Part shown: positions 1 through 64,000 of the stretch, piece by piece
Layout of the letters: every line of letters starts with the position of its first letter
How positions within the stretch are numbered: position 1 is the first letter of the stretch
Origin: Dictyostelium discoideum
Taxonomy: Eukaryota
DNA: 64,000 nt
Direction of reading: 5' to 3'
Assembly (NCBI GenBank): GCA_000004695.1
Contig: CM000150.2
Coordinates: 768,001 to 832,000 of the forward strand
Position numbers and translations under genes: made by a program
The notes under the pieces: model-generated
What the model was told of the DNA's origin: nothing
Database searches by the model: none
Seen by the model: only the letters and a program-made list of their open reading frames with translations

Positions 1-362
1 ACCTTGTCTAATTTTTAAACATTCTTTATTTTTATTATCATCATTACAATTTTTATTATTTGGACATTCTTTTAATGTAAATTTACAATTCTTTAAATGA
101 GTTTCTAATCCTTCAATTGTAATTATATCTTTACAAGCATTTTCATCTTTAATACTATTCTTTAAATCTGAAAATGAATTTGGACAATAAATATTTAATT
201 TTCTAACTTCTTTCTCTAAATATCTATTCTTACTTAATGATTCAATTGATTTAATTTCACAACGACATGTCATACATTGTTTTTTTAATTCAATCATTTT
301 TAAAAAACAATTTTTACATGCTTTTAATAATAAATTTAATCAAAATGTTAATTAAAATTGTA

Positions 363-420
<58 letters not shown>

Positions 421-575
421 TTTTAAAATAAAAAATAAAATAAAAAATACTAACCAAAATGACCTTCTACACATTGGTAAATATCAACTTGTAAATGTGA
501 ACAAATTACACAAATAAAATCGTCATTAATCTCTCCTACTACTAAATCATCAAATAAAATATCACTAATTTCCAT
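1..575 (-). CDS. TRAF-type RING zinc-finger protein, partial (3' end runs off the window start); exons 575..455 and 320..<1
   Basis: Minus-strand ATG at 575. Exon 1 encodes MEISDILFDDLVVGEINDDFICVICSHLQVDIYQCVEGHF, the first half of a RING finger, and ends with a GTTAGT donor at 454. The 134-bp intron holds a T47 run at 368..414. An AG acceptor at 322/321 is followed by ACKNCFLKMIELKKQCMTCRCEIKSIESLSKNRYLEKEVRKLNIYCPNSF..., which completes the RING and starts TRAF-type zinc fingers. It is a close paralogue of the gene at 18322..20000. Confidence 0.6.
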
Positions 576-1228
576 TTTATTGCCAAAGGATGTGTTTTAG
601 ATTCTAAAGCATTTAAAAAAAAAAAATCAAAAAGTAAAAAATCATTTTTGTTTTTTTTTTTTTTTTTTTTTTTTTTTTATTTTTTTTATTTTTTCATTCA
701 AAGAATTAACCACCTTTAATAATAAAATATCTACTTTGTTTTTAAATAATAACATGACTGAGGAAATTTATTTATTTTTTGAAAAACAAAATAAAAAAAA
801 AAAAAAATAAAAAAATTTATCTTTTTGTTTTAAAAGAATTTTTATCTTTTTTTTTGAAAATAAATCAAATAAATCTTTTTTTTTTTTTTTTCTGATATAA
901 TATTAATATCTGAGATCTTAATCGAGATCATGAGCATTTCTTTATTTTCGTTTTTTTTTATTATTATAATAATAATTTAATAATAAATAATTAAATAAAT
1001 AATATATCTGCAAATCAAAAAAAAACTTTTTCCTGGTTTATTTTTTTAAAATTATTTGTTTTTTCCCAAAGACCAATAAATTAAAAATAAAATTAAATTA
1101 TCAATTATTTTTTTTTTTTTTTTTTTTTTGGATTAGGTGATCTGCATGGTCCATTTATTTATTGTAATTTTAAATTTTTTTAAAATTTTTAGGAAAACAA
1201 GATAATTAGAAAAAATGGAAGATCATTT

Positions 1229-4726
<3,498 letters not shown>

Positions 4727-4760
4727 AGTGAATTGTAGTCGGTTGTTGTTATTTGCAAAA

Positions 4761-4800
4761 AAGAGTGTGTGGGTGTGGGTGTGGGTGTGTTGTAAATTGA
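4761..4800. promoter_or_regulatory. G+T-rich / CA-rich element (GTGTGTGGGTGTGGGTGTGGGTGTGT) immediately upstream of the RecQ start codon
   Basis: The tract lies 35-75 bp 5' of the RecQ ATG at 4726. On the gene strand it reads ACACACCCACACCCACACCCACAC. Similar GT/GGG clusters occur at 4990-5010 and 5030-5070. It resembles Dictyostelium G-box / CA-rich elements bound by G-box binding factor. Confidence 0.35.
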
Positions 4801-6031
4801 GTAGTTAGGTGGGGAATTTTTTGTGTATATGTGTTTTGATAACTGTGGTATCAACTATAAGGTATTGGATATTATTTTTTTATTTTCTTATTTTTTTATT
4901 TTTTTTATTTTTTAAAAAATCACGTACAAATAAAACTTGCAGAGAGAGAAATAGAGTTAAAAAAAATAATAATAATAATTAATAATATATGTATGTGTGT
5001 ATGTGGGTATATATATATATATATAATATTTTGTGTTTGTGTGTGTTTGGTTGATAATGTGGGTGAGGGGTTTTTTTTATTTTTTTTTATTTAATTTTAT
5101 TTTTTTTATTACTTCTATAAATATTTGTTTTGTAATAAGTCTCTATCATCATCAAAAAAATGGGACGAGTTTTTAAAATTTGAAAAAACAAAAAAAAAAA
5201 TGAAAACGAAAATGAAAAAAAAAAAAAAATTATTAATTACCCCCCCATGTTTCATTATATGATTGCCTTTAATTATTGAAAAAAGAAAAAAAAAAAAAAA
5301 TCAATATTTTTCATAATTATAATTATTATTATATTATTAAATTTATAAATTCAATATACAGTATCACCAGGTTATTATCATTATTATCATTATTATCTCA
5401 ACTAAAATTTGAAGAGATATTTTTATTTTTTTTTTTTTATTTTTTTTTTTATTTTTTTATTTTTTTTTTTTCCCAACTCTAATACACAATAAAACAGTTT
5501 TCACACCACTCACAAATTCACCCCACACCCCACAATAAAATATCATATCATCATTATAGGGAGCACTCTATATATTATGTAAATTAAAATTTTATTTTTT
5601 TAAATTTTAATTATTTTTTATAATTATTTTTTTTTTATTTTATTATTATTAATATTTTTTTTTTTTTTTTTTTTTTTTTTTCATTAAAATTATTTTATTT
5701 ATTATTAAAAAAATTTCTTGTACATATTTTTTAAAAAATTATTTATTTATTTTTCAAAAAAAAAATAATTTCACACACACACATTCTAACACAAAAAAAA
5801 AAAAAAATAACATATAGTTATTATTATTGTTTTAATTTTCATTCAATTTCTTTAATATCTATTTTATTCAAAAAAAATAATTATTTTTTTTTAATTTATT
5901 TTTAATTTATTTTTAATTTATTTTTGTTTTATAATAATAAACTAATAATAGCCAATAATAATAATTTATAAATTTTTTTTTTTATAATCATTTTTCAATT
6001 CCAAATAAATTAATAGCATCATACCAATATT

Positions 6032-6087
<56 letters not shown>

Positions 6088-6329
6088 AAAAAACAATTAA
6101 ACTTTTAATTTTCCGATTCATATTTTTTTTTTTTTTTTTTTTTCTCCCTCTCACAAATTTATTTCTTATAACTTTTTTTTTTTTTTTTTAAAAAAAAAAT
6201 TTTATTTTATTTATTTATTTTTAATTTAAATTAATTGTTAAAACTTTTATTTATTTATTTTATTTATTTTATTTATTTTATTTATTTATTTTATTTATTT
6301 ATTTATTTATTTATTTATTCAAATAAAAC

Positions 6330-6350
6330 ATGTATAATACAATCAACAAC

Positions 6351-6384
<34 letters not shown>

Positions 6385-7838
6385 TAGTCATTGATAATAA
6401 TGATAAATTATTTTTTTCAATATTTAGAAATATTTATATAAATAAAAAAATATTTCAACATATTAGAATATTTAAAATTGTTGATAAGGAAACAACACAA
6501 CCAAATAAAAAATATTTTAATAATGGTTCATTTACAAATTATAATGTTAAATTTAGAGAATTTTCAATAAAATCTTTATTAGAATATAAAAATAGAAGTT
6601 ATATTAAAAATTTAACAATAAAATCAAATTCATATAAACAACAATTACAACAAATTCAAACTCAAATTCAACCACAACAACAAGCTCAACAAACCCAACA
6701 ACAACAAACCCAACAACAAGCTCAACAACAAACCCAACAACAAATTCAACAACAACAACAATTAATTTTAGAAGATGAAGATTATTTAAATTTACCAATT
6801 GGTTTAATTGGAGAATTTGTTGAGAATTTAGAGATTGAAAAGGAGGGATTGGTTTTAATGCCTGGTGTTATACCACCATCTGTTCAAACATTAAAATTAA
6901 TTGGAAATCAATTTTTAGTACCAGGTTGTATACCATCATCAGTGAAAACATTGATAATTGTAGGATCAAAACAAATGATTGTACCAGGTGTTATACCATC
7001 ATCAGTTATCGATTTAAAATTATTAAATTCTGAACAACCAATTTTACATGGATCAATACCACAGTCATTACAATCATTAGAATTTGAAAATAATAATGAA
7101 ATGTCCAGTTTACCAGGCATACTTCCAACACCATCACAAATTAAGAAAATCAAATTTGGACCATCCTTCAACTGCCAATTGAAGCCAGGCTTCATTCCAT
7201 CGCTATTACAAGGTGGCCAAGTTGAGGAAATTGATTTTTCATTCTGCCAAGGCGCCTACAATAAGCCATTGGTCGATGGCGCAATCCCCAACACCGTCAA
7301 GGTGATCCATATGTCTAAAGAGTTTAATCAGCCTTTGGAAAAGGGTTCTTTCCCATCAAGTTTGGAGGAACTCTATCTATGTGGTCAATTTAATAAACAA
7401 TTAACACCCTATTCAATTCCAAAGAATTTGAAGACTTTAGACCTCGGCTACAGTTTCGATCAATCCATTGTACCTGGTTCACTACCAAATTCAATCATTG
7501 AATTGGGTATGAGTGTTTGTTTCAATCAGTCATTGCAATGCGGTAGTTTACCATTAAATCTTCAAACCTTAGAATTTGGTTCAAAATTCAATAAATCAAT
7601 ACCATCCGATTGTTTACCTTCGACATTACAATCATTAAAATTTGGTGATGATTATAATCAATCAATTATTCCAGGTTCTTTACCTTCTGCTTTACAAAGT
7701 TTAGATTTAGGTTCAACTTTTAATCAACCAATTGAATCAAATACAATTCCACAAAAATTAAATGAATTATATTATAGTAATTCTTTTAAACAATCAACTA
7801 AAAATATTCCATCATCATGTACTTTAATTGAATATTAT

Positions 7839-7902
<64 letters not shown>

Positions 7903-7934
7903 TTAATATTAATAATAATAATAACCAACAAGAA

Positions 7935-7937
<3 letters not shown>
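6330..7937 (+). CDS. FNIP-repeat-containing protein (Dictyostelium-specific FNIP repeat family)
   Basis: A 535-aa single ORF. It has an N-rich N-terminus and a poly-Q/T stretch (QQAQQTQQQQTQQQ). After that come about 14 tandem ~22-aa repeats of the form FNQxIxPGxLPxSLxxLxFGxxFN (e.g. FNQPLEKGSFPSSLEELYLCGQFNKQLTPYSIPKNLKTLDLGYSFDQSIVPGSLPNSI), which is the FNIP repeat signature. Confidence 0.8.
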
Positions 7938-7969
<32 letters not shown>

Positions 7970-8323
7970 TAATCGAACAATTACAAAAAAATTTTAAAGT
8001 TTTTAAAACGATAACGATAATTATTATATTTAAATAGTAATAATAATTTTTTATTTAATAATCGAATAAAATTTATTTATTTAAAAAAAAAAAAAAAAAA
8101 CTAATTTATTTATATTAATTGATTTCATTTTTTTATTTTATTTTATTTTTAACTTTTAACCAAATTTACCAACAATTATCATCATCATCACAACAATCAC
8201 CACCAACTACAAATAAAATCAAAATAATTCTCAAATTTAAATTAAATAATCCCATTTTTACTATAAATTTATTTATTTTGATATATTTTTTTTATTAATA
8301 TTTTTTTATTTTTATTTTTATTT

Positions 8324-10240
8324 TTATTTAGAAATTTGAGTTGTTTGCATTGTACCATGAAGATGTTCTACAAATTTATGTAAATCTGTTTTTGAAACTT
8401 CAACAATTGATGTATCAAATGATTGATATTTAAATGTTGCATCTGTATATTCAGCTGATTTTCTAAAATATTCACCAAATGTACTATTATTATAATAAAA
8501 TGTAAAAAGGTTATTATTATTTATTATTATTTATTAATTTAATATTTTATTATTTACTTACTTTGATTGAATATCAGTACTATGTGAACCAGAAATACCA
8601 ACAATTAAATAAGAATTTTTATTTTCATTTAAAGCACCAATTAAGAAAGGTCTTTTAGCTTTACCCATTGAAATGAAAGCATCCATCATGAATAAACCTA
8701 ATTTAGTTAGTGCCAATGGATGAATGAAATATTTTAAATCTGAAGATTCTGTGATGAATGCATATCTGAATGGACCAGACAAGATAACACTACGTTTTTC
8801 AATCATTGAAGTTACTTGACGAGTGATTTCCTTTTGTAATTGAATCGATTGTTTTAAACCAATCTTTAATAGATCAATATTTTTATTTGAGATTGAGTCA
8901 TAAGCTTCCCAAAAATTTTGTTCCCAAATGTCTTGATCCGATTGATCCGATTCTAAATTATCAGACTCCATTAACGCGGTCACTGCATAAACTGTATCTG
9001 ACGCTGATATTTCTGAATTGTTTGAATACTTTTTAAGAAAACTATTGAAATATAAATTCACCAAACCAAACTTTGGGCCGTTGATAGCGAGTAGTTGTTT
9101 CAACTGTTTCTTGTAATGGACATTCATCGAGTTGTACTTTTGCTTCACCTGGTCCAACGGTATGCCCATCATTGCGAATAACGACTCGAGCTGGAACCTG
9201 CCTTTGGCTTTCCAGACCCTGAGTTTGCATGCAACATAACGCGAGTTGAATAATGATTCGTAAAGATTCCAATGTCTGTAAAGCATGAATCTGAAATCGT
9301 CACTTGGTATAATCTTATCGCCATGCAAGAACATTGACGATGGATGTCTCTTTAAATCCCCATTTTCGTCATAATCATCCTCGTCATTACCTGGCCTATA
9401 TCTTTCTTCTTGGTCATCATCGCCATCGGTTGGATAATTATTTAAAATTAATTCTTTAAAATTTTTATATTGTTGTTCATAAGAGTCTAATGTAATCTTT
9501 TCATGAATGAATTGATCTGTTAAACCCAATACTGCATACCATAATAGATCATCTAAATTTTGTTTATTTAAAAATGTACTTAATGAATACATTGAAACTG
9601 CTGCACTCTTTCCATAATAAGTTTTTTCAAGTTTTTCACTCTTTTTCTTCTTTTTCTTTCTATGTTTTCTTTTACTTTTTTTATCTTTTTTATTCTTTTT
9701 TTTACTCTTTCTTTCATTTTCATCAATATTTTCACTACCACCATCATCTTCATCATTTTCTGGATTATCTTCATTTTCTGGATCAAACTCAGCTTCTTCT
9801 GCTTCTTCTGCTTCTTCTGCTTCTTCAGCTTCTTCTGCTTCATCTTCAACAACATCTTCTTCAGCTTCTTCTTCCTCTAATTCCTCTTCCTCTTCTTCAC
9901 TATCATCAGATAATTGTTGTAATTCATCTTGTTCAATATAAGTACCATCATCAATGATGAGTACAGATGATTCATTGGTAATATTATTGATAGAGTATGG
10001 TCTATGACTATCAATGATATATGCAACTTGTTGATCATTTAAATTTGTAAATACATTTGTTATATCAATATTACCACCACAATTGATCATTATAATAGAT
10101 TTAATCTCTTCATTCTCTAAAAGTGTTGAATTTACATTCTCTAAATCTTCATATCCTGATACTGCTTTAATATTATATGCTATTAAATCTGATTTTAAAA
10201 TTTCCTATTAGAATTTAATTTTATTAGGCAGAGAGAGGAG

Positions 10241-10274
<34 letters not shown>

Positions 10275-10499
10275 ATTTTAGTAAAAAACGCTTCCTCCAT
10301 TTATTTATATATATAAAAAAAAGTAAAAAAGGAAATTAAAAAGATGATAAATTATTTAGATACATACTGTTAATATTTTACAGGCTGCTATTGAATCACA
10401 ATCTCTTGCAACTAAAATTAAAACTGATTCACCTTGCACTGAATCACCTTTAATAATATCATAAATTTCTGAAAATTTGGTATCGGTAGTCAATACCAT
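8324..10499 (-). CDS. cdc45: Cell division control protein 45 (CDC45); join(10499..10368,10204..8562,8483..8324)
   Basis: Exon 1 encodes MVLTTDTKFSEIYDIIKGDSVQGESVLILVARDCDSIAACKILT and ends at a GTATGT donor (10367). An AG acceptor at 10206/10205 is followed by EILKSDLIAYNIKAVSGYEDLE...IIMINCGGNIDI, matching human LVAPDVDALCACKIL...VPVSGWQELE...ILINCGATVDL. Exon 2 carries an acidic E/A tract, a basic K tract and the conserved LLWYAVLGLTDQ block. A GTAAGT donor (8561) and AG acceptor (8485/8484) precede the last exon, NTFGEYFRKSAEYTDATFKYQSFDTSIVEVSKTDLHKFVEHL, which matches the human C-terminus [43 protein letters not shown]. Confidence 0.85.
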
Positions 10500-10501
10500 T
10501 T

Positions 10502-10537
<36 letters not shown>

Positions 10538-10919
10538 TGTTATTTATTATTATTATAATTATTTATATACAATGAATTAATTTGAATACTCATTATTATT
10601 TTTTTTTAATTTTTTTTTTTGTAAAAAAAAAAAATGATATTTGCGAGGGAAATTTTTTTTTTTTTTTTTTATTTTTTTAAACTAAAGGCGCCTAACGTTT
10701 TTGAACGTTAAGCTTTTTTTGGAAATTTTTTTTATATTTGTTTTATCTAAAGACCAAACACAAATAAAATTTAATTTTTATTTTTTTTGATTTCCTGATT
10801 TGTTGATAAGAGTTTTTTTTTGATATAAACCCAATTTTGAAAAATAAAAATAATTATATTAAAAAAAAAAAAAAAAAAAAGCTTTTACTAAAATTTAAAT
10901 TTCAAACAAATAATCAGCC

Positions 10920-11965
10920 ATGCCTAAACAATTAAAATACTTGAAATTGAATTACTACTATAATGAACCAATTATTGAAAATCAATTCCCAATGGGTTTA
11001 CAAGGGTATTTATTGAATTTGGTAATTCATTCGATCAATAAATTGATAATAATTTACCAAATTCAATAAATACTATTAAATTCCCAATTGATTCTTATTT
11101 TAAAAAAAGAATAAATTCAAATAAAATCATTAACAAAGCTAAATTTATCAAAATCATATGATTCATCATTAATAGATGGTGTATTACCAAATTCTATTTT
11201 AAAATTAAAATTTTCAAATTATACAAATAAATCAATTCTACATACTAGATTAGAATTTAAAATATTTGAAAAGGATGGTAACATATCCCTAAATAATCAA
11301 TTATCAAAATTTATAAACAATTTATCAATAATACCACCATCTGTTACTAAATTATCAATATTCTATGGTTATGAACAAGTTATTCCCTATCAAATTAAAT
11401 ATATGCATTTAGAATTCTCAAGAAATAACCAATATGATCATTATTATAAACAATTATTATATAATAATGGTGATGGTGATAATAAAATTAAATCATTAAA
11501 TATTATTTCATTACTTGAAAATAAACCATTAGATATTTATTATGAAAATAATTTTAATTGTTTTAATGGTTTAATTAATTTAAATTTATCAAATTTTGAA
11601 TACAAGTCATTTAAAAAACCAATAAAACGATTTACTTCATTTGTAAATTTTAAAATGTTTAAGTCTTGGTGAATTTTAATCATCACTAAATCAGAATTCA
11701 TTACCAGAAACTTTAGAATTATTAGAACTTGGTAAAAATTTCAAACAACCAATTAATAAAAAATGGTTACCACCTTCAATTAAATATATTATAATTAATG
11801 ATATTAATACTCCAATTTCAATTGGAGATTTACCAAATTCATTAATTTCAATTTGGATTAGAGATAATCATTATCAATTAAAACATTTTAAATATTTTAC
11901 TCCATTACTTGGTAAACTTAAAATTGTTGATAGAATTAATATCTTTAATATAAAAGAATTTTAAG
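10920..11965 (+). pseudogene. Degenerate FNIP-repeat gene copy (paralogue of the 3' half of the gene at 27721..29355) with multiple frame disruptions
   Basis: Four collinear coding-like segments lie in three different frames and are separated by stops: MPKQLKYLKLNYYYNEPIIEN...; NNLPNSINTIKFPIDSYF...; ...LSIIPPSVTKLSIFYGYEQ...SNFEYKSFKKPIKRFTSFVNFKMFKSW*; and SLNQNSLPETLELLELGKNFKQPINKKWLPPSIKYIIINDINTPISIGDLPNSLISIWIRDNHYQLKHFKYFTPLLGKLKIVDRINIFNIKEF*. The last two align residue-for-residue with MIPPSVTNLTIFYNSFHGQ...SEFYYKSYTKPVKDF...SNTLPQQLELLELGLEFKQPVHKKWLPISIKHIIILNDETPISINSLPPNSLESIWISNKHYQLNN...LLPLIGKLNIVESELINKIF of the 27721 gene. The C-to-D frame change sits in a 25-bp stretch that cannot be a canonical intron. 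Confidence 0.45.
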
Positions 11966-12147
11966 AAAAAAGTATGAAATTAATTATTAAATTAAATTTT
12001 AAATAAAAAAAAAAAAAAAAAAAAAAAAAATAAAATAAAAAAAATAAAAATGAAAATAAAATTTAAATTTAAATTTTCACATTTTCGCGCGTTTCGTTTT
12101 TTAATTTTTTTTTTTTTTTTTTTTTTTATTTTTTTTAACATTACAAT

Positions 12148-12575
12148 TTGTTTTTAAAAAAAAATAATATTAAATTAATGGAATATTTTATAGGATATGA
12201 AGAAACCTTTAAAGAAATTGAAAAATTTGGTAAAGAATATCCAAAAGAAAAATTATTAAAATTTATTAGAGAGTTTTCATTAAATTGGGTAAATCAAAGA
12301 GATATTTCAAATGAACAATTAAAAATATTAAAGAAATCTTTAAATGATCTCATTGAAAATGATAAAGAAAGAACATTATTAGAAAATAGAATAATTCAAA
12401 TGTGTCCAAACTATGTTATAGCTAATTTTAGTGTTGATGAATATCCTAAAATTTATTTAGAATTTATTAAAGATTATTTAACATGTAATGAAAGTTTAAA
12501 CCTTTTTGGTAAAGTTGGTAATATTTTAGTATTATTAAAAAAGAATTTAAAAAATTTTAATAAGGTCAGTATATA

Positions 12576-12629
<54 letters not shown>

Positions 12630-15237
12630 TATAAATAAATTTTTAATATTAATTTTTTTTTTTTTTTTTTTTTTTTCCTTTAAACAGAAATTATCAATTG
12701 AAATTATAAATTTATTATTTGAATTAAATCATAATTTAATAAATAAAGAAAAAGGAAAAGAAAAAGAAATTTCAGATGATAGTAATAGTAATAATAATAA
12801 TAATAATAATGAAGAAATTTTAATTGAAAATGAAATGGGAAATTCTAAATTATTAGATTCAATTAGTTTATTAAATTGTTTATTATTATTTAAAGAAATA
12901 ATTGGTAAAGAAGGATATCAAGGTGAAATTAAAGAGAATATTTTAACTTTATTTAATGGTTTATATGAATTAATTATACCAACTGATGATGAAGTTGAAA
13001 GATTTGGAATTTCAATACCATTTGAAAATTTAATATTTTTAATAACCTTATTTCAAGATTACCCAAATAGAGCAGTTTATTTGAATTTATTATTAAAATT
13101 TGTATATTTTTTTGAATGTATTCAAACCACACGATATTTTCAAATTAAATATCAAAATGAATTATTAGAAGCTATAAATTGTGAAAAAGTATTATTTGGT
13201 AAAAAAGAATCATTCCCATTGGTTCAATCATTAGTTGAACAATTATTAAAACATTGTAAATTTGATGTTTTTAAATTACAAGGTTTTTTAATATCAATTA
13301 ATAGAAATAGTTATAATGAATATTTTAAATATATTTTCTCAATAGTTGAATTTGATTTAATTTTACCAATAATTCAATCATCATTTCCAACTATAAATGG
13401 AAAACAAATTATAAAAGAAATTTTAGAAAATAAAAATTTTGAATTTCAACTTTCAAATAATAATAATTCAAATAATAATAATAATAATAATTTAAATAAT
13501 AATAATTCAAATAATAATAATAATAATACAGATAATAATAATAATAATATTTTCACTAATATTATTGGTATTGATGAAGGTGAAATTCATAATATTGGTA
13601 TTGGTGTTAGTGGTGTTGGTAATAGTGATTTTATTAAATTAGTTGATAGATTTGATAAATCGTTAGAATCATTCTTTAGAATTGAAAATTATTATAAAGG
13701 TGCAAATAGTAAAGTTGAGAAAAAGTTTTTAAAGAAAACTTATGAAGAAATTTTCAAACAATTAAATGAAACTAAATCAATCAATTCATCAAGTTATTTA
13801 GAGTCTTTATTTTTTAAATTGGATCAATTTCCAATTAAATTTAAATTTATAAAAAAAAGATTAAATTTTATTTTATCACAATTGGATTTATATTCAATTA
13901 ATAATATTTTAAATAATAATAATAATGTATTAAAAAATGAAATTTTAGAAAATTCAATTTATATTGAAAAAGTTAGATTGGAGAATGAAAGAAAAGAGAA
14001 ATTACCAAGTTTTGAAATTGAGTCATTGGATATGATGCCAGTTGAAATTATTGAATACATAGTAAAGTTTTTAATTGATAGTCCAGAAATGGATCAGTGT
14101 AGGAAATTTCAATTATCTTTACTTTCGAAAGATTTCTTTAGAATGGTGCAATCGATAATGAATAGGTCAATTGATAATCCGATTGAGTTGAAGTTTAATC
14201 ATTTCTTTCATCACGGTACAAATGGTGATGATGATGAATTTAATTTATTACAAAAGAAACAAGTCTCATATTTAAAGTATTGGTCTAGACCGCATTATAT
14301 TGAAACCGATGATTTCGATAGTTTTCTATACAGGTTGAATGTGGTTGACAGTTTTAGAGATTGGGGTCACATCATTAGTTATACCAATCAATTGAAATTG
14401 GTTGCGTTCGATTTCCAAGGTGAATTAGACCACATCTATTTAGATTATTTAAAAAGTAATAAAACTATTCAAAAATTAATCATTAGAACTACTTCAACAA
14501 ATGCAAATCAATTATCTCAACAAATTATTGAAATGGTGAATGAGAAACAACAAGTTGACATTCATTTACATATTGATGTAAAAGAGGAAGAACCAAATAT
14601 AAACTATAGAATTAACTTTGATTTAATTCAAGGTTGTACTGTTGGTATTGGTCAATTCTTTGATGAAGATTTCTATAAGAATTGTTTACCAAAAATAAAA
14701 GAACTCACTATACTAATTGAACAATGGGATCCACATAATAGTTCTTCCTTTGAAACTGTACCAATTATTGATACATTTTTAAAGAATATTAAATCAACAA
14801 CAACAACGCCAACACCATCCCCAACATCATTTTCACTAAATCTTTCAAATTTAACAAATCTAACATTTCAATTCAATACATTTGATTCAGGTTTTGATTA
14901 TTTTGATAAATTAATTAAATTATTTATTGGAAATGCTTCAAATTTAAAAACTATAACTTTTGAAAATCCTGGAGGTGGCGATAGATGTAGTAAACCTAAA
15001 AAAGTTATTGCAAATATTTTAAAATCTGTATCTTTTCAAGCTCAACACTTTCCTTCTTTATCTTTCATTAAAATATTTAAATCTTCAAACATTACAATGT
15101 TTGAAGATTTAAATGATGAAAAGGATTGGTATAAAATTAATACTTTTAAATTTTTACCAGAACCAAATTTTATTATTTTTAATTTAATTAAAAATAATAA
15201 TAATAATAATAGTAAAAGAAAATTTGAAGAGATATAA
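12148..15237 (+). CDS. Hypothetical protein (~988 aa, N-rich; no recognisable domain); join(12148..12564,12688..15237)
   Basis: ORF 12148 ends NLKNFNK at a GTCAGT donor (12565). A 123-bp AT-rich intron with (TA)n and a T-run ends at AG 12686/12687. Exon 2 (KLSIEIINLLFELNHNLINKEKGKEKEISDDSNSNNNNNNNEEILIENE-MGNSKLL...) runs in frame into ORF 12835..15237. No catalytic motifs are recognised. Confidence 0.6.
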
Positions 15238-15551
15238 AAATAAATTTTATTTTTTTAAAAAAAAAAACAAAATAAAATAAATAAATAAAAAAAAAATAAT
15301 CTTCATATAATCTAAATTCGATCGGAGTTTGATTTCAAAGAAATTTTTTCCAGATTTTTAGATTTTTTTTATTTTTAATTTTTTTTTTTTTTTATTTTTA
15401 ATTTTATTTTTGATTGGAACATTGTTCGAAATAAAAAAATCTATTTTTATTTTTTTTTTTTTTTTATTTTTTTTCAAAAAAATTTCAAAGCCTTGAAATC
15501 GATTTCTATTGGTTTTATTGTAATATTAATATTTTATTACATTATTCCATC

Positions 15552-16006
15552 ATGGAAGAAAGTAGTTATGATAATTTTAATATTAATAAATTTAATATTA
15601 ATTTAAATAAAGTTGGTGATGATGATGATAATAATAATAATAACAATATCGTAAATAATAATAATATTATTTATCCCATAAATGATATAAATAATGAAAA
15701 TAAAGGAAATACTAAAACTGGTGGGTTTTTAGAAAATATTAAAATTACAGATCAAGATAATTCATTAGGTGAAGAGAATTATGATTTGGAAATAAATTAT
15801 GAAGTCGTTTTGGTATTTGATAAATCTAAAAAAGTAGTAAGCGACGATCCAAAGTTAACTTGGGATATTATTATAAAAAAAACAATGAAAATATTAAAAG
15901 AATTAAATCTGTATTCAGTTTTAAAAGTTGGTACACTTGATGAAAATCATATTTTTATAATTGTTGGTACAACTGATGAATTGTTTGTATTTTATTTATT
16001 TTTTGG

Positions 16007-16045
<39 letters not shown>

Positions 16046-18233
16046 TTTATTAAAATTAAATAAAATTTATAGGTTAAGACATTATTGTATTGATAATTAT
16101 ATTCAAATTCAAAAGAAAATTGTAACGGAAACAACAAGAATTTCAGAATCAATGCGTTTACATTTAGTTGAAACAATTTTAATTAATTCAAATGATTTAA
16201 AGTATATATATGATGATGATTTTGTTATTGATAAATATCCATATGCAAATAAAAATTTTGAAACACTTAAAAGAGAATGTCAAAAGAAATGGTTTTTTCA
16301 ATCATTAGATATCAACGTTATTAAAGATTATTTTGGTGAGGAAGTTACATTTTATTTTTTATTTTTAAGTATGTAGATTTTAAAAAAAAAAACTAATATT
16401 AGTTTATTTGTTGTTGAAATTATTAATATTATTAAAAAAAAAAAAAAAAAAAAAGGATTTTATAATGTTGGTTTAGGTATTGTTAGTTTATTTGGTTTAG
16501 CAGTTGCAATTGTATCATATACAAGAGATTCATATAAATTTGCAAGTTCATCATTTTCAATAGCATTGGCAGTTTTATCAACATTATTTTTTGAAATTTG
16601 GAAACGTTATGGATCAATTTATTCATGGAAATGGGATCAAGAAGATTACATTGATGATGAGGAACAATTACCATCATTTAAACCAGGTAATTTCTCTGAA
16701 GGTGTTTATCATAAAGGAATCTTTTTAAAATCAAAACATTTTGGTAAAAAAGTTAAATACGTTCAAAAGAATATTACAACTAGACCTTATTTAACAAGTT
16801 ATCAACAAAAAATGAAACTTCTTAAAACCATTGGTACCTTTTCAGTGGTTGTAACATTAGTTTTAATTGTACCAATTTTTACAATTTCAATTTTCACCCT
16901 TAGAATAGCCTTAGAATCAATTGAAAATAAAACAGTTGAAAGTGGTATTGGTTCAGTAATAAATGCATTGTTCATTCTATTCTTCAATTTTATTTATAAA
17001 AATATTGCATATTTTTTAACTAAATTTGAATCTCATAGAGTCGCTTCTTCATTTAATGCAAGTTATTCAACCAAACTTTTCCTATTCCAATTTGTAAACA
17101 GTTTTTCAGGTTTATTTTATATTGCATTCCTTAAAAATAATGTTTATTTATGGGGTGATATTGATTTAGAAGATACATGTAGTACTCCAAATAAAATTGA
17201 TGGTTTATGGAAAGGTTGTACAGAAGATTTACAATTTCAATTATTTTCAATTTTAGCTGTTAACTTTATTGCTTCAATTTTCTCTGAATTATTAGGACCG
17301 TATGTAATCATTATTATTTTTAATTTTAAATTAACTATTAATTAATTAACCATATCTTATTATTATTATTATTATAATTATTATTAGTTGGATTCAATAT
17401 TATATTAAAATTATAAGACAAAAACCAACAGGATTTAGAGAGAAAATTGAACCATTTGAACAACAATTTTATAGAGATACATTTGATACATTTCAAGAGT
17501 TTAATCAAATTATTATTCAATTTTCATATATATCAATGTTTAGTGCTGCATCACCAATTTCACCAATAATTTCATTCTTTCATAATATATTTGAAGAAAG
17601 AGTTGATAGTTATAAATTAATTAATTCATTAAGAAGAGTAATATCTATATCTATAATTTTATTAAAATAATAATAATAATAATAATTTTATTAATTTAAT
17701 TTTTTATTTTTATTTTTATTTTTATTTAGCCAAATTATAATGGTTCAAATGGATTAGGTAGTTGGTTTTTTATTATTGTTTTAGTTGGAATGTTTTCAGT
17801 ATTAACAAATGTTTTATTAATTGGATTTTCATTCCCAACTTTATTATATTTTACAGATTCTCCATATAATGTATTATGGATTGTATTTATTTTAGAACAT
17901 TTAGTAATTTTAACAAAGGTAGTTTTAGCAAAAGCAATTCCAGATGAAACTAAAAAATTAAAGAAAAAGAAAGCATCATTAGATTTAATCACAAAATCAA
18001 TTATGGAAAATGATAGAGAACTTTCAAAATTATTAATTGAAAAAATTAAATCCAATGAAATTCCATTAACAAATGATATCAATCCAGATAGTAATCAAAA
18101 TAATATTATACCAACTCCATTCACTTCAAAAACTAGACAACGTGCATTATCAATCTCTTCAAAAATTTCAAAAACAATGCATTCTGTAATTAATATAAAA
18201 CATGATGTTGATTATGAAGATGAAAATAAATAA
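15552..18233 (+). CDS. Anoctamin / TMEM16-family protein (Ca-activated channel/scramblase family); join(15552..16368,16456..17299,17388..17637,17730..18233)
   Basis: Exon 1 ends ...IKDYFGEEVTFYFLFL (the typical anoctamin pre-TM1 motif) with a GTATGT donor at 16369. Exon 2 (R-FYNVGLGIVSLFGLAVAIV...FEIWKRYGSIYSWKWD...KLFLFQFVNSFSGLFYIAFL...) carries the conserved anoctamin FxFQFVNxYxxLFYIAF block and ends at a GTATGT donor (17300). Exon 3 (...DTFQEFNQIIIQFSYISMFSAASPISPIISFFHNIFEERVDSYKLINSLRR) matches anoctamin EMVLQFGFVTIFVAAFPLAPL...IRLDAxK and ends at GTAATA (17638). Exon 4 is PNYNGSNGLGSWFFIIVLVG...FILEHLVILTKVVLAKAIPDE.... Exon 1 has an A37-38 run (16010-16047) that may be a missed intron. 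Confidence 0.75.
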
Positions 18234-18321
18234 ATAAAATTTCACTAAACATTTAAATGTTAGGTGGTTGATATTATAGTAACAATTAATATATAACATA
18301 ATTAAATTATAATACATATTT

Positions 18322-20000
<1,679 letters not shown>

Positions 20001-20306
20001 ATTTTATCTTTTTTTATTACTATTATTATTATTATTATTATTTTGAAATGCGATATAGGATAGTTTATCTCAGTTTGAAATTAAATAAAAAAATTAAAAA
20101 AAAAAAAAAATAAATGAAAAAAAAAAAATAAAAAAAAAAAAATAAAAATAAAAAAGAAATTAAAATTAATTTTTTTTGGGAAATTTGGATGGGTGTTTAT
20201 TGTTTATTATAATAATAAAAATCCAATCGTTTTGGTATTGAAAAACACAAAATTGGTGTTTGGTTGATTTTATTTTTATTTTTTTATTTTTATTTTAATT
20301 TAGATA

Positions 20307-20933
20307 TTACATTTTAAAAATTCTATAACCAACAATATCTTGATATGTATAATATGATTTTGTAAAACCAGGATCATTAACATACACATAATCAGATTCA
20401 GTTGTATCATAACCAGTTGCTAAAACGAAATGTGAACCTTGATTTACATTAATTATTAAAATTAAATCTTTTTTATTTAACATTGAAATGATATCATCCA
20501 TTGTATATTGTGAAGATGGAAATGAACCAACATAATTAATTTTATTTGAAACATTTTCTAATGATGATTCAACTAATAAATTATCACCTTCATAACCACT
20601 ATTACTCTTTAACCATGTATTCAATGAACCTGGATTTGAAATTCCATCATCAATTGTAATACCTTTACCTCCAATTGCCATCGAACATGAAGACATTAAA
20701 CAACCAACATCACAAATTGTTTCTGTAATAATTAAATCATTACCCCAACGTGAATCACACTTTTAAAATAAATAAATAAATAAATAAATACAATACACTA
20801 AATTTGTTTTTTTTTTTTATTTTTCAAAAAAATAACCTACTTGTTTATAAAGTGGATATGAAAATGGAATAACTGGTTTTGATGATACATTTCCAATTAT
20901 AAGGATAATAGCTAAAAATAAAAATAATTTCAT
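20307..20933 (-). CDS. Secreted papain-like / peptidase C39-like domain protein (signal peptide + Cys/His catalytic-type motifs); join(20933..20841,20759..20307)
   Basis: Exon 1 is MKLFLFLAIILIIGNVSSKPVIPFSYPLYKQ, a hydrophobic signal peptide, with a GTAGGT donor at 20840. The 81-bp intron ends at AG 20761/20760. Exon 2 is CDSRWGNDLIITETICDVGCLMSSCSMAIGGKG...NQGSHFVLATGYDTTESDYVYVNDPGF.... A Cys in a CxxxSC context and the later GSHFVLATGYD histidine block resemble the papain/C39-like peptidase fold. This is inference from motifs only. Confidence 0.45.
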
Positions 20934-21208
20934 TTTTTTTTTTTTTAATTAATATTAATTTTTTATATTTTTAAATTAAAAATAAAAACCTTTCCAAATT
21001 TTGAAAAAAAAAAAATAAAAAAAATAAAATAAAATATTTTTTATTAAAAATATCTAAAATGAATCTTTGGAATTTTTAAAAATACCTCAAAGATCCTGGT
21101 AAATAAAAAAATAAAATAATATCTTGTTCATTTTTTTTTTTTTAACAAGCGACCTTTGGTAATGTAATTTTTTTTTTTTTTTTTTATTTATCTTTTTTTT
21201 TTTTATTT

Positions 21209-21976
21209 TTAACACAAAGAATTTGCTTTTAATGAAAATTTATCAAAGGTTGTGTTTGGAAGATTTAATTTTGAAAGTTCAAGTTTTACCCATTTTTTTG
21301 ATTTTTGAATTGCAAATTCATATTCAATTTTTTCATTTGGGAAAAGTTTTATTATTTTTGAAATTACTATTAAGGTAACCCAAATATTATATAATTGATC
21401 TGATGATAATTCCACAGGTGCATTACCAATTGAAATTCCCATTTGAGAAATGGTTGACTTTGTCCATGATCCATTTGCTCTTTGAATTCTTAACAAATCA
21501 ATTAAATCAAATGATGATGATGATTTTGTCTTGGATGATGTTGTTTTTGTAGTTTCTTCTTTGGTTTCACTTTTCTTTGATTTTTTAACAGACTGTCTTG
21601 AAATATCTTCATCTACATCGGAAAATCTTTTTTTTGTAATTGTTGTTGTTGTTGTTGTTGTTGGTGCTGCGGTTTTACTTTTCTTAGATTTGGTTAACAG
21701 ACATTGTGATTTATTTTTAGTTGCACTAACTTGATTTTCAAAACTAAACTGATCAATTATGTCAATGAAATCCATAGATTCTAAAGTTGGTTTAGTTGAT
21801 TCACACTTAACAATGAATGAGGTATGTTTTGAAAGTATTCCATACTTTTTACTCAATTCAACAATTCTAGTTTTATTATCTTTTTTTTTCTTTCTTTCTT
21901 TCTCTTCTAAATCTTTAATTTGATGATATGCTGATAATCTATGAATTTGATTTTGATTTGTTGTTGCTGTTGTTGT

Positions 21977-22067
<91 letters not shown>

Positions 22068-23845
22068 ATTATACAATTATTTTTTAAATCCAATTCAATT
22101 GGAATTGATAATTTATCACCTTTTGGACCATCACAAGTCATTGTAATAATTAATGGTTTTGAATTTTCAATTGAATCATTAATGATATCTTTTAATCTTG
22201 TTGATAATGACTCAATCATTAAATAAACGATCATTCTTTCTTGATAAAATAATGGTCTAATTTGTGAAGGTGATTGAATTATAATATCCTCCTTACAATT
22301 ATTATTATTTTTATTTTTATTTTTATTATTTGAAAATAATGTTGATAAATCTAATTTAATATTTGAAAACATTGGTTTTAATGAAATATTTAATAATTTC
22401 ATAACTTGTTTTTCAAAATTATCATTATCTGTAATGAATTCATAATGACCTTTACATGCATTTGATAAACCAATTATTAAATCAATATCTACACTATCAC
22501 CAATACCATAGGTGAATATACGAGTTGTATTTGACTCTTTTGAGAGGTAATGAATGATTTTATCTCTATGAGGTGCTTCACCATCAGTTAGAATGAAAAG
22601 TTGTCTTGGATATTCTGGATTTGGTGGTGATGATAAAATATTTTTAATTGGTGTTAGTAATTCAGTTCCACCTAAATTCGCTTCAATCGATTGAATGTAT
22701 TTACTAAGACATTCTAATGTTTCATCATTGTAATCTCTTGATACTTTAAATACTTTTTTAAAAGATGATCCGAAACAAACCACATTCACCCTATGTTGAT
22801 TCTCATTTAAACTTCTAATTATTATTTCCATTGCACGTTTTACTTTCCTCATTGGCTCGCCAACCATTGAACCTGAGCAATCAATTAAAAATATAAATTC
22901 ACTCTTTTGATTCATATCTTCAATTTTAATATCTTTAAAACTTGAATAATAATTTATCGAAACTGCTAATGAATTTTCAATTTTATTATATTCAATCATT
23001 GATTTTGGTTCGTCGTTAATAATACTTGGTTGAATAATTAAAACTAAAGAATCCTCAATACTATTTAATTTATCATTAGATTTTATTTTAATCTCTTTAT
23101 TATTACTATTATTATATAATACTTTAATAACATCATCATCACCATCATCACTACCACAACCAGTATTGCTACTATTAATATTTAAAATTCTTTTAGAATT
23201 ACCATACCAATTTATAATTGATTCAATTGAATTTGATAATTTTATTATAATATTTAGATTAAAATTAAAGTTATAGGTTGGGAAAAGACTATGATGAAGG
23301 TAATAGTGTAGTTGTCCATTGATGTGAGTACCAATTTCTGATGTGATAGTTAATGTAATTTTAACAGTTTCATTGGGTGGTAGATTACCGATATTAAGGT
23401 TAAAGAAATCGAGATCTTCTATTGACGATTTACTTGCTAAAAATGATTGACCACCATTTGCAATTGTGTCATTATAATTGTTTAATGCTTTTTCATGTTC
23501 TTTAATTTTACCAATTAATACTACAACTTTATCTTGAGATTCAACTCTAAAATCTGTAATAATCCATGTTGGATGCAATGGTATTTTATATCTTGCTTCA
23601 ATTGGTGTTTTTGAATCATTTGAATAAATTTGAGTCCATTTCGATGTTGAACTACAATCATTAATTTCTGTATCGATTGAAAATTTGGTTAATTTAAATA
23701 CTTTTGATTTCTTTTTATTATTTTCAGTAAGAAATAAACCTCTAGATTTCTTTTTTAAATTATTTTCTAATAGTCTATAATAGTTATAATAGTTGGCTTC
23801 TTTATATGAATGATTATTATTATTATCGTTATTATCGCTTGACAT
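21209..23845 (-). CDS. VIT + von Willebrand factor A domain protein (inter-alpha-trypsin-inhibitor-like; Dictyostelium vWA family)
   Basis: An 878-aa single ORF. It has an N-terminal VIT-like region (...ARYKIPLHPTWIITDFRVESQDKVVVLIGKI...). The vWA domain shows the DxSxS MIDAS motif (FIFLIDCSGSMVGEPM...VCFGSSF...FILTDGE). There is a 33-residue poly-Ser tract from (ATC)33 and poly-Thr. The C-terminus is basic and Ser/Thr-rich. Confidence 0.75.
21977..22067. repeat. (GAT/ATC)33 coding microsatellite (poly-Ser in the vWA protein)
   Basis: Perfect gat triplet run on the plus strand. It reads TCA/ATC on the minus strand and gives S33. Confidence 0.9.
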
Positions 23846-24298
23846 TTGTATCTAAAAACTAGTAATAAAAAAAAATATAAAATAAGTTCCCAATTTTTAT
23901 AGGAAAAAAAAAAATTAAAAAAAATCTTTTGGTTTTGAGAAAAACTCGAGTATTTATCGTATAAATTTGAGTTCCCGAGTGTTGAGGTCACACAATATTT
24001 TTTTTTTTTTGAAGTTCATAATAAATTTCATTAATCGGTAATAATTATTATTTTTTTTTTTTTATTTATTTATTTATTTATTTATTTGTTTGTTTGTTTG
24101 TTTGTTTGTTTATTTATTGTTTATTTATTTGTTTATTTATTAACAATATTTTATTTTTTAAAATTCATAGCAAGCGGGTTCAATATTCATTTTTTTTTTT
24201 TATTTTTTTTAATTTTTTTTTTTTTTTTCCATTTTTTAATTTTTTTTTTTTTTTTTAATTTTTTTTTTTTTTTAATTTTTTTTTTTTTAATTAAAAAA

Positions 24299-27200
24299 AT
24301 GATGAAAAGCGATGAAGGTGTGAGTGGGAATAGTAATAATAATAATAATTATAAATTCAAAGATAATACATTTAGAAAGTATGGAGTTGAAGTTGTAGCA
24401 TATGATAATAACAACAATAATAATAATAATAATAATAATAATGATGATAATAATACAGTAACAGTGAATTCAAGAGGATTTCATATTTCAATACATCCAT
24501 TTTCATTTAGAAATAAATTAACTATTAATCAAAATAATGGTAGTATTGGAGGATCATCATCATCATCATCAACATCAAATTCAGTATCAACACCAAAACC
24601 ACAATCATTCTATGTCGATGATGCAGGTATTGCTAAACAATTGAATCAATCTGTATTTGATATCTTATCAAGATCACGTTATTTATCTTCATTATCACAT
24701 GAGAATTTAGCTGAATTCATTGCTGCTGAACCTTCTCAAAAACATCATGGTAATTATTTATTTATTATTATATTTATTAATTGATTGAGATTCATCAAAC
24801 TGAACTGAACTGAATACACTCACCAATTAGTATACATACTAATTTTACATATTTATTATATAATACATTAATAATGTATTTAGATCAAATGTTAATTGTT
24901 TCAGAAGACTATAAGAATTCATTAGAGAAACAAATAGAGATACAAGCGAAAAGACAAACACCAATCCCATCCAATACAATCGGAAGATATGCTTATCAAA
25001 TATTGAAAGCATTATCATATTTACATAGTCAAGATTTAACTCATAGAAGTTTATCATTGGATAATATTAAATTAGATGATAATGTATGTGTTACATACAA
25101 TTTAATTTATATAATAATAACTATTATTATTTAAATATTAATTTCTTTTGTTTTATTATTATTTACTACGAAATTTCGTATTATTTTATATTTAGAATCA
25201 AATTAAATTAACAAATTATGGACTTTATTATTTATCAGATCATGGGGAGAATGTATCATTCCCAATTGGTAATTTATTATATCTTTCACCTGAATCAATA
25301 TTAAGAGGTGCAAAAGGATCATCAAATACCAAAGCAGATGTATGGGCATTAGGTTGTATTTTATTACATATTTGTTTAGGTTATTGTATTTGGCAAGATA
25401 ATAATCCATCAATTGTAACAAATAGAATATTACATTTATCTGGTTATTCAACAACTCAATCTTTTAATTCAATTTCTAAATCATTTGAACAATGTGAATT
25501 AAAAAAAACAATAATAAATGAAAAACAACATGAAGAATATGAAGAATATGATGATGATGAAGATATAAGTGAAGAAGAAAAGGAGAAAAGAATTAAAGAT
25601 ATTAAATTAAATAATAGAGATAATATGAATAATTTTATAAATTCATTAAAAAGAGAAGAAAAAGAAAATAGTGATAGTAATAGTGGTAGTAGTAATAGTA
25701 ATATAGGTATAGGATTAAATGGTTTAGGTAAAGAATTAATTGAAATAATTGAACAATGTTTAATACCAAATCCAATGGATAGACCAGATAGTGAAACATT
25801 ATTAGATCATCCTTACTTTAATGAATATAAAAATATTGATCCATATCAATTACAATGGATAATTAAACCATTTACAAAGAGTTGGGATTTACCAGATAGT
25901 TTAGAATCTTTAACTTTAAAAGAGATTGAATCCTATGGACATATTGGTAGTGATAATAATGGTGGTGGTGGTGGTGGTGGTGGTGAATCTGATAGTGATA
26001 TTTACTCTGGTAAAGAGATTTATTACTTTTGGAAATTATTAGGTGGTAATATTGAAAAGGAATTAGTTAATAAAGGATTTGCAAAAGCATCACCATCGGT
26101 TCATAAATTACCATTATATGTACCAGTTAAAGCCTCATTAACTGAATCAACTAATAGTGGTTTAAATTCACCACAACCCTATCAACATCAACATCATCAA
26201 CATCAACATCAACATCAACATCCAAATATAATTAAATCAAAAAATTCAACAGTATATAATAATGAATTTTGTTTAGTTGAATTAAGTAATGTTTTTTTAA
26301 AAATTAAAGAATCATTTAAATTATATGGTAGTAAAGTTTTTGAAGAAGGTATTGAACAATCAAATAATAATAATAATAATAGATTTAATAATATTGAAAA
26401 TAATATTGAATTACAAATTATAATCATTAGAGAATTTCATAAATTATTATATCAATATCAATATGATGATCCAACATTATCACAACCAAAGATATATAGA
26501 TTAGCAAAATTATTTGTACCACCAATTTTAAGAGGTGATATTTGGTCTTCGATTTTAGGTGTAAATGAAAGAGAAGCAAAACAATTGTATAATAGTATCA
26601 ATTTAGATGTTAAAGGTCCAAATGATAAACAGTTTGAATTGGATATACCAAGATGTCACCAATATCATCCATTATTATCATCAAGACAAGGTCATGTACA
26701 ATTATTCAAGATTTTAAAGGCATGGTCATTATTGAATTTAGAGAAGGGTTGCTATTGGCAAGGATTGGATAATGTGGCTTCACCGTTTTTAGTACACCAT
26801 TTCTTTAATGAACCAATTGCATTCGCTTCGTTGAAGGCTTTTGTTGACAAGTATCTCTCCATTCTTTATGTGCCAAATAACCATGCTGCCCTATCAGAGA
26901 TTATGTTGATCTATCAACAACTATTGGCTTATCACGATCCAGAGTTATTGAATCACTTGATGGATATTCAATTGGATCCAAACCTTTATTCAATTCCTTG
27001 GTTTATCACTGTGTTTGCTCATATCTTACCAATTGATAAATTGGAGATACTTTGGGACTCGATTTTATTATGTCCTTCAAGTTTACCAAATTTCATTGCT
27101 GCCTCTATGATCATCCAATTCCGTGATTCAATTTTAAAGATGAATTTTGAAGATGGTATAACAATGATGTCCATGATTCCATCGGTTGATGTTCATAAAT

Positions 27201-27646
27201 GTGTTTCCGACGCTTTATCAATGTTTAATAAAACACCTCTAAGTACAACTGTCACTAAATTCGTTTCAAATACTGATCAAGAGCTATGGTGGATGCAAGA
27301 AGTACCCTTTGAAAAAAGAAAATTAGAATTATTCCCACGTATTGATATTCATGATTTAATCAATGATCAACAAAAGGTAATACTAGATATTAGAACACCT
27401 TTACAATTTCAACAAATTCATTATCCTTCCTCTATAAATGTTAATCCAAAGTTATCCAAACTTCAGCAACAAATGGAACAATATAAAGGTCAACAAATTG
27501 TTGTAATTGCCCCAAAAGATCAAGGTGTAGATTTCACAAATCAATTAATTCAATGGAAATTCCCTTTTGTTTCAATGTTAAATGGTGGTATGGATTCTTT
27601 AGAACATGGTGCTCATAGTTTATTAATAATTTCAAATAAAAATTAA
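24299..27646 (+). CDS. TBC domain-containing protein kinase-like protein (TBCK orthologue: pseudokinase + TBC Rab-GAP + rhodanese); join(24299..24749,24884..25083,25196..27646)
   Basis: Exon 1 (MMKSDEGVSGNS...AEFIAAEPSQKHH) ends at a GTAATT donor (24750). Exon 2 is DQMLIVSEDYK...YAYQILKALSYLHSQDLTHRSLSLDNIKLDDN. The acceptor is AG 24882/24883, or alternatively AG 24903/24904, which stays in frame. A GTATGT donor lies at 25084. Exon 3 starts at AG 25194/25195 and is NQIKLTNYGLYYLSDHGENVSFPIG..., matching human TBCK [46 protein letters not shown]. It has a TBC domain (YRLAKLFVPPILRGDIWSSILGV...YWQGLDNV...) and a C-terminal rhodanese fold (VILDIRTP...IVVIAPKDQG...). Only human TBCK has this domain order. 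Confidence 0.8.
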
Positions 27647-27720
27647 TAAAATATTAATAATAATACCAAAATACATACACAATTATATTATATTTTATTT
27701 TATTTTATTTTTTATTTTTT

Positions 27721-29355
27721 TCAATATAAATTAAATTCATATTTCTTTTTAAATATTTTATTAAATATTTTATTTATTAATTCTGATTCAACTATATTTA
27801 ATTTACCAATTAATGGAAGTAAGAATTTAAAACAATTGTTATTTAATTGATAATGTTTATTTGAAATCCAAATTGATTCTAATGAATTTGGTGGTAAAGA
27901 ATTTATTGAAATTGGTGTTTCATCATTTAAAATTATAATATGTTTAATTGAAATTGGTAACCATTTTTTATGAACTGGTTGTTTAAATTCTAAACCTAAT
28001 TCTAAAAGTTCCAATTGTTGTGGTAATGTATTTGAAGTGATTGTTGAATTATAGTTACCAATTCTTAAACATTTTAAATTTGTAAAAACTTTAAAATCTT
28101 TAACTGGTTTAGTATAGGATTTATAATAAAATTCACTTAAATCTAATTTTATTAAATTTTTTAAACAAGTTTGTGAATGGTAATCTAATTTATAATCACT
28201 TTCAATGATATTCACTTTAATTGATTTAATACTTTGAAATTTATTTAAAAATAATTTTGATGATTTTTCAAATATCCAATAAAATAAGAAAATTGGTGTT
28301 GTTGCATTTAAATTTAGTGAACTGAATTGTGATGATAACAATTGTGGTTGTGGTGGTGCTTGAAATTGACCATGAAATGAGTTATAAAAAATTGTTAAAT
28401 TTGTAACTGATGGTGGTATCATGGATATTATATCTATGTTTGAGTCATTTAGTTTTAATAAGTTTGATATTTCTTGATTTGTTGATAAATTACCATTTTT
28501 ATTATAAACTTTTAATTGTAAATGTTTCATTCTCCAATCATTAAAATAAGCAAATGGTTGAGTTCTTAAATTTGTAATTTTAAGTTTTTCAAGTTTATTA
28601 GGTAGAGTTGTACCACTCTTGATTAAACACATATTATAGTCTCTTGGTAATGTTAATTTCTTTAATGATTGTGGTAATTCATTTGAACCAATTTCATGTT
28701 TAAAACTTGAATTTGAAGAAAACTTAATCTGTTCAATTGAATTAGGTAAATTTTTTATTGATTGATTGAATGAATGTCCAAAAATAATTACTTTTAAAAA
28801 TTTTGGTAAAACATTCTCATTTAATTCTTTATTAAAATAAGTTCCAAATTTTAATTTTCTTAATGATATTGGTAAAATGTTAACACCAATTTCTTGATTA
28901 AAAATTGAACTAAATTCTAATATTGTTAAATTTGAAAATATTGATAAACTGTTATTTGTTGACGATACAAGTGGTATATCTGGTTGATTATATACATTAA
29001 AAATTAAATGTGTTACAGGTGGTAAATTTTCACATAAATTGAAACTATTTCTAATATTATTTGGTTGATATAAACTTATTGATTCTATATAGTTTGGTAA
29101 ATTATTTAATTTTTCACTAATTTCTTCTTTTTTAATATCAACAAATTTTATAAATAATGATTTTATAAATTGTTTATTATCTTTTAAGAATTGTTGTTGT
29201 GAAAAGTTGACATCAACTGAAAATGAAAATAAATTAAACATTATTAAATATTTAAAAATTAAATTCTTTAAAACACAGTTTCTCCATATTTTAAAAAATA
29301 ATAAAGAATTAACATCATCATCATTATCACTAACATCAATCTCTATCTCATTCAT
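27721..29355 (-). CDS. FNIP-repeat-containing protein
   Basis: A 544-aa ORF. It has repeated FNQxI/LPxSLxxLxFGxxFN units (e.g. FGHSFNQSIKNLPNSIEQIKFSSNSSFKHEIGSNELPQSLKKLTL). It is a paralogue of 6330..7937 and of the pseudogene at 10920..11965. Confidence 0.75.
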   Translation of the reverse strand: MNEIEIDVSDNDDDVNSLLFFKIWRNCVLKNLIFKYLIMFNLFSFSVDVNFSQQQFLKDNKQFIKSLFIKFVDIKKEEISEKLNNLPNYIESISLYQPNNIRNSFNLCENLPPVTHLIFNVYNQPDIPLVSSTNNSLSIFSNLTILEFSSIFNQEIGVNILPISLRKLKFGTYFNKELNENVLPKFLKVIIFGHSFNQSIKNLPNSIEQIKFSSNSSFKHEIGSNELPQSLKKLTLPRDYNMCLIKSGTTLPNKLEKLKITNLRTQPFAYFNDWRMKHLQLKVYNKNGNLSTNQEISNLLKLNDSNIDIISMIPPSVTNLTIFYNSFHGQFQAPPQPQLLSSQFSSLNLNATTPIFLFYWIFEKSSKLFLNKFQSIKSIKVNIIESDYKLDYHSQTCLKNLIKLDLSEFYYKSYTKPVKDFKVFTNLKCLRIGNYNSTITSNTLPQQLELLELGLEFKQPVHKKWLPISIKHIIILNDETPISINSLPPNSLESIWISNKHYQLNNNCFKFLLPLIGKLNIVESELINKIFNKIFKKKYEFNLY

Positions 29356-29407
29356 TTTGAAATTTTTAAAAAAAAAAAAAACAATGTTTATTTTTAATGA
29401 ATTGATT

Positions 29408-29456
<49 letters not shown>

Positions 29457-29699
29457 CTTTTAGCCATTTTCTTTGATGATACAGATATATTCAAAAAAGG
29501 ACATTTTTTATACCAGTAATAAAAATCATTTTGCAATCTTCAAAGTAGTTTCTTGAGACTTTATATTGATTACCAAGAGTGTACACATACCAGGTTGAAA
29601 TTGGGGAAATAAATCCAAATCATTGTTAATTTTCTTTTCTCAATTTGATATGATTTTAAACAAATCTTTTTAAAAAAAAATAAAAATAAAATAAAAAAA

Positions 29700-29890
29700 T
29701 AAAAAATTAAGAATGACCAATCATCTTAATTTAAAAAAAAAAAATAAAAATAAAATAAAAATAAAATAAAAATAAAATAAAAATAAAATTAAAAATGACC
29801 AATCATCTTTATTTAATAAAAAAAAATAAAAATAAAATAAAAAAATAAAAAATTAAGAATAACCAATCATCTTAATTAAAAAAAAAAAAC
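29700..29890. repeat. Three spaced copies of a ~28-bp motif AATTAAGAATGACCAATCATCTTAATT (core TGACCAATCATCTT) embedded in A-rich (ATAAAA)n tracts, in the divergent intergenic region
   Basis: Cores lie at about 29714-29727, 29796-29809 and 29860-29873, the third with TAACCAATCATCTT. They sit 230-400 bp upstream of the 30097 (+) gene and 350-520 bp upstream of the 29355 (-) gene. They contain a CCAAT pentamer. Confidence 0.5.
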
Positions 29891-30096
29891 AGATATATTC
29901 AGCAGTACACAACTTACTTTTCTTTTATTAATGAAAAAAAATTTTTTTGAAGTTCATAGGATTCAGGATTTTTTTATTTTGAAGTTCGTTGATTTCAAGA
30001 TTTTTTTTTTTTTTATCAAAAAAAATTTTTTTTTTTTTCAAATTTTTTTTTCAAATTCAATATTTTTTATTTTTTATTATTATAATTTATCTTTAA

Positions 30097-31005
30097 ATGG
30101 AACGAATGATAAATTATTTCTCTCCTTCAAAGGGAACAAAAAAACTTCAAAATGCTGTCAACGATCCAAATATAGATCAAGGATTACCATCTCATATTTT
30201 GCTTGTTAAAGTTATTGATCAGGGTAATAATAGAACTGGAAATAAAATAAGAAGAAAATTGTATAGATTTATGAAAGACACAAATAATGTTGGGGGTAGA
30301 ATTTGGTATCCAAGAGATCATGCCGAAACCTCTCAAATATATTGGGGATTCTTTGGACAGGATATTATAACTCAAGCATGGGCAGTAAACTTAATTTTGG
30401 ACTTTGAACGTTCAACGAAAATCTCTATCCCAGGAAATTGGAGATTTACTGTGGTTTTATCTAAACCTGTGGTGGATTCTGATGTAATCGGTAACCTATT
30501 AAACAAATTTAATTTCGAAGAAAACGAATTCGCCAAATTGAAAGAAGATTTTAGTGAGTTGAGCAATGCCTATGAACAACTAAAAAAAGAAGTCAAAGAA
30601 AATGAACAACTAAAAAAACAAGTCATAGAAAATGAACAACTAAAAAAAGAAGTAAAAGAAAATGAACAACCAAAAAAAGAAGTCATAGAAAATGAAAAAC
30701 CAAAAAAAGAAGTCATAGAAAATGAACAACTAAAAAAAGAAGTCATAGAAAATGAACAACCAAAAAAAGAAGTCAAACAAAATGAACAACTAAAAAAAGA
30801 AGTCAAAGAAAATGAACAACCAAAAAAACAAGTCAAAGAAAATGAAAAACCAAAAAAAGAAGTCATAGAAAATGAACAACTAAAAAAAGAAGTCAAACAA
30901 AATGAACAACCAAAAAAACAAGTCAAAGAAAATGAACAACTGAAAAAAGAAGTCAAGGAAAATGAAAAACCCAATAATTTTTCTTTTTCTGTTAAAAAAG
31001 AATAA
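30097..31005 (+). CDS. Hypothetical protein: ~150-aa N-terminal globular region + 16 tandem 10-aa repeats NEQ[L/P]KKEV[K/I]E
   Basis: A 302-aa ORF. The N-terminal part (MERMINYFSPSKGTKKLQNAVNDPNIDQGLPSHILLVKVIDQGNNRTGNKIRRKLYRFMKDTNNVGGRIWYPRDHAETSQIYWGFFGQDIITQAWAVNLILDFERSTKISIPGNWRFTVVLSKPVVDSDVIGNLL) has no recognised family. From about 30574 there is a near-perfect 30-bp DNA tandem repeat (GAAAATGAACAACTAAAAAAAGAAGTCAAA) of ~13 units. The antisense ORF 30570..30974 is an artefact of the repeat. Confidence 0.65.
   Translation: MERMINYFSPSKGTKKLQNAVNDPNIDQGLPSHILLVKVIDQGNNRTGNKIRRKLYRFMKDTNNVGGRIWYPRDHAETSQIYWGFFGQDIITQAWAVNLILDFERSTKISIPGNWRFTVVLSKPVVDSDVIGNLLNKFNFEENEFAKLKEDFSELSNAYEQLKKEVKENEQLKKQVIENEQLKKEVKENEQPKKEVIENEKPKKEVIENEQLKKEVIENEQPKKEVKQNEQLKKEVKENEQPKKQVKENEKPKKEVIENEQLKKEVKQNEQPKKQVKENEQLKKEVKENEKPNNFSFSVKKE
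30574..30970. repeat. 30-bp tandem repeat (~13 units, >90% identical) inside the CDS 30097..31005
   Basis: The unit is gaaaatgaacaa[c/a]taaaaaaa[g/c]aagtca[a/t]agaa. Its 30-bp period keeps the reading frame. Confidence 0.9.
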
Positions 31006-31345
31006 AATTAAATAAAATTTTCTATTGGTATAGAAATTTATTATGCCTTTTAGGTATGATCACTTACATATTTCAAAAAACATCTACTCTTTTTAACTTA
31101 TTATAATTGTGAAAACAATATCAAAAAAAACAAAATTTTTTTTTTTCTTTTATTAATCAAATTTGTAATTTTTTGAAAAAAAAAGAATAATAATAATATT
31201 ATAATTAAAATAATTTAAAAATTAAAAAAAATTAAATAAAATTAAATATATTATTTCTTTTGATATAGATTTTTATGAAATTTTTTACTTGGGGGAAAAT
31301 TTTATTTATATTATTATTATTTTTTTTTTTTATAAAGATTATTAA

Positions 31346-32788
<1,443 letters not shown>

Positions 32789-32800
32789 TTTATATATGTA

Positions 32801-33060
32801 TATATAAAAAATAATAAATAAAAATAAATAAAAATAAATAAAAATAAATAAAAATAAATAAATAAAATATAAATAAATAAATATGAATAAATAAATATGA
32901 ATAAATAAATATAAATAAATAAATAAATAAATAAAAATAAATAAATAAATAAAAATAAATTAATAAATATAAATAAATAAATAAATAAATAAATAATAAT
33001 AAAAAAATAAATAAATAAATAAAATAAATATAAATATATAAATATAAAAAAATAAATTAA
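32801..33060. repeat. (AAATA/AAATAAAT)n A-rich microsatellite
   Basis: About 260 bp of aaataaat-type units, directly downstream of the 32788 start (gene upstream region). Confidence 0.85.
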
Positions 33061-33415
33061 ATAATAAAATTGATTAATACATAAAATAAAAAAAAATTTT
33101 GTTTGTTCAATTTATATAGAAAAAAAAAAAAAAAAAAAATTAGTAATGAAATTCATTATTATTATTATTTTTATTTTTATTATTATTTTTATTTTTATTA
33201 TTATTGAAATATGAAGTGGAAATCGTTATTCTTAACAACATTTTTTTCTTGTGGTATTGATAGAGTGTGAAGATTAAGGAATAAAAAAAAACCAAAAAAA
33301 ACCAAAAAAAAAATTTAACCATATTAGGTGCTCTACCCCACCCAAAATGATTAAAAAATAATAAAAAAAAAAAAAAAAAATTAAAAATAAAAAAATGAAC
33401 CCAGAGTGTTTATTA

Positions 33416-33452
<37 letters not shown>

Positions 33453-34088
33453 GAATGCATAAATAAATATGCTATCAATGTGTAAAGATAAAATATTTTT
33501 ACACATTAGATTAACAAAAAAAAAAAAAAAAAAAAATTGATAATAAAAATAATGTTTATTTAAGTGTGAGAGAGAGTTAGTTTTCCTAAAAATAAATTTT
33601 CGATTTTTTTTTTTTCTTTTATTTATTTATTTTTTTTTTTATTTTTTTTTTCCAACTTGAAAATTAACTGTTTTTAATCTATTTATAGAAAAAAAACAAT
33701 AATAATTTTAATGATGCAATGCATGATACTAATAATTATTTTCTTATTTTTTTAATTTACAAATTTTATTTATTTATTTATTTTATTTTTTTTATTTTTT
33801 TAATTTTTTTTTATTTTTTTATTTTTTTTATTTTTTGGGCGGGTGAGAACTCATTAAGCGATTGTTGAATACATACTTTTTTTTCTATCATGGTTGAAGT
33901 TCAGGTGCCAAATTTTATAAATGTTTTTTGTTCATTTTAATAAAAAAAAAAAAAAAAAAAAAAACAAAATGATTTGATTGAAAGCCATGAATTATAAACT
34001 TTTTTGAATTTTTTTTTTTTTTTTTATTTTTTTTTTATATTATTTTTTTTTTTTTTTTATTTTTTAATCAATTAAAAGCGAAAATAAA

Positions 34089-35443
34089 ATGGAGAATAGT
34101 GAAGATATTTCATTGAATTCTTCTGAAAAATCGATAGAATCTAGTGTTGTTAATTTAGAGGATCAACAACAATCCCAACAACAAACCCAACAACAAACAT
34201 GTCAAAAAACATTTGTTCAAGAAGCACCAGAATTAACAATACTAATTGATAAATTAATTCAACTTAAACATTCAAATAAAGATGAATTAATAAGTAATAC
34301 TACTAGAATAATCTATATAATTGATCAATATTTAGAACAACCAACATTATTAGATATTCATTTAAACGATATAATTCAACCATTAATAAATTTCATAAAA
34401 TCAAATTATATAAATAACTCTAATAATAATAATACAACAACAACAACAACAACAATAATGACTGAAACAGAAATAGTAATAAAGAAATTATCAATTAAAA
34501 ATTCATTTAGAATTATATATGTCCTATCAAAAGTTAGAGGATTTAAAACAATAGTTAAATTATTTCAACACGAAGCAATTGATCTATTACCAGTATTAGA
34601 TCAATTAGAGATCTCTTATCACCAATGGGTTAATATTAATAAACAAAGAGATAGATTAAATGAAATTTCAGTTTCATATTCAAGTGGTATAAATTTAAAA
34701 AACTATATCAAACCAGAAGAAGAATCAGAACAAGAAGTAGTAGATGAAAATAATAATAATATTAATAATAATCATAATATTGATGATGAATATAATGAAA
34801 ATATTATATCATGGGAAGAAGTTTATGTGTTAGCATTATGGGTTTCATTATTAGTTATAATTCCATTTAAATTTAGTTCATTAGATTCTGCAAGTAGTGG
34901 TACTGCTTCTGCTGCTGGTGATGGTGGTGATGGTGATGGTGATGGTCAATTAAAAAGTATATCATCAAGAATTTTAAAATTAGGTAAATTAGCATTAAGT
35001 GATGTTTCAAAGATTAGAGATTCTTTCTCTGAATTATTATCAAAACTTTTAAATAGACCTGATATGAAATTTGAACAAAAACAATTTATAAAATGGTGTA
35101 CAAATTCAATTCAATTAATTAGTAATAATAATAATAATAATAATCAAAATAATAGTAGTAATAATAATATATTATTAATTATTGGTATATATAGTACATT
35201 AGCAACAATGTTTAAAAAAGGTAATAGATTAGACTTTTTACCAATTGATATGAATTTATATGAAAAGATAATGGAAGCAAATAAATATTTATCATTATCA
35301 GGTTCAGAACGTATTACAAAGAAAATATTTTTAAAATTATTACAAAGAATTGCAATCATTATGTTACCACCAGTATCTGCTTCTTGGAGATATCAAAAAA
35401 TAATTAAACCATTATTATTAAAAGGTGAATTAATAAAACAAAT

Positions 35444-35474
<31 letters not shown>

Positions 35475-38400
35475 AATAATAATGAAGAAGGAGAGGAAGA
35501 GGAAGAAGAAATACCAGAAGAAATTGATGAAATTTTAGAAGAGATTATGAAATCATTAAAAGATAAAGATACAATTATTAGATGGACTAGTGCAAAGGCA
35601 ATTGGTAGAATTGTAAATTTATTACCAAAGGATATGGGTGATCAAGTGATTGGCTTGGTTATTGATCAAATGTTTGAGAAGAATGAATTCATTGATGCAG
35701 ATCCGTCAGCATGGCATGGTGGTTGTTTGGCATTGGCAGAGTTGGCACGTAGAGGTTTACTATTGCCAGAGAGATTGGATGTAGTTGTGCCATTGGTGAT
35801 AAGAGCACTGTTTTTCGATATCATTAAAGGCACCTACAGCATTGGGTCACACGTTAGAGATAGTGCTTGCTATTTATGTTGGGCACTGGCTAGAACCTAT
35901 CATAATTCCATTCTCTCGCCATACCTATTACCAATTTGTAGAAATTTAGTCGTAGTTTCGTTATACGATCGTGAAATTAATTGTAGGAAATCTGCATCGG
36001 CTGCATTTCAAGAAATGGTTGGCAGACATCAAGGATTAGTACCTAACGGTATTGAAATTGTAACGAGTGCTGATTTCTTTACAGTTGGTAATAAAAATAA
36101 TTCATTTACAAGTTTGACCACATTCATTGGTAAATTTCAAATTGATTATTATCCAATAGTTATTAAACATTTGGCAACTATAAAAATCTATAATTGGGAT
36201 TTAGAAATCCGACAATTAGCAAGTAAATCAATTCATCTATTAACAAATATTAATCCAAATGATATCGTTAGTAATTATTTACCATTAATTATACCAAATA
36301 CACAATCTGATTTAGTTCATGTTAAACATGGTGCTTCATTAGCAATATCTGAAATTTTAATTAGTTTATTTGAAAATAATAATATTAATTTATTATCTGA
36401 TAATTTAAAAATGGTAAATATATCTATATTTAATAATTTATTATTATTATTATTTTAATTTATTAATTATATCTTTTTTTTTTTTAAAATAGATGATTTT
36501 AATGACAATTAAAAATACAAAGAATGAAAAATTATTTAAAGGTAAAGGTGGTGTTTTAATTAGAATTGGAATGTGTAAAATTATTTATTCAATTTGTTTA
36601 GTTGAATTTTCGTTAGATAAGAATTTATCAGAAATTAAAAAACCAACAGAATCAACTAGTACTAATGGTAATGAAGATAGAGCAGCAGCATTAAAATTAA
36701 AAATTGCAATGTTAAAAGCAAAAACAGCATCACAAATTAATAAACCAATTATTACACCTCCATCATCAAAATCTACAACAAATAATAATAATAATAATAA
36801 TAATAATAATTTAAATGATAATGAAATTGCATTTAATATTATACTTGGATATTTAAATGAAAATTTAAATCATCCAAATGAAGAAGTTCAAAAAGAAGCA
36901 AGTAAAGCATTTGAATTATTATTTAGTAAATATATATCATCGAATGAAAAGATATCATTATTATTAGAATTAATTGATTCACATTGTAAGACATTAAAAT
37001 TTGATATAAATAGATCAGCAAGAAGAGGTTCATCATTATTATTAGGTTCATTACCATTCAATAGTGCAAATTTATCATATGACCTTTTATCAAAGGTTGT
37101 AAATGAATTAATTCTTTCAATATTTCAAGATGACCCTAAATTTAAAGATATTGAAACTAGAGTTAATTCAATCTCTTCATTATATAAAATTGGAATTTAT
37201 ATTTTAAATTTAATATTTAAAAATCAAGAAAATGAACAAAAAGAAGAAGAAGATTTTAAAAAATCAAAAAATTATAATTTATTTATTAAAATTTGGAATT
37301 GTTTAGGATTAGCTACAAATGATTATTCAATTGATAAAAGAGGTGATATTGGTTCTTGGGTTAGAGAATTATCATGTAAAGTTTTATTTGATTTTATTAA
37401 ATTTATTATTACTAATCAAAATAGCTCAACTACCACTACTACTGCCAGTACTACTGACTTATCAATTGAAAATTTAATTAATGAAAAAATGATTACAGAA
37501 TTCATTTGTAAATTATTCCAACTTTCAGGTGAGAAATTGGATAAGATTAGAGATGTAGCTTGTAAGATAATTCATGAATTACTTTGGATTGAGAATCCAT
37601 CATCAATTAATAATATACCGCATAAGGAGGAATTAAAGAAAATCATTGTAAAGGATCAAGATGTTCATTTCAATTGGTTTAGAACAGAAGAATCTTTACC
37701 ATTAATTTGTAAAGTGCTCAAATTCAATTGTTATTTATATCCATTACTATTCGGCTTATTCTCATCATTAGGTGGTACTTCGAAATATTTAATTAACGAT
37801 TCCATTCAATCGATTAAACAATACTTTTCATCATTTGATAATGACGAAAAAGAGAGATTTGAAAAAATTATATCATTCTCAAAAGCAATATTAGAAATAA
37901 CTAATAATACAACTCAAAGAATGATACAACCAACTTTTAGATCAATTTATAATCTTTTATCAACTCATATATTTGATTTCTTAATAATTAATAATTTAAA
38001 TGAACAATCTATTTTTGAAACTATTTTATTTAATTGTTATCAAATTATTGAATCAAATCAAGATGATATTTATTTATTATTAAATTCAATTGAATTGTAA
38101 GTAGTGTTTTTAATGTTATTATTATTATTATTTGTAGTAGTAGTGGTGTGTATTCCTATATTAACACTTATTTTTTTATTATTTTTTAGATTTTCATACT
38201 TTTTCATTCAATTTGAAAATAATAATAATGAATATATTAAAGATTATTCATTAAAAGCTTTATTATTATTATTATCTAATTTAAAATATCCAAAAGTTAG
38301 AAAATTAGCATCTGATCAATTAAAGAAATCAACTAGATTATTTATCAACAATAATGGGGATGATGAAACACCATCCTTAATTAAATCATTAATATTCAAT

Positions 38401-38703
38401 ACAAAATGGGATGATTCTGTAGATTTGATTATAGAACCTTTAAAATCATTATTATTACTTTTAAATCAAAAACATTTATTAGAATTATTATCTGAAAATC
38501 CAACTAAAAAACCAATACCATTAGCTCCACCAATTACATCAATTGAAGAATTAAAAGATAAAATTCAAAATCCACATAAACAATCAGATGATAATAATAA
38601 TAATAATAATGGTGAATTAATAAATAATAATACTGAAAATAATAATAATAATAATTTTGATGATAATTTACCAGAAGATTCTCAAGATTTAATGGAAATT
38701 TAA
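34089..38703 (+). CDS. tbcD: Tubulin-specific chaperone D (tubulin folding cofactor D, TBCD); join(34089..36413,36493..38096,38190..38703)
   Basis: The N-terminus (IIDQYLEQPTLLDIHLNDIIQPLINFIKS...SKVRGFKTIVKLFQHEAIDLLPVLDQLE) matches the human TBCD N-terminus (MDKYQEQPHLLDPHLEWMM...TKVRGYKTFLRLFPHEV). The central block RWTSAKAIGRIVNLLPKDMGDQVIGLVIDQ...AWHGGCLALAELARRGLLLPERL...VRDSACYLCWALARTY...REINCRKSASAAFQEMVGRHQGLVPNGIEIVTSADFFTVGN is highly similar to human TBCD. Intron 1 has a GTAAAT donor (36414) and AG (36491/36492). Its placement gives LSDNLKM-MILMTIKNTKNEKLFKGKGG, which is length-matched to human [27 protein letters not shown]. Intron 2 has a GTAAGT donor (38097) and AG (38188/38189). 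After it, LLLLLSNLKYPKVRKLASDQL matches LFLLLGHPFPVIRKTTASQVY. Confidence 0.85.
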
Positions 38704-38803
38704 AAAAAAATAAAATAAAATAAAATAAATAAAAATAATTGTTTTTTTTTTTTTAATTTTTTTTATTTTATTTACATTTATTTTATTTGTTTTTTGTTTT
38801 TAT

Positions 38804-41101
38804 TTAATAACCTCTAATTTCTTTTAAAACTTTATCTTTTTCACTTGAAGAAACTTTACCATAACTTGAAAATTCCATTGAAAAAGAAGCATTACCAGAA
38901 GTGAAACTTCTCAATTGAGTTGAATAACCAATCATTTCTTTAAGTGGAACGATAGCAGAGATTATATGAGTATTCTTTTCCATACCAACATCTAAAATTG
39001 TACCTCTTCTTTGACGTGATAAATCTGATAAAACATTTCCAAGATATTTTTCATCAACAGTAATTTCAATTTTCATTAATGGTTCTAAAATGATTGGTTC
39101 GCATTGTTCACCCAATGCAATAAAATTTTTAATACTACTCATTCTAAAAGCTAATGGTGGTGAATCAGAATCTGAATTATAATCAATGGCACTTATGGTG
39201 ACTTTAGTATCAACAACTGGGAAACCCATTGGTAAACCACGTTGGAATGATGATTCTAAACCTTCGGTTATTGAAATTTTAATTTTTTCCAATGTTGATT
39301 TATCAAATGATTCTAAAAATCCCTTTTTGAAATCGAAAATGATTTCATTACCTGTACCAATTTCTTTTGGTTCAATTGACATATTAATACCAGCATGGAA
39401 TGTTTTCATACCTGTACCAGTTTGGATGTTAAATTCTGATTGATTGATTCCATCATCAGCTTCATCAAATGTTGATTGTGATGAATAAGAAATTGAGCCA
39501 CGATATTGAACTTGCATTTTACCCATTCTACTATCGACTTTAAAGTGATTATCTAAACGATCTTTTATAATCTCCAAATGAAGTTCACCCATACCACTAA
39601 TTAAAATATTTTGATCATCTGTAACTTGAAAATGGAATGATGGATCCTCTTTTTGAAGAATAGTTAATGCATCTATCAATTGTGGAATTTCACTTTCAGA
39701 ATTTGCTTCCAATGTACAAAAGAAAACTGGTGGTGGTGTTTTAATACCATTTAATATGATTTTTGGTGCCTTATCAAAGTCTCTAACTAGTGTATCACCG
39801 GTTGAAACATTCTTTAAACCAAGGATTGCACCAATATCACCAGCTTTCAATTCTTGAATATCATCCATTTCACTTGCTGATACTTGAAGTAATTTTGTTG
39901 CTCTTTCTCTTGATTTTCTTGTTGAATTATAAATGTTTGTACCAGCTTTTAATATACCAGAATAAACACGAGTATAAACTATTAAACCACGTCTTGGATC
40001 ATGTACCACTTTAAATGCCAATGCTACCAATTCACCTTTTGTATCACTTTTAATTGGTATATTGGTTTTAGGATTTGATTCATCATATGGATTTGGTAAA
40101 ATGGCTAATGGTGGTTCTCTATCGATTGGTGATGGTAAAAAATCTACAACACTATCCAATAATTGTTGAACACCTTTATTTTGTAATGATGTACCATATA
40201 AAACTGGTACTGCTTTAATTGATAATGTTACTCTTCTAATTGCTTCTTTCATTTGAGTTGGTGTAATTTTTGAATCATCACCATCATTCTCCAAGTATAA
40301 TTGTAACATATCTTCATCCAAATCTGAAAGTTTTTGAATTAATTCCGATCTTTTCTCTTTAACCAATTCAATTGTCTCTTGATCCAATAAAGTTTGATTT
40401 GATGTTGACGTTGTTAAAAGTGGTGTTTTTTCAATGATTTCACCTTTTTCACCTGACCATGAAATTAAATTCATTTCAATTAAATCTACAACAGTTGAAA
40501 ATTTTGCACCAGTGCCTAATGGCCATTGAATTGGTAAAGGATTTGCACCTAAACGATCAGTCATCATTTTTAAAGTTTTATCAATTGATGAACCTTCTCT
40601 ATCCATTTTATTGATAAATGCAATTCTTGGTACTTTATATCTTTCCGCTTGATTCCAAACTGTAATGGATTGAGCTTGAACTCCTGCAACACCATCAAAA
40701 ATTGCAACACCACCATCAATCACTCTAACTGATCTTTCAACCTCAACTGTGAAATCAACATGTCCTGGTGTATCTACAATATTAATTCTATGATCATTCC
40801 ATGGAATTGTAACTGTTGCTGCACCAATTGTAATACCTCTTTCTCTTTCTAATTTCATATAATCCATTATTGTATCTCCTTTATGAACTTCACCAATTCT
40901 TTTAATTAAACCTGAATAATATAACATTCTTTCACATGTTGTGGTTTTACCTGCATCAACATGTGCAATAATACCAATATTTCTATAATTATTTATTTGA
41001 TTTGAAACATTTTTTGTTTGATTTAAAAATGATGAATAATTTCTAATTGAATTTTGAATTAAATTTTTTCTAATTTTATTATTACATAAATTTTTTAACA
41101 T
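38804..41101 (-). CDS. gfm2: Mitochondrial elongation factor G 2 / ribosome-releasing factor 2 (EF-G2mt, GFM2-type)
   Basis: A 765-aa single ORF. It has an N-terminal presequence-like region ([25 protein letters not shown]). Its G-domain motifs are closer to GFM2 than GFM1: [21 protein letters not shown] (GFM2 [21 protein letters not shown]), [47 protein letters not shown] and [15 protein letters not shown] (GFM2 PRICFLNKMDKTGAS). EF-G domains II-V are present ([10 protein letters not shown]..., [21 protein letters not shown]). Confidence 0.85.
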
Positions 41102-41236
41102 ATTTAATTTTTCGTTTTTTTTTTTTTAATTTAAAAAAACGAATAATTAAATGTAAAAACTAATTTTCATATTTTTTTTTTTTTTCAAAAAAATAAAATT
41201 TTTTTTTTTTTTTTTTTTTAATCACCATTTGATTTT

Positions 41237-41371
41237 ATGAAAAGATTTTATTCAACTTTAAAAAAAATGTCTGATTTAACAATTTGCACTCATTCAGGTA
41301 GTTTTCATGCTGATGAAGCTTTAGCTTGTTATTTATTAAAATTATTACCAACATATAAAGATTCAAGTAAG

Positions 41372-41402
<31 letters not shown>

Positions 41403-42455
41403 AACCGAACGTTTTAAGAAAACTAATTTCTAAAAATAATTTTTTTTTTTTTTTTTTATTTATTTTTAGAAATTATTAGAAGTAGAGATAAAAGTGTAAT
41501 TGAAAAATCAACAGTTGCAGTTGATGTTGGAGCAGTTTATAATTTTGAAAAATTAAGATTTGATCATCATCAATCAGGATTCACAGAAACATTTGATGAT
41601 AAACATGATATTAAATTATCAAGTGCAGGTTTAATTTATAAACATTATGGTAAAGATATCATTAAACAACGTTTAGATACAAATGATTCAATTACAGAAT
41701 TATTATATCAAAAACTTTATGATAGTATGATTCAAGAATTGGATGGTGTTGATAATGGTGTTGAAAGATATCCATCAGATATTAAACCAAGATATCAATC
41801 TGGTTCATCAATTAGTGCTAGAGTTGGCCATTTAAATCAAGGTTGGAATGAACCACAAGATGATGAAATTGTAAATAAACAATTTGAGAAAGCAATGGAA
41901 TTAATGGGTCAATACTTTTTAGATCGTTTAGATTATTATGGTAAAGTAAGTATAAATTTATATAAATAAATATAAATAAATATAAATAAAAAAATAAATA
42001 AATAAATAATAATTTTTTTTATTTTTTATTTTCTAAATTAGTCATGGTTACCATGTAGATCAATTGTTGAAAATGCTTTAGAAAATAGAAAACAAACTCA
42101 TTCATCAGGTGAAATTTTAATTTTAGATATGTTTTGTCCATGGAAAGATCATTTATTCTCATTAGAACAAGAAAAGGATATTAAAACTCCAATTAAATTT
42201 GTACTTTTTGAAGATACATCAGGTCAATGGAGAGTATCAGCAGTTGGTATCAATTTACATTCATTCACACTTCGTTTACCACTTCCAGAGGAATGGAGAG
42301 GTAAAAGAGATGAAGAATTATCTCAAATTAGTGGTATTGAAGGTTGTGTTTTTGCTCATGCAAATGGTTTCATTGGTGGTAATAAAACTAGAGAAGGTGC
42401 TTTATTAATGGCAATTAAAACTTTAAATCAATCTCCAAAAACTTTACTTGAATAA
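41237..42455 (+). CDS. myg1: MYG1 / UPF0160 family metal-dependent protein hydrolase; join(41237..41366,41470..41945,42042..42455)
   Basis: Exon 1 (MKRFYSTLKKMSDLTICTHSGSFHADEALACYLLKLLPTYKDS) matches human [28 protein letters not shown] and has a GTAAGT donor at 41367. Exon 2 starts at AG 41468/41469 and is KIIRSRDKSVIEKSTVAVDVGAVYNFEKLRFDHHQSGFTETF..., matching [41 protein letters not shown]. It ends DYYGK with a GTAAGT donor at 41946. Exon 3 starts at AG 42040/42041 and is SWLPCRSIVENAL...CPWKDHLFSLE...RLPLPEEWRGKRDEELSQISGIEGCVFAHANGFIGGNKTREGALLMA, matching human HSWLPARALVEEAL...CPWKEHLYHLE...RLPLPEPWRGLRDEALDQVSGIPGCIFVHASGFIGGHRTREGALSMA. Confidence 0.85.
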
Positions 42456-42582
42456 ATAAAATAAAATAAAATAAAATAAAATAAAATAAAATAAAAAAAA
42501 AAAAAATAGATCTATAGTTTAATTTATTATTTTTATTTTTTATTAATTATTTATTATATAAATTACTAGTTTTGAAAATTTT

Positions 42583-43511
42583 TTAATTACTATTAATTTC
42601 TTTTAATTTTGTTTCAGTTATTTTTGTAATTGATTTTATATAATCATCAGTAATTTTTTGAATATTTTTTTCAAGGGTCTTTTCATCATCTTTTGTAAGT
42701 TTGTAACGTTTTAAAATATCCATACCATCTTTTCTGTGTCTTCTAATTGAAACTTTTGCATCTTCAGAGATTGTATTTACTTGTTTAATTAATTTTTGTC
42801 TTAAATCTTGAGTTGGTTTTGGTAATGATACTCTAATTGTTGTATCAAATGTTTGAGGATTTAATCCTAATCCAGAGTTTGTTAATGCTCTTTCTACATT
42901 ACTAAGTAACTTTATTATTATTATTATTTTTTATTATTATTAAAAACAATTATTAATTATTAATTATTAATTGTTTTTTTTAAAAATTTAGTTTTTAAAA
43001 TACATACAGAACTATCATATAATGTAATATTTAAAGTTAAAGAATCTTTAATAGTAATCATTGCCATATGTGGTAATAGTAAATTACCACTTGGAGTTTC
43101 AACATTAATACGTTCTAATAATTCTGGACCAACACGACCAAAACGAATATTACCTAATTCTCTTGAAACGTATTCTATAGTTTTATCACCTTGACTACTA
43201 ACTGAACTAATATCAACTTGTTTCCATGGTGTGAAAACTTCATCATCTTTACTATTGCTTTTACCACCACCACCACCACCACTCTTTTTAGCTCTTAATG
43301 TCATTACTGAATTTTCATTAAAAATTGAAAATGGTGATCTTCTTTGAAATGATGATGTTGTTGTGGTTTTTGCAACACTAATAATACCTCTATAAGTTTG
43401 TTGTTGTTGATTTGAATTGTTACCAATTGAACGAACAAAACATCCTGAAAATCTATTAATTCCTCTAATCATTTTCTTTTTTTTTTTTTTTTTTTTTATT
43501 ATTTTTTTCAA
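42583..43511 (-). CDS. mrrf: Ribosome-recycling factor, mitochondrial (RRF/frr family); join(43511..43008,42909..42583)
   Basis: Exon 1 has a basic N-terminal presequence (possibly starting at the second Met, MIRGINRF...). It runs ...DKTIEYVSRELGNIRFGRVGPELLERINVETPSGNLLLPHMAMITIKDSLTLNITLYDSS and ends at a GTATGT donor (43007). The 98-bp intron ends at AG 42911/42910. Exon 2 is LLSNVERALTNSGLGLNPQTFDTTIRVSLPKPTQDLRQKLIKQVNTISEDAKVSIRRHRKDGMDILKR...DDEKTLEKNIQKITDDYIKSI.... It aligns across the whole RRF domain with E. coli RRF (IRTGRASPSLLDGIVV...[54 protein letters not shown]...). Confidence 0.85.
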
Positions 43512-43549
43512 ATAATAAACACAAATGAAAATATAATATATCTTAAAAA

Positions 43550-43590
<41 letters not shown>

Positions 43591-43677
43591 AAAAAAGTAT
43601 AAACGAAATTTTTACGAGATATTCATTTTTCATATTTTCATTTTATTTTTATTTTTATTTTTATTTTTTATTTTTTT

Positions 43678-46600
43678 TTAATCAAATAAATTAAAATTTT
43701 TTGAATAAATTAAATTATTCAAATGATTGATAAATTCTATTGTAATGAAAGAATTTTGTGAGATTTCTTTTGATTTTATAATATAGTAATTATTATTGTA
43801 AGATCTTCCAACCCATTTTTCATCTAAATAAATATTTGTGCATTTGATTATATTATCACCATCTTCATCATGATTGTCACCATTTTGAATATTCTTTTTA
43901 ATTTCATATATCCAATTTAATATGATATCATATTGATCACTACCACCACCACCAGATAAACTATTAATATTCCATACTTTATCGATATTACACGACTTGA
44001 TTTCAACTAAAGAGGAGGAGGAGTTATTATTATTTGCAATTGTATGATGATCACAAGAAATAGTATCCAATGTAACTTCACCAATATAAACATTATATTG
44101 ATCCAATTTATCTTTTTTATTATTACCATCACTTGTAATACTGTTGTCATCCTTTGAATCTATCTTTTTATCTTGATTATTTGAATTTGGATTTGAATTT
44201 GGATTTGGTATAGAATTTCTATCAATACTATTAGATTTGAAATTATAACTAAATGATTTAATTTCTTTTAATTTTATAATATTATTATTTTTGTTGGTAT
44301 TATTAAATATGAAATCATCAATATTTAAACAAAATTTAGATTGATACCAATCTAAATGAGCATTTATAATTTCATCTTGATCAGATTCATAAATTATATA
44401 TTCATTTTGATTATTTGTTGCAGTATTAATATTGAATGGAAATATTTGTTGTTTATTATCAATACTGTTACCCAATGTACTTGGATGTAAAATGATATTC
44501 TTTATATTCTTTTCTTCATTATCACTAAATACCAATATCAAACATAGTTTACTAATTTGTTCTGATAATTGAATCTTTGGTATTGATTTTACACTCCATG
44601 TATATGATATTAATAATTGTTTTTCTTTTAATTTAATATCAGTTTTAAATAATGTTGAAATTGAATATTTATCATCATCATCATCATTATTATTATTATT
44701 ATTATTATTGATAGAATAATGTTTAAATTGATTATTACCAATATTTGAAATTGTTTCTAATTTACCCTTTATATTTAAAGAAGAACCACCATTAAATGAA
44801 ACACTATATGAAGTGGTTGATAAAATTAATTTTGAACCAATTTGATATCTATAATCTTCTTCACAACCAATAATATCTTGATCAGATAAATTGAACCATT
44901 TAGAATTTGATACGATTTTACCATTTATCCAATATTTCTTTCCTTTACCTCTATTAAAACAACTTGAAAATGGTAATGAATGAATTGAAATTCTTTCATC
45001 TGTAACTGATCTAATTGAATTATAGTTATTATTATTATTATTATCATCATCATGATCGTCATCACTATTTAATGTTGTTGTTGTTTTTTGTTGTTGTTTA
45101 GATTTATAAATTGGTTTTGCAATAATTTGTAAATTTATACCAGATATTGAAATTTCATCATTATCAGAAGTATTATTAATAATGATATCAATGAATCTAA
45201 TACCAATTGGATATTCTCTAATTGTTAATTTATATTTTTTCCATTCATTTCTAACTTTTGATAAACATTGTGTATTAAATTCTTTTAAAACCGTTAAATT
45301 TTCATCCAACATTATTAAATTAACTGGATAATTATTACTATCAGTTTGATTGATTGATGATGTTGATTTATAATAAAATTCAAATTCAATCATTGGTAAT
45401 TTATCCAATATTTCTTTTGTAAACATTAATATTCTATTATTATTATTATTATTATTATTATCATTTTTACTAATATTAAATAAATCAATTCTCTTTTTAA
45501 ATATTGAAAAGAATTTCGAATCATATCTAGATGATTTAATAGATTTAAATGATTTACCATTACCATTTAATAAACCATTATTATCAATAACCCAATGATA
45601 TCTATTATTATTATTATTATTATTATTAGTATTAGTGGTAGTATTAAAAATTGGAGACCAAGTTGAAAAATTACCATATTCAGCCGAACCATTTTCAACT
45701 AAATTTTGAACTAAACTACCTAACCAAAATGATTTCTCCCTTTCAATTACCATTTTACTTGATGAGTTTGCATCTTCATAAGTCCAAGCTGGTGCAAATA
45801 TTGCACTTGATAATTGATTTAAATCTGCTTCTTTCAAACCTATCCATGAATTAAATTTGCCACCACCAAATGTACCTCTTCCCCAACAATCTGTACCAAC
45901 ATAAACATTTTTACATTTTTCATTTATTTCTTCATCATTACAATCATCTTTATTATTATTAAGATTTGAAATTATATTGAAAGAATTTTTTAAATTATCT
46001 TTATTCCAACAATAATTTAAGAAAATCCCATCACAATTTTCAAAAAATCTATAATTCTTTTCATTTAATTCATTCTGCCAATTTAGTTCACCATTTGAAG
46101 TAACACTATCATACCAAATAATTAATGGTTTTTCATCATTATCTTCATGAATATCACCACCAACACTACCACTATCACTACTACCACCACCAATAATTAT
46201 TGAATTTTTATGAATTGAATTTGTAAAATTTTTTAAAAATGAAATATATTTTTCAACATATGATGGATGATCTAATAGTGATGTTTCTAAATTTAAAAAC
46301 CAACCATCAAATTTAAAATGATTTGAAATTTCAATTAATTTATTTATAAAGTGATTAACATCTTCTTGAATACCGTCAACCAATAAATAACAATCTGATA
46401 GGGATTGATCCCATTCCAATATGATTGTACCTAAAACTTTTACACCATTTTTATGAGCTGAATTGATCCAACCAACTGGTGGTATTGAAATTCTATGATG
46501 TGAGAAATAAATAAAAGTATCAATTAAATTCCAATGATAGAAATTATAAAATTCACTTGACCATAATGTTTTCCTATCATTAATTCCTTCATAAATACCT

Positions 46601-46728
46601 TGACAATATTTATCAATTTGGTAACCATTCATCATATCATGACAATGAATTCTTTTCGTAATATTATTTGATTTTTTAATTCTTTTATTTAATTTTATTG
46701 TTGAAATATTTATTAAATCATTATAATT

Positions 46729-46760
<32 letters not shown>

Positions 46761-47598
46761 GGTGTTGTATTTGTTGTTGTGGATTAATTGTTGATTTCCA
46801 ATTTAATAATTCTAATATTGAATTTAAAGGTTTAATAGTTGAAATAAAAGAATTACCTAATAATGATTTATTTTGAATATTTGGTGGATAGCTTGGTTGT
46901 TTTAATATTGAATTATTTTGAAATATTGTTGATAATATATCATGTCTATCATTTAAATGAATTGTTAAATCTGATAAAATCATTTCATTTGATAAATCTT
47001 TACTTCCTATAATTAATGGTGATTTAGATATATTAATTGGTGATTCATATGTTTCATTGATTGTATTATTATTTTCATTATTTAAATTACTATGATTGTT
47101 ATTCTTTTCACAATAATTTGTCTGTTTATAAATTTTACAATTTAAATAAATTTCAGTTGATATTAATTGTGTTCCACTATCATTAAAATTTAATTTAAAA
47201 ATTAAAAATTCCCAATGAAAATATTTTAATTCATCTTTACTTGTATGATAAATTGAATGAATTGAAGTTCTATTTGTTGTTGTTGAATCATTGTATAATC
47301 TTTTATCAAATGACTGATTACCAAAGAAAATACCTGTATCAATATTATTATTTTGTAATTGTGAAAATATTCTATTTACTCTATTATTATCATCTCTATT
47401 GTCATCTTCATTTGGTATCATATAAATCCAACATGAAATTGAAATTGATTTAGTACTATCAATGTGATTTTCTTCTCTATTAAATTCTTCACACATTAAT
47501 ATACTATTCCATGGTATTATAATTTCACTACCATTATTATTATTATTTTTATTATTACTTCCTAATTTGATATTATCAATTAATTTTTTTGTTTTCAT
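43678..47598 (-). CDS. Cytosolic endo-beta-N-acetylglucosaminidase (ENGase, glycoside hydrolase family 85)
   Basis: A 1306-aa single ORF. The GH85 catalytic region is HCHDMMNGYQIDKYCQG...FYNFYHWNLIDTFIYFSHHRISIPPVGWINSAHKNGVKVLGTIILEWDQ...FKFDGWFLNLETSL...LIIWYDSVTSNGELNWQNELNEKNYRFFENCDGIFLNYCWNKD...VYVGTDCWGRGTFGGGKF...AIFAPAWTYE. It matches human ENGASE (HCHDMKGGYLEDRF...FYHWQCIDVFVYFSHHTVTIPPVGWTNTAHRHGVCVLGTFITEW...FRFDGWLINIENSL...LVLWYDSVVQSGQLKWQDELNQHNRVFFDSCDGFFTNYNW...VYVGVDVFARGNVVGGRF). There are long N-rich inserts and a Q11 tract. Confidence 0.85.
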
Positions 47599-48235
47599 TT
47601 ATTATTATTATTATTTTTCTTTGGCCAAACTATTTTATTTTTTATTATAGATACATAGATATATAGAAATAAAACAAAATTATATTTCTTTTCAATTGGG
47701 TTTGAATTTTAAAAATGGAATGTGTTTTTTTTTTTTAAAAAAAAAAAATTAACAAAAAAAAAAAAAATTTAATAAAAAAAAAAAAAAAAAAAAAAATTTA
47801 TTAATTGGGGTTTTGGAAAAAAAAAAAAAAACACAAGTTCCCATTTCCAAATTAGTATAAAATAAAAAAGAAAAAAAGAATTAATATATGAAAAAAAAAT
47901 AAAATATTATTTAAATAAAAAAAATAAATACATAAAATAAAATAAACTAAAATAAAATAAAATACAATAATTTTTTGTGAAGTAGGTCTACTTTCTATCT
48001 CTTAGTTTAGTGGTAATATTGTTAACAATTATTAATTTAATTTTTAATTCATTAATTCATTTTAGATTTGGTTTTTAATAATTTATTAATAACTTAATTT
48101 TATTAAATTAAATTTATTTTTTTTATTTTTTTTTTTTTTTCATTTTTTTTTTTTTTTATTTTTTTTTTTATTTTTTAATTTTATTTTGGGGAAATTTAGG
48201 AACAAAATAAATATACAAATAAAAAAATAAAAAGA

Positions 48236-48791
48236 ATGAACAGTCTTTTAATTGATAGTAGTAACCCATCATATGATGCAATGAATAATGATAATTTAAA
48301 GAATAGTATTGAAAAGAATCATCCAGTTAAATCAAAAGTTTTATCAAAGAAAATTAATAATGTTGATACAGATATTGCCATATCATCTTTTGCAGATGCA
48401 ATCTTTATAACAATTTCACAAAATCAAAAATTTAATACATGGGTAAATAATGATAATGAAAACAACAACAACAACAACACATCTTTCATTTTAAAAATAA
48501 AATAGTAGTATCACATTAATAAAACCCTTTTTTTTTGTTTTTTTTATTTTTTTATTTTAGATAAGAGCAAGTAAATCAGATGGCATATTATTAGATGAAC
48601 CATCGTATCAAATTGATACATTATTAGGTAATAATCAAGATGTATTATTTAGTATATATGCAAGACAATTAATTGAAAATATTGGCGAAACTAGTAATAA
48701 ATCATTAATGTTATCAATTTCTATTACTGATAAATCAAAAGATACTTTTAAACAAATTCTATCAACAATTTTTGAAAATAAAGTATGGTAA
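48236..48791 (+). CDS. psmG3: Proteasome assembly chaperone 3 (PSMG3/PAC3-like); join(48236..48442,48561..48791)
   Basis: Exon 1 is [69 protein letters not shown], with a GTAAAT donor at 48443 and AG at 48559/48560. Exon 2 is [76 protein letters not shown]. It aligns with human PSMG3 ...VLLGQDEPLIHVFAKNLVAFVSQEAGNRAVLLAVAVKDKSMEGLKALREVIRVCQVW, including the C-terminal KVW/QVW. Confidence 0.7.
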
Positions 48792-48875
48792 AATGAGAGA
48801 GAGAGAGAGAAAAATAAAATAAAATAAAAGAAAAACTTTTTTTGTACAAAATAAAAAAAATATATGTGTATTTTA

Positions 48876-48906
<31 letters not shown>

Positions 48907-48933
48907 TGTAATATAATTTTATTTTATTTTATT

Positions 48934-49967
48934 TTATTCTGACCAATTTACGCTAAGTTTTTCTTCTATTCCTTCTTGATTACCAATCATCTATTATAAA
49001 TAAATTAAAAATTAAAAATTAATAATAAAAAAAAAGAGAGAAATGTTAACATAATTTTTATTTAATTATATGATATATTTTTTTTTTTTTTAAAAAAAAA
49101 TCAAATAAAAATACATACATGAATGAATTCATCAAATGAAATTTTACCATCTTTATCATAATCACCTTCAATAATAGTTTTATCAACAATTTGTTGAAGT
49201 TGTACATCATTTAAATTGGTACCAACCATCATTTTTAAAACTTGGAATAATTCACCATTACTAATAAATCCATCACAATCAATATCATAAATTTGGAAAA
49301 GGACTATAAAATATATATATAATTTTTTTAGAAAATTAAAATTAAAATTAAAATAAATAATGATAATAATAAAAATAATAATAATAATAGTTTTAATCTT
49401 ACATTTTAATTTATCTTCTTTTGTACCTTTATGGGAGAGTGTTGCAAGTGTACCAACAAATTCAAAGAATTCAATTTCATTATCTTTATTTTGATCAAAG
49501 ATTTGAATAACTCTTTCTAAAAGTGGGTTTAATGCTAAATCTGGTATAGATAAGAATTCATCAGTTGTTAATGTACCTGACCCATCTTTATCCAACATTT
49601 GGAATCTTCTATATAATTTTTTAAGTTCTGCTTCTGAAACTATATATATATAAATATATGTAAAAATATATATATATATTTTTAAACAAATAATTAATAT
49701 ATTAATTACTATATTACTTATTATATTATTATTATTAGGTAGTGTGTATTCTATAGTTTTTAAATTTTGATGGAGTTGATTTTGTTTATTTTGTTTAAAC
49801 ATCTAAAATTTTTTATTTTTATTTTATTTTATTTTTTATTTTTTTTTCATATTTAAATATATATATTTATATATATATATATTTATATTTATATAAAACA
49901 TACAACTACTATTATCTTTCATTTGTTCTAATTGTTCTTTATTTAATAATGAATGTTGATTTCCCAT
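48934..49967 (-). CDS. cnbA: Calcineurin B regulatory subunit (4 EF-hands); join(49967..49904,49639..49403,49303..49119,48990..48934)
   Basis: Exon 1 is [21 protein letters not shown] with a GTATGT donor (49903). An AG at 49641/49640 starts exon 2: [86 protein letters not shown] donor (49402) and AG 49305/49304 lead to exon 3: [69 protein letters not shown] donor (49118) and AG 48992/48991 lead to exon 4, [18 protein letters not shown]. The whole thing is near-collinear with human CnB ([63 protein letters not shown]). The ORF-track entry 49101..49802 reads through two introns. Confidence 0.85.
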
Positions 49968-50210
49968 TTTTTTTTTTTTTATTTTTATTTTTATTTTTTT
50001 GGTTTGGTGTGTGGTTTTTTTTTTTTTTTTTTAATTATTAAAATAATATTTTTATAAACTGCTGTATTTTTTTTTTTTTTTTTGTGAGCTAAAATCTCGT
50101 GATTTGGTGTTTTTTTTTTTTTTTTTTGGTTAATCAAATTATTGGTTGCAAAAATAAGGGTTGTTTATTAATAAATTAAAAATTAAAAATTAAAAATTAA
50201 AAATAAATTG

Positions 50211-50245
<35 letters not shown>

Positions 50246-50422
50246 AATTTTTAAGGAAAAAATAAAAAAAAAAAAGAAAAAAAAAAAAAAATGGTTTTTT
50301 AATAAAGGACAAGATCTTTAAAATTGGTTTCCCTCAAAAAAAAAAAAAAAAAAAAAAACAATTTTGATTTTTATTGTTGTTTCCTTTTTTTCTATTAATC
50401 GGTTTTGGGTTGTAGGGTTTAT

Positions 50423-50478
<56 letters not shown>

Positions 50479-50726
50479 TGTTTTTTCCATTTTACCCTAA
50501 AAAAGATTCATTTTAAAAAAAAAATAAAAAAAAATTTAAAACTAGATGTTTTTTGGGTGAATATTTATATATATTGAAATAAGTTTGTTTATTTTATATC
50601 TTCTTTGGTAGGTTGTTTTGTTTTTTTTTTTTTCCAAAAGAATTACAATATTCATGAAATTTAAATTTTCAACCAAAAAAAATTTTTGCTAACCAAATTT
50701 TATATTAAAAATAAAGTTTCATCAAA

Positions 50727-50808
50727 GACATCGTAGCGAAGTGGTCTAACGCGTTTGACTTGAAATCAAATCTCCTAGGAGGCGCAGGTTCGAACCCTGC
50801 CGATGTCG
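50727..50808 (+). tRNA. tRNA-Ser (anticodon UGA), 82 nt
   Basis: Cloverleaf fold: acceptor GACATCG/CGATGTC, D-arm GCG-AAGTGGTCTAA-CGC, anticodon stem TTTGA/TCAAA with loop CTTGAAA (anticodon TGA), a long variable arm TCTCCTAGGAGGC, T-arm GCAGG-TTCGAAC-CCTGC and discriminator G. A T6 pol III terminator follows (50811-50817). Confidence 0.9.
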
Positions 50809-50831
50809 ATCTTTTTTAAGATGTATTCCAG

Positions 50832-50850
50832 AGGTCAGGGGTTCAACTCT
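50832..50850 (+). promoter_or_regulatory. External B box (ex-B) downstream of tRNA-Ser copy 1
   Basis: AGGTCAGGGGTTCAACTCT lies 24-42 bp past the tRNA 3' end. It resembles the internal B box GGTTCGAAC. Ex-B boxes are characteristic of Dictyostelium tRNA genes. Confidence 0.55.
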
Positions 50851-50920
50851 TTAATTAAATAAAATTAACATGGAAAAAATCCATCAAAACCCCGCTATAA
50901 AAAAAATTAAAAATAAACAA

Positions 50921-50992
50921 GTTTCGATAGCTCAGTGGAAGAGCAAGCGACTGCAAATCGTTAGGTCGCCAGTTCAATCCTGGTTCGGAACT
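50921..50992 (+). tRNA. tRNA-Cys (anticodon GCA), 72 nt
   Basis: Cloverleaf fold: acceptor GTTTCGA/TCGGAAC (one G-U), D-arm GCTC-AGTGGAA-GAGC, anticodon stem AGCGA/TCGTT with loop CTGCAAA (anticodon GCA), variable AGGTC, T-arm GCCAG-TTCAATC-CTGGT and discriminator U73 (a Cys identity element). A T-run follows. Confidence 0.9.
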
Positions 50993-50999
50993 TTCATTT

Positions 51000-51777
51000 T
51001 GTTTCTCTTATATTTTCCCGAACTTCGAATTTTAAACTTTATTGATAAAATCCATAATTGGGAAAGTAGGACCCAAAAAAAAGACAGCCAAAAAAGATCA
51101 AGAAGTGAATGCAGATTACGCCAACCACAGATTCCACAAAGAATACTTTGAATGGAACTATAAAGCAATAGACTATGATCTAACCAGATCATTCGCATAT
51201 AGAAACCTAATGGCCCTTATCCTCCACAACATTTGGATTTGGATTTGCAATCAAATATACAGTGAAGATCCTTTAACAGATGAATCACTATCATACAGCT
51301 CCCTTCTAAAGAAATGGCACAAATTGGCCACTCTAGAATACATCAAAAAAGCAAAAGATCTGAAAAACTTATCAGCAAAAGACCATAATAACTTCAAAGA
51401 TCCTAAGATCCTTCTCACTTCAACGATCAAGCTAAGAAAAACAACAGCTAATTACTATTGTATTCCAGAATCATCTCTCCCAAATATTATATCTTTTGAT
51501 CAATTCATATGATTAAAATAACCCTTCAGCTTAAATGATAAGACTTTAAATAAATATTAAATAAAACTCGTATTAACACAAAAAAAAAAAAAAAAAAAAA
51601 AAAAAAGATACAGAAAAACATATCCATCATCAATCTAACATCAACTCCCAAATATTATATCTTTTGATCAATTCATATGATTAAAATAACCCTTCAGCTT
51701 AAATGATAAGCCTTTAAATAAATATTAAATAAAACTCGTATTAACACAGATGGACATATATCAATCTTGTTAATCCA

Positions 51778-51817
<40 letters not shown>
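51000..51817 (+). mobile_element. 5'-truncated tRNA-gene-targeted non-LTR retrotransposon remnant (TRE3-like 3' end): ORF2 C-terminal fragment + two ~104-bp direct repeats, each followed by oligo(A)
   Basis: It begins ~10-50 bp downstream of tRNA-Cys. ORF 51042..51512 (156 aa, no host-gene similarity) stops just before repeat R1 (51477..51579). After R1 comes A27 (51581-51607), a 38-bp spacer, repeat R2 (51646..51749, one mismatch versus R1), a 33-bp tail and A34 (51783-51816). This layout matches the C-module/oligo(A) 3' end of Dictyostelium TRE elements, which insert next to tRNA genes. Confidence 0.5.
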
Positions 51818-51822
<5 letters not shown>

Positions 51823-52113
51823 AAATGAAAAAACCCCACAAAAAAAAAAAAAATCTAAAAATAACAAAATATGGGCTATTGCTATAAAATTAAACAAGCA
51901 AAAAATAAAAAAAATTAAAAAAATTATCAAATTAACAAAAAAGTTATTTTTTTTTTTTTATTTAAAATTTCCAATTTTTTATCAAAAAAAAAATATCTTT
52001 TTTATAATTTAAACACATTAAAAATATTTTTTACATTTATGCTAAAAGAATTATTTTTTTTATTTATATATTTTTTTCAAAAATTATTTTTTAATATAGA
52101 AATAAATAATTAA

Positions 52114-52161
52114 ATGATAAAAGAAAACAATAAAAATATTAATAGCGATAATAATAATAAT

Positions 52162-52211
<50 letters not shown>

Positions 52212-53706
52212 TGTTCAAATTCCAATTTATATACAAAAAAAAATATATAAATATTTAATTATAATGGAATTAAATAAGAGTGATCATGATTCTTATGAAA
52301 TCAATTCAAAGATGATTGAAAAATTTTCACTTTTATCATGGGAATGGTTTAATTTTATTTCATCAAAAATTTATCACACTTTAATTATCAAAGATTATCA
52401 AAGACTTGAACCATTAAGAACCAAAGATAATGATAATAAATTTTTATTAAAAAAACCAGAATCTGTAAAATATTTAAAATTAGTTAACATTAGTAAATTA
52501 AATGAAGAAAAAGTGAATGAAACTATAAAATCATTGGTAAATTTAAAATGGATAACTTCAGAGCACAATAATTCAATATTTCAAAAAATTAAATTTAAAA
52601 ATATTAGAATCAATAGTATGATTCTCAGAAAATATGAAGGACAGCTTCTTGATCATTATGTTAAACGAGTTGATTTTCTTCATATTGAATCTCAAACACA
52701 AACTAAAAATATTATTGAAGCGTTTAAAACTTCAAAAATTTATGGATTCAATCTAGAGTTAAAACAAAATTACTCTCAATTTAATATTACTAAATTTCCT
52801 TGGAAAGATTTAATAGAGTGTCAAGTTCCATCTGTAAATGTACAAACAAATAAAAGTTGTGTTACTGATGTTGTTGAACAGCAACAACAACAAATGGTCA
52901 ACATTGAAAGTATAACTACTGAAAATAGATTACAATGGTGTAAAGATGTTAAATTTTGTATTTTAAATGTTAAAATGTTAAATGAATTTTTAAAATCAAC
53001 ACCAAGATTAAGAGATTTAACCATTGGTATTTGCTTTTCAAATTTAATTTATAAACTTTATAAAAGATATAGTTCAAACTATGATGAAGATGAACCAAAC
53101 GTTTTAAAACCATGTAGTTGCTCAAATTCATTTGAAAGATGTTTTACTACGGAGATTGAAAATTCAAGAGTTGTTTGTTATGATGATTTATTCTCTGTTT
53201 ATTGGGATGAAATTTGTACAATGTTAATAAATCATAAAAATTTGACAATATTAACCATTACCGATAGATGTTTCAATGATAGAAAAATAAGATATGATGG
53301 TATTGAAGATGTAATTACACCACAACTATCAACTCCTGTAATAACAACATTGGAACAAAATCAACACTTTTTCCAATCATTTGTTAATTTAATATGTTCA
53401 ACAAATAAATCAATTAAAACTTTGGTTATTAATGCATATGATTTCGTTCAATTAGATATAGTATCCATTTTAAATAACTCTAATAGTACCATAGATACCT
53501 ATCATTTCTCTTTCAATGTTTCAACTGATAAAATATACCATACTAAATCTATTGAAAAGGTTACAGAATACTTTAATAAATCACCAAATAATATAATCAA
53601 ATCTTTTAAAATTACAAATAATTCTCATACTGAATTTAACTATAATCAATCTATAAAAAGAACTTTACCAATTAAATACAATTCAATTCTTTTAAACTTT
53701 AAATAA
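52114..53706 (+). CDS. Hypothetical protein (530 aa; N-rich N-terminus, Cys-containing, no recognised domain)
   Basis: A single long ORF with Dictyostelium-type codon usage and an N25 tract near the N-terminus. No RT/integrase/kinase motifs are recognisable. It lies between the TRE remnant and the inverted tRNA-Ser copy. Confidence 0.5.
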
Positions 53707-54292
53707 AATTTTACAAAAATTTCGATAATAATTAGTATAAAATGTTTGACATACCTTTTAATATATGTTCTTTTAAATTTATAAAAACAAATTATTTTTA
53801 ACATATTAATAAAAAAAAATTTTTTTTTTTTTTTAATATTGATTTAAGGAATAAACTGTAATTATAAGGTTTATTTATGAATTTTTAATTTTTTAAAATG
53901 TAATTAATATTTTGGTTTAGATTTAAATATAGGTATTATTACTTTTGATTATCTATTACAAAAATTTTATTTTTTAAAAAAGATGATGTTTTTATTACAG
54001 TTATTATTTATTCACTTTTAAAACTAAAAAAAATGAATAATAGTTGCTTTTTTAATATATTCCAGAGCCTCTAGTGTGCTCCATTCATTAATAAGGATTG
54101 AGAATGATAGTTTTCTCCTTTGCACACCAAACCCAGATTAAATCAATTATTTTCTCACAATGTAAGATATAATAAAATTATATTGTTTATAAGTTTTTTA
54201 TAATCATATTAATAATATTAATAATTATAATAATGATTAAAATTAAACAATATTTAATAAATTAATATTTTGTTGATCAATGTTGCCAAAAA

Positions 54293-54310
54293 GAGTCGAA
54301 CCCTTGACCT
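54293..54310 (-). promoter_or_regulatory. External B box (ex-B) downstream of tRNA-Ser copy 2
   Basis: The minus strand reads AGGTCAAGGGTTCGACTC, 22-39 bp past the tRNA 3' end at 54332. It is preceded by the T6 terminator. Confidence 0.55.
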
Positions 54311-54331
54311 TAAGTCTCTTTATAAAAAAGA

Positions 54332-54413
54332 TCGACATCGGCAGGGTTCGAACCTGCGCCTCCTAGGAGATTTGATTTCAAGTCAAACGCGTTAGACCAC
54401 TTCGCTACGATGT
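54332..54413 (-). tRNA. tRNA-Ser (anticodon UGA), second copy, inverted relative to 50727..50808
   Basis: The 82-nt mature sequence is the exact reverse complement of the first copy. About 45 bp of 5' flank are also similar (..AAATTTTATATT.AAA.....TTTCATC.AAGACATCG). Confidence 0.9.
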
Positions 54414-55892
54414 CTTCGATGAAAAATGAATTTCAATATAAAATTTAGTTGGCTAATCATTTTTCGATGGTGAATCAGAATTTCTTTTCGATAAAACATT
54501 AGGTTTGAAAATTTTTTTGTGATAATTTTGAAAAATAACTTACATATAAACTTTATTTGTTTTTTATTAAACTTATGGCAACATATTTTCTTACAATTAT
54601 TCTTTTATTTTTATAGTATATTTATAATTTATTAAAATATATACATTAAAATAAAATTAATATTATTTAATATACAAAAATATAAATAATTTATTTATTA
54701 TTAATTAAATAACATTTGATGATAAAATCTAAAATCAAATTTTTATTGCAAATTAATTTAATTATTTATTGAAATTTTTAAGAATAATTTATGTAAAAAT
54801 ATATAAATTGATCCTTCATTAATGATATAGTTTGATTTATTAATTTTAATGAATTAATAAAAACATTAATAATAATAATTGTTGATGAAATTAATAAGTA
54901 ATCTTATTTTTTATGTAAGAAATTTGAAAACAATTTAAAAAAATTAAAAAAAAAAAATGAAGAAACTATAATTTAACTAGTAAAATATATAAAATAAAAA
55001 TAATTATTTTCATTAAAATTTTTATTTTATTTCATACTTAATATTACAATAAATAGTATTTCAATAAATAATTGTAAATTTGAAATAATGAAATTTAAAA
55101 ATAAAAATAATATTTATGATTGGTTTAAAAGATATATTGGATTTAATAAAAAAAATAAAAAAAATAAAAAAAATAAAAAAAAATAAAAAAACAAAAAAAT
55201 TAAAAGTCGAATTATGAAGTAATATATATAACTCTCCAATGAGATATTTAAAATAATTGTAAATTTGTTTTTACAATAAAAATTTGATTAAAATGTAAAA
55301 ATTTACAAATGTTAAAATAAAACTATTATTTAAAAATTATTTAATTCCAAAAAAAAAAAAAAACTAAATTTTTAACCATTTTAAAAATTTTAAGGATAAT
55401 ATGTTCAACCCCATTTATTGTGAATGTCAATAACAATAAATAATAAACCATTTTTGGGATAATTGTAAATACTATCTCAGATTTAAAAAAGATAAGATGA
55501 TCTATGAAGAATATTAGTAGCATTGATGATACGATAAATTTGTAATTTTAGTAATTAGTATTTTTTTTTAAATATATTAAATTGTAGTTTGTGCAAATGA
55601 TGGTTCAAATTTGTGAGAAGAACATATTAAAAAATTTCAAATTTAAATGAAAAGGGTGTTAAAAGTAATTACACAATTATAAAGAATATAAATATATATA
55701 TATATATGTATAAAAATAATACCACCACATTATAAGCATATAAATTCAATCATTATAATTTTTTTATTTATTTTTTAATTATTTTTTTTGTTTATTTCAA
55801 AATATACGTACATTTCCTAACAATAAATTTATTGCCATTTATATTAAAATTTTAAAAAATTATTCATTACCACAAGGAAAAAAAAAAAAAAT

Positions 55893-55936
<44 letters not shown>

Positions 55937-56096
55937 ATTGATTTTGATTTTAATCTATTTTTTTATATACACTACCACCCTGTTTTAAAATTATTAAAAA
56001 AAAAAATCCCCCACTATCAAATATTTTGAGCAATTGTTATTTTAATCGTAATATATGATCATAAAAATGTGGGGGTATAATTTTGATTTAAACAAA

Positions 56097-56128
<32 letters not shown>

Positions 56129-57288
56129 AAAAAAAAAACAAAAACAAGAAAAAAAAAAATAAAAAAATAAAAAAAAAAAAAATTAAGAAAAAAAATAATA
56201 AAGAAAAAAAAAAGTAATAAAAAAAAAATAAGAAAAATTATTTTAAAAATTTAAGTTTTAAAATAAATCAAACCATTTCCAATATGTTTTTATCCAAAAC
56301 AGTTTGTTCTTTATTTATTCAAATTTGTAAATGACCAAAAAAGAAAGATAAATAACAACAAACCAACACCAACAAGTAATAATTATAATTTTTTTTTTTT
56401 AAAAAATTTTATATGTTTTTTTTAATTTTTTTATTTATTTTATTTTAATTTAATTTAATAATTTTAAAAAAATGAATGTTTTATAGGATTTATTATTTAA
56501 AAAAAAATTATTAAAATAAAATTTTAAAAATAATTTTAAAATTATAAAAATAGAATTTTAATATTTAAAGAAAAAAAATTATTTTTTGATATTTTGTAAA
56601 AATATAAAAAATAAAAAAAATAGTAAATCAAATAAAAATAAAAAAAAAAAATAAAAAAAAAAAAATAAAAAAAAAAATTTAAAAAATAAAAAAATTAATT
56701 ATTTATATATTTAAAACATGACAATATTAAGTAAGTAGATAGAGATATCTTTTGAAAAAAATTAATAATAATAAAAATAATAATAATAAAAATAATAATA
56801 GAAACTAATTTTTTTTGAAAAAAAAAAAAATAGAATCAATTGAAAATATAATGGTAAATAGAAATTCAACAAACAAACTAATGAATAATTTTACAAATAA
56901 TTCAAATTATAATAATAATTCAAATGATTTTATTAATGGATATATTGATAATAATAAACCTTTACAAACAATACATGGAAATTCATTCGTAACAGCGATT
57001 ATGTCTCCAAATAAATGCCATTATCCACTTTTTAATAAATGTCCTGAAAAATTTTAATTATTTAAAAAAAAAAAAAAAAATATCTATACAAAAAAATCAT
57101 AATTATAATAACAATAATTATAAATAACAATAATAATATTTATGTAAAATTAAAATTAAAATTAAAATTGAAAAATAAATAATAAAAAAAAATAAAAAAT
57201 AAAAAAAAATAAAAAAAAAGATTTAAATCTCGATTAATTAAAAAAAAAAAAAAAAAAAAAAACTTTTTAGAATTATTTATTTTTAGAA

Positions 57289-57349
57289 TTATTTATTTTT
57301 TTCATTATTATTTTTATTATTATTATTTTTATTATTATTATCATTATTA

Positions 57350-57389
<40 letters not shown>

Positions 57390-59325
57390 CATTATTTAAT
57401 TGTTTTTTTGAAGTTTTAGATTTTAAAAAGAAATCTTTAATGAAATTAGAGAAAGAAAATACTTGAGATTTTAATAAGAAAGGTATAGCAGCTTTTAAAA
57501 GACCTAAACTTGGATCTAATTGTTTACCTAAACCCTCTAAAACTATTGTACCCATTACTAAAGTTGCAAAATTACTTTCAATTTTAACATGATATTCTCT
57601 TACCAGACCTAAAATCTCACTCATAAATTGACCAACATGAACTTCACTTAATTTTGAATTTTGAACTTGATTAAAAAGTGTACCCATTCTCTCTTTAAAT
57701 TGATACATTTCCTCTTCAGTACATTTCGCTTCTCTAGCGTAACGAATTAATAATTCTGCACCTTCTTTACCATTACCATTTACAATTTCAGTGAATAATT
57801 CAATGAAATGATCCTTATCTTGTTGACCTAATTGAGTTACTAAACCAACATCTAAAAATATTAATTTTGGTGAAGATTTTTGATGTTCTTTAAAATCAAT
57901 TGATTTCAATTGAATACCACCCAACATTGAATCAAATTTTTTATGACTTTTTTCAATTGTATCATATAATTTTCTTTTAAAAGGTAAATTATATTGTTGT
58001 TGTTGTTGTTGATCATTATCATTATTATATTTTTTAAAATAATTATTATCAATTGATTTAAAATTATCATCATCTGAAGTTCTAACCAAAACATTACCAG
58101 GATGAAGATCAGCATGTACGAAATTATCAACCAACATCATTTGCATATAAGCTGATAAACCAATTTTAGCTAAAGTTGGGTTATGGTGATCATTCTTTTT
58201 AATGAAATCCATAATTGGTGAACCAGGTTCAAATGATTCTACCAAGACTTCTTTTGAAACTAAAGGATATAATGGTTTTGGGAAGATTACTTCACTATTG
58301 TATTTAAAATTTGAATTGAATCTATTGAGATGAGAAGCCTCCAATTCTAGATCTGCCTGTTTCATCATTGATTTACCAAATTCGAGTATTGATTCCGGTA
58401 GACTTAACCATTTCATTTCGGGTATATGAGAGAATGCCCAAATCAAACTATAGATAATAAAAAAGTCTCTCTTTATATTGGATTTCACATTTGGATGTAA
58501 CACTTTCACAACTGCGACTTTACCATCCATTGTGAGGGCCTTATGAACTTGCGCGACTGACCCCGACGCCATTGGCTCCTCGTCAAACCATAGAAATAAA
58601 TCTTTTATTGATTTACCATTGAAACTATTCTCAATGGATTCATTAGTGAATTGGAATGAATGGGATGGACATTGACTATGAAGTTGTGAGAATTTCTCTA
58701 TCAATAAATCTGGGAATAAATCTGGTCTTGTACTTATCCATTGTCCAAATTTTATCCAACATGTACCACTGAATTGAATGGTTTCCAATAAAAGTTGCCA
58801 CCATAATTCTTTTACACCTGGTATGAAACAACATGGAAATGTTAAAACACTCGGTAACAATATTAAACCCAATTCTAAAACTCTAATACCAATCTTTACT
58901 AAATTAATTTCTTCATCTTCTTTATTACCAACAATCTCTTTAATCGCTTCAAATGGATTTAATAAATCTTGAATTTCAATTTTTGGTTTAATTATTTTAT
59001 TAATATTTCCTATTGAATTATCATTTTTATCATTTTTTAAATCATTATTATTACTATTATTATTATTATATAAATATATTGAACTTATAAATAATGAATT
59101 AAATTTTATATTATTATTACTACCATTATTATTACTACTACTATTACTATTATTATTATTATTATTATTATTATAATTATTTTTATTTTTATAATTATAA
59201 TTAAAATTTTTATAATTTTCGTTTCCGCTATTGTTTTCTTGATTTTTAATATTTTGATAAAATAATAATTTTGATGAAATTGAATCTGTATATTTATTAA
59301 AATTATTTAAAATGATTTCTCCACT
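57289..59325 (-). CDS. ABC1/ADCK (UbiB/aarF-domain) atypical protein kinase; main exon 59325..57289 with a candidate 5' micro-exon at 59478..59452
   Basis: The ABC1 domain reads LVKIGIRVLELGLILLPSVL...ETIQFSGTCWIKFGQWISTRPDLFP...EEPMASGSVAQVHKALTMDGKVAVVKVLHPNV...FVHADLHPGNVLVRT. The reading frame is open upstream to a TGA at ~59373 with no in-frame ATG before the conserved domain. A candidate first exon ATGTCAAATAAACAAATATTTTTAAAG|GTAATT (59478..59452) could splice in phase to an AG at 59327/59326. The N-rich low-complexity N-terminus and the C-terminal (N/K)-rich tail are typical of Dictyostelium. Confidence 0.7.
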
Positions 59326-59763
59326 CTTAAACCTATTTTTAAAATGTGAAAAACATCTTTTTTTTTTTCAATATGTTTTATTATTTATTAATTAGTTAAT
59401 TTAATTTTATTTATTTTTTTTTTAAAAAACAATTAAAAAAAAAAACAATTACTTTAAAAATATTTGTTTATTTGACATTACTATTATAAATGGAGAACAC
59501 GAAAATATGAATGTTTTTTTTTAATTAAAAAAAAAAAAATTTAAAAATTAAAAAAAAAAAATTAAAAAAAATGAAAAAATTAAAAAAAAATGAAAATTAA
59601 AAAAAAAAAAACTATTTTCAAGCGATGTTCAACGAAATATCATATTTTTAGGATTTATTTTTTTTTTTTTTTTTTTTTTTATTCGTGTTTTAATCACAAA
59701 TAAATAAAGTTTAAGGATTTTATTTTTTATTTTTTATTTTTTTATTTTTTTTTTATTATTTAT

Positions 59764-62700
59764 TTATTTTGATGAAAAACTTGAATATTTTGTAGCAATT
59801 TTACCAAATATACTACGACTACCACTTTGTTCATTTTTAGTACTTGAAGAAGGTGTAATAACAGGAGAACCATTATTTGGAGTTGAACCAGTTGAATTTT
59901 GTTTAACACTAGTGGTACCACTATTTGGAGTATTATTTGAGATGAGTTGTTCTTTTGATAAAAACATTTCATAGAGATCACGAAGACCTTCTTTGTATTC
60001 TTCCTTTTTGAGTGTATCTTTTAAAAGTTTTGCACAATGTGGAGAAGTATTTAAAAGATAATAAAATTTAGCCAATTCAATGAAAGCCAAACCAAACTTA
60101 TTAACAGTTTCACTTCTATCAACAAGTTTTCCTTTGTTTTGTTGTGAAATGGTTGAATTATTATTATTATTATTATTATTATTATTGTTATTATTATTAC
60201 TATTGTTACTATTATTATTATTATTACTTTCTTTTGAACTAACACCAGACATTTCAGGTTTATATTTCTTGTAAATCATATGAACTTTAATGAATAAAGT
60301 TTTATCTTTGAATAGACTATTGAGTAATTTATTATCTTTTTCAATGATTTTTGCATCGTTTTTAGTACGTTTTGGATTCTTTGTTTCAATCTCTGCAATG
60401 TTAAACATTTTAGTGATATAATGTAAACTGTGGCAAATTACGGTTGGATGAGAGGATGTACCCATCATCTCTAAGAAACCTGATAATATATTATCCTTTA
60501 TCAATGATTCTATGGTACCGATATGATGTCTCATTATTTGATAGAGTAAACACCAAGCTTGACGATTGAATTCTGCAGAGACACCATCTTTACAGAATAC
60601 CAATAGACGAGTGTAGAAATCATCCTCTTTCTTTACGACATCGAATACCATTGAGAATTTCAATAAGGAACGAATCGTTGATAACATATTTGATTTAATT
60701 GGATATTGATATTGACCTGGAACTGGATCATTCATTTTACTACTCATATTACGAATATCGATTGGTGAGAGTGACAACATTGGATGACCCCATTTCTTTT
60801 GACTGGTTTTAACTGAATTTTGATTAACTTGAATTGTACCCAACTTAAAGTGAGTCTTTGCCAATTTCGATAAAAGTGCCGAGATTACATACATTTGATA
60901 ACTTGAAACTTTACTATTCTTTATGATATGAGCTAATAAATGATGGAATAATGCACCATCCAATACAAAACTAAATTTATTTTTAATACCAATTGTTATA
61001 TTTGGAGTGTTACCACCAAAGCTACTTGACATTGAGACTGGTGGTGAACCAACTGGTGATAATGGTGGTGTGTTATTCATTAGACTGCCCATACTACTAC
61101 CACTGCCGCCCATCATACTGCCACCACCGCCACTGCCACCACCCATCATACTGCCACCACTACCACCACCCATCGACGATGATAATGAAGATGGTGAGGA
61201 GGATGAAGAAGTGTTTGAAATTGGTAATGATGCAGTTGCAGCCTCAATCGTACGATCTAATGATGTTGTAAAGAATTCCAATAACATTTCCAAAAGTAAT
61301 GACGAAGGTTTCTTCTCGTCATTACCAATGAAATCACAAACTGATAAACATTGCTCTGGATCTTTATTATACTCTTTATAGACGAAATCAACCCAAGGAG
61401 CTTTGGCAAATACAGAGAATAATCTTCTTGCAGCAAATTGAACATGTTTTAATTTACTATCACAAATCTTCTTTACACGACCATAAAGATTGGAATTCTC
61501 TGCTTTCAAACAATTATGTACAGCCAAACCCTCTTGATTACTCATCAATTGCAATAGAATGAACAAACAAAATGAGGATACGGTTTTACTACGATGACTG
61601 ATACCAGTGAAAATCTTATCCAAAATGTTTGGTGTATTTGTTTGAAGTAGAGTTGCAATTGAATGAGTGATTGAAACTTTACTTTGATTGATAATTGATT
61701 TTGAATAATAAAGATGTACATGAATATCCAATACCTTGCCAATCACATTTAGATAGTAATAGCAAAATATCAATTTCCAAAGTACCTCAATTGAATCACC
61801 CAATATTGATTTAACCAAAAGATTGGTTTCATCAGACCATGGAATTAGTTCGGTTGGTACCTCTGTAATGAAATCGAAAGAGTAGGTGAGCAATGAAAGA
61901 TTCTTGACATCCCTATTGGCAATTAGTTTCTCTAAAATGTTTGAACCTTTATTACCACTAAAGAAATTCATAACCAAGAAACTAAGTTTAGCATGAAACA
62001 ATGGTGATTTACTTTGCTCCAACAATGCCAATAGATCTTGAATATTGTCGGGTGTGATTGATTTGGTGATTACGGTTGCATAAGATTTACCACCATCGAA
62101 ATCCTCACTAAATGACGAATCCAATAGGTCAGAGAACTTATCTAAATACATATCACCATAGAGTATATCAGAGATATTTTGAATGTTTAATTTATCTTTG
62201 GTGATTCTTTGTTGAGACATAATGATGAAATCGATCTCCTCCTTATGTTTTTGGTGTTCTTCAGGTGGCACCATTGGATGATACCAGCTGTAGAGTTGGT
62301 TATGTCTGCCACCATAATGGAACACCTTTAATTGTTGAATTAAATTCTGTTGATACACTGAATCGGGTATACATTTGGTTGGCTCGAAAACAAGGTCGTA
62401 ATGGGGCACCAAGAATTTCACAGGCATGCCACAAACACGAGTTGGGCAATCATAATTGTCATGAATTTGTTTCGATGTTAAATCTGTTCTTCTCAAAGCA
62501 TCATTCTTTGAGTTGAATATTGATTGTTGTTGAGTTGACGATAGCAATGCCGACGAATCGTGAGTGCCATGTATTTTGGCAATGAATGGTGCAACGTAGG
62601 TACGAGAGATTAAAGTTTGCTCTTGACCACCCGCTATCATCTGTCTCTCGCCGGTCTCTCTCCATGCCTTCTCCCTCTTGTCCAATAGCTGTTGTATAAC

Positions 62701-63370
62701 TTGTTGAATACGTTGTTTTGTATCTTGATCCACCGTTATCATTGGTTTGGTTGAAATGGCTGGTGAAACTCTACTATTGTTACGAGCGATCAAATCATTC
62801 AATTGTGATTGTAACTTTCTCTTTTGCTCCTTCTCCTCCAACTCAATCTCTAATTTCTTTTGTTGATCTTGTTGACGTGTTAAATTGGATGAAGGTAATT
62901 GTAAATCCATAAACACCATCTCATAAAGACCAGATTTAATAACCGACTGATTTGCCAATGAATTGGACCCATCTGCATCTCTTTGTGATTTCGAACGTTG
63001 TTCAACTATAATATCACCAATATTATTCATTTGTGATTCTGCAATCGATTGAATTGGTATTAAATCTTTCAATTGTGATGGATGTGGTGGGAATACTGGT
63101 AATTGTGAACAAATTGATGCCCATCTCATCAATGCATCATCATACTCTTCAAATGTATTATAATCGATTGGTTGTGGTTCTTGTGGTATCAATAAACTAT
63201 CCCATGGTTCACTTGAACTCTCTAATTGATCTTTTAATAAACTAAATTCATTATAATTATGTTCTGCTGTATCATCTTCAATTTCACTATTTAATGGATC
63301 ACTTTTTTCATCACCATCACCACTTTTTTTAAAATAATAAAAAAATATTAATAATTTTTATATTTAAATT

Positions 63371-63407
<37 letters not shown>

Positions 63408-64000
63408 AGAATCATACCCAATACTACCACTACCACCTTCAATTGAAAAACTTGAAACTGAAGGTCTATAATCACCAAATGTTGAAGTTCCTCTATACAT
63501 TTTTTGAAAATCTGATAATTTTGGACGATAATAAGCACGACCAGTGATTACTGGTAAACGAGTTCTGTCAAAAATTTGATCAACAGCATATTTCCAATCT
63601 AAAAATGCTTGTTCATAATCGAAAAAGTTTTCAAATTCATCAATTTGTGGAATTGAATTATAAAGATGAACTAATTGTTCTTGTAAAGTTTCTTCCTCTT
63701 CTTCATCCTCATCCTCCTCATCATCATCCTCTTCTTTTTCTTTACCATTTTCATTATTCTCTGTATCATTTGATTCTATATTATCTGCTGATGCTGAACT
63801 ACCTGTTTGATTATTATTACTATTGTTATTATTATTATTTAAACTACCTTTTTCTGGTAATTTATGTGTAAATACTGGTACATAATTTATATCATAAAAT
63901 ACACCATCACCACTAAAAAATACTGGTTCACCTGTTGTTTCTCTTGGTTTAACCTTTTGTAAATAATCTTCTGATTTTTGTGATGGTATATTATATAATT
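59764..64000 (-). CDS. Large hypothetical protein (>1370 aa; armadillo/HEAT-like helical regions, Gly/Ser/Met-rich and poly-N linkers), 5' end beyond the window; exons 64000..63418 (partial) and 63322..59764
   Basis: The upstream exon (...QEQLVHLYNSIPQIDEFENFFDYEQAFLDWKYAVDQIFDRTRLPVITGRAYYRPKLSDFQKMYRGTSTFGDYRPSVSSFSIEGGSGSIG) ends at a GTATGA donor (63417). The 95-bp intron holds (TA)n. After AG 63324/63323, G-GDGDEKSDPLNSEIEDD...SLLIPQEPQPIDYNTFEEYDDALMRW joins ORF 59764..63192 in frame. I could not assign it to a known family from motifs. Confidence 0.55.

Follow-up and report, generated by a model that had tools for sequence, protein, structure and literature searches.

The hypothetical protein DDB_G0268344 of Dictyostelium discoideum is best explained as a taxonomically restricted protein made of two modules, a small globular orphan domain and a neutral polyampholyte spacer tail that came from the amplification of a minisatellite; this is the reading that we favour, with a probability of roughly 0.55. 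Its gene is a single-exon coding sequence of 302 codons plus stop, at positions 30097..31005 on the forward strand of the 64-kb stretch of DNA analysed here (the window, in whose coordinates all positions are given). The original prediction, made from the letters of the window, had delimited this open reading frame (ORF) exactly, and its translation is identical to XP_647289.1, EAL73625.1 and UniProt Q55G95, the 'hypothetical protein DDB_G0268344' of D. discoideum AX4, whose record an exact look-up placed on a 4.92-Mb contig. In a second D. discoideum assembly, GCA_054883475.1, the start is set at Met4 (30106), which renders a product of 299 amino acids (KAM9943870.1) that is otherwise identical. 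An exact-sequence look-up of contigs encoding the protein found one other genome assembly only and no transcript assemblies.

The window has a G+C content of 22%, and the N-terminal part of the gene shows a coding-like composition (G+C 33%, GC3 0.26). Moreover, the non-repeat part of the ORF comprises 158 codons without a stop, and a chance ORF of that length is unlikely because in DNA of 22% G+C we would expect roughly 9% of random codons to be stops. AATAAA sequences overlap the stop codon and also come after it. DDB_G0268344 is a genuine gene, already known as an uncharacterised database entry, and no paralogue of either of its modules was found within the 64-kb window. As we read its sequence, the protein carries no hydrophobic N-terminus or segment, and it would be soluble and cytosolic or nuclear.

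The most conspicuous feature of the gene is a tandem array in its 3' half. Tandem Repeats Finder detected one array at 30572-30970 (period 30, 13.3 copies, 91% matches, no indels, score 644), which is the top-scoring tandem array of the window and the sole coding repeat there with a period above 3. Read in register with the codons, 13 complete 30-bp units (30571..30960, forward strand) encode the decapeptide [Y/N]E[Q/K][L/P]KK[E/Q]V[K/I][E/Q] and are followed by a truncated 14th unit of 12 nt encoding NEKP (30961..30972, forward strand), after which a unique C-terminal tail, NNFSFSVKKE, and the stop codon complete the coding sequence (30973..31005, forward strand). The array therefore holds 13.4 copies, that is, 13 full units and a 12-nt stub, and not the 16 repeats announced in the heading of the original prediction, the body of which spoke, correctly, of about 13 DNA units of more than 90% identity (the mean is 91%). 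Units 1-13 each agree with the consensus AATGAACAACTAAAAAAAGAAGTCAAAGAA (NEQLKKEVKE) in 27-30 of their 30 positions. The borders of the array are sharp, because the 30-mers flanking it on both sides drop to the background level of matching: two 30-mers upstream agree with the consensus at 13-15 of 30 positions, the background having a mean of 9.7 and a maximum of 19. To call the peptide units near-identical copies of NEQLKKEVKE, as was done at first, does justice to their high identity, but this consensus masks a systematic alternation of Leu and Pro: Pro stands at the fourth position in units 4, 5, 7, 9, 10, 12 and 14, which amounts to six of the 13 full units plus the stub (seven of 14 in total).

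Nine positions vary among the units, six of them non-synonymously (N/Y, in unit 1 alone, Q/K, L/P, E/Q, K/I and E/Q) and three as silent singletons, two of which lie in unit 13, the last full unit, and one in unit 3. Each amino-acid variant corresponds to a change of one base (CTA/CCA, AAA/ATA, GAA/CAA or CAA/AAA), five of the six non-synonymous variants are common to at least two units, and two pairs of units are identical. At the L/P and K/I sites all four combinations are present, so that the units must have recombined or mutated recurrently. Identity between units is 0.91 at lag 1 and highest, 0.94, at lag 5; units do not resemble each other more when they are neighbours than when they lie far apart, which, together with the mosaic distribution of the variants, indicates that variants were shuffled among units. 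A higher-order period of five units (150 bp) is not claimed here, since its permutation p of 0.02, before correction for the eight lags, is not significant afterwards. Codon usage points to the origin of the units. All Leu codons of the array are CTA or CTG, and 12 of its 13 Val codons are GTC; CTA makes up 5.5% of the Leu codons, and GTC 6.5% of the Val codons, in the other long ORFs of the window. Because these rare codons recur from unit to unit, the units descend by copying from a single DNA unit and are not convergent peptides. A single transition turns CTA into CCA, the codon preferred for Pro (79%), and this accounts for the alternation of Leu and Pro.

The array thus arose when one 30-bp unit was amplified and its copies later exchanged sequence, and the expansion or concerted evolution suggested at the outset is supported by the 91% identity, the two identical pairs, the copied rare codons and the mosaic variants. 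Its units stand head to tail, are constant in length and highly identical and share rare codons, and its borders are sharp, all of which are properties of a coding minisatellite. The genome of D. discoideum is exceptionally rich in coding repeats (PMC3460934, PMC7466956), and the repeat proteins described there share with DDB_G0268344 an in-frame array with A-rich codons and high unit identity in an AT-rich genome prone to slippage. The documented cases are, however, mostly triplets coding for homopolymers (poly-N, poly-Q), whereas the unit is here one of 30 bp and its product a decapeptide of mixed charge.

The second assembly, GCA_054883475.1, shows a 99.6% match to the window over 6.9 kb, and its array is identical, with 13.4 units. 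The two differ only in the length of homopolymer runs, in two other short indels and in one substitution beside a poly-T run. This comparison tells nothing of natural variation in repeat number, and the assembly probably represents the same lineage as the window and not an independent natural strain.

As regards its physical nature, the segment encoded by the array (residues 159-292) contains 37 Lys, 35 Glu, 16 Gln, 13 Asn, 13 Val, 7 Leu, 7 Pro and 5 Ile. With a fraction of charged residues of 0.54, a net charge per residue of +0.015 (net +2 over 134 residues) and a kappa of 0.07, the tail is a well-mixed, almost neutral, strongly charged polyampholyte with frequent Pro. Single alpha-helix (E/R/K) domains contain no Pro, and about 75% or more of their residues are charged; the PEVK region of titin is far richer in Pro. 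The array resembles both in being a charged, extended segment rich in Glu and Lys, and 69% of its residues are Pro, Glu, Val or Lys; it differs from them in having only 5% Pro and 54% charged residues.

It had been proposed originally that this C-terminal half is helical and forms a coiled coil, which would dimerise or oligomerise the protein. For the array as a whole this did not hold. Pro replaces Leu in seven of the 11 units from unit 4 onwards, the 10-residue period places hydrophobic residues at a 4+6 and not a 3+4 spacing, and the hydrophobic power of the array at period 3.5 is 0.18, as against 0.86 at 10/3 and 1.24 at 10/2, which are trivial harmonics of the repeat. Since Pro is found in seven of the 14 units and heptad periodicity is not sustained, the array is not a long coiled coil, and a coiled-coil rod over its whole length is not plausible. 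The proposal fares better at the junction between the two halves of the protein. An acidic linker (residues 141-158, net -4; 30517..30570, forward strand), delimited by the analysis of charge and periodicity, contains the beginning of a short heptad-like stretch with clean 3-4-3-4 spacing, F145-L148-F152-L155-Y159-L162-V166, that runs into the first repeat unit, and it is in residues 141-190 only that a signal at period 3.5 appears (0.89). In a full-length, single-sequence AlphaFold2 model (pLDDT 44.6) the best-scored element is a single helix, residues 142-194 (pLDDT 64-80), that continues through the three Leu-type units with which the array opens, and several favourable i/i+4 Glu-Lys pairs can be read in the sequence of such units. 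Beyond the third unit, most of the array is modelled with a pLDDT below 50. According to the model, then, the junction may plausibly form a short helix or coiled coil, at moderate confidence, but this would extend over about six heptads at best, and we judge it quite unlikely that the C-terminal half as such is an oligomerising coiled coil.

A different function for the tail is suggested by its motifs. The array contains KKEV ten times, KKQV three times and KKEVI four times, and the C-terminal region has 14 evenly spaced KK doublets, 13 of them inside the array; the periodicity of KKEV is unusually regular. KKEVI is a literal motif of the microtubule-binding region of MAP1B, described as 'highly basic', which, with its KKEE/KKEVI motifs, suffices for binding to microtubules (PMC2115962). 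Like that region, the array is a long stretch of low complexity in which KKE[EVI] is repeated and KKEVI occurs exactly; on the other hand, the MAP1B motifs are irregularly spaced in a highly basic context, whereas the array is neutral (37 Lys vs 35 Glu) and strictly periodic, and there is no homology between the two. A similar comparison can be made with the KKE/D tails of Nop56, Nop58 and Cbf5, which are terminal, charged disordered regions with positive net charge, a kappa of 0.1-0.4 and a charged fraction above 0.35, and which bind RNA and direct proteins to nucleoli (PMC11528048). Like them, the tail of DDB_G0268344 is a terminal charged polyampholyte in which lysine doublets precede an acidic residue, and its charged fraction (0.54) lies within their range; its net charge of +0.015 per residue and its kappa of 0.07 do not, the KKE/D tails being positive and blockier. 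Moreover, the KKE/D tails sit on conserved proteins of ribosome biogenesis, whereas this one sits on an orphan domain with no match in Pfam or the PDB.

It could be the case that the KKEV array is a lysine-doublet module for binding polyanions, which would tether the N-terminal domain to microtubules or nascent RNA. The C-terminal position of the tail, its high proportion of charged residues (54%) and the basic character of the N-terminal 140 residues (pI 9.9, net +7) are in line with this. Nevertheless, both the MAP1B and the KKE/D regions are net basic, the likeness amounts to a motif of 4-5 residues in a low-complexity context and not to homology, and none of the searches tied these proteins together, so that we regard such a function as unlikely.

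The other module is the N-terminal domain, with a conserved core at residues 31-138 (30187..30510, forward strand). That the first 150 or so residues belong to no recognisable family, as had been stated from the start, was confirmed by searches of Pfam and of the PDB. Pfam holds no family for residues 1-158, nor for the single homologue discussed below; the full protein renders one Pfam match only, of 12.7 bits, under the cut-off of 20.9; and no sequence or profile match to the domain was found in the PDB. When 1.84 billion representative proteins were searched exhaustively with phmmer, four proteins were returned, namely the protein's own cluster, a single credible distant relative (P0003, E 7.6e-7) and two matches (P0004 and P0005) that were rejected, since each consists of 5-6 short stretches and was judged to be a spurious summation over internal repeats. 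Word-indexed protein searches with the N-terminal domain, with the alignment of the two sequences and with the repeat half were empty, a weak negative given that they missed the protein's own cluster as well, and pattern scans for relatives of the domain in viral, prokaryotic and metagenome DNA collections found none.

P0003 is a fragment of 301 amino acids encoded by a GC-rich JGI contig of 929 bp (sample 3300052456, Ga0533534_047570), with an AATAAA after the stop; the contig is probably eukaryotic and transcript-like. Residues 31-138 of DDB_G0268344 align at 34% identity (pairwise E 8e-15) with the final ~110 residues of P0003, and the two sequences have in common the blocks LL[VI]KV[IL]D.G....GN, W.P...E.S..YW and G.W.FT.VL.KP. 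In this protein the domain is C-terminal and comes after an acidic low-complexity region with short repeats of the AIEDN/AIDDDF type, so that charged low-complexity sequence adjoins the domain in both proteins. The N-terminal domain of DDB_G0268344 is thus conserved in one distant organism and otherwise unclassified. A foreign origin of the domain was considered in view of its GC-rich homologue and its GC3 of 0.26, and was found to be unsupported, as two other ORFs of the window have a similar GC3.

An AlphaFold2 model of the domain, based on the two-sequence alignment (pLDDT 58, pTM 0.52), predicts the order beta(33-42)-alpha(46-62)-beta-beta(79-86)-alpha(90-107)-beta(114-121)-alpha(128-140). 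Foldseek searches with it against the PDB and BFVD gave nothing at E <= 0.001, and because the weaker matches of this low-confidence model are scattered over many unrelated superfamilies, they suggest a fold class only. That class would be the ferredoxin-like alpha+beta sandwich (topology beta-alpha-beta-beta-alpha-beta, with an antiparallel sheet of four strands), as found in the ribosomal proteins uS10 and bS6, ACT/PII-like domains and dimeric alpha-beta barrels, none of which is related to the domain in sequence. The domain is an unclassified small alpha/beta domain and possibly of ferredoxin-like type. A more far-reaching proposal is that residues ~31-138 found an undescribed eukaryotic domain family, with one member in D. 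discoideum and the other in a GC-rich environmental eukaryote, that is fused to charged low-complexity regions, the KKEV array acting as a MAP1B-like or KKE/D-like binder of a polyanion (microtubules or nascent RNA) that is tuned by the number of its repeats; we consider this combination very unlikely.

Upstream, DDB_G0268344 shares a divergent intergenic region of 741 bp (29356..30096) with an FNIP-repeat gene encoding 544 amino acids on the reverse strand (27721..29355; Pfam PF05725, E 4.3e-29, six stretches), which is also an annotated gene in GCA_054883475.1. Both this arrangement and the triplicated motif that had been noticed in the region proved correct. Three copies of an A-rich unit of 64-82 bp, each with [G/A]ACCAATCATCTT, lie at 29671..29889 (forward strand), with the motif at 29716, 29798 and 29862. 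The CCAAT-box consensus of NF-Y is RRCCAATSR, and the sequences carried by the three units, GACCAATCA, GACCAATCA and AACCAATCA, all fit it. They account for three of the 13 matches to this consensus in the window, but as copies of one duplicated unit they are not independent occurrences. Nearer to the gene, 92-155 bp upstream of its ATG, a 32-bp unit, TTTTGAAGTTCATAGGATTCAGGATTTTT, is duplicated in tandem (29942..30005, forward strand), and this duplication may be a core-promoter or regulatory element. Its first copy contains the palindrome TGAAGTTCA.

The same intergenic region has two further features. A run of 53 T (29409-29461) next to the start of the FNIP gene is 15 nt shorter in GCA_054883475.1, a difference that could reflect either real instability or a difference in assembly or sequencing. 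In addition, an exact 13-bp direct repeat, ACAGATATATTCA, at 29481-29493 and 29889-29901 flanks a block of 395 bp that opens with a unique segment (29494-29665), relatively GC-rich at 26% G+C, and continues with the three CCAAT-type units and an A12 run before the second ACAGATATATTCA. A direct 13-mer repeat with at least three G/C arose in 0.35% of shuffles of the intergenic region. An element that was retroposed or inserted, flanked by a target-site duplication, would show a similar layout. The window contains the block only once.

On the other side of DDB_G0268344, a convergent gene at 31346-32191 (reverse strand), annotated in GCA_054883475.1 as encoding 408 amino acids and containing introns, includes at 31538-31817 an (ATT)n stretch of about 93 triplets, which codes on the minus strand for a very long run of Asn. 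An Rfam scan of the 27-33 kb interval was empty, and there is no tRNA near DDB_G0268344 either. Elsewhere in the window there are three tRNA genes, at 50727-50808, 50920-50993 and 54333-54414, two for Ser(tga) on opposite strands and one for Cys(gca); it is at tRNA genes that the TRE retrotransposons of Dictyostelium usually land.

It may also be asked whether DDB_G0268344 is a decaying or functionless ORF whose array is a neutral minisatellite that happens to be in frame. Orthologues are absent among the annotated proteins of dictyostelids, neither DDB_G0268344 nor Q55G95 appears in the literature searched, and the predominance of non-synonymous differences among the units (six sites vs three silent singletons) argues against a strong constraint on the peptide. 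However, all 302 codons are intact where so many random codons would be stops, the 13 units show no frameshifts or indels, the N-terminal domain has been kept in a distant organism with matching predicted secondary-structure elements, and the gene is preceded by a promoter-like region with repeated CCAAT-type motifs. Such a loss of function seems very improbable to us in view of these features.

According to the favoured reading, a small globular domain with a neutral spacer tail, the first module would be a small basic alpha/beta domain of about 115 residues, from an undescribed family and probably a ferredoxin-like sandwich, and the second a charged C-terminal tail of about 140 residues with 13.4 decapeptide units. 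The tail would have grown by amplification of the 30-bp minisatellite, via slippage or unequal exchange, and exchange between units would have continued after amplification, so that the array would not owe its origin to selection for a particular peptide. The Leu-type units may form short helices, broken about every 10-20 residues by Asn or Pro, and the composition of the tail suggests an extended and highly soluble spacer with 14 regularly spaced Lys-Lys doublets rather than a rod. The globular domain would then supply specific binding, while the tail could add reach, solubility and weak, multivalent electrostatic contacts.

The array of DDB_G0268344 is an ordinary kind of feature in the repeat-rich genome of D. 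discoideum, and it matters little past annotation. The analysis corrects the repeat count and the coiled-coil reading, and it reveals a conserved, unclassified domain with one distant environmental relative. The array also illustrates cleanly how, in a coding 30-bp minisatellite, the sharing of rare codons and the mosaic of variants record the amplification. Should binding of the KKEV array to microtubules or RNA be established, the array would offer a compact and easily tested model of how the number of repeats tunes electrostatic binding.

What the first reader, a model, noticed from the sequence alone, without database searches (positions are those of the whole stretch)
38804..43511. The two mitochondrial ribosome-recycling partners (EF-G2mt/gfm2 and RRFmt/mrrf) sit within 1.5 kb of each other, flanking MYG1
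EF-G2mt (RRF2mt) and mitochondrial RRF act together to split post-termination mitoribosomes. Their genes lie at 38804..41101 (-) and 42583..43511 (-), and only the MYG1 hydrolase gene at 41237..42455 (+) separates them. MYG1 is itself a mitochondria/nucleus dual-localised protein in other species. Tight physical linkage of direct functional partners is rare in eukaryotes and could reflect shared regulation.
Basis: partly seen in the sequence, partly recalled or inferred. Interest (0 to 1): 0.55.

Follow-up and report, generated by a model that had tools for sequence, protein, structure and literature searches.

The report
Mitochondrial recycling-factor genes flanking MYG1
In Dictyostelium discoideum the genes for the two mitochondrial ribosome-recycling factors do flank the MYG1 RNA-exonuclease gene, but this trio is two older MYG1-centred gene pairs that came together fairly recently, and the two recycling genes are neither co-regulated nor kept together in most relatives.

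Summary
The window is D. discoideum AX4 chromosome 1 and carries an EF-G2mt-type gene (38804-41101, -), MYG1 (41237-42455, +, two introns) and mitochondrial RRF (43472-42583, -, one intron). These are the annotated proteins XP_647292, XP_647293 and XP_647294. The EF-G is the GFM2 type, not GFM1.

The "linked recycling partners" reading is only partly supported.
- **Synteny:** the trio is intact only in the D. discoideum complex (D. discoideum, D. citrinum, D. firmibasis).
- **Older pair:** a tail-to-tail RRF/MYG1 pair is also found in Cavenderia, Tieghemostelium and D. purpureum.
- **Younger pair:** a head-to-head GFM2/MYG1 pair, with TBCD beside it, is also found in Polysphondylium violaceum.
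- **Losses:** each pair has been lost in other lineages, and neither exists in Balamuthia or Planoprotostelium.
- **Promoters:** GFM2 and RRF have separate promoters about 2.4 kb apart.
- **Expression:** their mRNA profiles correlate no better than random genes on filters (r = 0.28) and only moderately in suspension (r = 0.54). GFM2 and MYG1 share a 135-bp divergent spacer and do co-vary (r = 0.75 and 0.74).

Best reading: MYG1 is the hub of a loosely held neighbourhood produced by rearrangement history. Real promoter sharing applies only to GFM2/MYG1. This is a modest curiosity, not a regulatory unit for ribosome recycling.

The parts
38804..41101 (-). GFM2-type gene (EF-G2mt / ribosome-releasing factor 2, mitochondrial). 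Single exon, 765 aa. Annotated as XP_647292.1 / Q55G92; inferred dictyBase ID DDB_G0267766.
   Evidence: ORF. Five EF-G domains. RRF2mt scores 503/500 bits against 378 for EF-G1mt; a profile gives 827/822 against 628. Exact match to the AX4 protein. The first 40 residues before the G domain are basic and acid-free.
41102..41236 (.). 135-bp divergent spacer between the GFM2 and MYG1 start codons. It is a candidate bidirectional promoter.
   Evidence: Sequence. The spacer is 140 bp in D. citrinum, 184 bp in D. firmibasis and about 471 bp in P. violaceum. GFM2 and MYG1 mRNA levels correlate at r = 0.75 and 0.74. Promoter function is inferred, not shown.
41111..41143 (.). CG-containing inverted repeat, TTCGTTTTTTT ... 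AAAAAAACGAA, inside the divergent spacer.
   Evidence: Both arms are present in D. discoideum and D. citrinum, and one arm in D. firmibasis. It is absent in D. purpureum and P. violaceum. TTTCGTTT is not enriched in the window overall: 7 found against 4.3 expected. This is a weak lead only.
41237..41366 (+). MYG1 exon 1. It has two in-frame start codons, at 41237 (MKRFYSTLKK-) and at 41267, which is the annotated start.
   Evidence: A basic upstream extension before an internal Met is also seen in D. purpureum, P. violaceum, T. lacteum and C. fasciculata.
41470..41945 (+). MYG1 exon 2.
   Evidence: GT..AG intron at 41367-41469. The spliced product is identical to XP_647293.1 from M11.
42042..42455 (+). 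MYG1 exon 3, including the stop codon.
   Evidence: GT..AG intron at 41946-42041. Pfam MYG1_exonuc 8e-136 over residues 15-330.
42456..42582 (.). 127-bp tail-to-tail spacer between the MYG1 and RRF stop codons.
   Evidence: The same spacer is 36 bp in T. lacteum and 68 bp in C. fasciculata.
42583..42909 (-). Mitochondrial RRF exon 2, including the stop codon.
   Evidence: The spliced product equals P0001 / XP_647294.1.
43008..43472 (-). Mitochondrial RRF exon 1. It starts at the ATG at 43472 and encodes an N-terminal extension of about 90 aa ahead of the RRF domain.
   Evidence: Pfam RRF covers residues 103-260. Alignments to bacterial RRF start at about residue 90. The first acidic residue is at position 53, preceded by 7 K/R.
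43473..43677 (-). RRF's own upstream region. It runs up to the stop codon of the GH85 gene and is separate from the GFM2/MYG1 spacer.

Best explanation
**What the genes are.** The three genes are ordinary, separately transcribed nuclear genes for mitochondrial proteins: EF-G2mt, the MYG1 3'-5' RNA exonuclease, and mtRRF.

**How they came to be neighbours.** Their adjacency is the sum of two MYG1-centred neighbour pairs of different age.
1. A convergent RRF/MYG1 pair dates back to the common ancestor of the sampled Dictyostelia. It was later lost in the Heterostelium/Acytostelium lineage and in P. violaceum.
2. A divergent GFM2/MYG1 pair, next to TBCD, arose by rearrangement no later than the Dictyostelium/Polysphondylium ancestor. 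It was broken again in D. purpureum.

Only the D. discoideum complex still has both pairs, so GFM2 and RRF end up 1.5 kb apart there.

**Regulation.** GFM2 and MYG1 share a 135-bp divergent spacer, which probably acts as a bidirectional promoter and explains their co-variation. RRF has its own promoter on the far side and is regulated partly differently. The GFM2-RRF proximity is therefore a by-product of history, not a device for co-regulating the two recycling partners.

**Shown:** gene identities, layout, distribution across species, and expression correlations.
**Inferred:** promoter sharing, the order of the rearrangements, and the absence of selection on the trio.
For: **Identity:**

**Trio present:** D. 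firmibasis and D. citrinum have GH85(+) RRF(+) MYG1(-) GFM2(+) TBCD(-), the same as the window.

**RRF/MYG1 pair without GFM2:**
- C. fasciculata.
- T. lacteum.
- D. purpureum, where MYG1 is inverted.

**GFM2/MYG1 pair without RRF:** P. violaceum has TBCD(+) GFM2(-) MYG1(+) Fes1(-), and its RRF lies on another contig.

**GFM2 apart from MYG1:**
- D. purpureum keeps GFM2-TBCD but has MIX23 upstream instead of MYG1. Its anoctamin orthologue lies on the other side in the window, which indicates an inversion break at the GFM2 5' end.
- GFM2 and MYG1 are on different contigs in T. lacteum, H. album, A. subglobosum, C. fasciculata and Balamuthia (contig lengths).

**No linkage outside Dictyostelia:**

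**Local background:** between major dictyostelid groups, RRF and MYG1 are the only genes shared by the ~20-kb loci and the 64-kb window.

**Expression** (Rosengarten 2015 supplementary tables, PMC4403905):
- GFM2-MYG1: r = 0.75 and 0.74. Only 0/62 and 1/62 background genes reach this.
- GFM2-RRF: r = 0.28 and 0.54. On filters 28/62 and 18/62 background genes do as well.
- RRF alone has a second peak at roughly the mid-to-late filter samples.
Against: - Three consecutive mitochondrial gene-expression genes are expected only about 0.03 times per genome by chance.
- MYG1 keeps one or other translation-factor neighbour in six of the eight dictyostelid lineages sampled here, although all surrounding synteny has decayed. 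Some selective retention of each pair therefore cannot be excluded.
- In D. purpureum the RRF/MYG1 adjacency survived even an inversion of MYG1.
- All three mRNAs fall 6- to 28-fold within the first hours of starvation. MYG1-RRF correlate at r = 0.84 in suspension.
- The expression null is small (62 genes from one chromosome region) and GFM2 counts are low after 0 h.
- The dictyBase IDs for GFM2 and MYG1 were inferred. They are supported by read-count/length ratios of 2.326 and 1.247 against the expected 2.321 and 1.25, not by a database look-up.
Confidence: 0.6

Rival explanations
1. **Selected functional cluster.** The three genes form a small mitochondrial translation-termination and recycling neighbourhood. 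Selection keeps them together because a shared chromatin or promoter context balances the doses of EF-G2mt, mtRRF and MYG1.
For: - All three products act in mitochondrial gene expression.
- All three have presequence-like N-termini.
- All three are growth-phase genes that collapse on starvation.
- The trio is stable across D. discoideum strains, D. citrinum and D. firmibasis.
- A run of three such genes is expected only about 0.03 times per genome.
Against: - The trio has been broken in D. purpureum and P. violaceum and is absent in the four other dictyostelid genera sampled and in the two other amoebozoans.
- GFM2 and RRF share no promoter, and their profiles are no more alike than random genes on filters.
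- About 10% of background genes show the same starvation drop (6/62).
Confidence: 0.12
2. **MYG1-centred functional link.** MYG1 works directly with the recycling machinery, for example by trimming mRNA or rRNA 3' ends on post-termination mitoribosomes. Each pair (RRF/MYG1 and GFM2/MYG1) would then be retained individually by selection for co-regulation with MYG1.
For: - MYG1 is the only common member of both conserved pairs.
- These pairs are the only synteny left between major dictyostelid groups in the loci examined.
- GFM2-MYG1 correlate at r = 0.75 and 0.74, and MYG1-RRF at 0.84 in suspension.
- In mammals and yeast MYG1 processes the 3' ends of mitochondrial rRNA and mRNA and controls mitochondrial translation (PMC6582341).
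Against: - Each pair has been lost at least once without loss of the genes.
- There is no linkage in Balamuthia or Planoprotostelium.
- No RRF or EF-G gene lies within 6 kb of the four bacterial MYG1 homologues with flanking sequence.
- MYG1-RRF correlate at only 0.32 on filters.
- Very short spacers (36-135 bp) by themselves make breakage between the genes unlikely or harmful, which is a neutral explanation for retention.
Confidence: 0.18
3. **Assembly or annotation artefact.** The adjacency or the gene identities are wrong.
For: - The D. purpureum RRF/MYG1 scaffold is only 6.6 kb, and the P. violaceum contigs are short.
- Some orthologue gene models are clearly faulty at the N-terminus: the RRF models of H. 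album and C. fasciculata.
Against: - The same order is seen in independent assemblies of several D. discoideum strains, D. citrinum and D. firmibasis.
- The spliced models reproduce the database proteins exactly.
Confidence: 0.02

Closest known systems
EF-G2mt / RRF2mt (human GFM2; PDB 7L20 chain w, 7NSH chain BC) acting with mtRRF (human MRRF)
   Same: - Five-domain EF-G architecture.
- Scores much closer to RRF2mt than to EF-G1mt.
- No mtEFG1-type C-terminal extension.
- A presequence-like N-terminus.
- The partner gene has a full RRF domain behind an N-terminal extension of about 90 aa, as in mammalian mtRRF.
   Different: - Bacterial EF-G (Thermus) scores as high as or higher than mammalian RRF2mt.
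- The domain IV match is weak (6.5e-09).
- Recycling-only activity has not been tested in any amoebozoan.
- In humans the genes are unlinked: GFM2 on chromosome 5, MRRF on chromosome 9 and MYG1/C12orf10 on chromosome 12. This is from my own knowledge; only the C12orf10 name appears.
MYG1 / UPF0160 3'-5' RNA exonuclease (mouse and human MYG1, yeast YER156C)
   Same: - Full-length PF03690 match at 8e-136.
- The His/Asp positions in the HSGSFHADE and DHHQ stretches are invariant in the alignment.
- Two in-frame starts would allow a mitochondrial and a nucleo-cytosolic isoform. That fits the published dual localisation (PMC6582341).
   Different: The possible presequence in D. discoideum is only 10 aa and is not part of the annotated protein. 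Localisation in Dictyostelium is untested.
Bidirectional (head-to-head) promoter gene pairs in compact eukaryotic genomes
   Same: GFM2 and MYG1 diverge from a 135-bp spacer and co-vary in two independent time courses at r ~0.75. The head-to-head layout is shared with P. violaceum.
   Different: No transcription start sites or promoter elements have been mapped. The spacer sequence is conserved only among very close species.
Bacterial operons linking translation factors (for example frr with neighbouring genes, fusA in the str operon)
   Same: Functional partners in translation lie next to each other.
   Different: The genes are on alternating strands with separate promoters and introns, so there is no polycistronic transcript. 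Bacterial MYG1 homologues are not next to frr or fusA.

Membership tests
EF-G2mt / RRF2mt (GFM2 orthologue) | EF-G five-domain architecture (G domain, II, III, IV, V) | tested here: met
   Pfam GTP_EFTU 2.6e-59, EF-G_D2 8.7e-13, EFG_III 1.7e-18, EFG_IV 6.5e-09 and EFG_C 2.8e-26.
EF-G2mt / RRF2mt (GFM2 orthologue) | Closer in sequence to characterised RRF2mt than to EF-G1mt | tested here: met
   As a single sequence it scores 503 bits (7l20_w) and 500 bits (7nsh_BC), against 378 bits for 6vlz_v. A profile of 14 orthologues scores 827/822 against 628. The nearest named non-dictyostelid homologues are called 'Ribosome-releasing factor 2, mitochondrial'. No tree including GFM1 sequences was built.
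EF-G2mt / RRF2mt (GFM2 orthologue) | [quoted passage not shown] | tested here: met
   The query ends about 5-6 residues after the aligned region, as RRF2mt does (690 of 696). EF-G1mt has about 19 further residues (732 of 751). The feature is described in 10.1101/2021.03.10.434893.
EF-G2mt / RRF2mt (GFM2 orthologue) | Mitochondrial targeting | tested here: inconclusive
   The protein has a 40-aa N-terminal extension before the G domain, with no acidic residue before position 49 and 7 K/R. The extension is present in all dictyostelid orthologues. This is a heuristic only; no trained predictor or localisation data were available.
EF-G2mt / RRF2mt (GFM2 orthologue) | Splits post-termination mitoribosomes with mtRRF and does not translocate; a separate GFM1 gene exists | not testable with these tools
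   This needs biochemistry. A gfm1 paralogue elsewhere in the D. discoideum genome is recalled from memory and was not checked here.
Mitochondrial ribosome recycling factor (MRRF orthologue) | Full-length RRF domain | tested here: met
   PF01765 at 7.6e-46 covers residues 103-260 against profile positions 2-163 of 164. It matches bacterial, chloroplast and mitochondrial RRF structures.
Mitochondrial ribosome recycling factor (MRRF orthologue) | Nuclear gene with an N-terminal extension or presequence | tested here: met
   The gene has an intron. An extension of about 90 aa lies ahead of the RRF domain, and the first 52 residues are acid-free with 7 K/R. Import itself was not tested.
MYG1 / UPF0160 exonuclease | Full-length PF03690 domain with conserved His/Asp motifs | tested here: met
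   8e-136 over profile positions 1-318 of 318. H9, H14, D16, D65, H66, H67 and Q68 are invariant across 14 eukaryotes.
MYG1 / UPF0160 exonuclease | Dual nuclear and mitochondrial localisation | not testable with these tools
   Two in-frame starts with a basic upstream extension are seen in five dictyostelids. This is compatible with dual localisation but is not evidence of it.
Co-regulated functional gene cluster (GFM2 + RRF as a unit) | Gene order conserved in related species | tested here: not met
   The trio is found only in the D. discoideum complex. It is absent in the eight other amoebozoan species examined.
Co-regulated functional gene cluster (GFM2 + RRF as a unit) | Co-expression of the partners above background | tested here: not met
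   On filters r = 0.28, exceeded by 18-28 of 62 background genes. In suspension r = 0.54.
Co-regulated functional gene cluster (GFM2 + RRF as a unit) | Shared promoter or transcript | tested here: not met
   Both genes are on the minus strand with the plus-strand MYG1 gene between them. Their start codons are about 2.4 kb apart, and RRF has its own 205-bp upstream region.
Bidirectional-promoter gene pair (GFM2 / MYG1) | Head-to-head genes with a short shared spacer | tested here: met
   The spacer is 135 bp. It is 140 bp in D. citrinum, 184 bp in D. firmibasis and about 471 bp in P. violaceum.
Bidirectional-promoter gene pair (GFM2 / MYG1) | Correlated expression | tested here: met
   r = 0.75 on filters and 0.74 in suspension. 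Only 0/62 and 1/62 background genes reach this.
Bidirectional-promoter gene pair (GFM2 / MYG1) | Mapped divergent transcription starts or shared cis-elements | tested here: inconclusive
   A CG-containing inverted repeat is shared by D. discoideum and D. citrinum only. The motif is not enriched in the window. No TSS data are available.

The most novel reading that the evidence does not exclude
MYG1 is a previously unrecognised working partner of the mitoribosome recycling machinery. One possibility is that it trims RNA 3' ends on post-termination complexes. Dictyostelids would then have kept its gene beside mtRRF since their common ancestor, and later beside EF-G2mt, because co-regulation with MYG1 matters. 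On this reading the D. discoideum trio is a rare eukaryotic example of a selected mitochondrial-translation gene neighbourhood.
Probability: 0.1. Interest if true: 0.6.

Novelty: new member of a known kind. Interest (0 to 1): 0.3.

Why it matters
If the neighbourhood were selected, it would be a natural hint that the MYG1 exonuclease is tied to mitochondrial translation termination and recycling, and it would give an easily manipulated model for that link. As the evidence stands, it mainly shows how a striking 'functional partners side by side' pattern can arise from two unrelated neighbour pairs and rearrangement history.

The practical outcomes are modest:
- The D. discoideum gene labelled 'mitochondrial translation elongation factor G' (Q55G92) is the EF-G2mt (recycling) type.
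- GFM2 and MYG1 probably share a bidirectional promoter.
- MYG1 may have an unannotated upstream start that gives a mitochondrial isoform.

Tried and rejected
- **Bacterial context of MYG1 homologues.** One scan of genome contigs found only 5 loci. None of the four with flanking sequence has RRF or EF-G within 6 kb, so there is no operon support.
- **A shared cis-motif.** TTTCGTTT occurs in both the GFM2/MYG1 spacer and the RRF upstream region. It is not enriched in the window (7 against 4.3 expected) and is not conserved beyond the closest species.
- **Is the 1467-aa gene next to T. lacteum MYG1 TBCD?** That would have implied an insertion of GFM2. There is no tblastn match, so this was rejected.
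- **First inference that GFM2 joined only after the D. purpureum split.** The P. violaceum locus overturned this.
- **Proteome and localisation evidence.** The supplements of the D. discoideum mitochondrial compendium (PMC9118663) and of a 2026 spatial-proteomics preprint are not held as text.
- **Background synteny rates.** Heidel et al. 2011 is not held, and Kjellin 2021 gives no protein-gene figures.
- **Other expression sources.** The Parikh 2010 supplements are not held, and a proteomics paper had no hits.
- **The Ribosomal_S19 fragment next to P. violaceum RRF.** It is the cytosolic RPS15 type, so it is not another mitochondrial translation gene.
- **A GFM1/GFM2 tree.** Score differentials against solved structures were used instead.

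Full report
**1. What is there**

The window is AT-rich and matches D. discoideum AX4 chromosome 1. The RRF product is identical to XP_647294.1 / DDB_G0268518, and the EF-G product to XP_647292.1 / Q55G92.

- **EF-G-type gene:** a single 765-aa ORF at 38804..41101 (-).
- **MYG1:** three exons at 41237-41366, 41470-41945 and 42042-42455 (+), with canonical GT..AG introns. From its second Met it is identical to the annotated XP_647293.1 / U160_DICDI.
- **RRF:** two exons at 43472-43008 and 42909-42583 (-).
- **Pfam:** all five EF-G domains, MYG1_exonuc at 8e-136 and RRF at 7.6e-46.
- **Layout:** TBCD(+) ends 100 bp from the 3' end of GFM2(-). GFM2(-) and MYG1(+) are head-to-head with a 135-bp spacer. 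MYG1(+) and RRF(-) are tail-to-tail with a 127-bp spacer. RRF's own upstream region (205 bp) abuts a GH85 glycosidase gene.
- **Spacing:** the two recycling-factor coding sequences are 1,481 bp apart.

**2. Is the EF-G the recycling paralogue?**

Yes, as far as sequence can tell.
- Against all PDB chains it scores 503 and 500 bits to human and pig 'Ribosome-releasing factor 2, mitochondrial', against 378 bits to EF-G1mt.
- A profile of 14 eukaryotic orthologues widens the gap to 827/822 against 628.
- Its C-terminus ends with RRF2mt. EF-G1mt carries about 19 extra residues. That extension is mtEFG1-specific and sterically excludes mtRRF (Kummer et al. preprint).
- The closest named non-dictyostelid homologues are annotated RRF2mt.
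- Bacterial EF-Gs score equally well, so 'EF-G2mt' rests on the contrast with EF-G1mt, the nuclear location and the N-terminal extension.
- I could not build a tree containing GFM1 sequences.

**3. Targeting**

- GFM2 has a 40-aa extension and RRF an extension of about 90 aa relative to bacterial homologues. Both are basic, rich in Ser/Thr and acid-free over the first ~50 residues. This holds across dictyostelid orthologues.
- MYG1 has two in-frame starts. The upstream one adds MKRFYSTLKK. Similar basic extensions precede an internal Met in D. purpureum, P. violaceum, T. lacteum and C. fasciculata.
- That is what dual targeting by alternative initiation would look like. It fits the nucleolar plus mitochondrial-matrix localisation shown in mammals and yeast (PMC6582341).
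- These are heuristics, not predictions from a trained tool.

**4. Comparative gene order**

In each locus below, the looked-up gene (RRF unless stated otherwise) is on the + strand.

| Species | Arrangement found |
|---|---|
| D. firmibasis, D. citrinum | GH85(+) RRF(+) MYG1(-) GFM2(+) TBCD(-), as in the window |
| D. purpureum (RRF scaffold) | RRF(+) MYG1(+), i.e. MYG1 inverted, then an RWD/IBR gene |
| D. purpureum (GFM2 scaffold) | MIX23(-) GFM2(+) TBCD(-) |
| P. violaceum (MYG1 locus) | TBCD(+) GFM2(-) MYG1(+) Fes1(-) |
| P. violaceum (RRF locus) | RRF on another contig, next to a cytosolic RPS15 fragment |
| T. lacteum, C. fasciculata | RRF(+) MYG1(-), with 36-bp and 68-bp spacers |
| H. 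album, A. subglobosum | RRF(+) UCH(-), no MYG1 |
| Balamuthia (MYG1 locus) | No partner gene nearby |
| Planoprotostelium (GFM2 locus) | No partner gene nearby |

Further points:
- In D. purpureum an anoctamin orthologue lies on the opposite side relative to the window, which implies an inversion break at the GFM2 5' end.
- GFM2 and MYG1 are on different contigs in T. lacteum, C. fasciculata, H. album, A. subglobosum and Balamuthia (contig lengths).
- In all-against-all tblastx, RRF and MYG1 are the only genes shared between the ~20-kb loci of different major groups and the 64-kb window.
- An unnamed EukProt dictyostelid has MYG1 as 'gene4015' and GFM2 as 'gene4016'. In neighbour-joining trees it branches near Tieghemostelium and Polysphondylium. 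This hints that the GFM2/MYG1 pair may be older, but it rests on gene numbering alone.

**5. History**

The species tree used here is from my own knowledge: Cavenderia plus Acytostelium/Heterostelium on one branch; Tieghemostelium, then Polysphondylium violaceum, then Dictyostelium on the other.

The most parsimonious reading is as follows.
- The convergent RRF/MYG1 pair is ancestral to the sampled Dictyostelia. It was lost twice, in the Heterostelium/Acytostelium lineage and in P. violaceum.
- The divergent GFM2/MYG1 pair arose once, by the Dictyostelium/Polysphondylium ancestor, and was lost in D. purpureum.
- The trio therefore dates to about that ancestor but has since been broken in two of the three descendant lineages sampled.
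- MYG1 is the hub. GFM2 and RRF are neighbours only through it.

**6. Expression**

Rosengarten et al. 2015 (PMC4403905) supply per-gene read counts for filter development (38 samples) and suspension (29 samples).

*Gene IDs.* RRF is DDB_G0268518. I inferred GFM2 = DDB_G0267766 and MYG1 = DDB_G0267768 from GenBank accession spacing. I confirmed this from the ratios of raw to length-normalised counts: 2.326 and 1.247, against the CDS-length ratios 2298/990 = 2.321 and 990/792 = 1.25.

*Pearson correlations of log-scaled counts.*

| Pair | Filters | Suspension | Background genes reaching the filter value |
|---|---|---|---|
| GFM2-MYG1 | 0.75 | 0.74 | 0/62 and 1/62 |
| GFM2-RRF | 0.28 | 0.54 | 28/62 and 18/62 |
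| MYG1-RRF | 0.32 | 0.84 | 29/62 and 12/62 |

- All three fall 6- to 28-fold in the first hours of starvation. So do 6 of 62 background genes, and that interval is a genome-wide down-shift of growth genes.
- RRF alone rises again in the mid-to-late filter samples.
- Caveats: the null set is small, and GFM2 counts are low after 0 h.

**7. Interpretation**

- The genes alternate strands and have their own promoters, so there is no operon-like unit.
- Only GFM2 and MYG1 can share a promoter, and only they co-vary consistently.
- A CG-containing inverted repeat in their spacer (41111-41143) is shared with D. citrinum and half of it with D. firmibasis, but not beyond. The motif is not enriched in the window.
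- RRF/MYG1 retention could reflect selection. It could equally reflect a 36-127-bp tail-to-tail spacer that offers almost no harmless breakpoint.
- Bacterial MYG1 homologues give no independent support for a functional link to RRF or EF-G.

**8. Chance**

These figures are inference and rest on assumptions: about 12,500 genes (from memory), and category sizes read from a flattened table in the D. discoideum mitochondrial compendium, taking the first number of each triplet as the total (91 'ribosome & translation' genes; about 174 gene-expression genes in all).
- The specific pair lying within two positions has p ~3e-4.
- About 1.3 such pairs are expected among the 91 genes.
- A run of three from the 174 is expected about 0.03 times per genome.

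This is unusual enough to notice, but too weak after the fact to carry a functional claim. The comparative and expression data do not rescue the GFM2-RRF claim.

**9. Verdict**

Identities, GFM2 assignment and the relevance of MYG1 hold. 'Shared regulation of the two recycling partners' does not.
- The genes are already annotated. The neighbourhood itself is a new but ordinary example of co-functional neighbours and a probable bidirectional pair in a compact genome.
- The residual interesting possibility is a real MYG1-recycling link, at roughly 10%.

Noticed in passing
window 41237-41269; L004 2927-2974; L010 9938-10003; T. lacteum and C. fasciculata MYG1 N-termini (P0182, P0185): MYG1 has two in-frame start codons in at least five dictyostelids. 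The upstream one adds a short, basic, acid-poor extension (D. discoideum MKRFYSTLKK, D. purpureum MIRRFFSSSSLFLSK, P. violaceum MFYLKRSIQSTYFQGLRSFTS) that most annotations omit. This may give a mitochondrial and a nucleo-cytosolic isoform by alternative initiation.
   Followed up: partly
window 41111-41143 and 43601-43608 (-): A CG-containing inverted repeat (TTCGTTTTTTT...AAAAAAACGAA) lies in the GFM2/MYG1 spacer and is conserved in D. citrinum. A single TTTCGTTT lies about 135 bp upstream of the RRF start. CG dinucleotides are otherwise almost absent from these spacers. The motif is not enriched window-wide and is absent in D. purpureum and P. violaceum.
   Followed up: partly
Rosengarten 2015 supplementary file 2, DDB_G0268518 (RRF, window 42583-43472): RRF mRNA has a second peak in the mid-to-late filter-development samples that GFM2 and MYG1 lack. 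The paper mentions a burst of mitochondrial DNA replication before prespore cell division; whether the two coincide in time was not checked.
   Followed up: no
L002 10001-11512 (H. album RRF, P0010) and L001 10001-11711 (C. fasciculata RRF, P0007): The annotated RRF models (369 and 348 aa) have odd N-termini. H. album's looks like a signal peptide followed by a Cys-rich stretch, and C. fasciculata's is acidic. These are probably wrongly joined 5' exons.
   Followed up: no
window 43678-47598 (-): The 1306-aa ORF upstream of RRF is a GH85 (endo-beta-N-acetylglucosaminidase family) protein with long Asn-rich and Gln-rich inserts (Pfam 2.1e-88). Its orthologues in D. firmibasis and D. citrinum carry no Pfam hit on record.
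   Followed up: partly
window ~15858-18239 against L007 2693-5250; window 34188-41101 against L007 10001-16901: Relative to D. purpureum, the TBCD-GFM2 block is inverted with respect to an anoctamin gene. This places a rearrangement breakpoint exactly at the GFM2 5' end.
   Followed up: partly
P0180 ('gene4015-5018_t') and P0062 ('gene4016-5019_t'), EukProt: An unnamed EukProt dictyostelid numbers its MYG1 and GFM2 genes consecutively. This suggests the head-to-head pair also exists in a lineage that branches near Tieghemostelium. The species and its assembly could not be identified.
   Followed up: partly
window 36493-38100 and 38104-38703 (+): The 3' part of the TBCD gene appears as two adjacent ORFs separated by a stop codon or a very short intron. 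The gene model was not resolved.
   Followed up: no
L011 19026-19487 (Balamuthia): A Ribosomal_L17 gene lies about 7 kb from Balamuthia MYG1. Whether it is the mitochondrial type was not checked, and it is probably incidental.
   Followed up: no

What the first reader, a model, noticed from the sequence alone, without database searches (positions are those of the whole stretch)
50727..54413. Inverted pair of identical tRNA-Ser(UGA) genes bracketing tRNA-Cys, a TRE remnant and a hypothetical gene
Two 82-nt tRNA-Ser(UGA) genes at 50727..50808 (+) and 54332..54413 (-) are exact reverse complements. Each keeps its T-run terminator and an ex-B box 20-40 bp downstream, and about 45 bp of 5' flank are also related. 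Together they enclose a 3.5-kb segment containing tRNA-Cys, a retroelement 3' end and the 530-aa ORF 52114..53706. The arrangement suggests an inverted segmental duplication or rearrangement nucleated at tRNA genes, possibly mediated by tRNA-targeted retroelements.
Basis: seen in the sequence. Interest (0 to 1): 0.5.

Follow-up and report, generated by a model that had tools for sequence, protein, structure and literature searches.

The report
Paired tRNA-Ser genes flanking one gene
Two identical serine-tRNA genes sit in opposite orientation on either side of a small conserved Dictyostelium gene; this is an old, tRNA-gene-sized duplication of a kind already reported for this genome, and the retrotransposon scrap between them arrived later, so the finding is real but ordinary.

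Summary
Perfect identity runs 94 bp. About 45-50 bp of 5' flank is truly homologous (33/42 identical; chance mean 15.4, maximum 28). Each copy has a T6 terminator and an ex-B box.

Nothing else in the 3.5-kb interval is duplicated, so this is a tRNA-unit duplication, not a segmental one.

The window is Dictyostelium discoideum. A second D. discoideum assembly has the same structure. The sibling 'D. cf. discoideum' has the same inverted pair around the orthologous gene but no retroelement, so the pair predates the TRE insertion.

D. dimigraforme has two Ser(UGA) genes around the orthologue in direct orientation. D. firmibasis has only the left copy within the 10 kb fetched. None was found in the partly non-syntenic D. 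purpureum locus.

The retroelement is a 5'-truncated TRE3-type non-LTR remnant about 78 bp downstream of tRNA-Cys on the same strand, the canonical TRE3 position.

Same-anticodon tRNA pairs a few kb apart are a published feature of this genome, and two more turned up by chance here. Verdict: real, explained, low novelty.

The parts
50677..50726 (+). 5'-flank block of the left tRNA-Ser, shared with the right copy. It holds a TATA-like TTTATATT and the conserved TTTCATCAAA leader.
   Evidence: Inverted repeat I1. 33/42 identical at -42..-1 against a chance mean of 15.4 and maximum of 28. Gapped score 22 against a null of 7.5+-2.4.
50727..50808 (+). tRNA-Ser(UGA) gene, left copy. A box TAGCGAAGTGG at nt 8, B box GGTTCGAACCC at nt 61, long variable arm.
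   Evidence: ARAGORN; Rfam RF00005 at 64.8 bits; boxes located. A copy sits at the orthologous position in L004, L001 and L002.
50809..50818 (+). 3' trailer ATCTTTTTTA with the T6 Pol III terminator, identical in both copies.
50833..50849 (+). ex-B box of the left copy (GGTCAGGGGTTCAACTC).
   Evidence: Read from the sequence. The motif is conserved in all seven Ser(UGA) copies of four species. The ex-B concept is described in PMC5911963.
50921..50992 (+). tRNA-Cys(GCA) gene, 112 bp downstream of the left tRNA-Ser.
   Evidence: Rfam at 61.4 bits; ARAGORN gives 50920-50993. The orthologous position in L004 carries the same gene with a 23-bp internal deletion. It is absent from L001 and L002.
51070..51644 (+). 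5'-truncated TRE3-type non-LTR retrotransposon remnant: the C-terminal end of ORF2 (about 51063-51512), the 3' UTR, and an internal A27 run at 51580-51606.
   Evidence: 19 fragment homologues in D. discoideum, D. citrinum and D. dimigraforme. 45% aa identity to the C-terminal ORF of a D. firmibasis element that adjoins an RVT_1 ORF. Absent from L004. It starts about 78 bp downstream of tRNA-Cys on the same strand.
51645..51817 (+). Second TRE3 3' end. 104 nt are 99% identical to 51477-51580. It has the canonical ...TTAATCCAATATT end followed by A35.
   Evidence: Direct repeat D19. The 3'-end structure matches the copies in L006 and L007.
52114..53706 (+). Single-copy 530-aa protein gene of unknown function, restricted to the Dictyostelium species sampled.
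   Evidence: ORF listed. Orthologues are 93% (cf. discoideum), 67% (firmibasis), 68% (dimigraforme) and 48% (purpureum) identical. No Pfam or PDB match. The AlphaFold model has low confidence, pLDDT 46.
54076..54290 (.). Segment of about 215 bp specific to D. discoideum, just distal to the ex-B box of the right copy. Origin unknown.
   Evidence: L004 has only about 23 bp here. No significant match elsewhere in the window or in the fetched loci.
54293..54309 (-). ex-B box of the right copy (GGTCAAGGGTTCGACTC).
54323..54332 (-). 3' trailer with T6 terminator of the right copy.
54333..54414 (-). tRNA-Ser(UGA) gene, right copy, the exact reverse complement of the left copy.
54415..54464 (-). 5'-flank block of the right copy, homologous to 50677-50726.

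Best explanation
This is a locus of the Dictyostelium discoideum nuclear genome. Two apparently complete Pol III-transcribed tRNA-Ser(UGA) genes bracket a conserved single-copy protein gene.

Each tRNA unit has five parts:
- a roughly 45-bp upstream block with a TATA-like element and leader
- the gene itself, with internal A and B boxes
- a T6 terminator
- a spacer
- an external B box

The left copy is ancestral. A copy lies in the same position in four species.

The right, inverted copy most likely arose by a small DNA-level duplication of just this tRNA unit, roughly -50 to +45. Gene conversion from the left copy is the alternative source. Either event happened in the common ancestor of D. 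discoideum and D. cf. discoideum, after the split from D. dimigraforme and D. firmibasis.

The tRNA sequence has since been kept identical by purifying selection. Occasional conversion may have helped.

tRNA-Cys was added 112 bp downstream of the left copy in the same ancestor. Later, in the D. discoideum lineage only, a TRE3-type non-LTR retrotransposon integrated by target-primed reverse transcription about 78 bp downstream of tRNA-Cys. It lies in the tRNA's orientation and has left two 5'-truncated 3' ends.

What is shown: the anatomy, the limits of homology, the presence or absence of each feature across species, and the TRE3-like position.

What is inferred: the source of the right copy, the timing, selection versus conversion, and the expression of both genes.

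For: Identity and limits of homology:
- establish the two genes and where their similarity ends.

Source organism and fixation:
- L005, a second D. discoideum assembly, is 99.5% identical over 24 kb and has the same three tRNAs and both TRE ends.

Age:
- L004 (D. cf. discoideum) has tRNA-Ser(UGA) at 9441-9522 (+) and 11985-12066 (-) around the orthologue. It has no TRE and carries a tRNA-Cys relic.

The left copy is ancestral:
- It is present upstream of the orthologue in D. firmibasis and D. dimigraforme, with conserved left synteny (GH85, PAC3, EF-hand genes).

The right copy belongs to the discoideum clade:
- The four discoideum and cf. discoideum 5' flanks cluster together, with scores of 22-30 against a null of 7.5+-2.4 and a null maximum of 19. 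Paralogues are as similar as orthologues.
- Ddis_L against Ddim_L scores 17 (z = 4).
- Ddis_R against Ddim_R scores 9 (z = 0.6), and the two have opposite orientation.
- Position 51 of the tRNA is A in all four copies of the discoideum clade and C in the three firmibasis and dimigraforme copies.

TRE3 behaviour:
- The literature rule is 40-150 bp downstream of a tRNA gene, in the same orientation (PMC5911963).
- Homologous fragments lie downstream of tRNA-Ile(AAU) on the same strand in L006 and L007, and downstream of tRNA-Ser(GCU) in L008.
- The D. firmibasis homologue lies next to an RVT_1 ORF.

Generality:
- The genome has 407 tRNA genes and 75 distinct sequences.
- Two further linked same-anticodon pairs seen by chance share a 5' flank of about 42 nt (Ile-AAU, which also shares the 3' flank through the ex-B box) and about 63 nt (Ser-GCU).
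Against: - No unlinked D. discoideum tRNA-Ser(UGA) locus could be examined. The -45 block might be shared family-wide, in which case the right copy need not derive from its neighbour.
- D. dimigraforme also has a second Ser(UGA) gene between the orthologue and the ABC1-kinase gene. An older pair followed by a local inversion plus conversion therefore cannot be excluded.
- Informative sites in the four flanks are too few. One site supports orthology and one supports within-species homogenisation, so duplication timing cannot be separated from gene conversion.
- The mechanism that copies a unit of about 140-190 bp in inverted orientation 3.5 kb away is not identified.
Confidence: 0.65

Rival explanations
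1. The pair is ancient and kept similar by gene conversion. Two Ser(UGA) genes already flanked the gene in the ancestor of D. discoideum and D. dimigraforme. One lineage inverted the right unit. Intrachromosomal gene conversion between the copies then keeps -50..+10 similar within each lineage.
For: - D. dimigraforme has a second Ser(UGA) gene in the same intergenic interval, between the orthologue and the ABC1 kinase gene.
- All four copies of the discoideum clade share the derived A51.
- The D. discoideum copies share an identical +1..+10 trailer that differs from both cf. discoideum orthologues.
- Within cf. discoideum the two paralogues are the most similar of all flank pairs (39/43).
Against: - There is no detectable flank homology between the right copies of D. 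discoideum and D. dimigraforme (z = 0.6).
- The D. dimigraforme copies are only weakly alike in their 5' flanks (score 14, z = 2.7), so conversion is not evident there.
- No inversion breakpoints can be seen.
Confidence: 0.2
2. The duplication or rearrangement was mediated by a retroelement. A TRE element copied or recombined the tRNA gene, for example by 5' transduction of a tRNA unit with a TRE3, or by ectopic recombination between TREs at two tRNA genes.
For: - The homology borders (about -50 and about +45) coincide with the TRE5 integration window (about -48) and the TRE3 window (+40 and beyond).
- The order tRNA-Ser, then tRNA-Cys, then TRE3, all on the + strand, has the topology expected of a 5'-transduced tRNA unit.
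Against: - D. cf. discoideum has the inverted pair and the tRNA-Cys relic but no TRE, with an empty-site alignment.
- The TRE is only the last ~570 bp of the element, so it is not joined to tRNA-Cys through an intact 5' end.
- No TRE-like coding sequence exists anywhere else in the 64-kb window.
- No poly(A) or target-site duplication borders the right tRNA unit.
Confidence: 0.07
3. The right copy was inserted from elsewhere in the genome. It came from an unlinked member of the Ser(UGA) family whose members all share the upstream block, so its resemblance to the neighbouring copy is incidental.
For: - Ser(UGA) is among the most expanded isoacceptor families, and family members are mostly identical.
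- The leader TTTCATCAA is present in six of the seven copies from four species. Ddis_R has TTTCATCGA.
Against: - Two other linked pairs (Ile-AAU and Ser-GCU) also share long flanks, which fits local duplication as the general process.
Confidence: 0.08

Closest known systems
Same-anticodon tRNA gene pairs and triplets of the D. discoideum genome (genome paper, as cited in PMC8163159)
   Same: The anticodon is identical, the sequences are 100% identical, and the two genes are linked at kb scale. Two further examples (Ile-AAU, about 11 kb apart; Ser-GCU, 3 kb apart) were met by chance in the related loci. They share 5' flanks of about 42 and about 63 nt.
   Different: Here the pair is inverted, with the 3' ends facing inward, and it brackets exactly one conserved gene. 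The other two pairs seen here are direct. The original description could not be read, so its statements on orientation and distance were not compared.
TRE3 non-LTR retrotransposons of Dictyostelium (integration 40-150 bp downstream of tRNA genes, same orientation)
   Same: The remnant starts about 78 bp downstream of tRNA-Cys on the same strand. It is 5'-truncated, ends in A-runs, and its ORF is homologous to the C-terminal part of ORF2 of a reverse-transcriptase-encoding element.
   Different: Only about 750 bp remain, as two tandem 3' ends that are 99% identical over 104 nt. The subfamily (TRE3-A to TRE3-D) could not be assigned because no reference sequences were available.
External B box (ex-B) of dictyostelid tRNA genes
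   Same: A B-box-like motif lies about 25-40 bp past the gene in both copies. It is conserved in seven Ser(UGA) genes of four species.
   Different: Nothing unusual. The left copy has one deviation from the consensus (GGTTCAACTC instead of GGTTCGACTC).
tRNA genes as rearrangement or recombination hot spots in yeast and Entamoeba (discussed in PMC2652664)
   Same: Repeated tRNA genes in inverted orientation could in principle promote inversion of the 3.5-kb interval.
   Different: No inversion is seen. The enclosed gene has the same orientation relative to the left-flank genes in all five syntenic genomes examined.

Membership tests
Nuclear tRNA-Ser(UGA) gene (class II tRNA, Pol III type-2 promoter) | Cloverleaf with a long variable arm and a UGA anticodon | tested here: met
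   ARAGORN; Rfam RF00005 at 64.8 bits against a gathering score of 29; fold.
Nuclear tRNA-Ser(UGA) gene (class II tRNA, Pol III type-2 promoter) | Internal A and B boxes and an oligo-T terminator just downstream | tested here: met
   TAGCGAAGTGG at nt 8, GGTTCGAACCC at nt 61, and T6 at +4..+9 in both copies.
Nuclear tRNA-Ser(UGA) gene (class II tRNA, Pol III type-2 promoter) | Transcribed, processed and aminoacylated | not testable with these tools
   Literature reports 95.5% of D. discoideum tRNA genes in open chromatin in at least one stage (PMC13063481), but gives nothing specific to this locus.
Dictyostelid tRNA gene with an external B box | B-box-like motif a few tens of bp downstream of the gene | tested here: met
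   50833-50849 and 54293-54309. The GGTC..GGGTTCGA.TC motif is recognisable in all seven copies, with one or two deviations in some.
D. discoideum same-anticodon tRNA pair | Two genes with the same anticodon and identical sequence, closely linked | tested here: met
   The two genes are 100% identical with 3,524 bp between them. The phenomenon is cited in PMC8163159.
TRE3 non-LTR retrotransposon | Located 40-150 bp downstream of a tRNA gene in the same transcriptional orientation | tested here: met
   It starts at about 51070, 78 bp after tRNA-Cys, on the + strand. The same behaviour is seen for homologues in L006, L007 and L008. The rule comes from PMC5911963.
TRE3 non-LTR retrotransposon | ORF2 with endonuclease, reverse transcriptase and zinc-finger domains; poly(A) 3' end | tested here: inconclusive
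   Only the C-terminal ~150 aa survive, and they have no Pfam domain. The D. firmibasis homologue lies next to an RVT_1 ORF. A-runs of 27 and 35 nt are present.
TRE3 non-LTR retrotransposon | Assignment to subfamily TRE3-A, B, C or D by sequence | not testable with these tools
   No TRE reference sequences were available in the collections.
Inverted segmental duplication | Homology extends beyond the gene unit into neighbouring unique DNA | tested here: not met
   Homology ends at about -50 and at the ex-B box. No other inverted repeat apart from low-complexity runs was found.
Retroelement-mediated (transduced or retroposed) tRNA copy | The copy is contiguous with a retroelement or bordered by poly(A) and a target-site duplication | tested here: not met
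   The right unit has no such borders. The pair exists without the TRE in L004.

The most novel reading that the evidence does not exclude
The tRNA unit from about -50 to about +45 may behave as a discrete module that is copied or converted as a block. That interval is the span the literature gives between the TRE5 integration window (about -50) and the ex-B box / TRE3 window (from about +40). It would then explain why linked same-anticodon pairs in Dictyostelium (Ser-UGA here; Ile-AAU and Ser-GCU in other loci) share flanks of this order, 42-63 nt upstream, and why both discoideum-clade copies carry the same derived A51 and, in D. discoideum, an identical trailer. This would be Pol III-complex-bounded concerted evolution or duplication of tRNA genes.
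Probability: 0.1. Interest if true: 0.45.

Novelty: already known. Interest (0 to 1): 0.15.

Why it matters
It matters little on its own. The locus is a clean, datable example of how Dictyostelium tRNA genes multiply locally and how TRE3 elements later home in on them. The comparison across species gives an order of events:
- the left tRNA-Ser is ancestral
- the inverted copy and tRNA-Cys arose in the D. discoideum / cf. discoideum ancestor
- the TRE3 insertion happened in D. discoideum only

It also shows that the identity of the tRNA bodies is uninformative, while about 45 bp of upstream flank does carry historical signal. A genome-wide version of the same flank analysis could show whether tRNA pairs arise by local duplication or by conversion.

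Tried and rejected
- **5' transduction of tRNA-Cys by the TRE3.** Rejected. The TRE is 5'-truncated, and D. cf. discoideum has the tRNA-Cys relic with an empty TRE site.
- **Assembly artefact.** Rejected. Two D. discoideum assemblies and one sibling species share the inverted pair.
- **Paralogues of the 530-aa gene near other tRNA genes.** Two database searches, with and without the poly-Asn tract, found only four orthologue clusters.
- **Function of the 530-aa protein.** No Pfam match and no PDB sequence match with a 5-sequence profile. The AlphaFold model has a mean pLDDT of 46, too poor for a fold search. By eye there is an F-box-like IPIYIQKKIYKYL motif and an alternating strand/helix pattern. 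This is untested.
- **Other Ser(UGA) loci for flank comparison.** An exact-pattern scan of the metagenome contigs gave 0 hits. No D. discoideum genome collection was available.
- **Is the D. discoideum-specific 215 bp at 54076-54290 a solo LTR or other repeat?** No significant match in the window or the fetched loci beyond low-complexity AT.
- **Local inversion of the right copy relative to D. dimigraforme.** No breakpoint homology was detectable.
- **TE content of the extra 4.4 kb in D. dimigraforme.** No ORF of 70 aa or more with TE similarity.
- **The genome paper (Eichinger 2005).** It could not be read.
Full report
**1. The observation**

ARAGORN finds three tRNA genes in the 64-kb window:
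- tRNA-Ser(UGA) at 50727-50808 (+)
- tRNA-Cys(GCA) at 50920-50993 (+); Rfam places it at 50921-50992
- tRNA-Ser(UGA) at 54333-54414 (-)

Rfam's tRNA model scores both Ser genes at 64.8 bits and nothing else in 49.5-56.5 kb at E <= 0.1.

The two Ser genes are exact reverse complements. Perfect identity extends over 94 bp, 50725-50818 against 54323-54416, that is -2 to +10. They carry an A box (TAGCGAAGTGG) and a B box (GGTTCGAACCC). Both have the trailer ATCTTTTTTA with a T6 terminator. Both have an external B box, at 50833-50849 (GGTCAGGGGTTCAACTC) and at 54293-54309 (GGTCAAGGGTTCGACTC).

**2. Extent of the duplication**

The repeat finder gives a single meaningful inverted repeat: 142 nt at 92%, 50677-50818 against 54323-54464. 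Everything else is poly(A)/poly(T) or AT-rich low complexity.

In fixed register the 5' flank matches 7, 7, 10, 5 and 9 of 10 in the five bins from -50 to -1. Further out it falls to 1-6 of 10. The 3' flank is identical for +1..+10 and then shares only the ex-B motif.

The 33/42 identity at -42..-1 compares with a mean of 15.4 (sd 3.0) over 77,014 AT-rich 42-mers of the window; the best unrelated match is 28. The flank relatedness is therefore real, but the duplicated unit is only the tRNA gene with its immediate surroundings. Nothing else in the 3,524-bp interval or outside it is duplicated, so 'segmental duplication' does not describe it.

**3. Source organism and contents of the interval**

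The window is Dictyostelium discoideum. A 24-kb stretch of assembly GCA_054883475.1 is 99.5% identical to it and has the same three tRNAs, the same retroelement remnant and the same ORF (L005). The tRNA units with 60 bp on each side are identical in the two assemblies.

The 530-aa ORF (52114-53706) is a real, single-copy gene. Orthologue identities are:

| Species | aa identity |
|---|---|
| 'D. cf. discoideum' | 93% |
| D. firmibasis | 67% |
| D. dimigraforme | 68% |
| D. purpureum | 48% |

There are no paralogues, no Pfam domain and no PDB sequence relative. The AlphaFold model is of low confidence, pLDDT 46. Its function stays unknown.

**4. The retroelement**

The ORF fragment at about 51063-51512 has 19 fragmentary homologues annotated as hypothetical proteins in D. 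discoideum, D. citrinum and D. dimigraforme. It is 45% identical to the C-terminal ORF of a D. firmibasis element that lies directly next to a reverse-transcriptase (RVT_1) ORF.

It starts about 78 bp downstream of tRNA-Cys on the same strand. [quoted passage not shown] TRE5 elements sit about 50 bp upstream in the opposite orientation (PMC5911963; PMC5006619).

Homologous fragments in three other loci behave the same way:
- downstream of tRNA-Ile(AAU) on the same strand in L006 and L007
- downstream of tRNA-Ser(GCU) on the same strand in L008

The remnant consists of two tandem 3' ends. 51477-51580 and 51645-51748 are 99% identical. The second has the canonical ...TTAATCCAATATT end plus poly(A), as also seen in L006 and L007. 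No other TRE-like coding sequence occurs in the window.

**5. Comparative genomics, the decisive evidence**

Left-hand synteny (GH85 gene, PAC3, EF-hand protein) is conserved in D. cf. discoideum, D. dimigraforme and D. firmibasis.

- **D. cf. discoideum (L004, about 87% nt identity).**
  - It has the same inverted pair, 9441-9522 (+) and 11985-12066 (-), around the orthologue.
  - It has a tRNA-Cys with a 23-bp internal deletion at the orthologous place.
  - It has no TRE. The sequence aligns across an empty site.
  - It lacks about 215 bp (window 54076-54290) next to the right ex-B box.
- **D. dimigraforme (L002).**
  - It has Ser(UGA) genes on both sides of the orthologue, both on the + strand.
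  - There is an extra 4.4 kb before the right one.
  - Right-hand synteny to the ABC1-kinase gene is conserved.
- **D. firmibasis (L001).** It has only the left copy within the 10 kb fetched. To the right of the gene lies a cluster of two RT-encoding non-LTR elements and tRNA-like repeats.
- **D. purpureum (L003).** No tRNA was found in the fetched locus. Gene order there differs, and only about 2.6 kb upstream of the orthologue was available.

**6. Reading the flanks**

Gapped scores for -45..-1, against a null of 7.5+-2.4 with a maximum of 19 in 4,000 draws, are as follows.

| Comparison | Score |
|---|---|
| The four D. discoideum and cf. discoideum copies, all pairs | 22-30 |
| Ddis_L vs Ddim_L | 17 (z = 4) |
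| Ddis_R vs Ddim_R | 9 (z = 0.6) |
| Ddim_L vs Ddim_R | 14 (z = 2.7) |
| tRNA-Cys flank vs the Ser flanks (negative control) | 3-9 |

Among the four discoideum-clade copies, paralogues are as similar as orthologues. The Ddis_L vs Ddim_L score is an orthology signal.

tRNA position 51 is A in all four copies of the discoideum clade and C in the three others.

The simplest reading is this. The left copy is ancestral. The inverted right copy was generated from it (or converted by it) in the discoideum / cf. discoideum ancestor. The second dimigraforme copy is either independent or so old that its flank is unrecognisable.

Informative sites are too few to separate 'duplication just before speciation' from 'ongoing gene conversion'. 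One site favours each. The identical +1..+10 trailer in D. discoideum, which differs from both cf. discoideum orthologues, hints at conversion.

**7. How general this is**

D. discoideum has 407 tRNA genes but only 75 distinct sequences (PMC13063481), so 100% identity of the tRNA bodies carries no information. [quoted passage not shown]

Among the few extra loci fetched for the TRE test, two more such pairs appeared:
- Two tRNA-Ile(AAU) genes about 11 kb apart, inferred from the overlap of L007 and L006, which come from two different assemblies. They share about 42 nt of 5' flank and the 3' flank through the ex-B box.
- Two tRNA-Ser(GCU) genes 3 kb apart flanking a GH20 gene in D. citrinum. 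They share about 63 nt of 5' flank.

The present pair follows the same pattern, except that it is inverted.

**8. Mechanism and verdict**

Shown:
- two apparently complete Pol III transcription units bracket a conserved gene
- homology is confined to the unit
- the pair predates the D. discoideum / cf. discoideum split
- the TRE3 insertion is later and canonical

Inferred:
- small-scale DNA duplication or conversion of the unit
- purifying selection on the tRNA and its upstream block
- expression of both copies

The coincidence of the homology borders with the TRE5 and TRE3 integration windows is noted. It is more simply explained by constraint within the span between the upstream block and the ex-B box, and by turnover outside it.

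The finding is real, well explained, and of a kind already known. Interest is low.

Noticed in passing
L001 (D. firmibasis) 8960-9066, 9384-9607, 11941-12166, 12417-12642: At least seven copies of a ~105-nt tRNA-like unit. It has an A-box-like TAGCGTAGTGG, a B-box-like GGTTCGAGCC, and a 3' hairpin GGTCATACCACGAAGTAACGTGGTCA. The copies cluster around the left tRNA-Ser gene (one lies head-to-head about 65 bp upstream of it) and at the edge of a TRE cluster. Neither ARAGORN nor Rfam calls them tRNA at E<=1. They may be a tRNA-derived SINE-like repeat that targets tRNA genes. A different tRNA-like sequence lies about 50 bp upstream of the left tRNA-Ser in D. dimigraforme (L002, about 9335-9400). 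No copy occurs in the window.
   Followed up: partly
window 54047-54067 versus 50811-50833: CTTTTTTAATATATTCCAGAG, between the gene and the right tRNA, resembles the left copy's 3' trailer CTTTTTTAAGATGTATTCCAGAG on the same strand. The 10-mer TATTCCAGAG occurs exactly twice in the 64 kb. It could be chance, a short conversion patch, or a relic of an older direct-oriented trailer.
   Followed up: partly
window 54076-54290: A segment of about 215 bp present in D. discoideum but reduced to about 23 bp in D. cf. discoideum. It lies just distal to the ex-B box of the right tRNA-Ser, inside the TRE3/Skipper-2 integration window. Half of it is AT-rich low complexity. No match was found in the window or the fetched loci.
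   Followed up: partly
L004 (D. cf. discoideum) about 9630-9672: The tRNA-Cys(GCA) orthologue has lost 23 bp (the D arm and the 5' half of the anticodon stem) and is no longer called as a tRNA. It is a species-specific pseudogene, or possibly an assembly error.
   Followed up: partly
L007 5792-5865 and L006 6163-6236 (D. discoideum); L008 5078-5158 and 8120-8200 (D. citrinum): Two further linked same-anticodon pairs: tRNA-Ile(AAU) about 11 kb apart around the filamin gene region, and tRNA-Ser(GCU) 3 kb apart around a GH20 gene. Both pairs are in direct orientation. Pair members share about 42 and about 63 nt of 5' flank. Both Ile(AAU) genes and one of the two Ser(GCU) genes are followed by a TRE3-type fragment.
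   Followed up: partly
L001 (D. firmibasis) 12975-17709 (+) and 18082-21499 (-): Two non-LTR retrotransposons with long open reading frames (ORF1 plus an RVT_1-containing ORF2; the second runs off the locus end) lie tail to tail. They sit where D. discoideum has its right tRNA-Ser copy. No tRNA gene is detectable beside them within the fetched locus.
   Followed up: partly
window 52114-53706: The exact 530-aa translation of this window is not in the protein collection. Only a 480-aa Logan entry and the 528-aa cf. discoideum protein share its 90% cluster, although the same ORF is called as a 530-aa gene in assembly GCA_054883475.1. No D. discoideum AX4 entry was returned for it. Whether the reference annotates the gene was not checked.
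   Followed up: no
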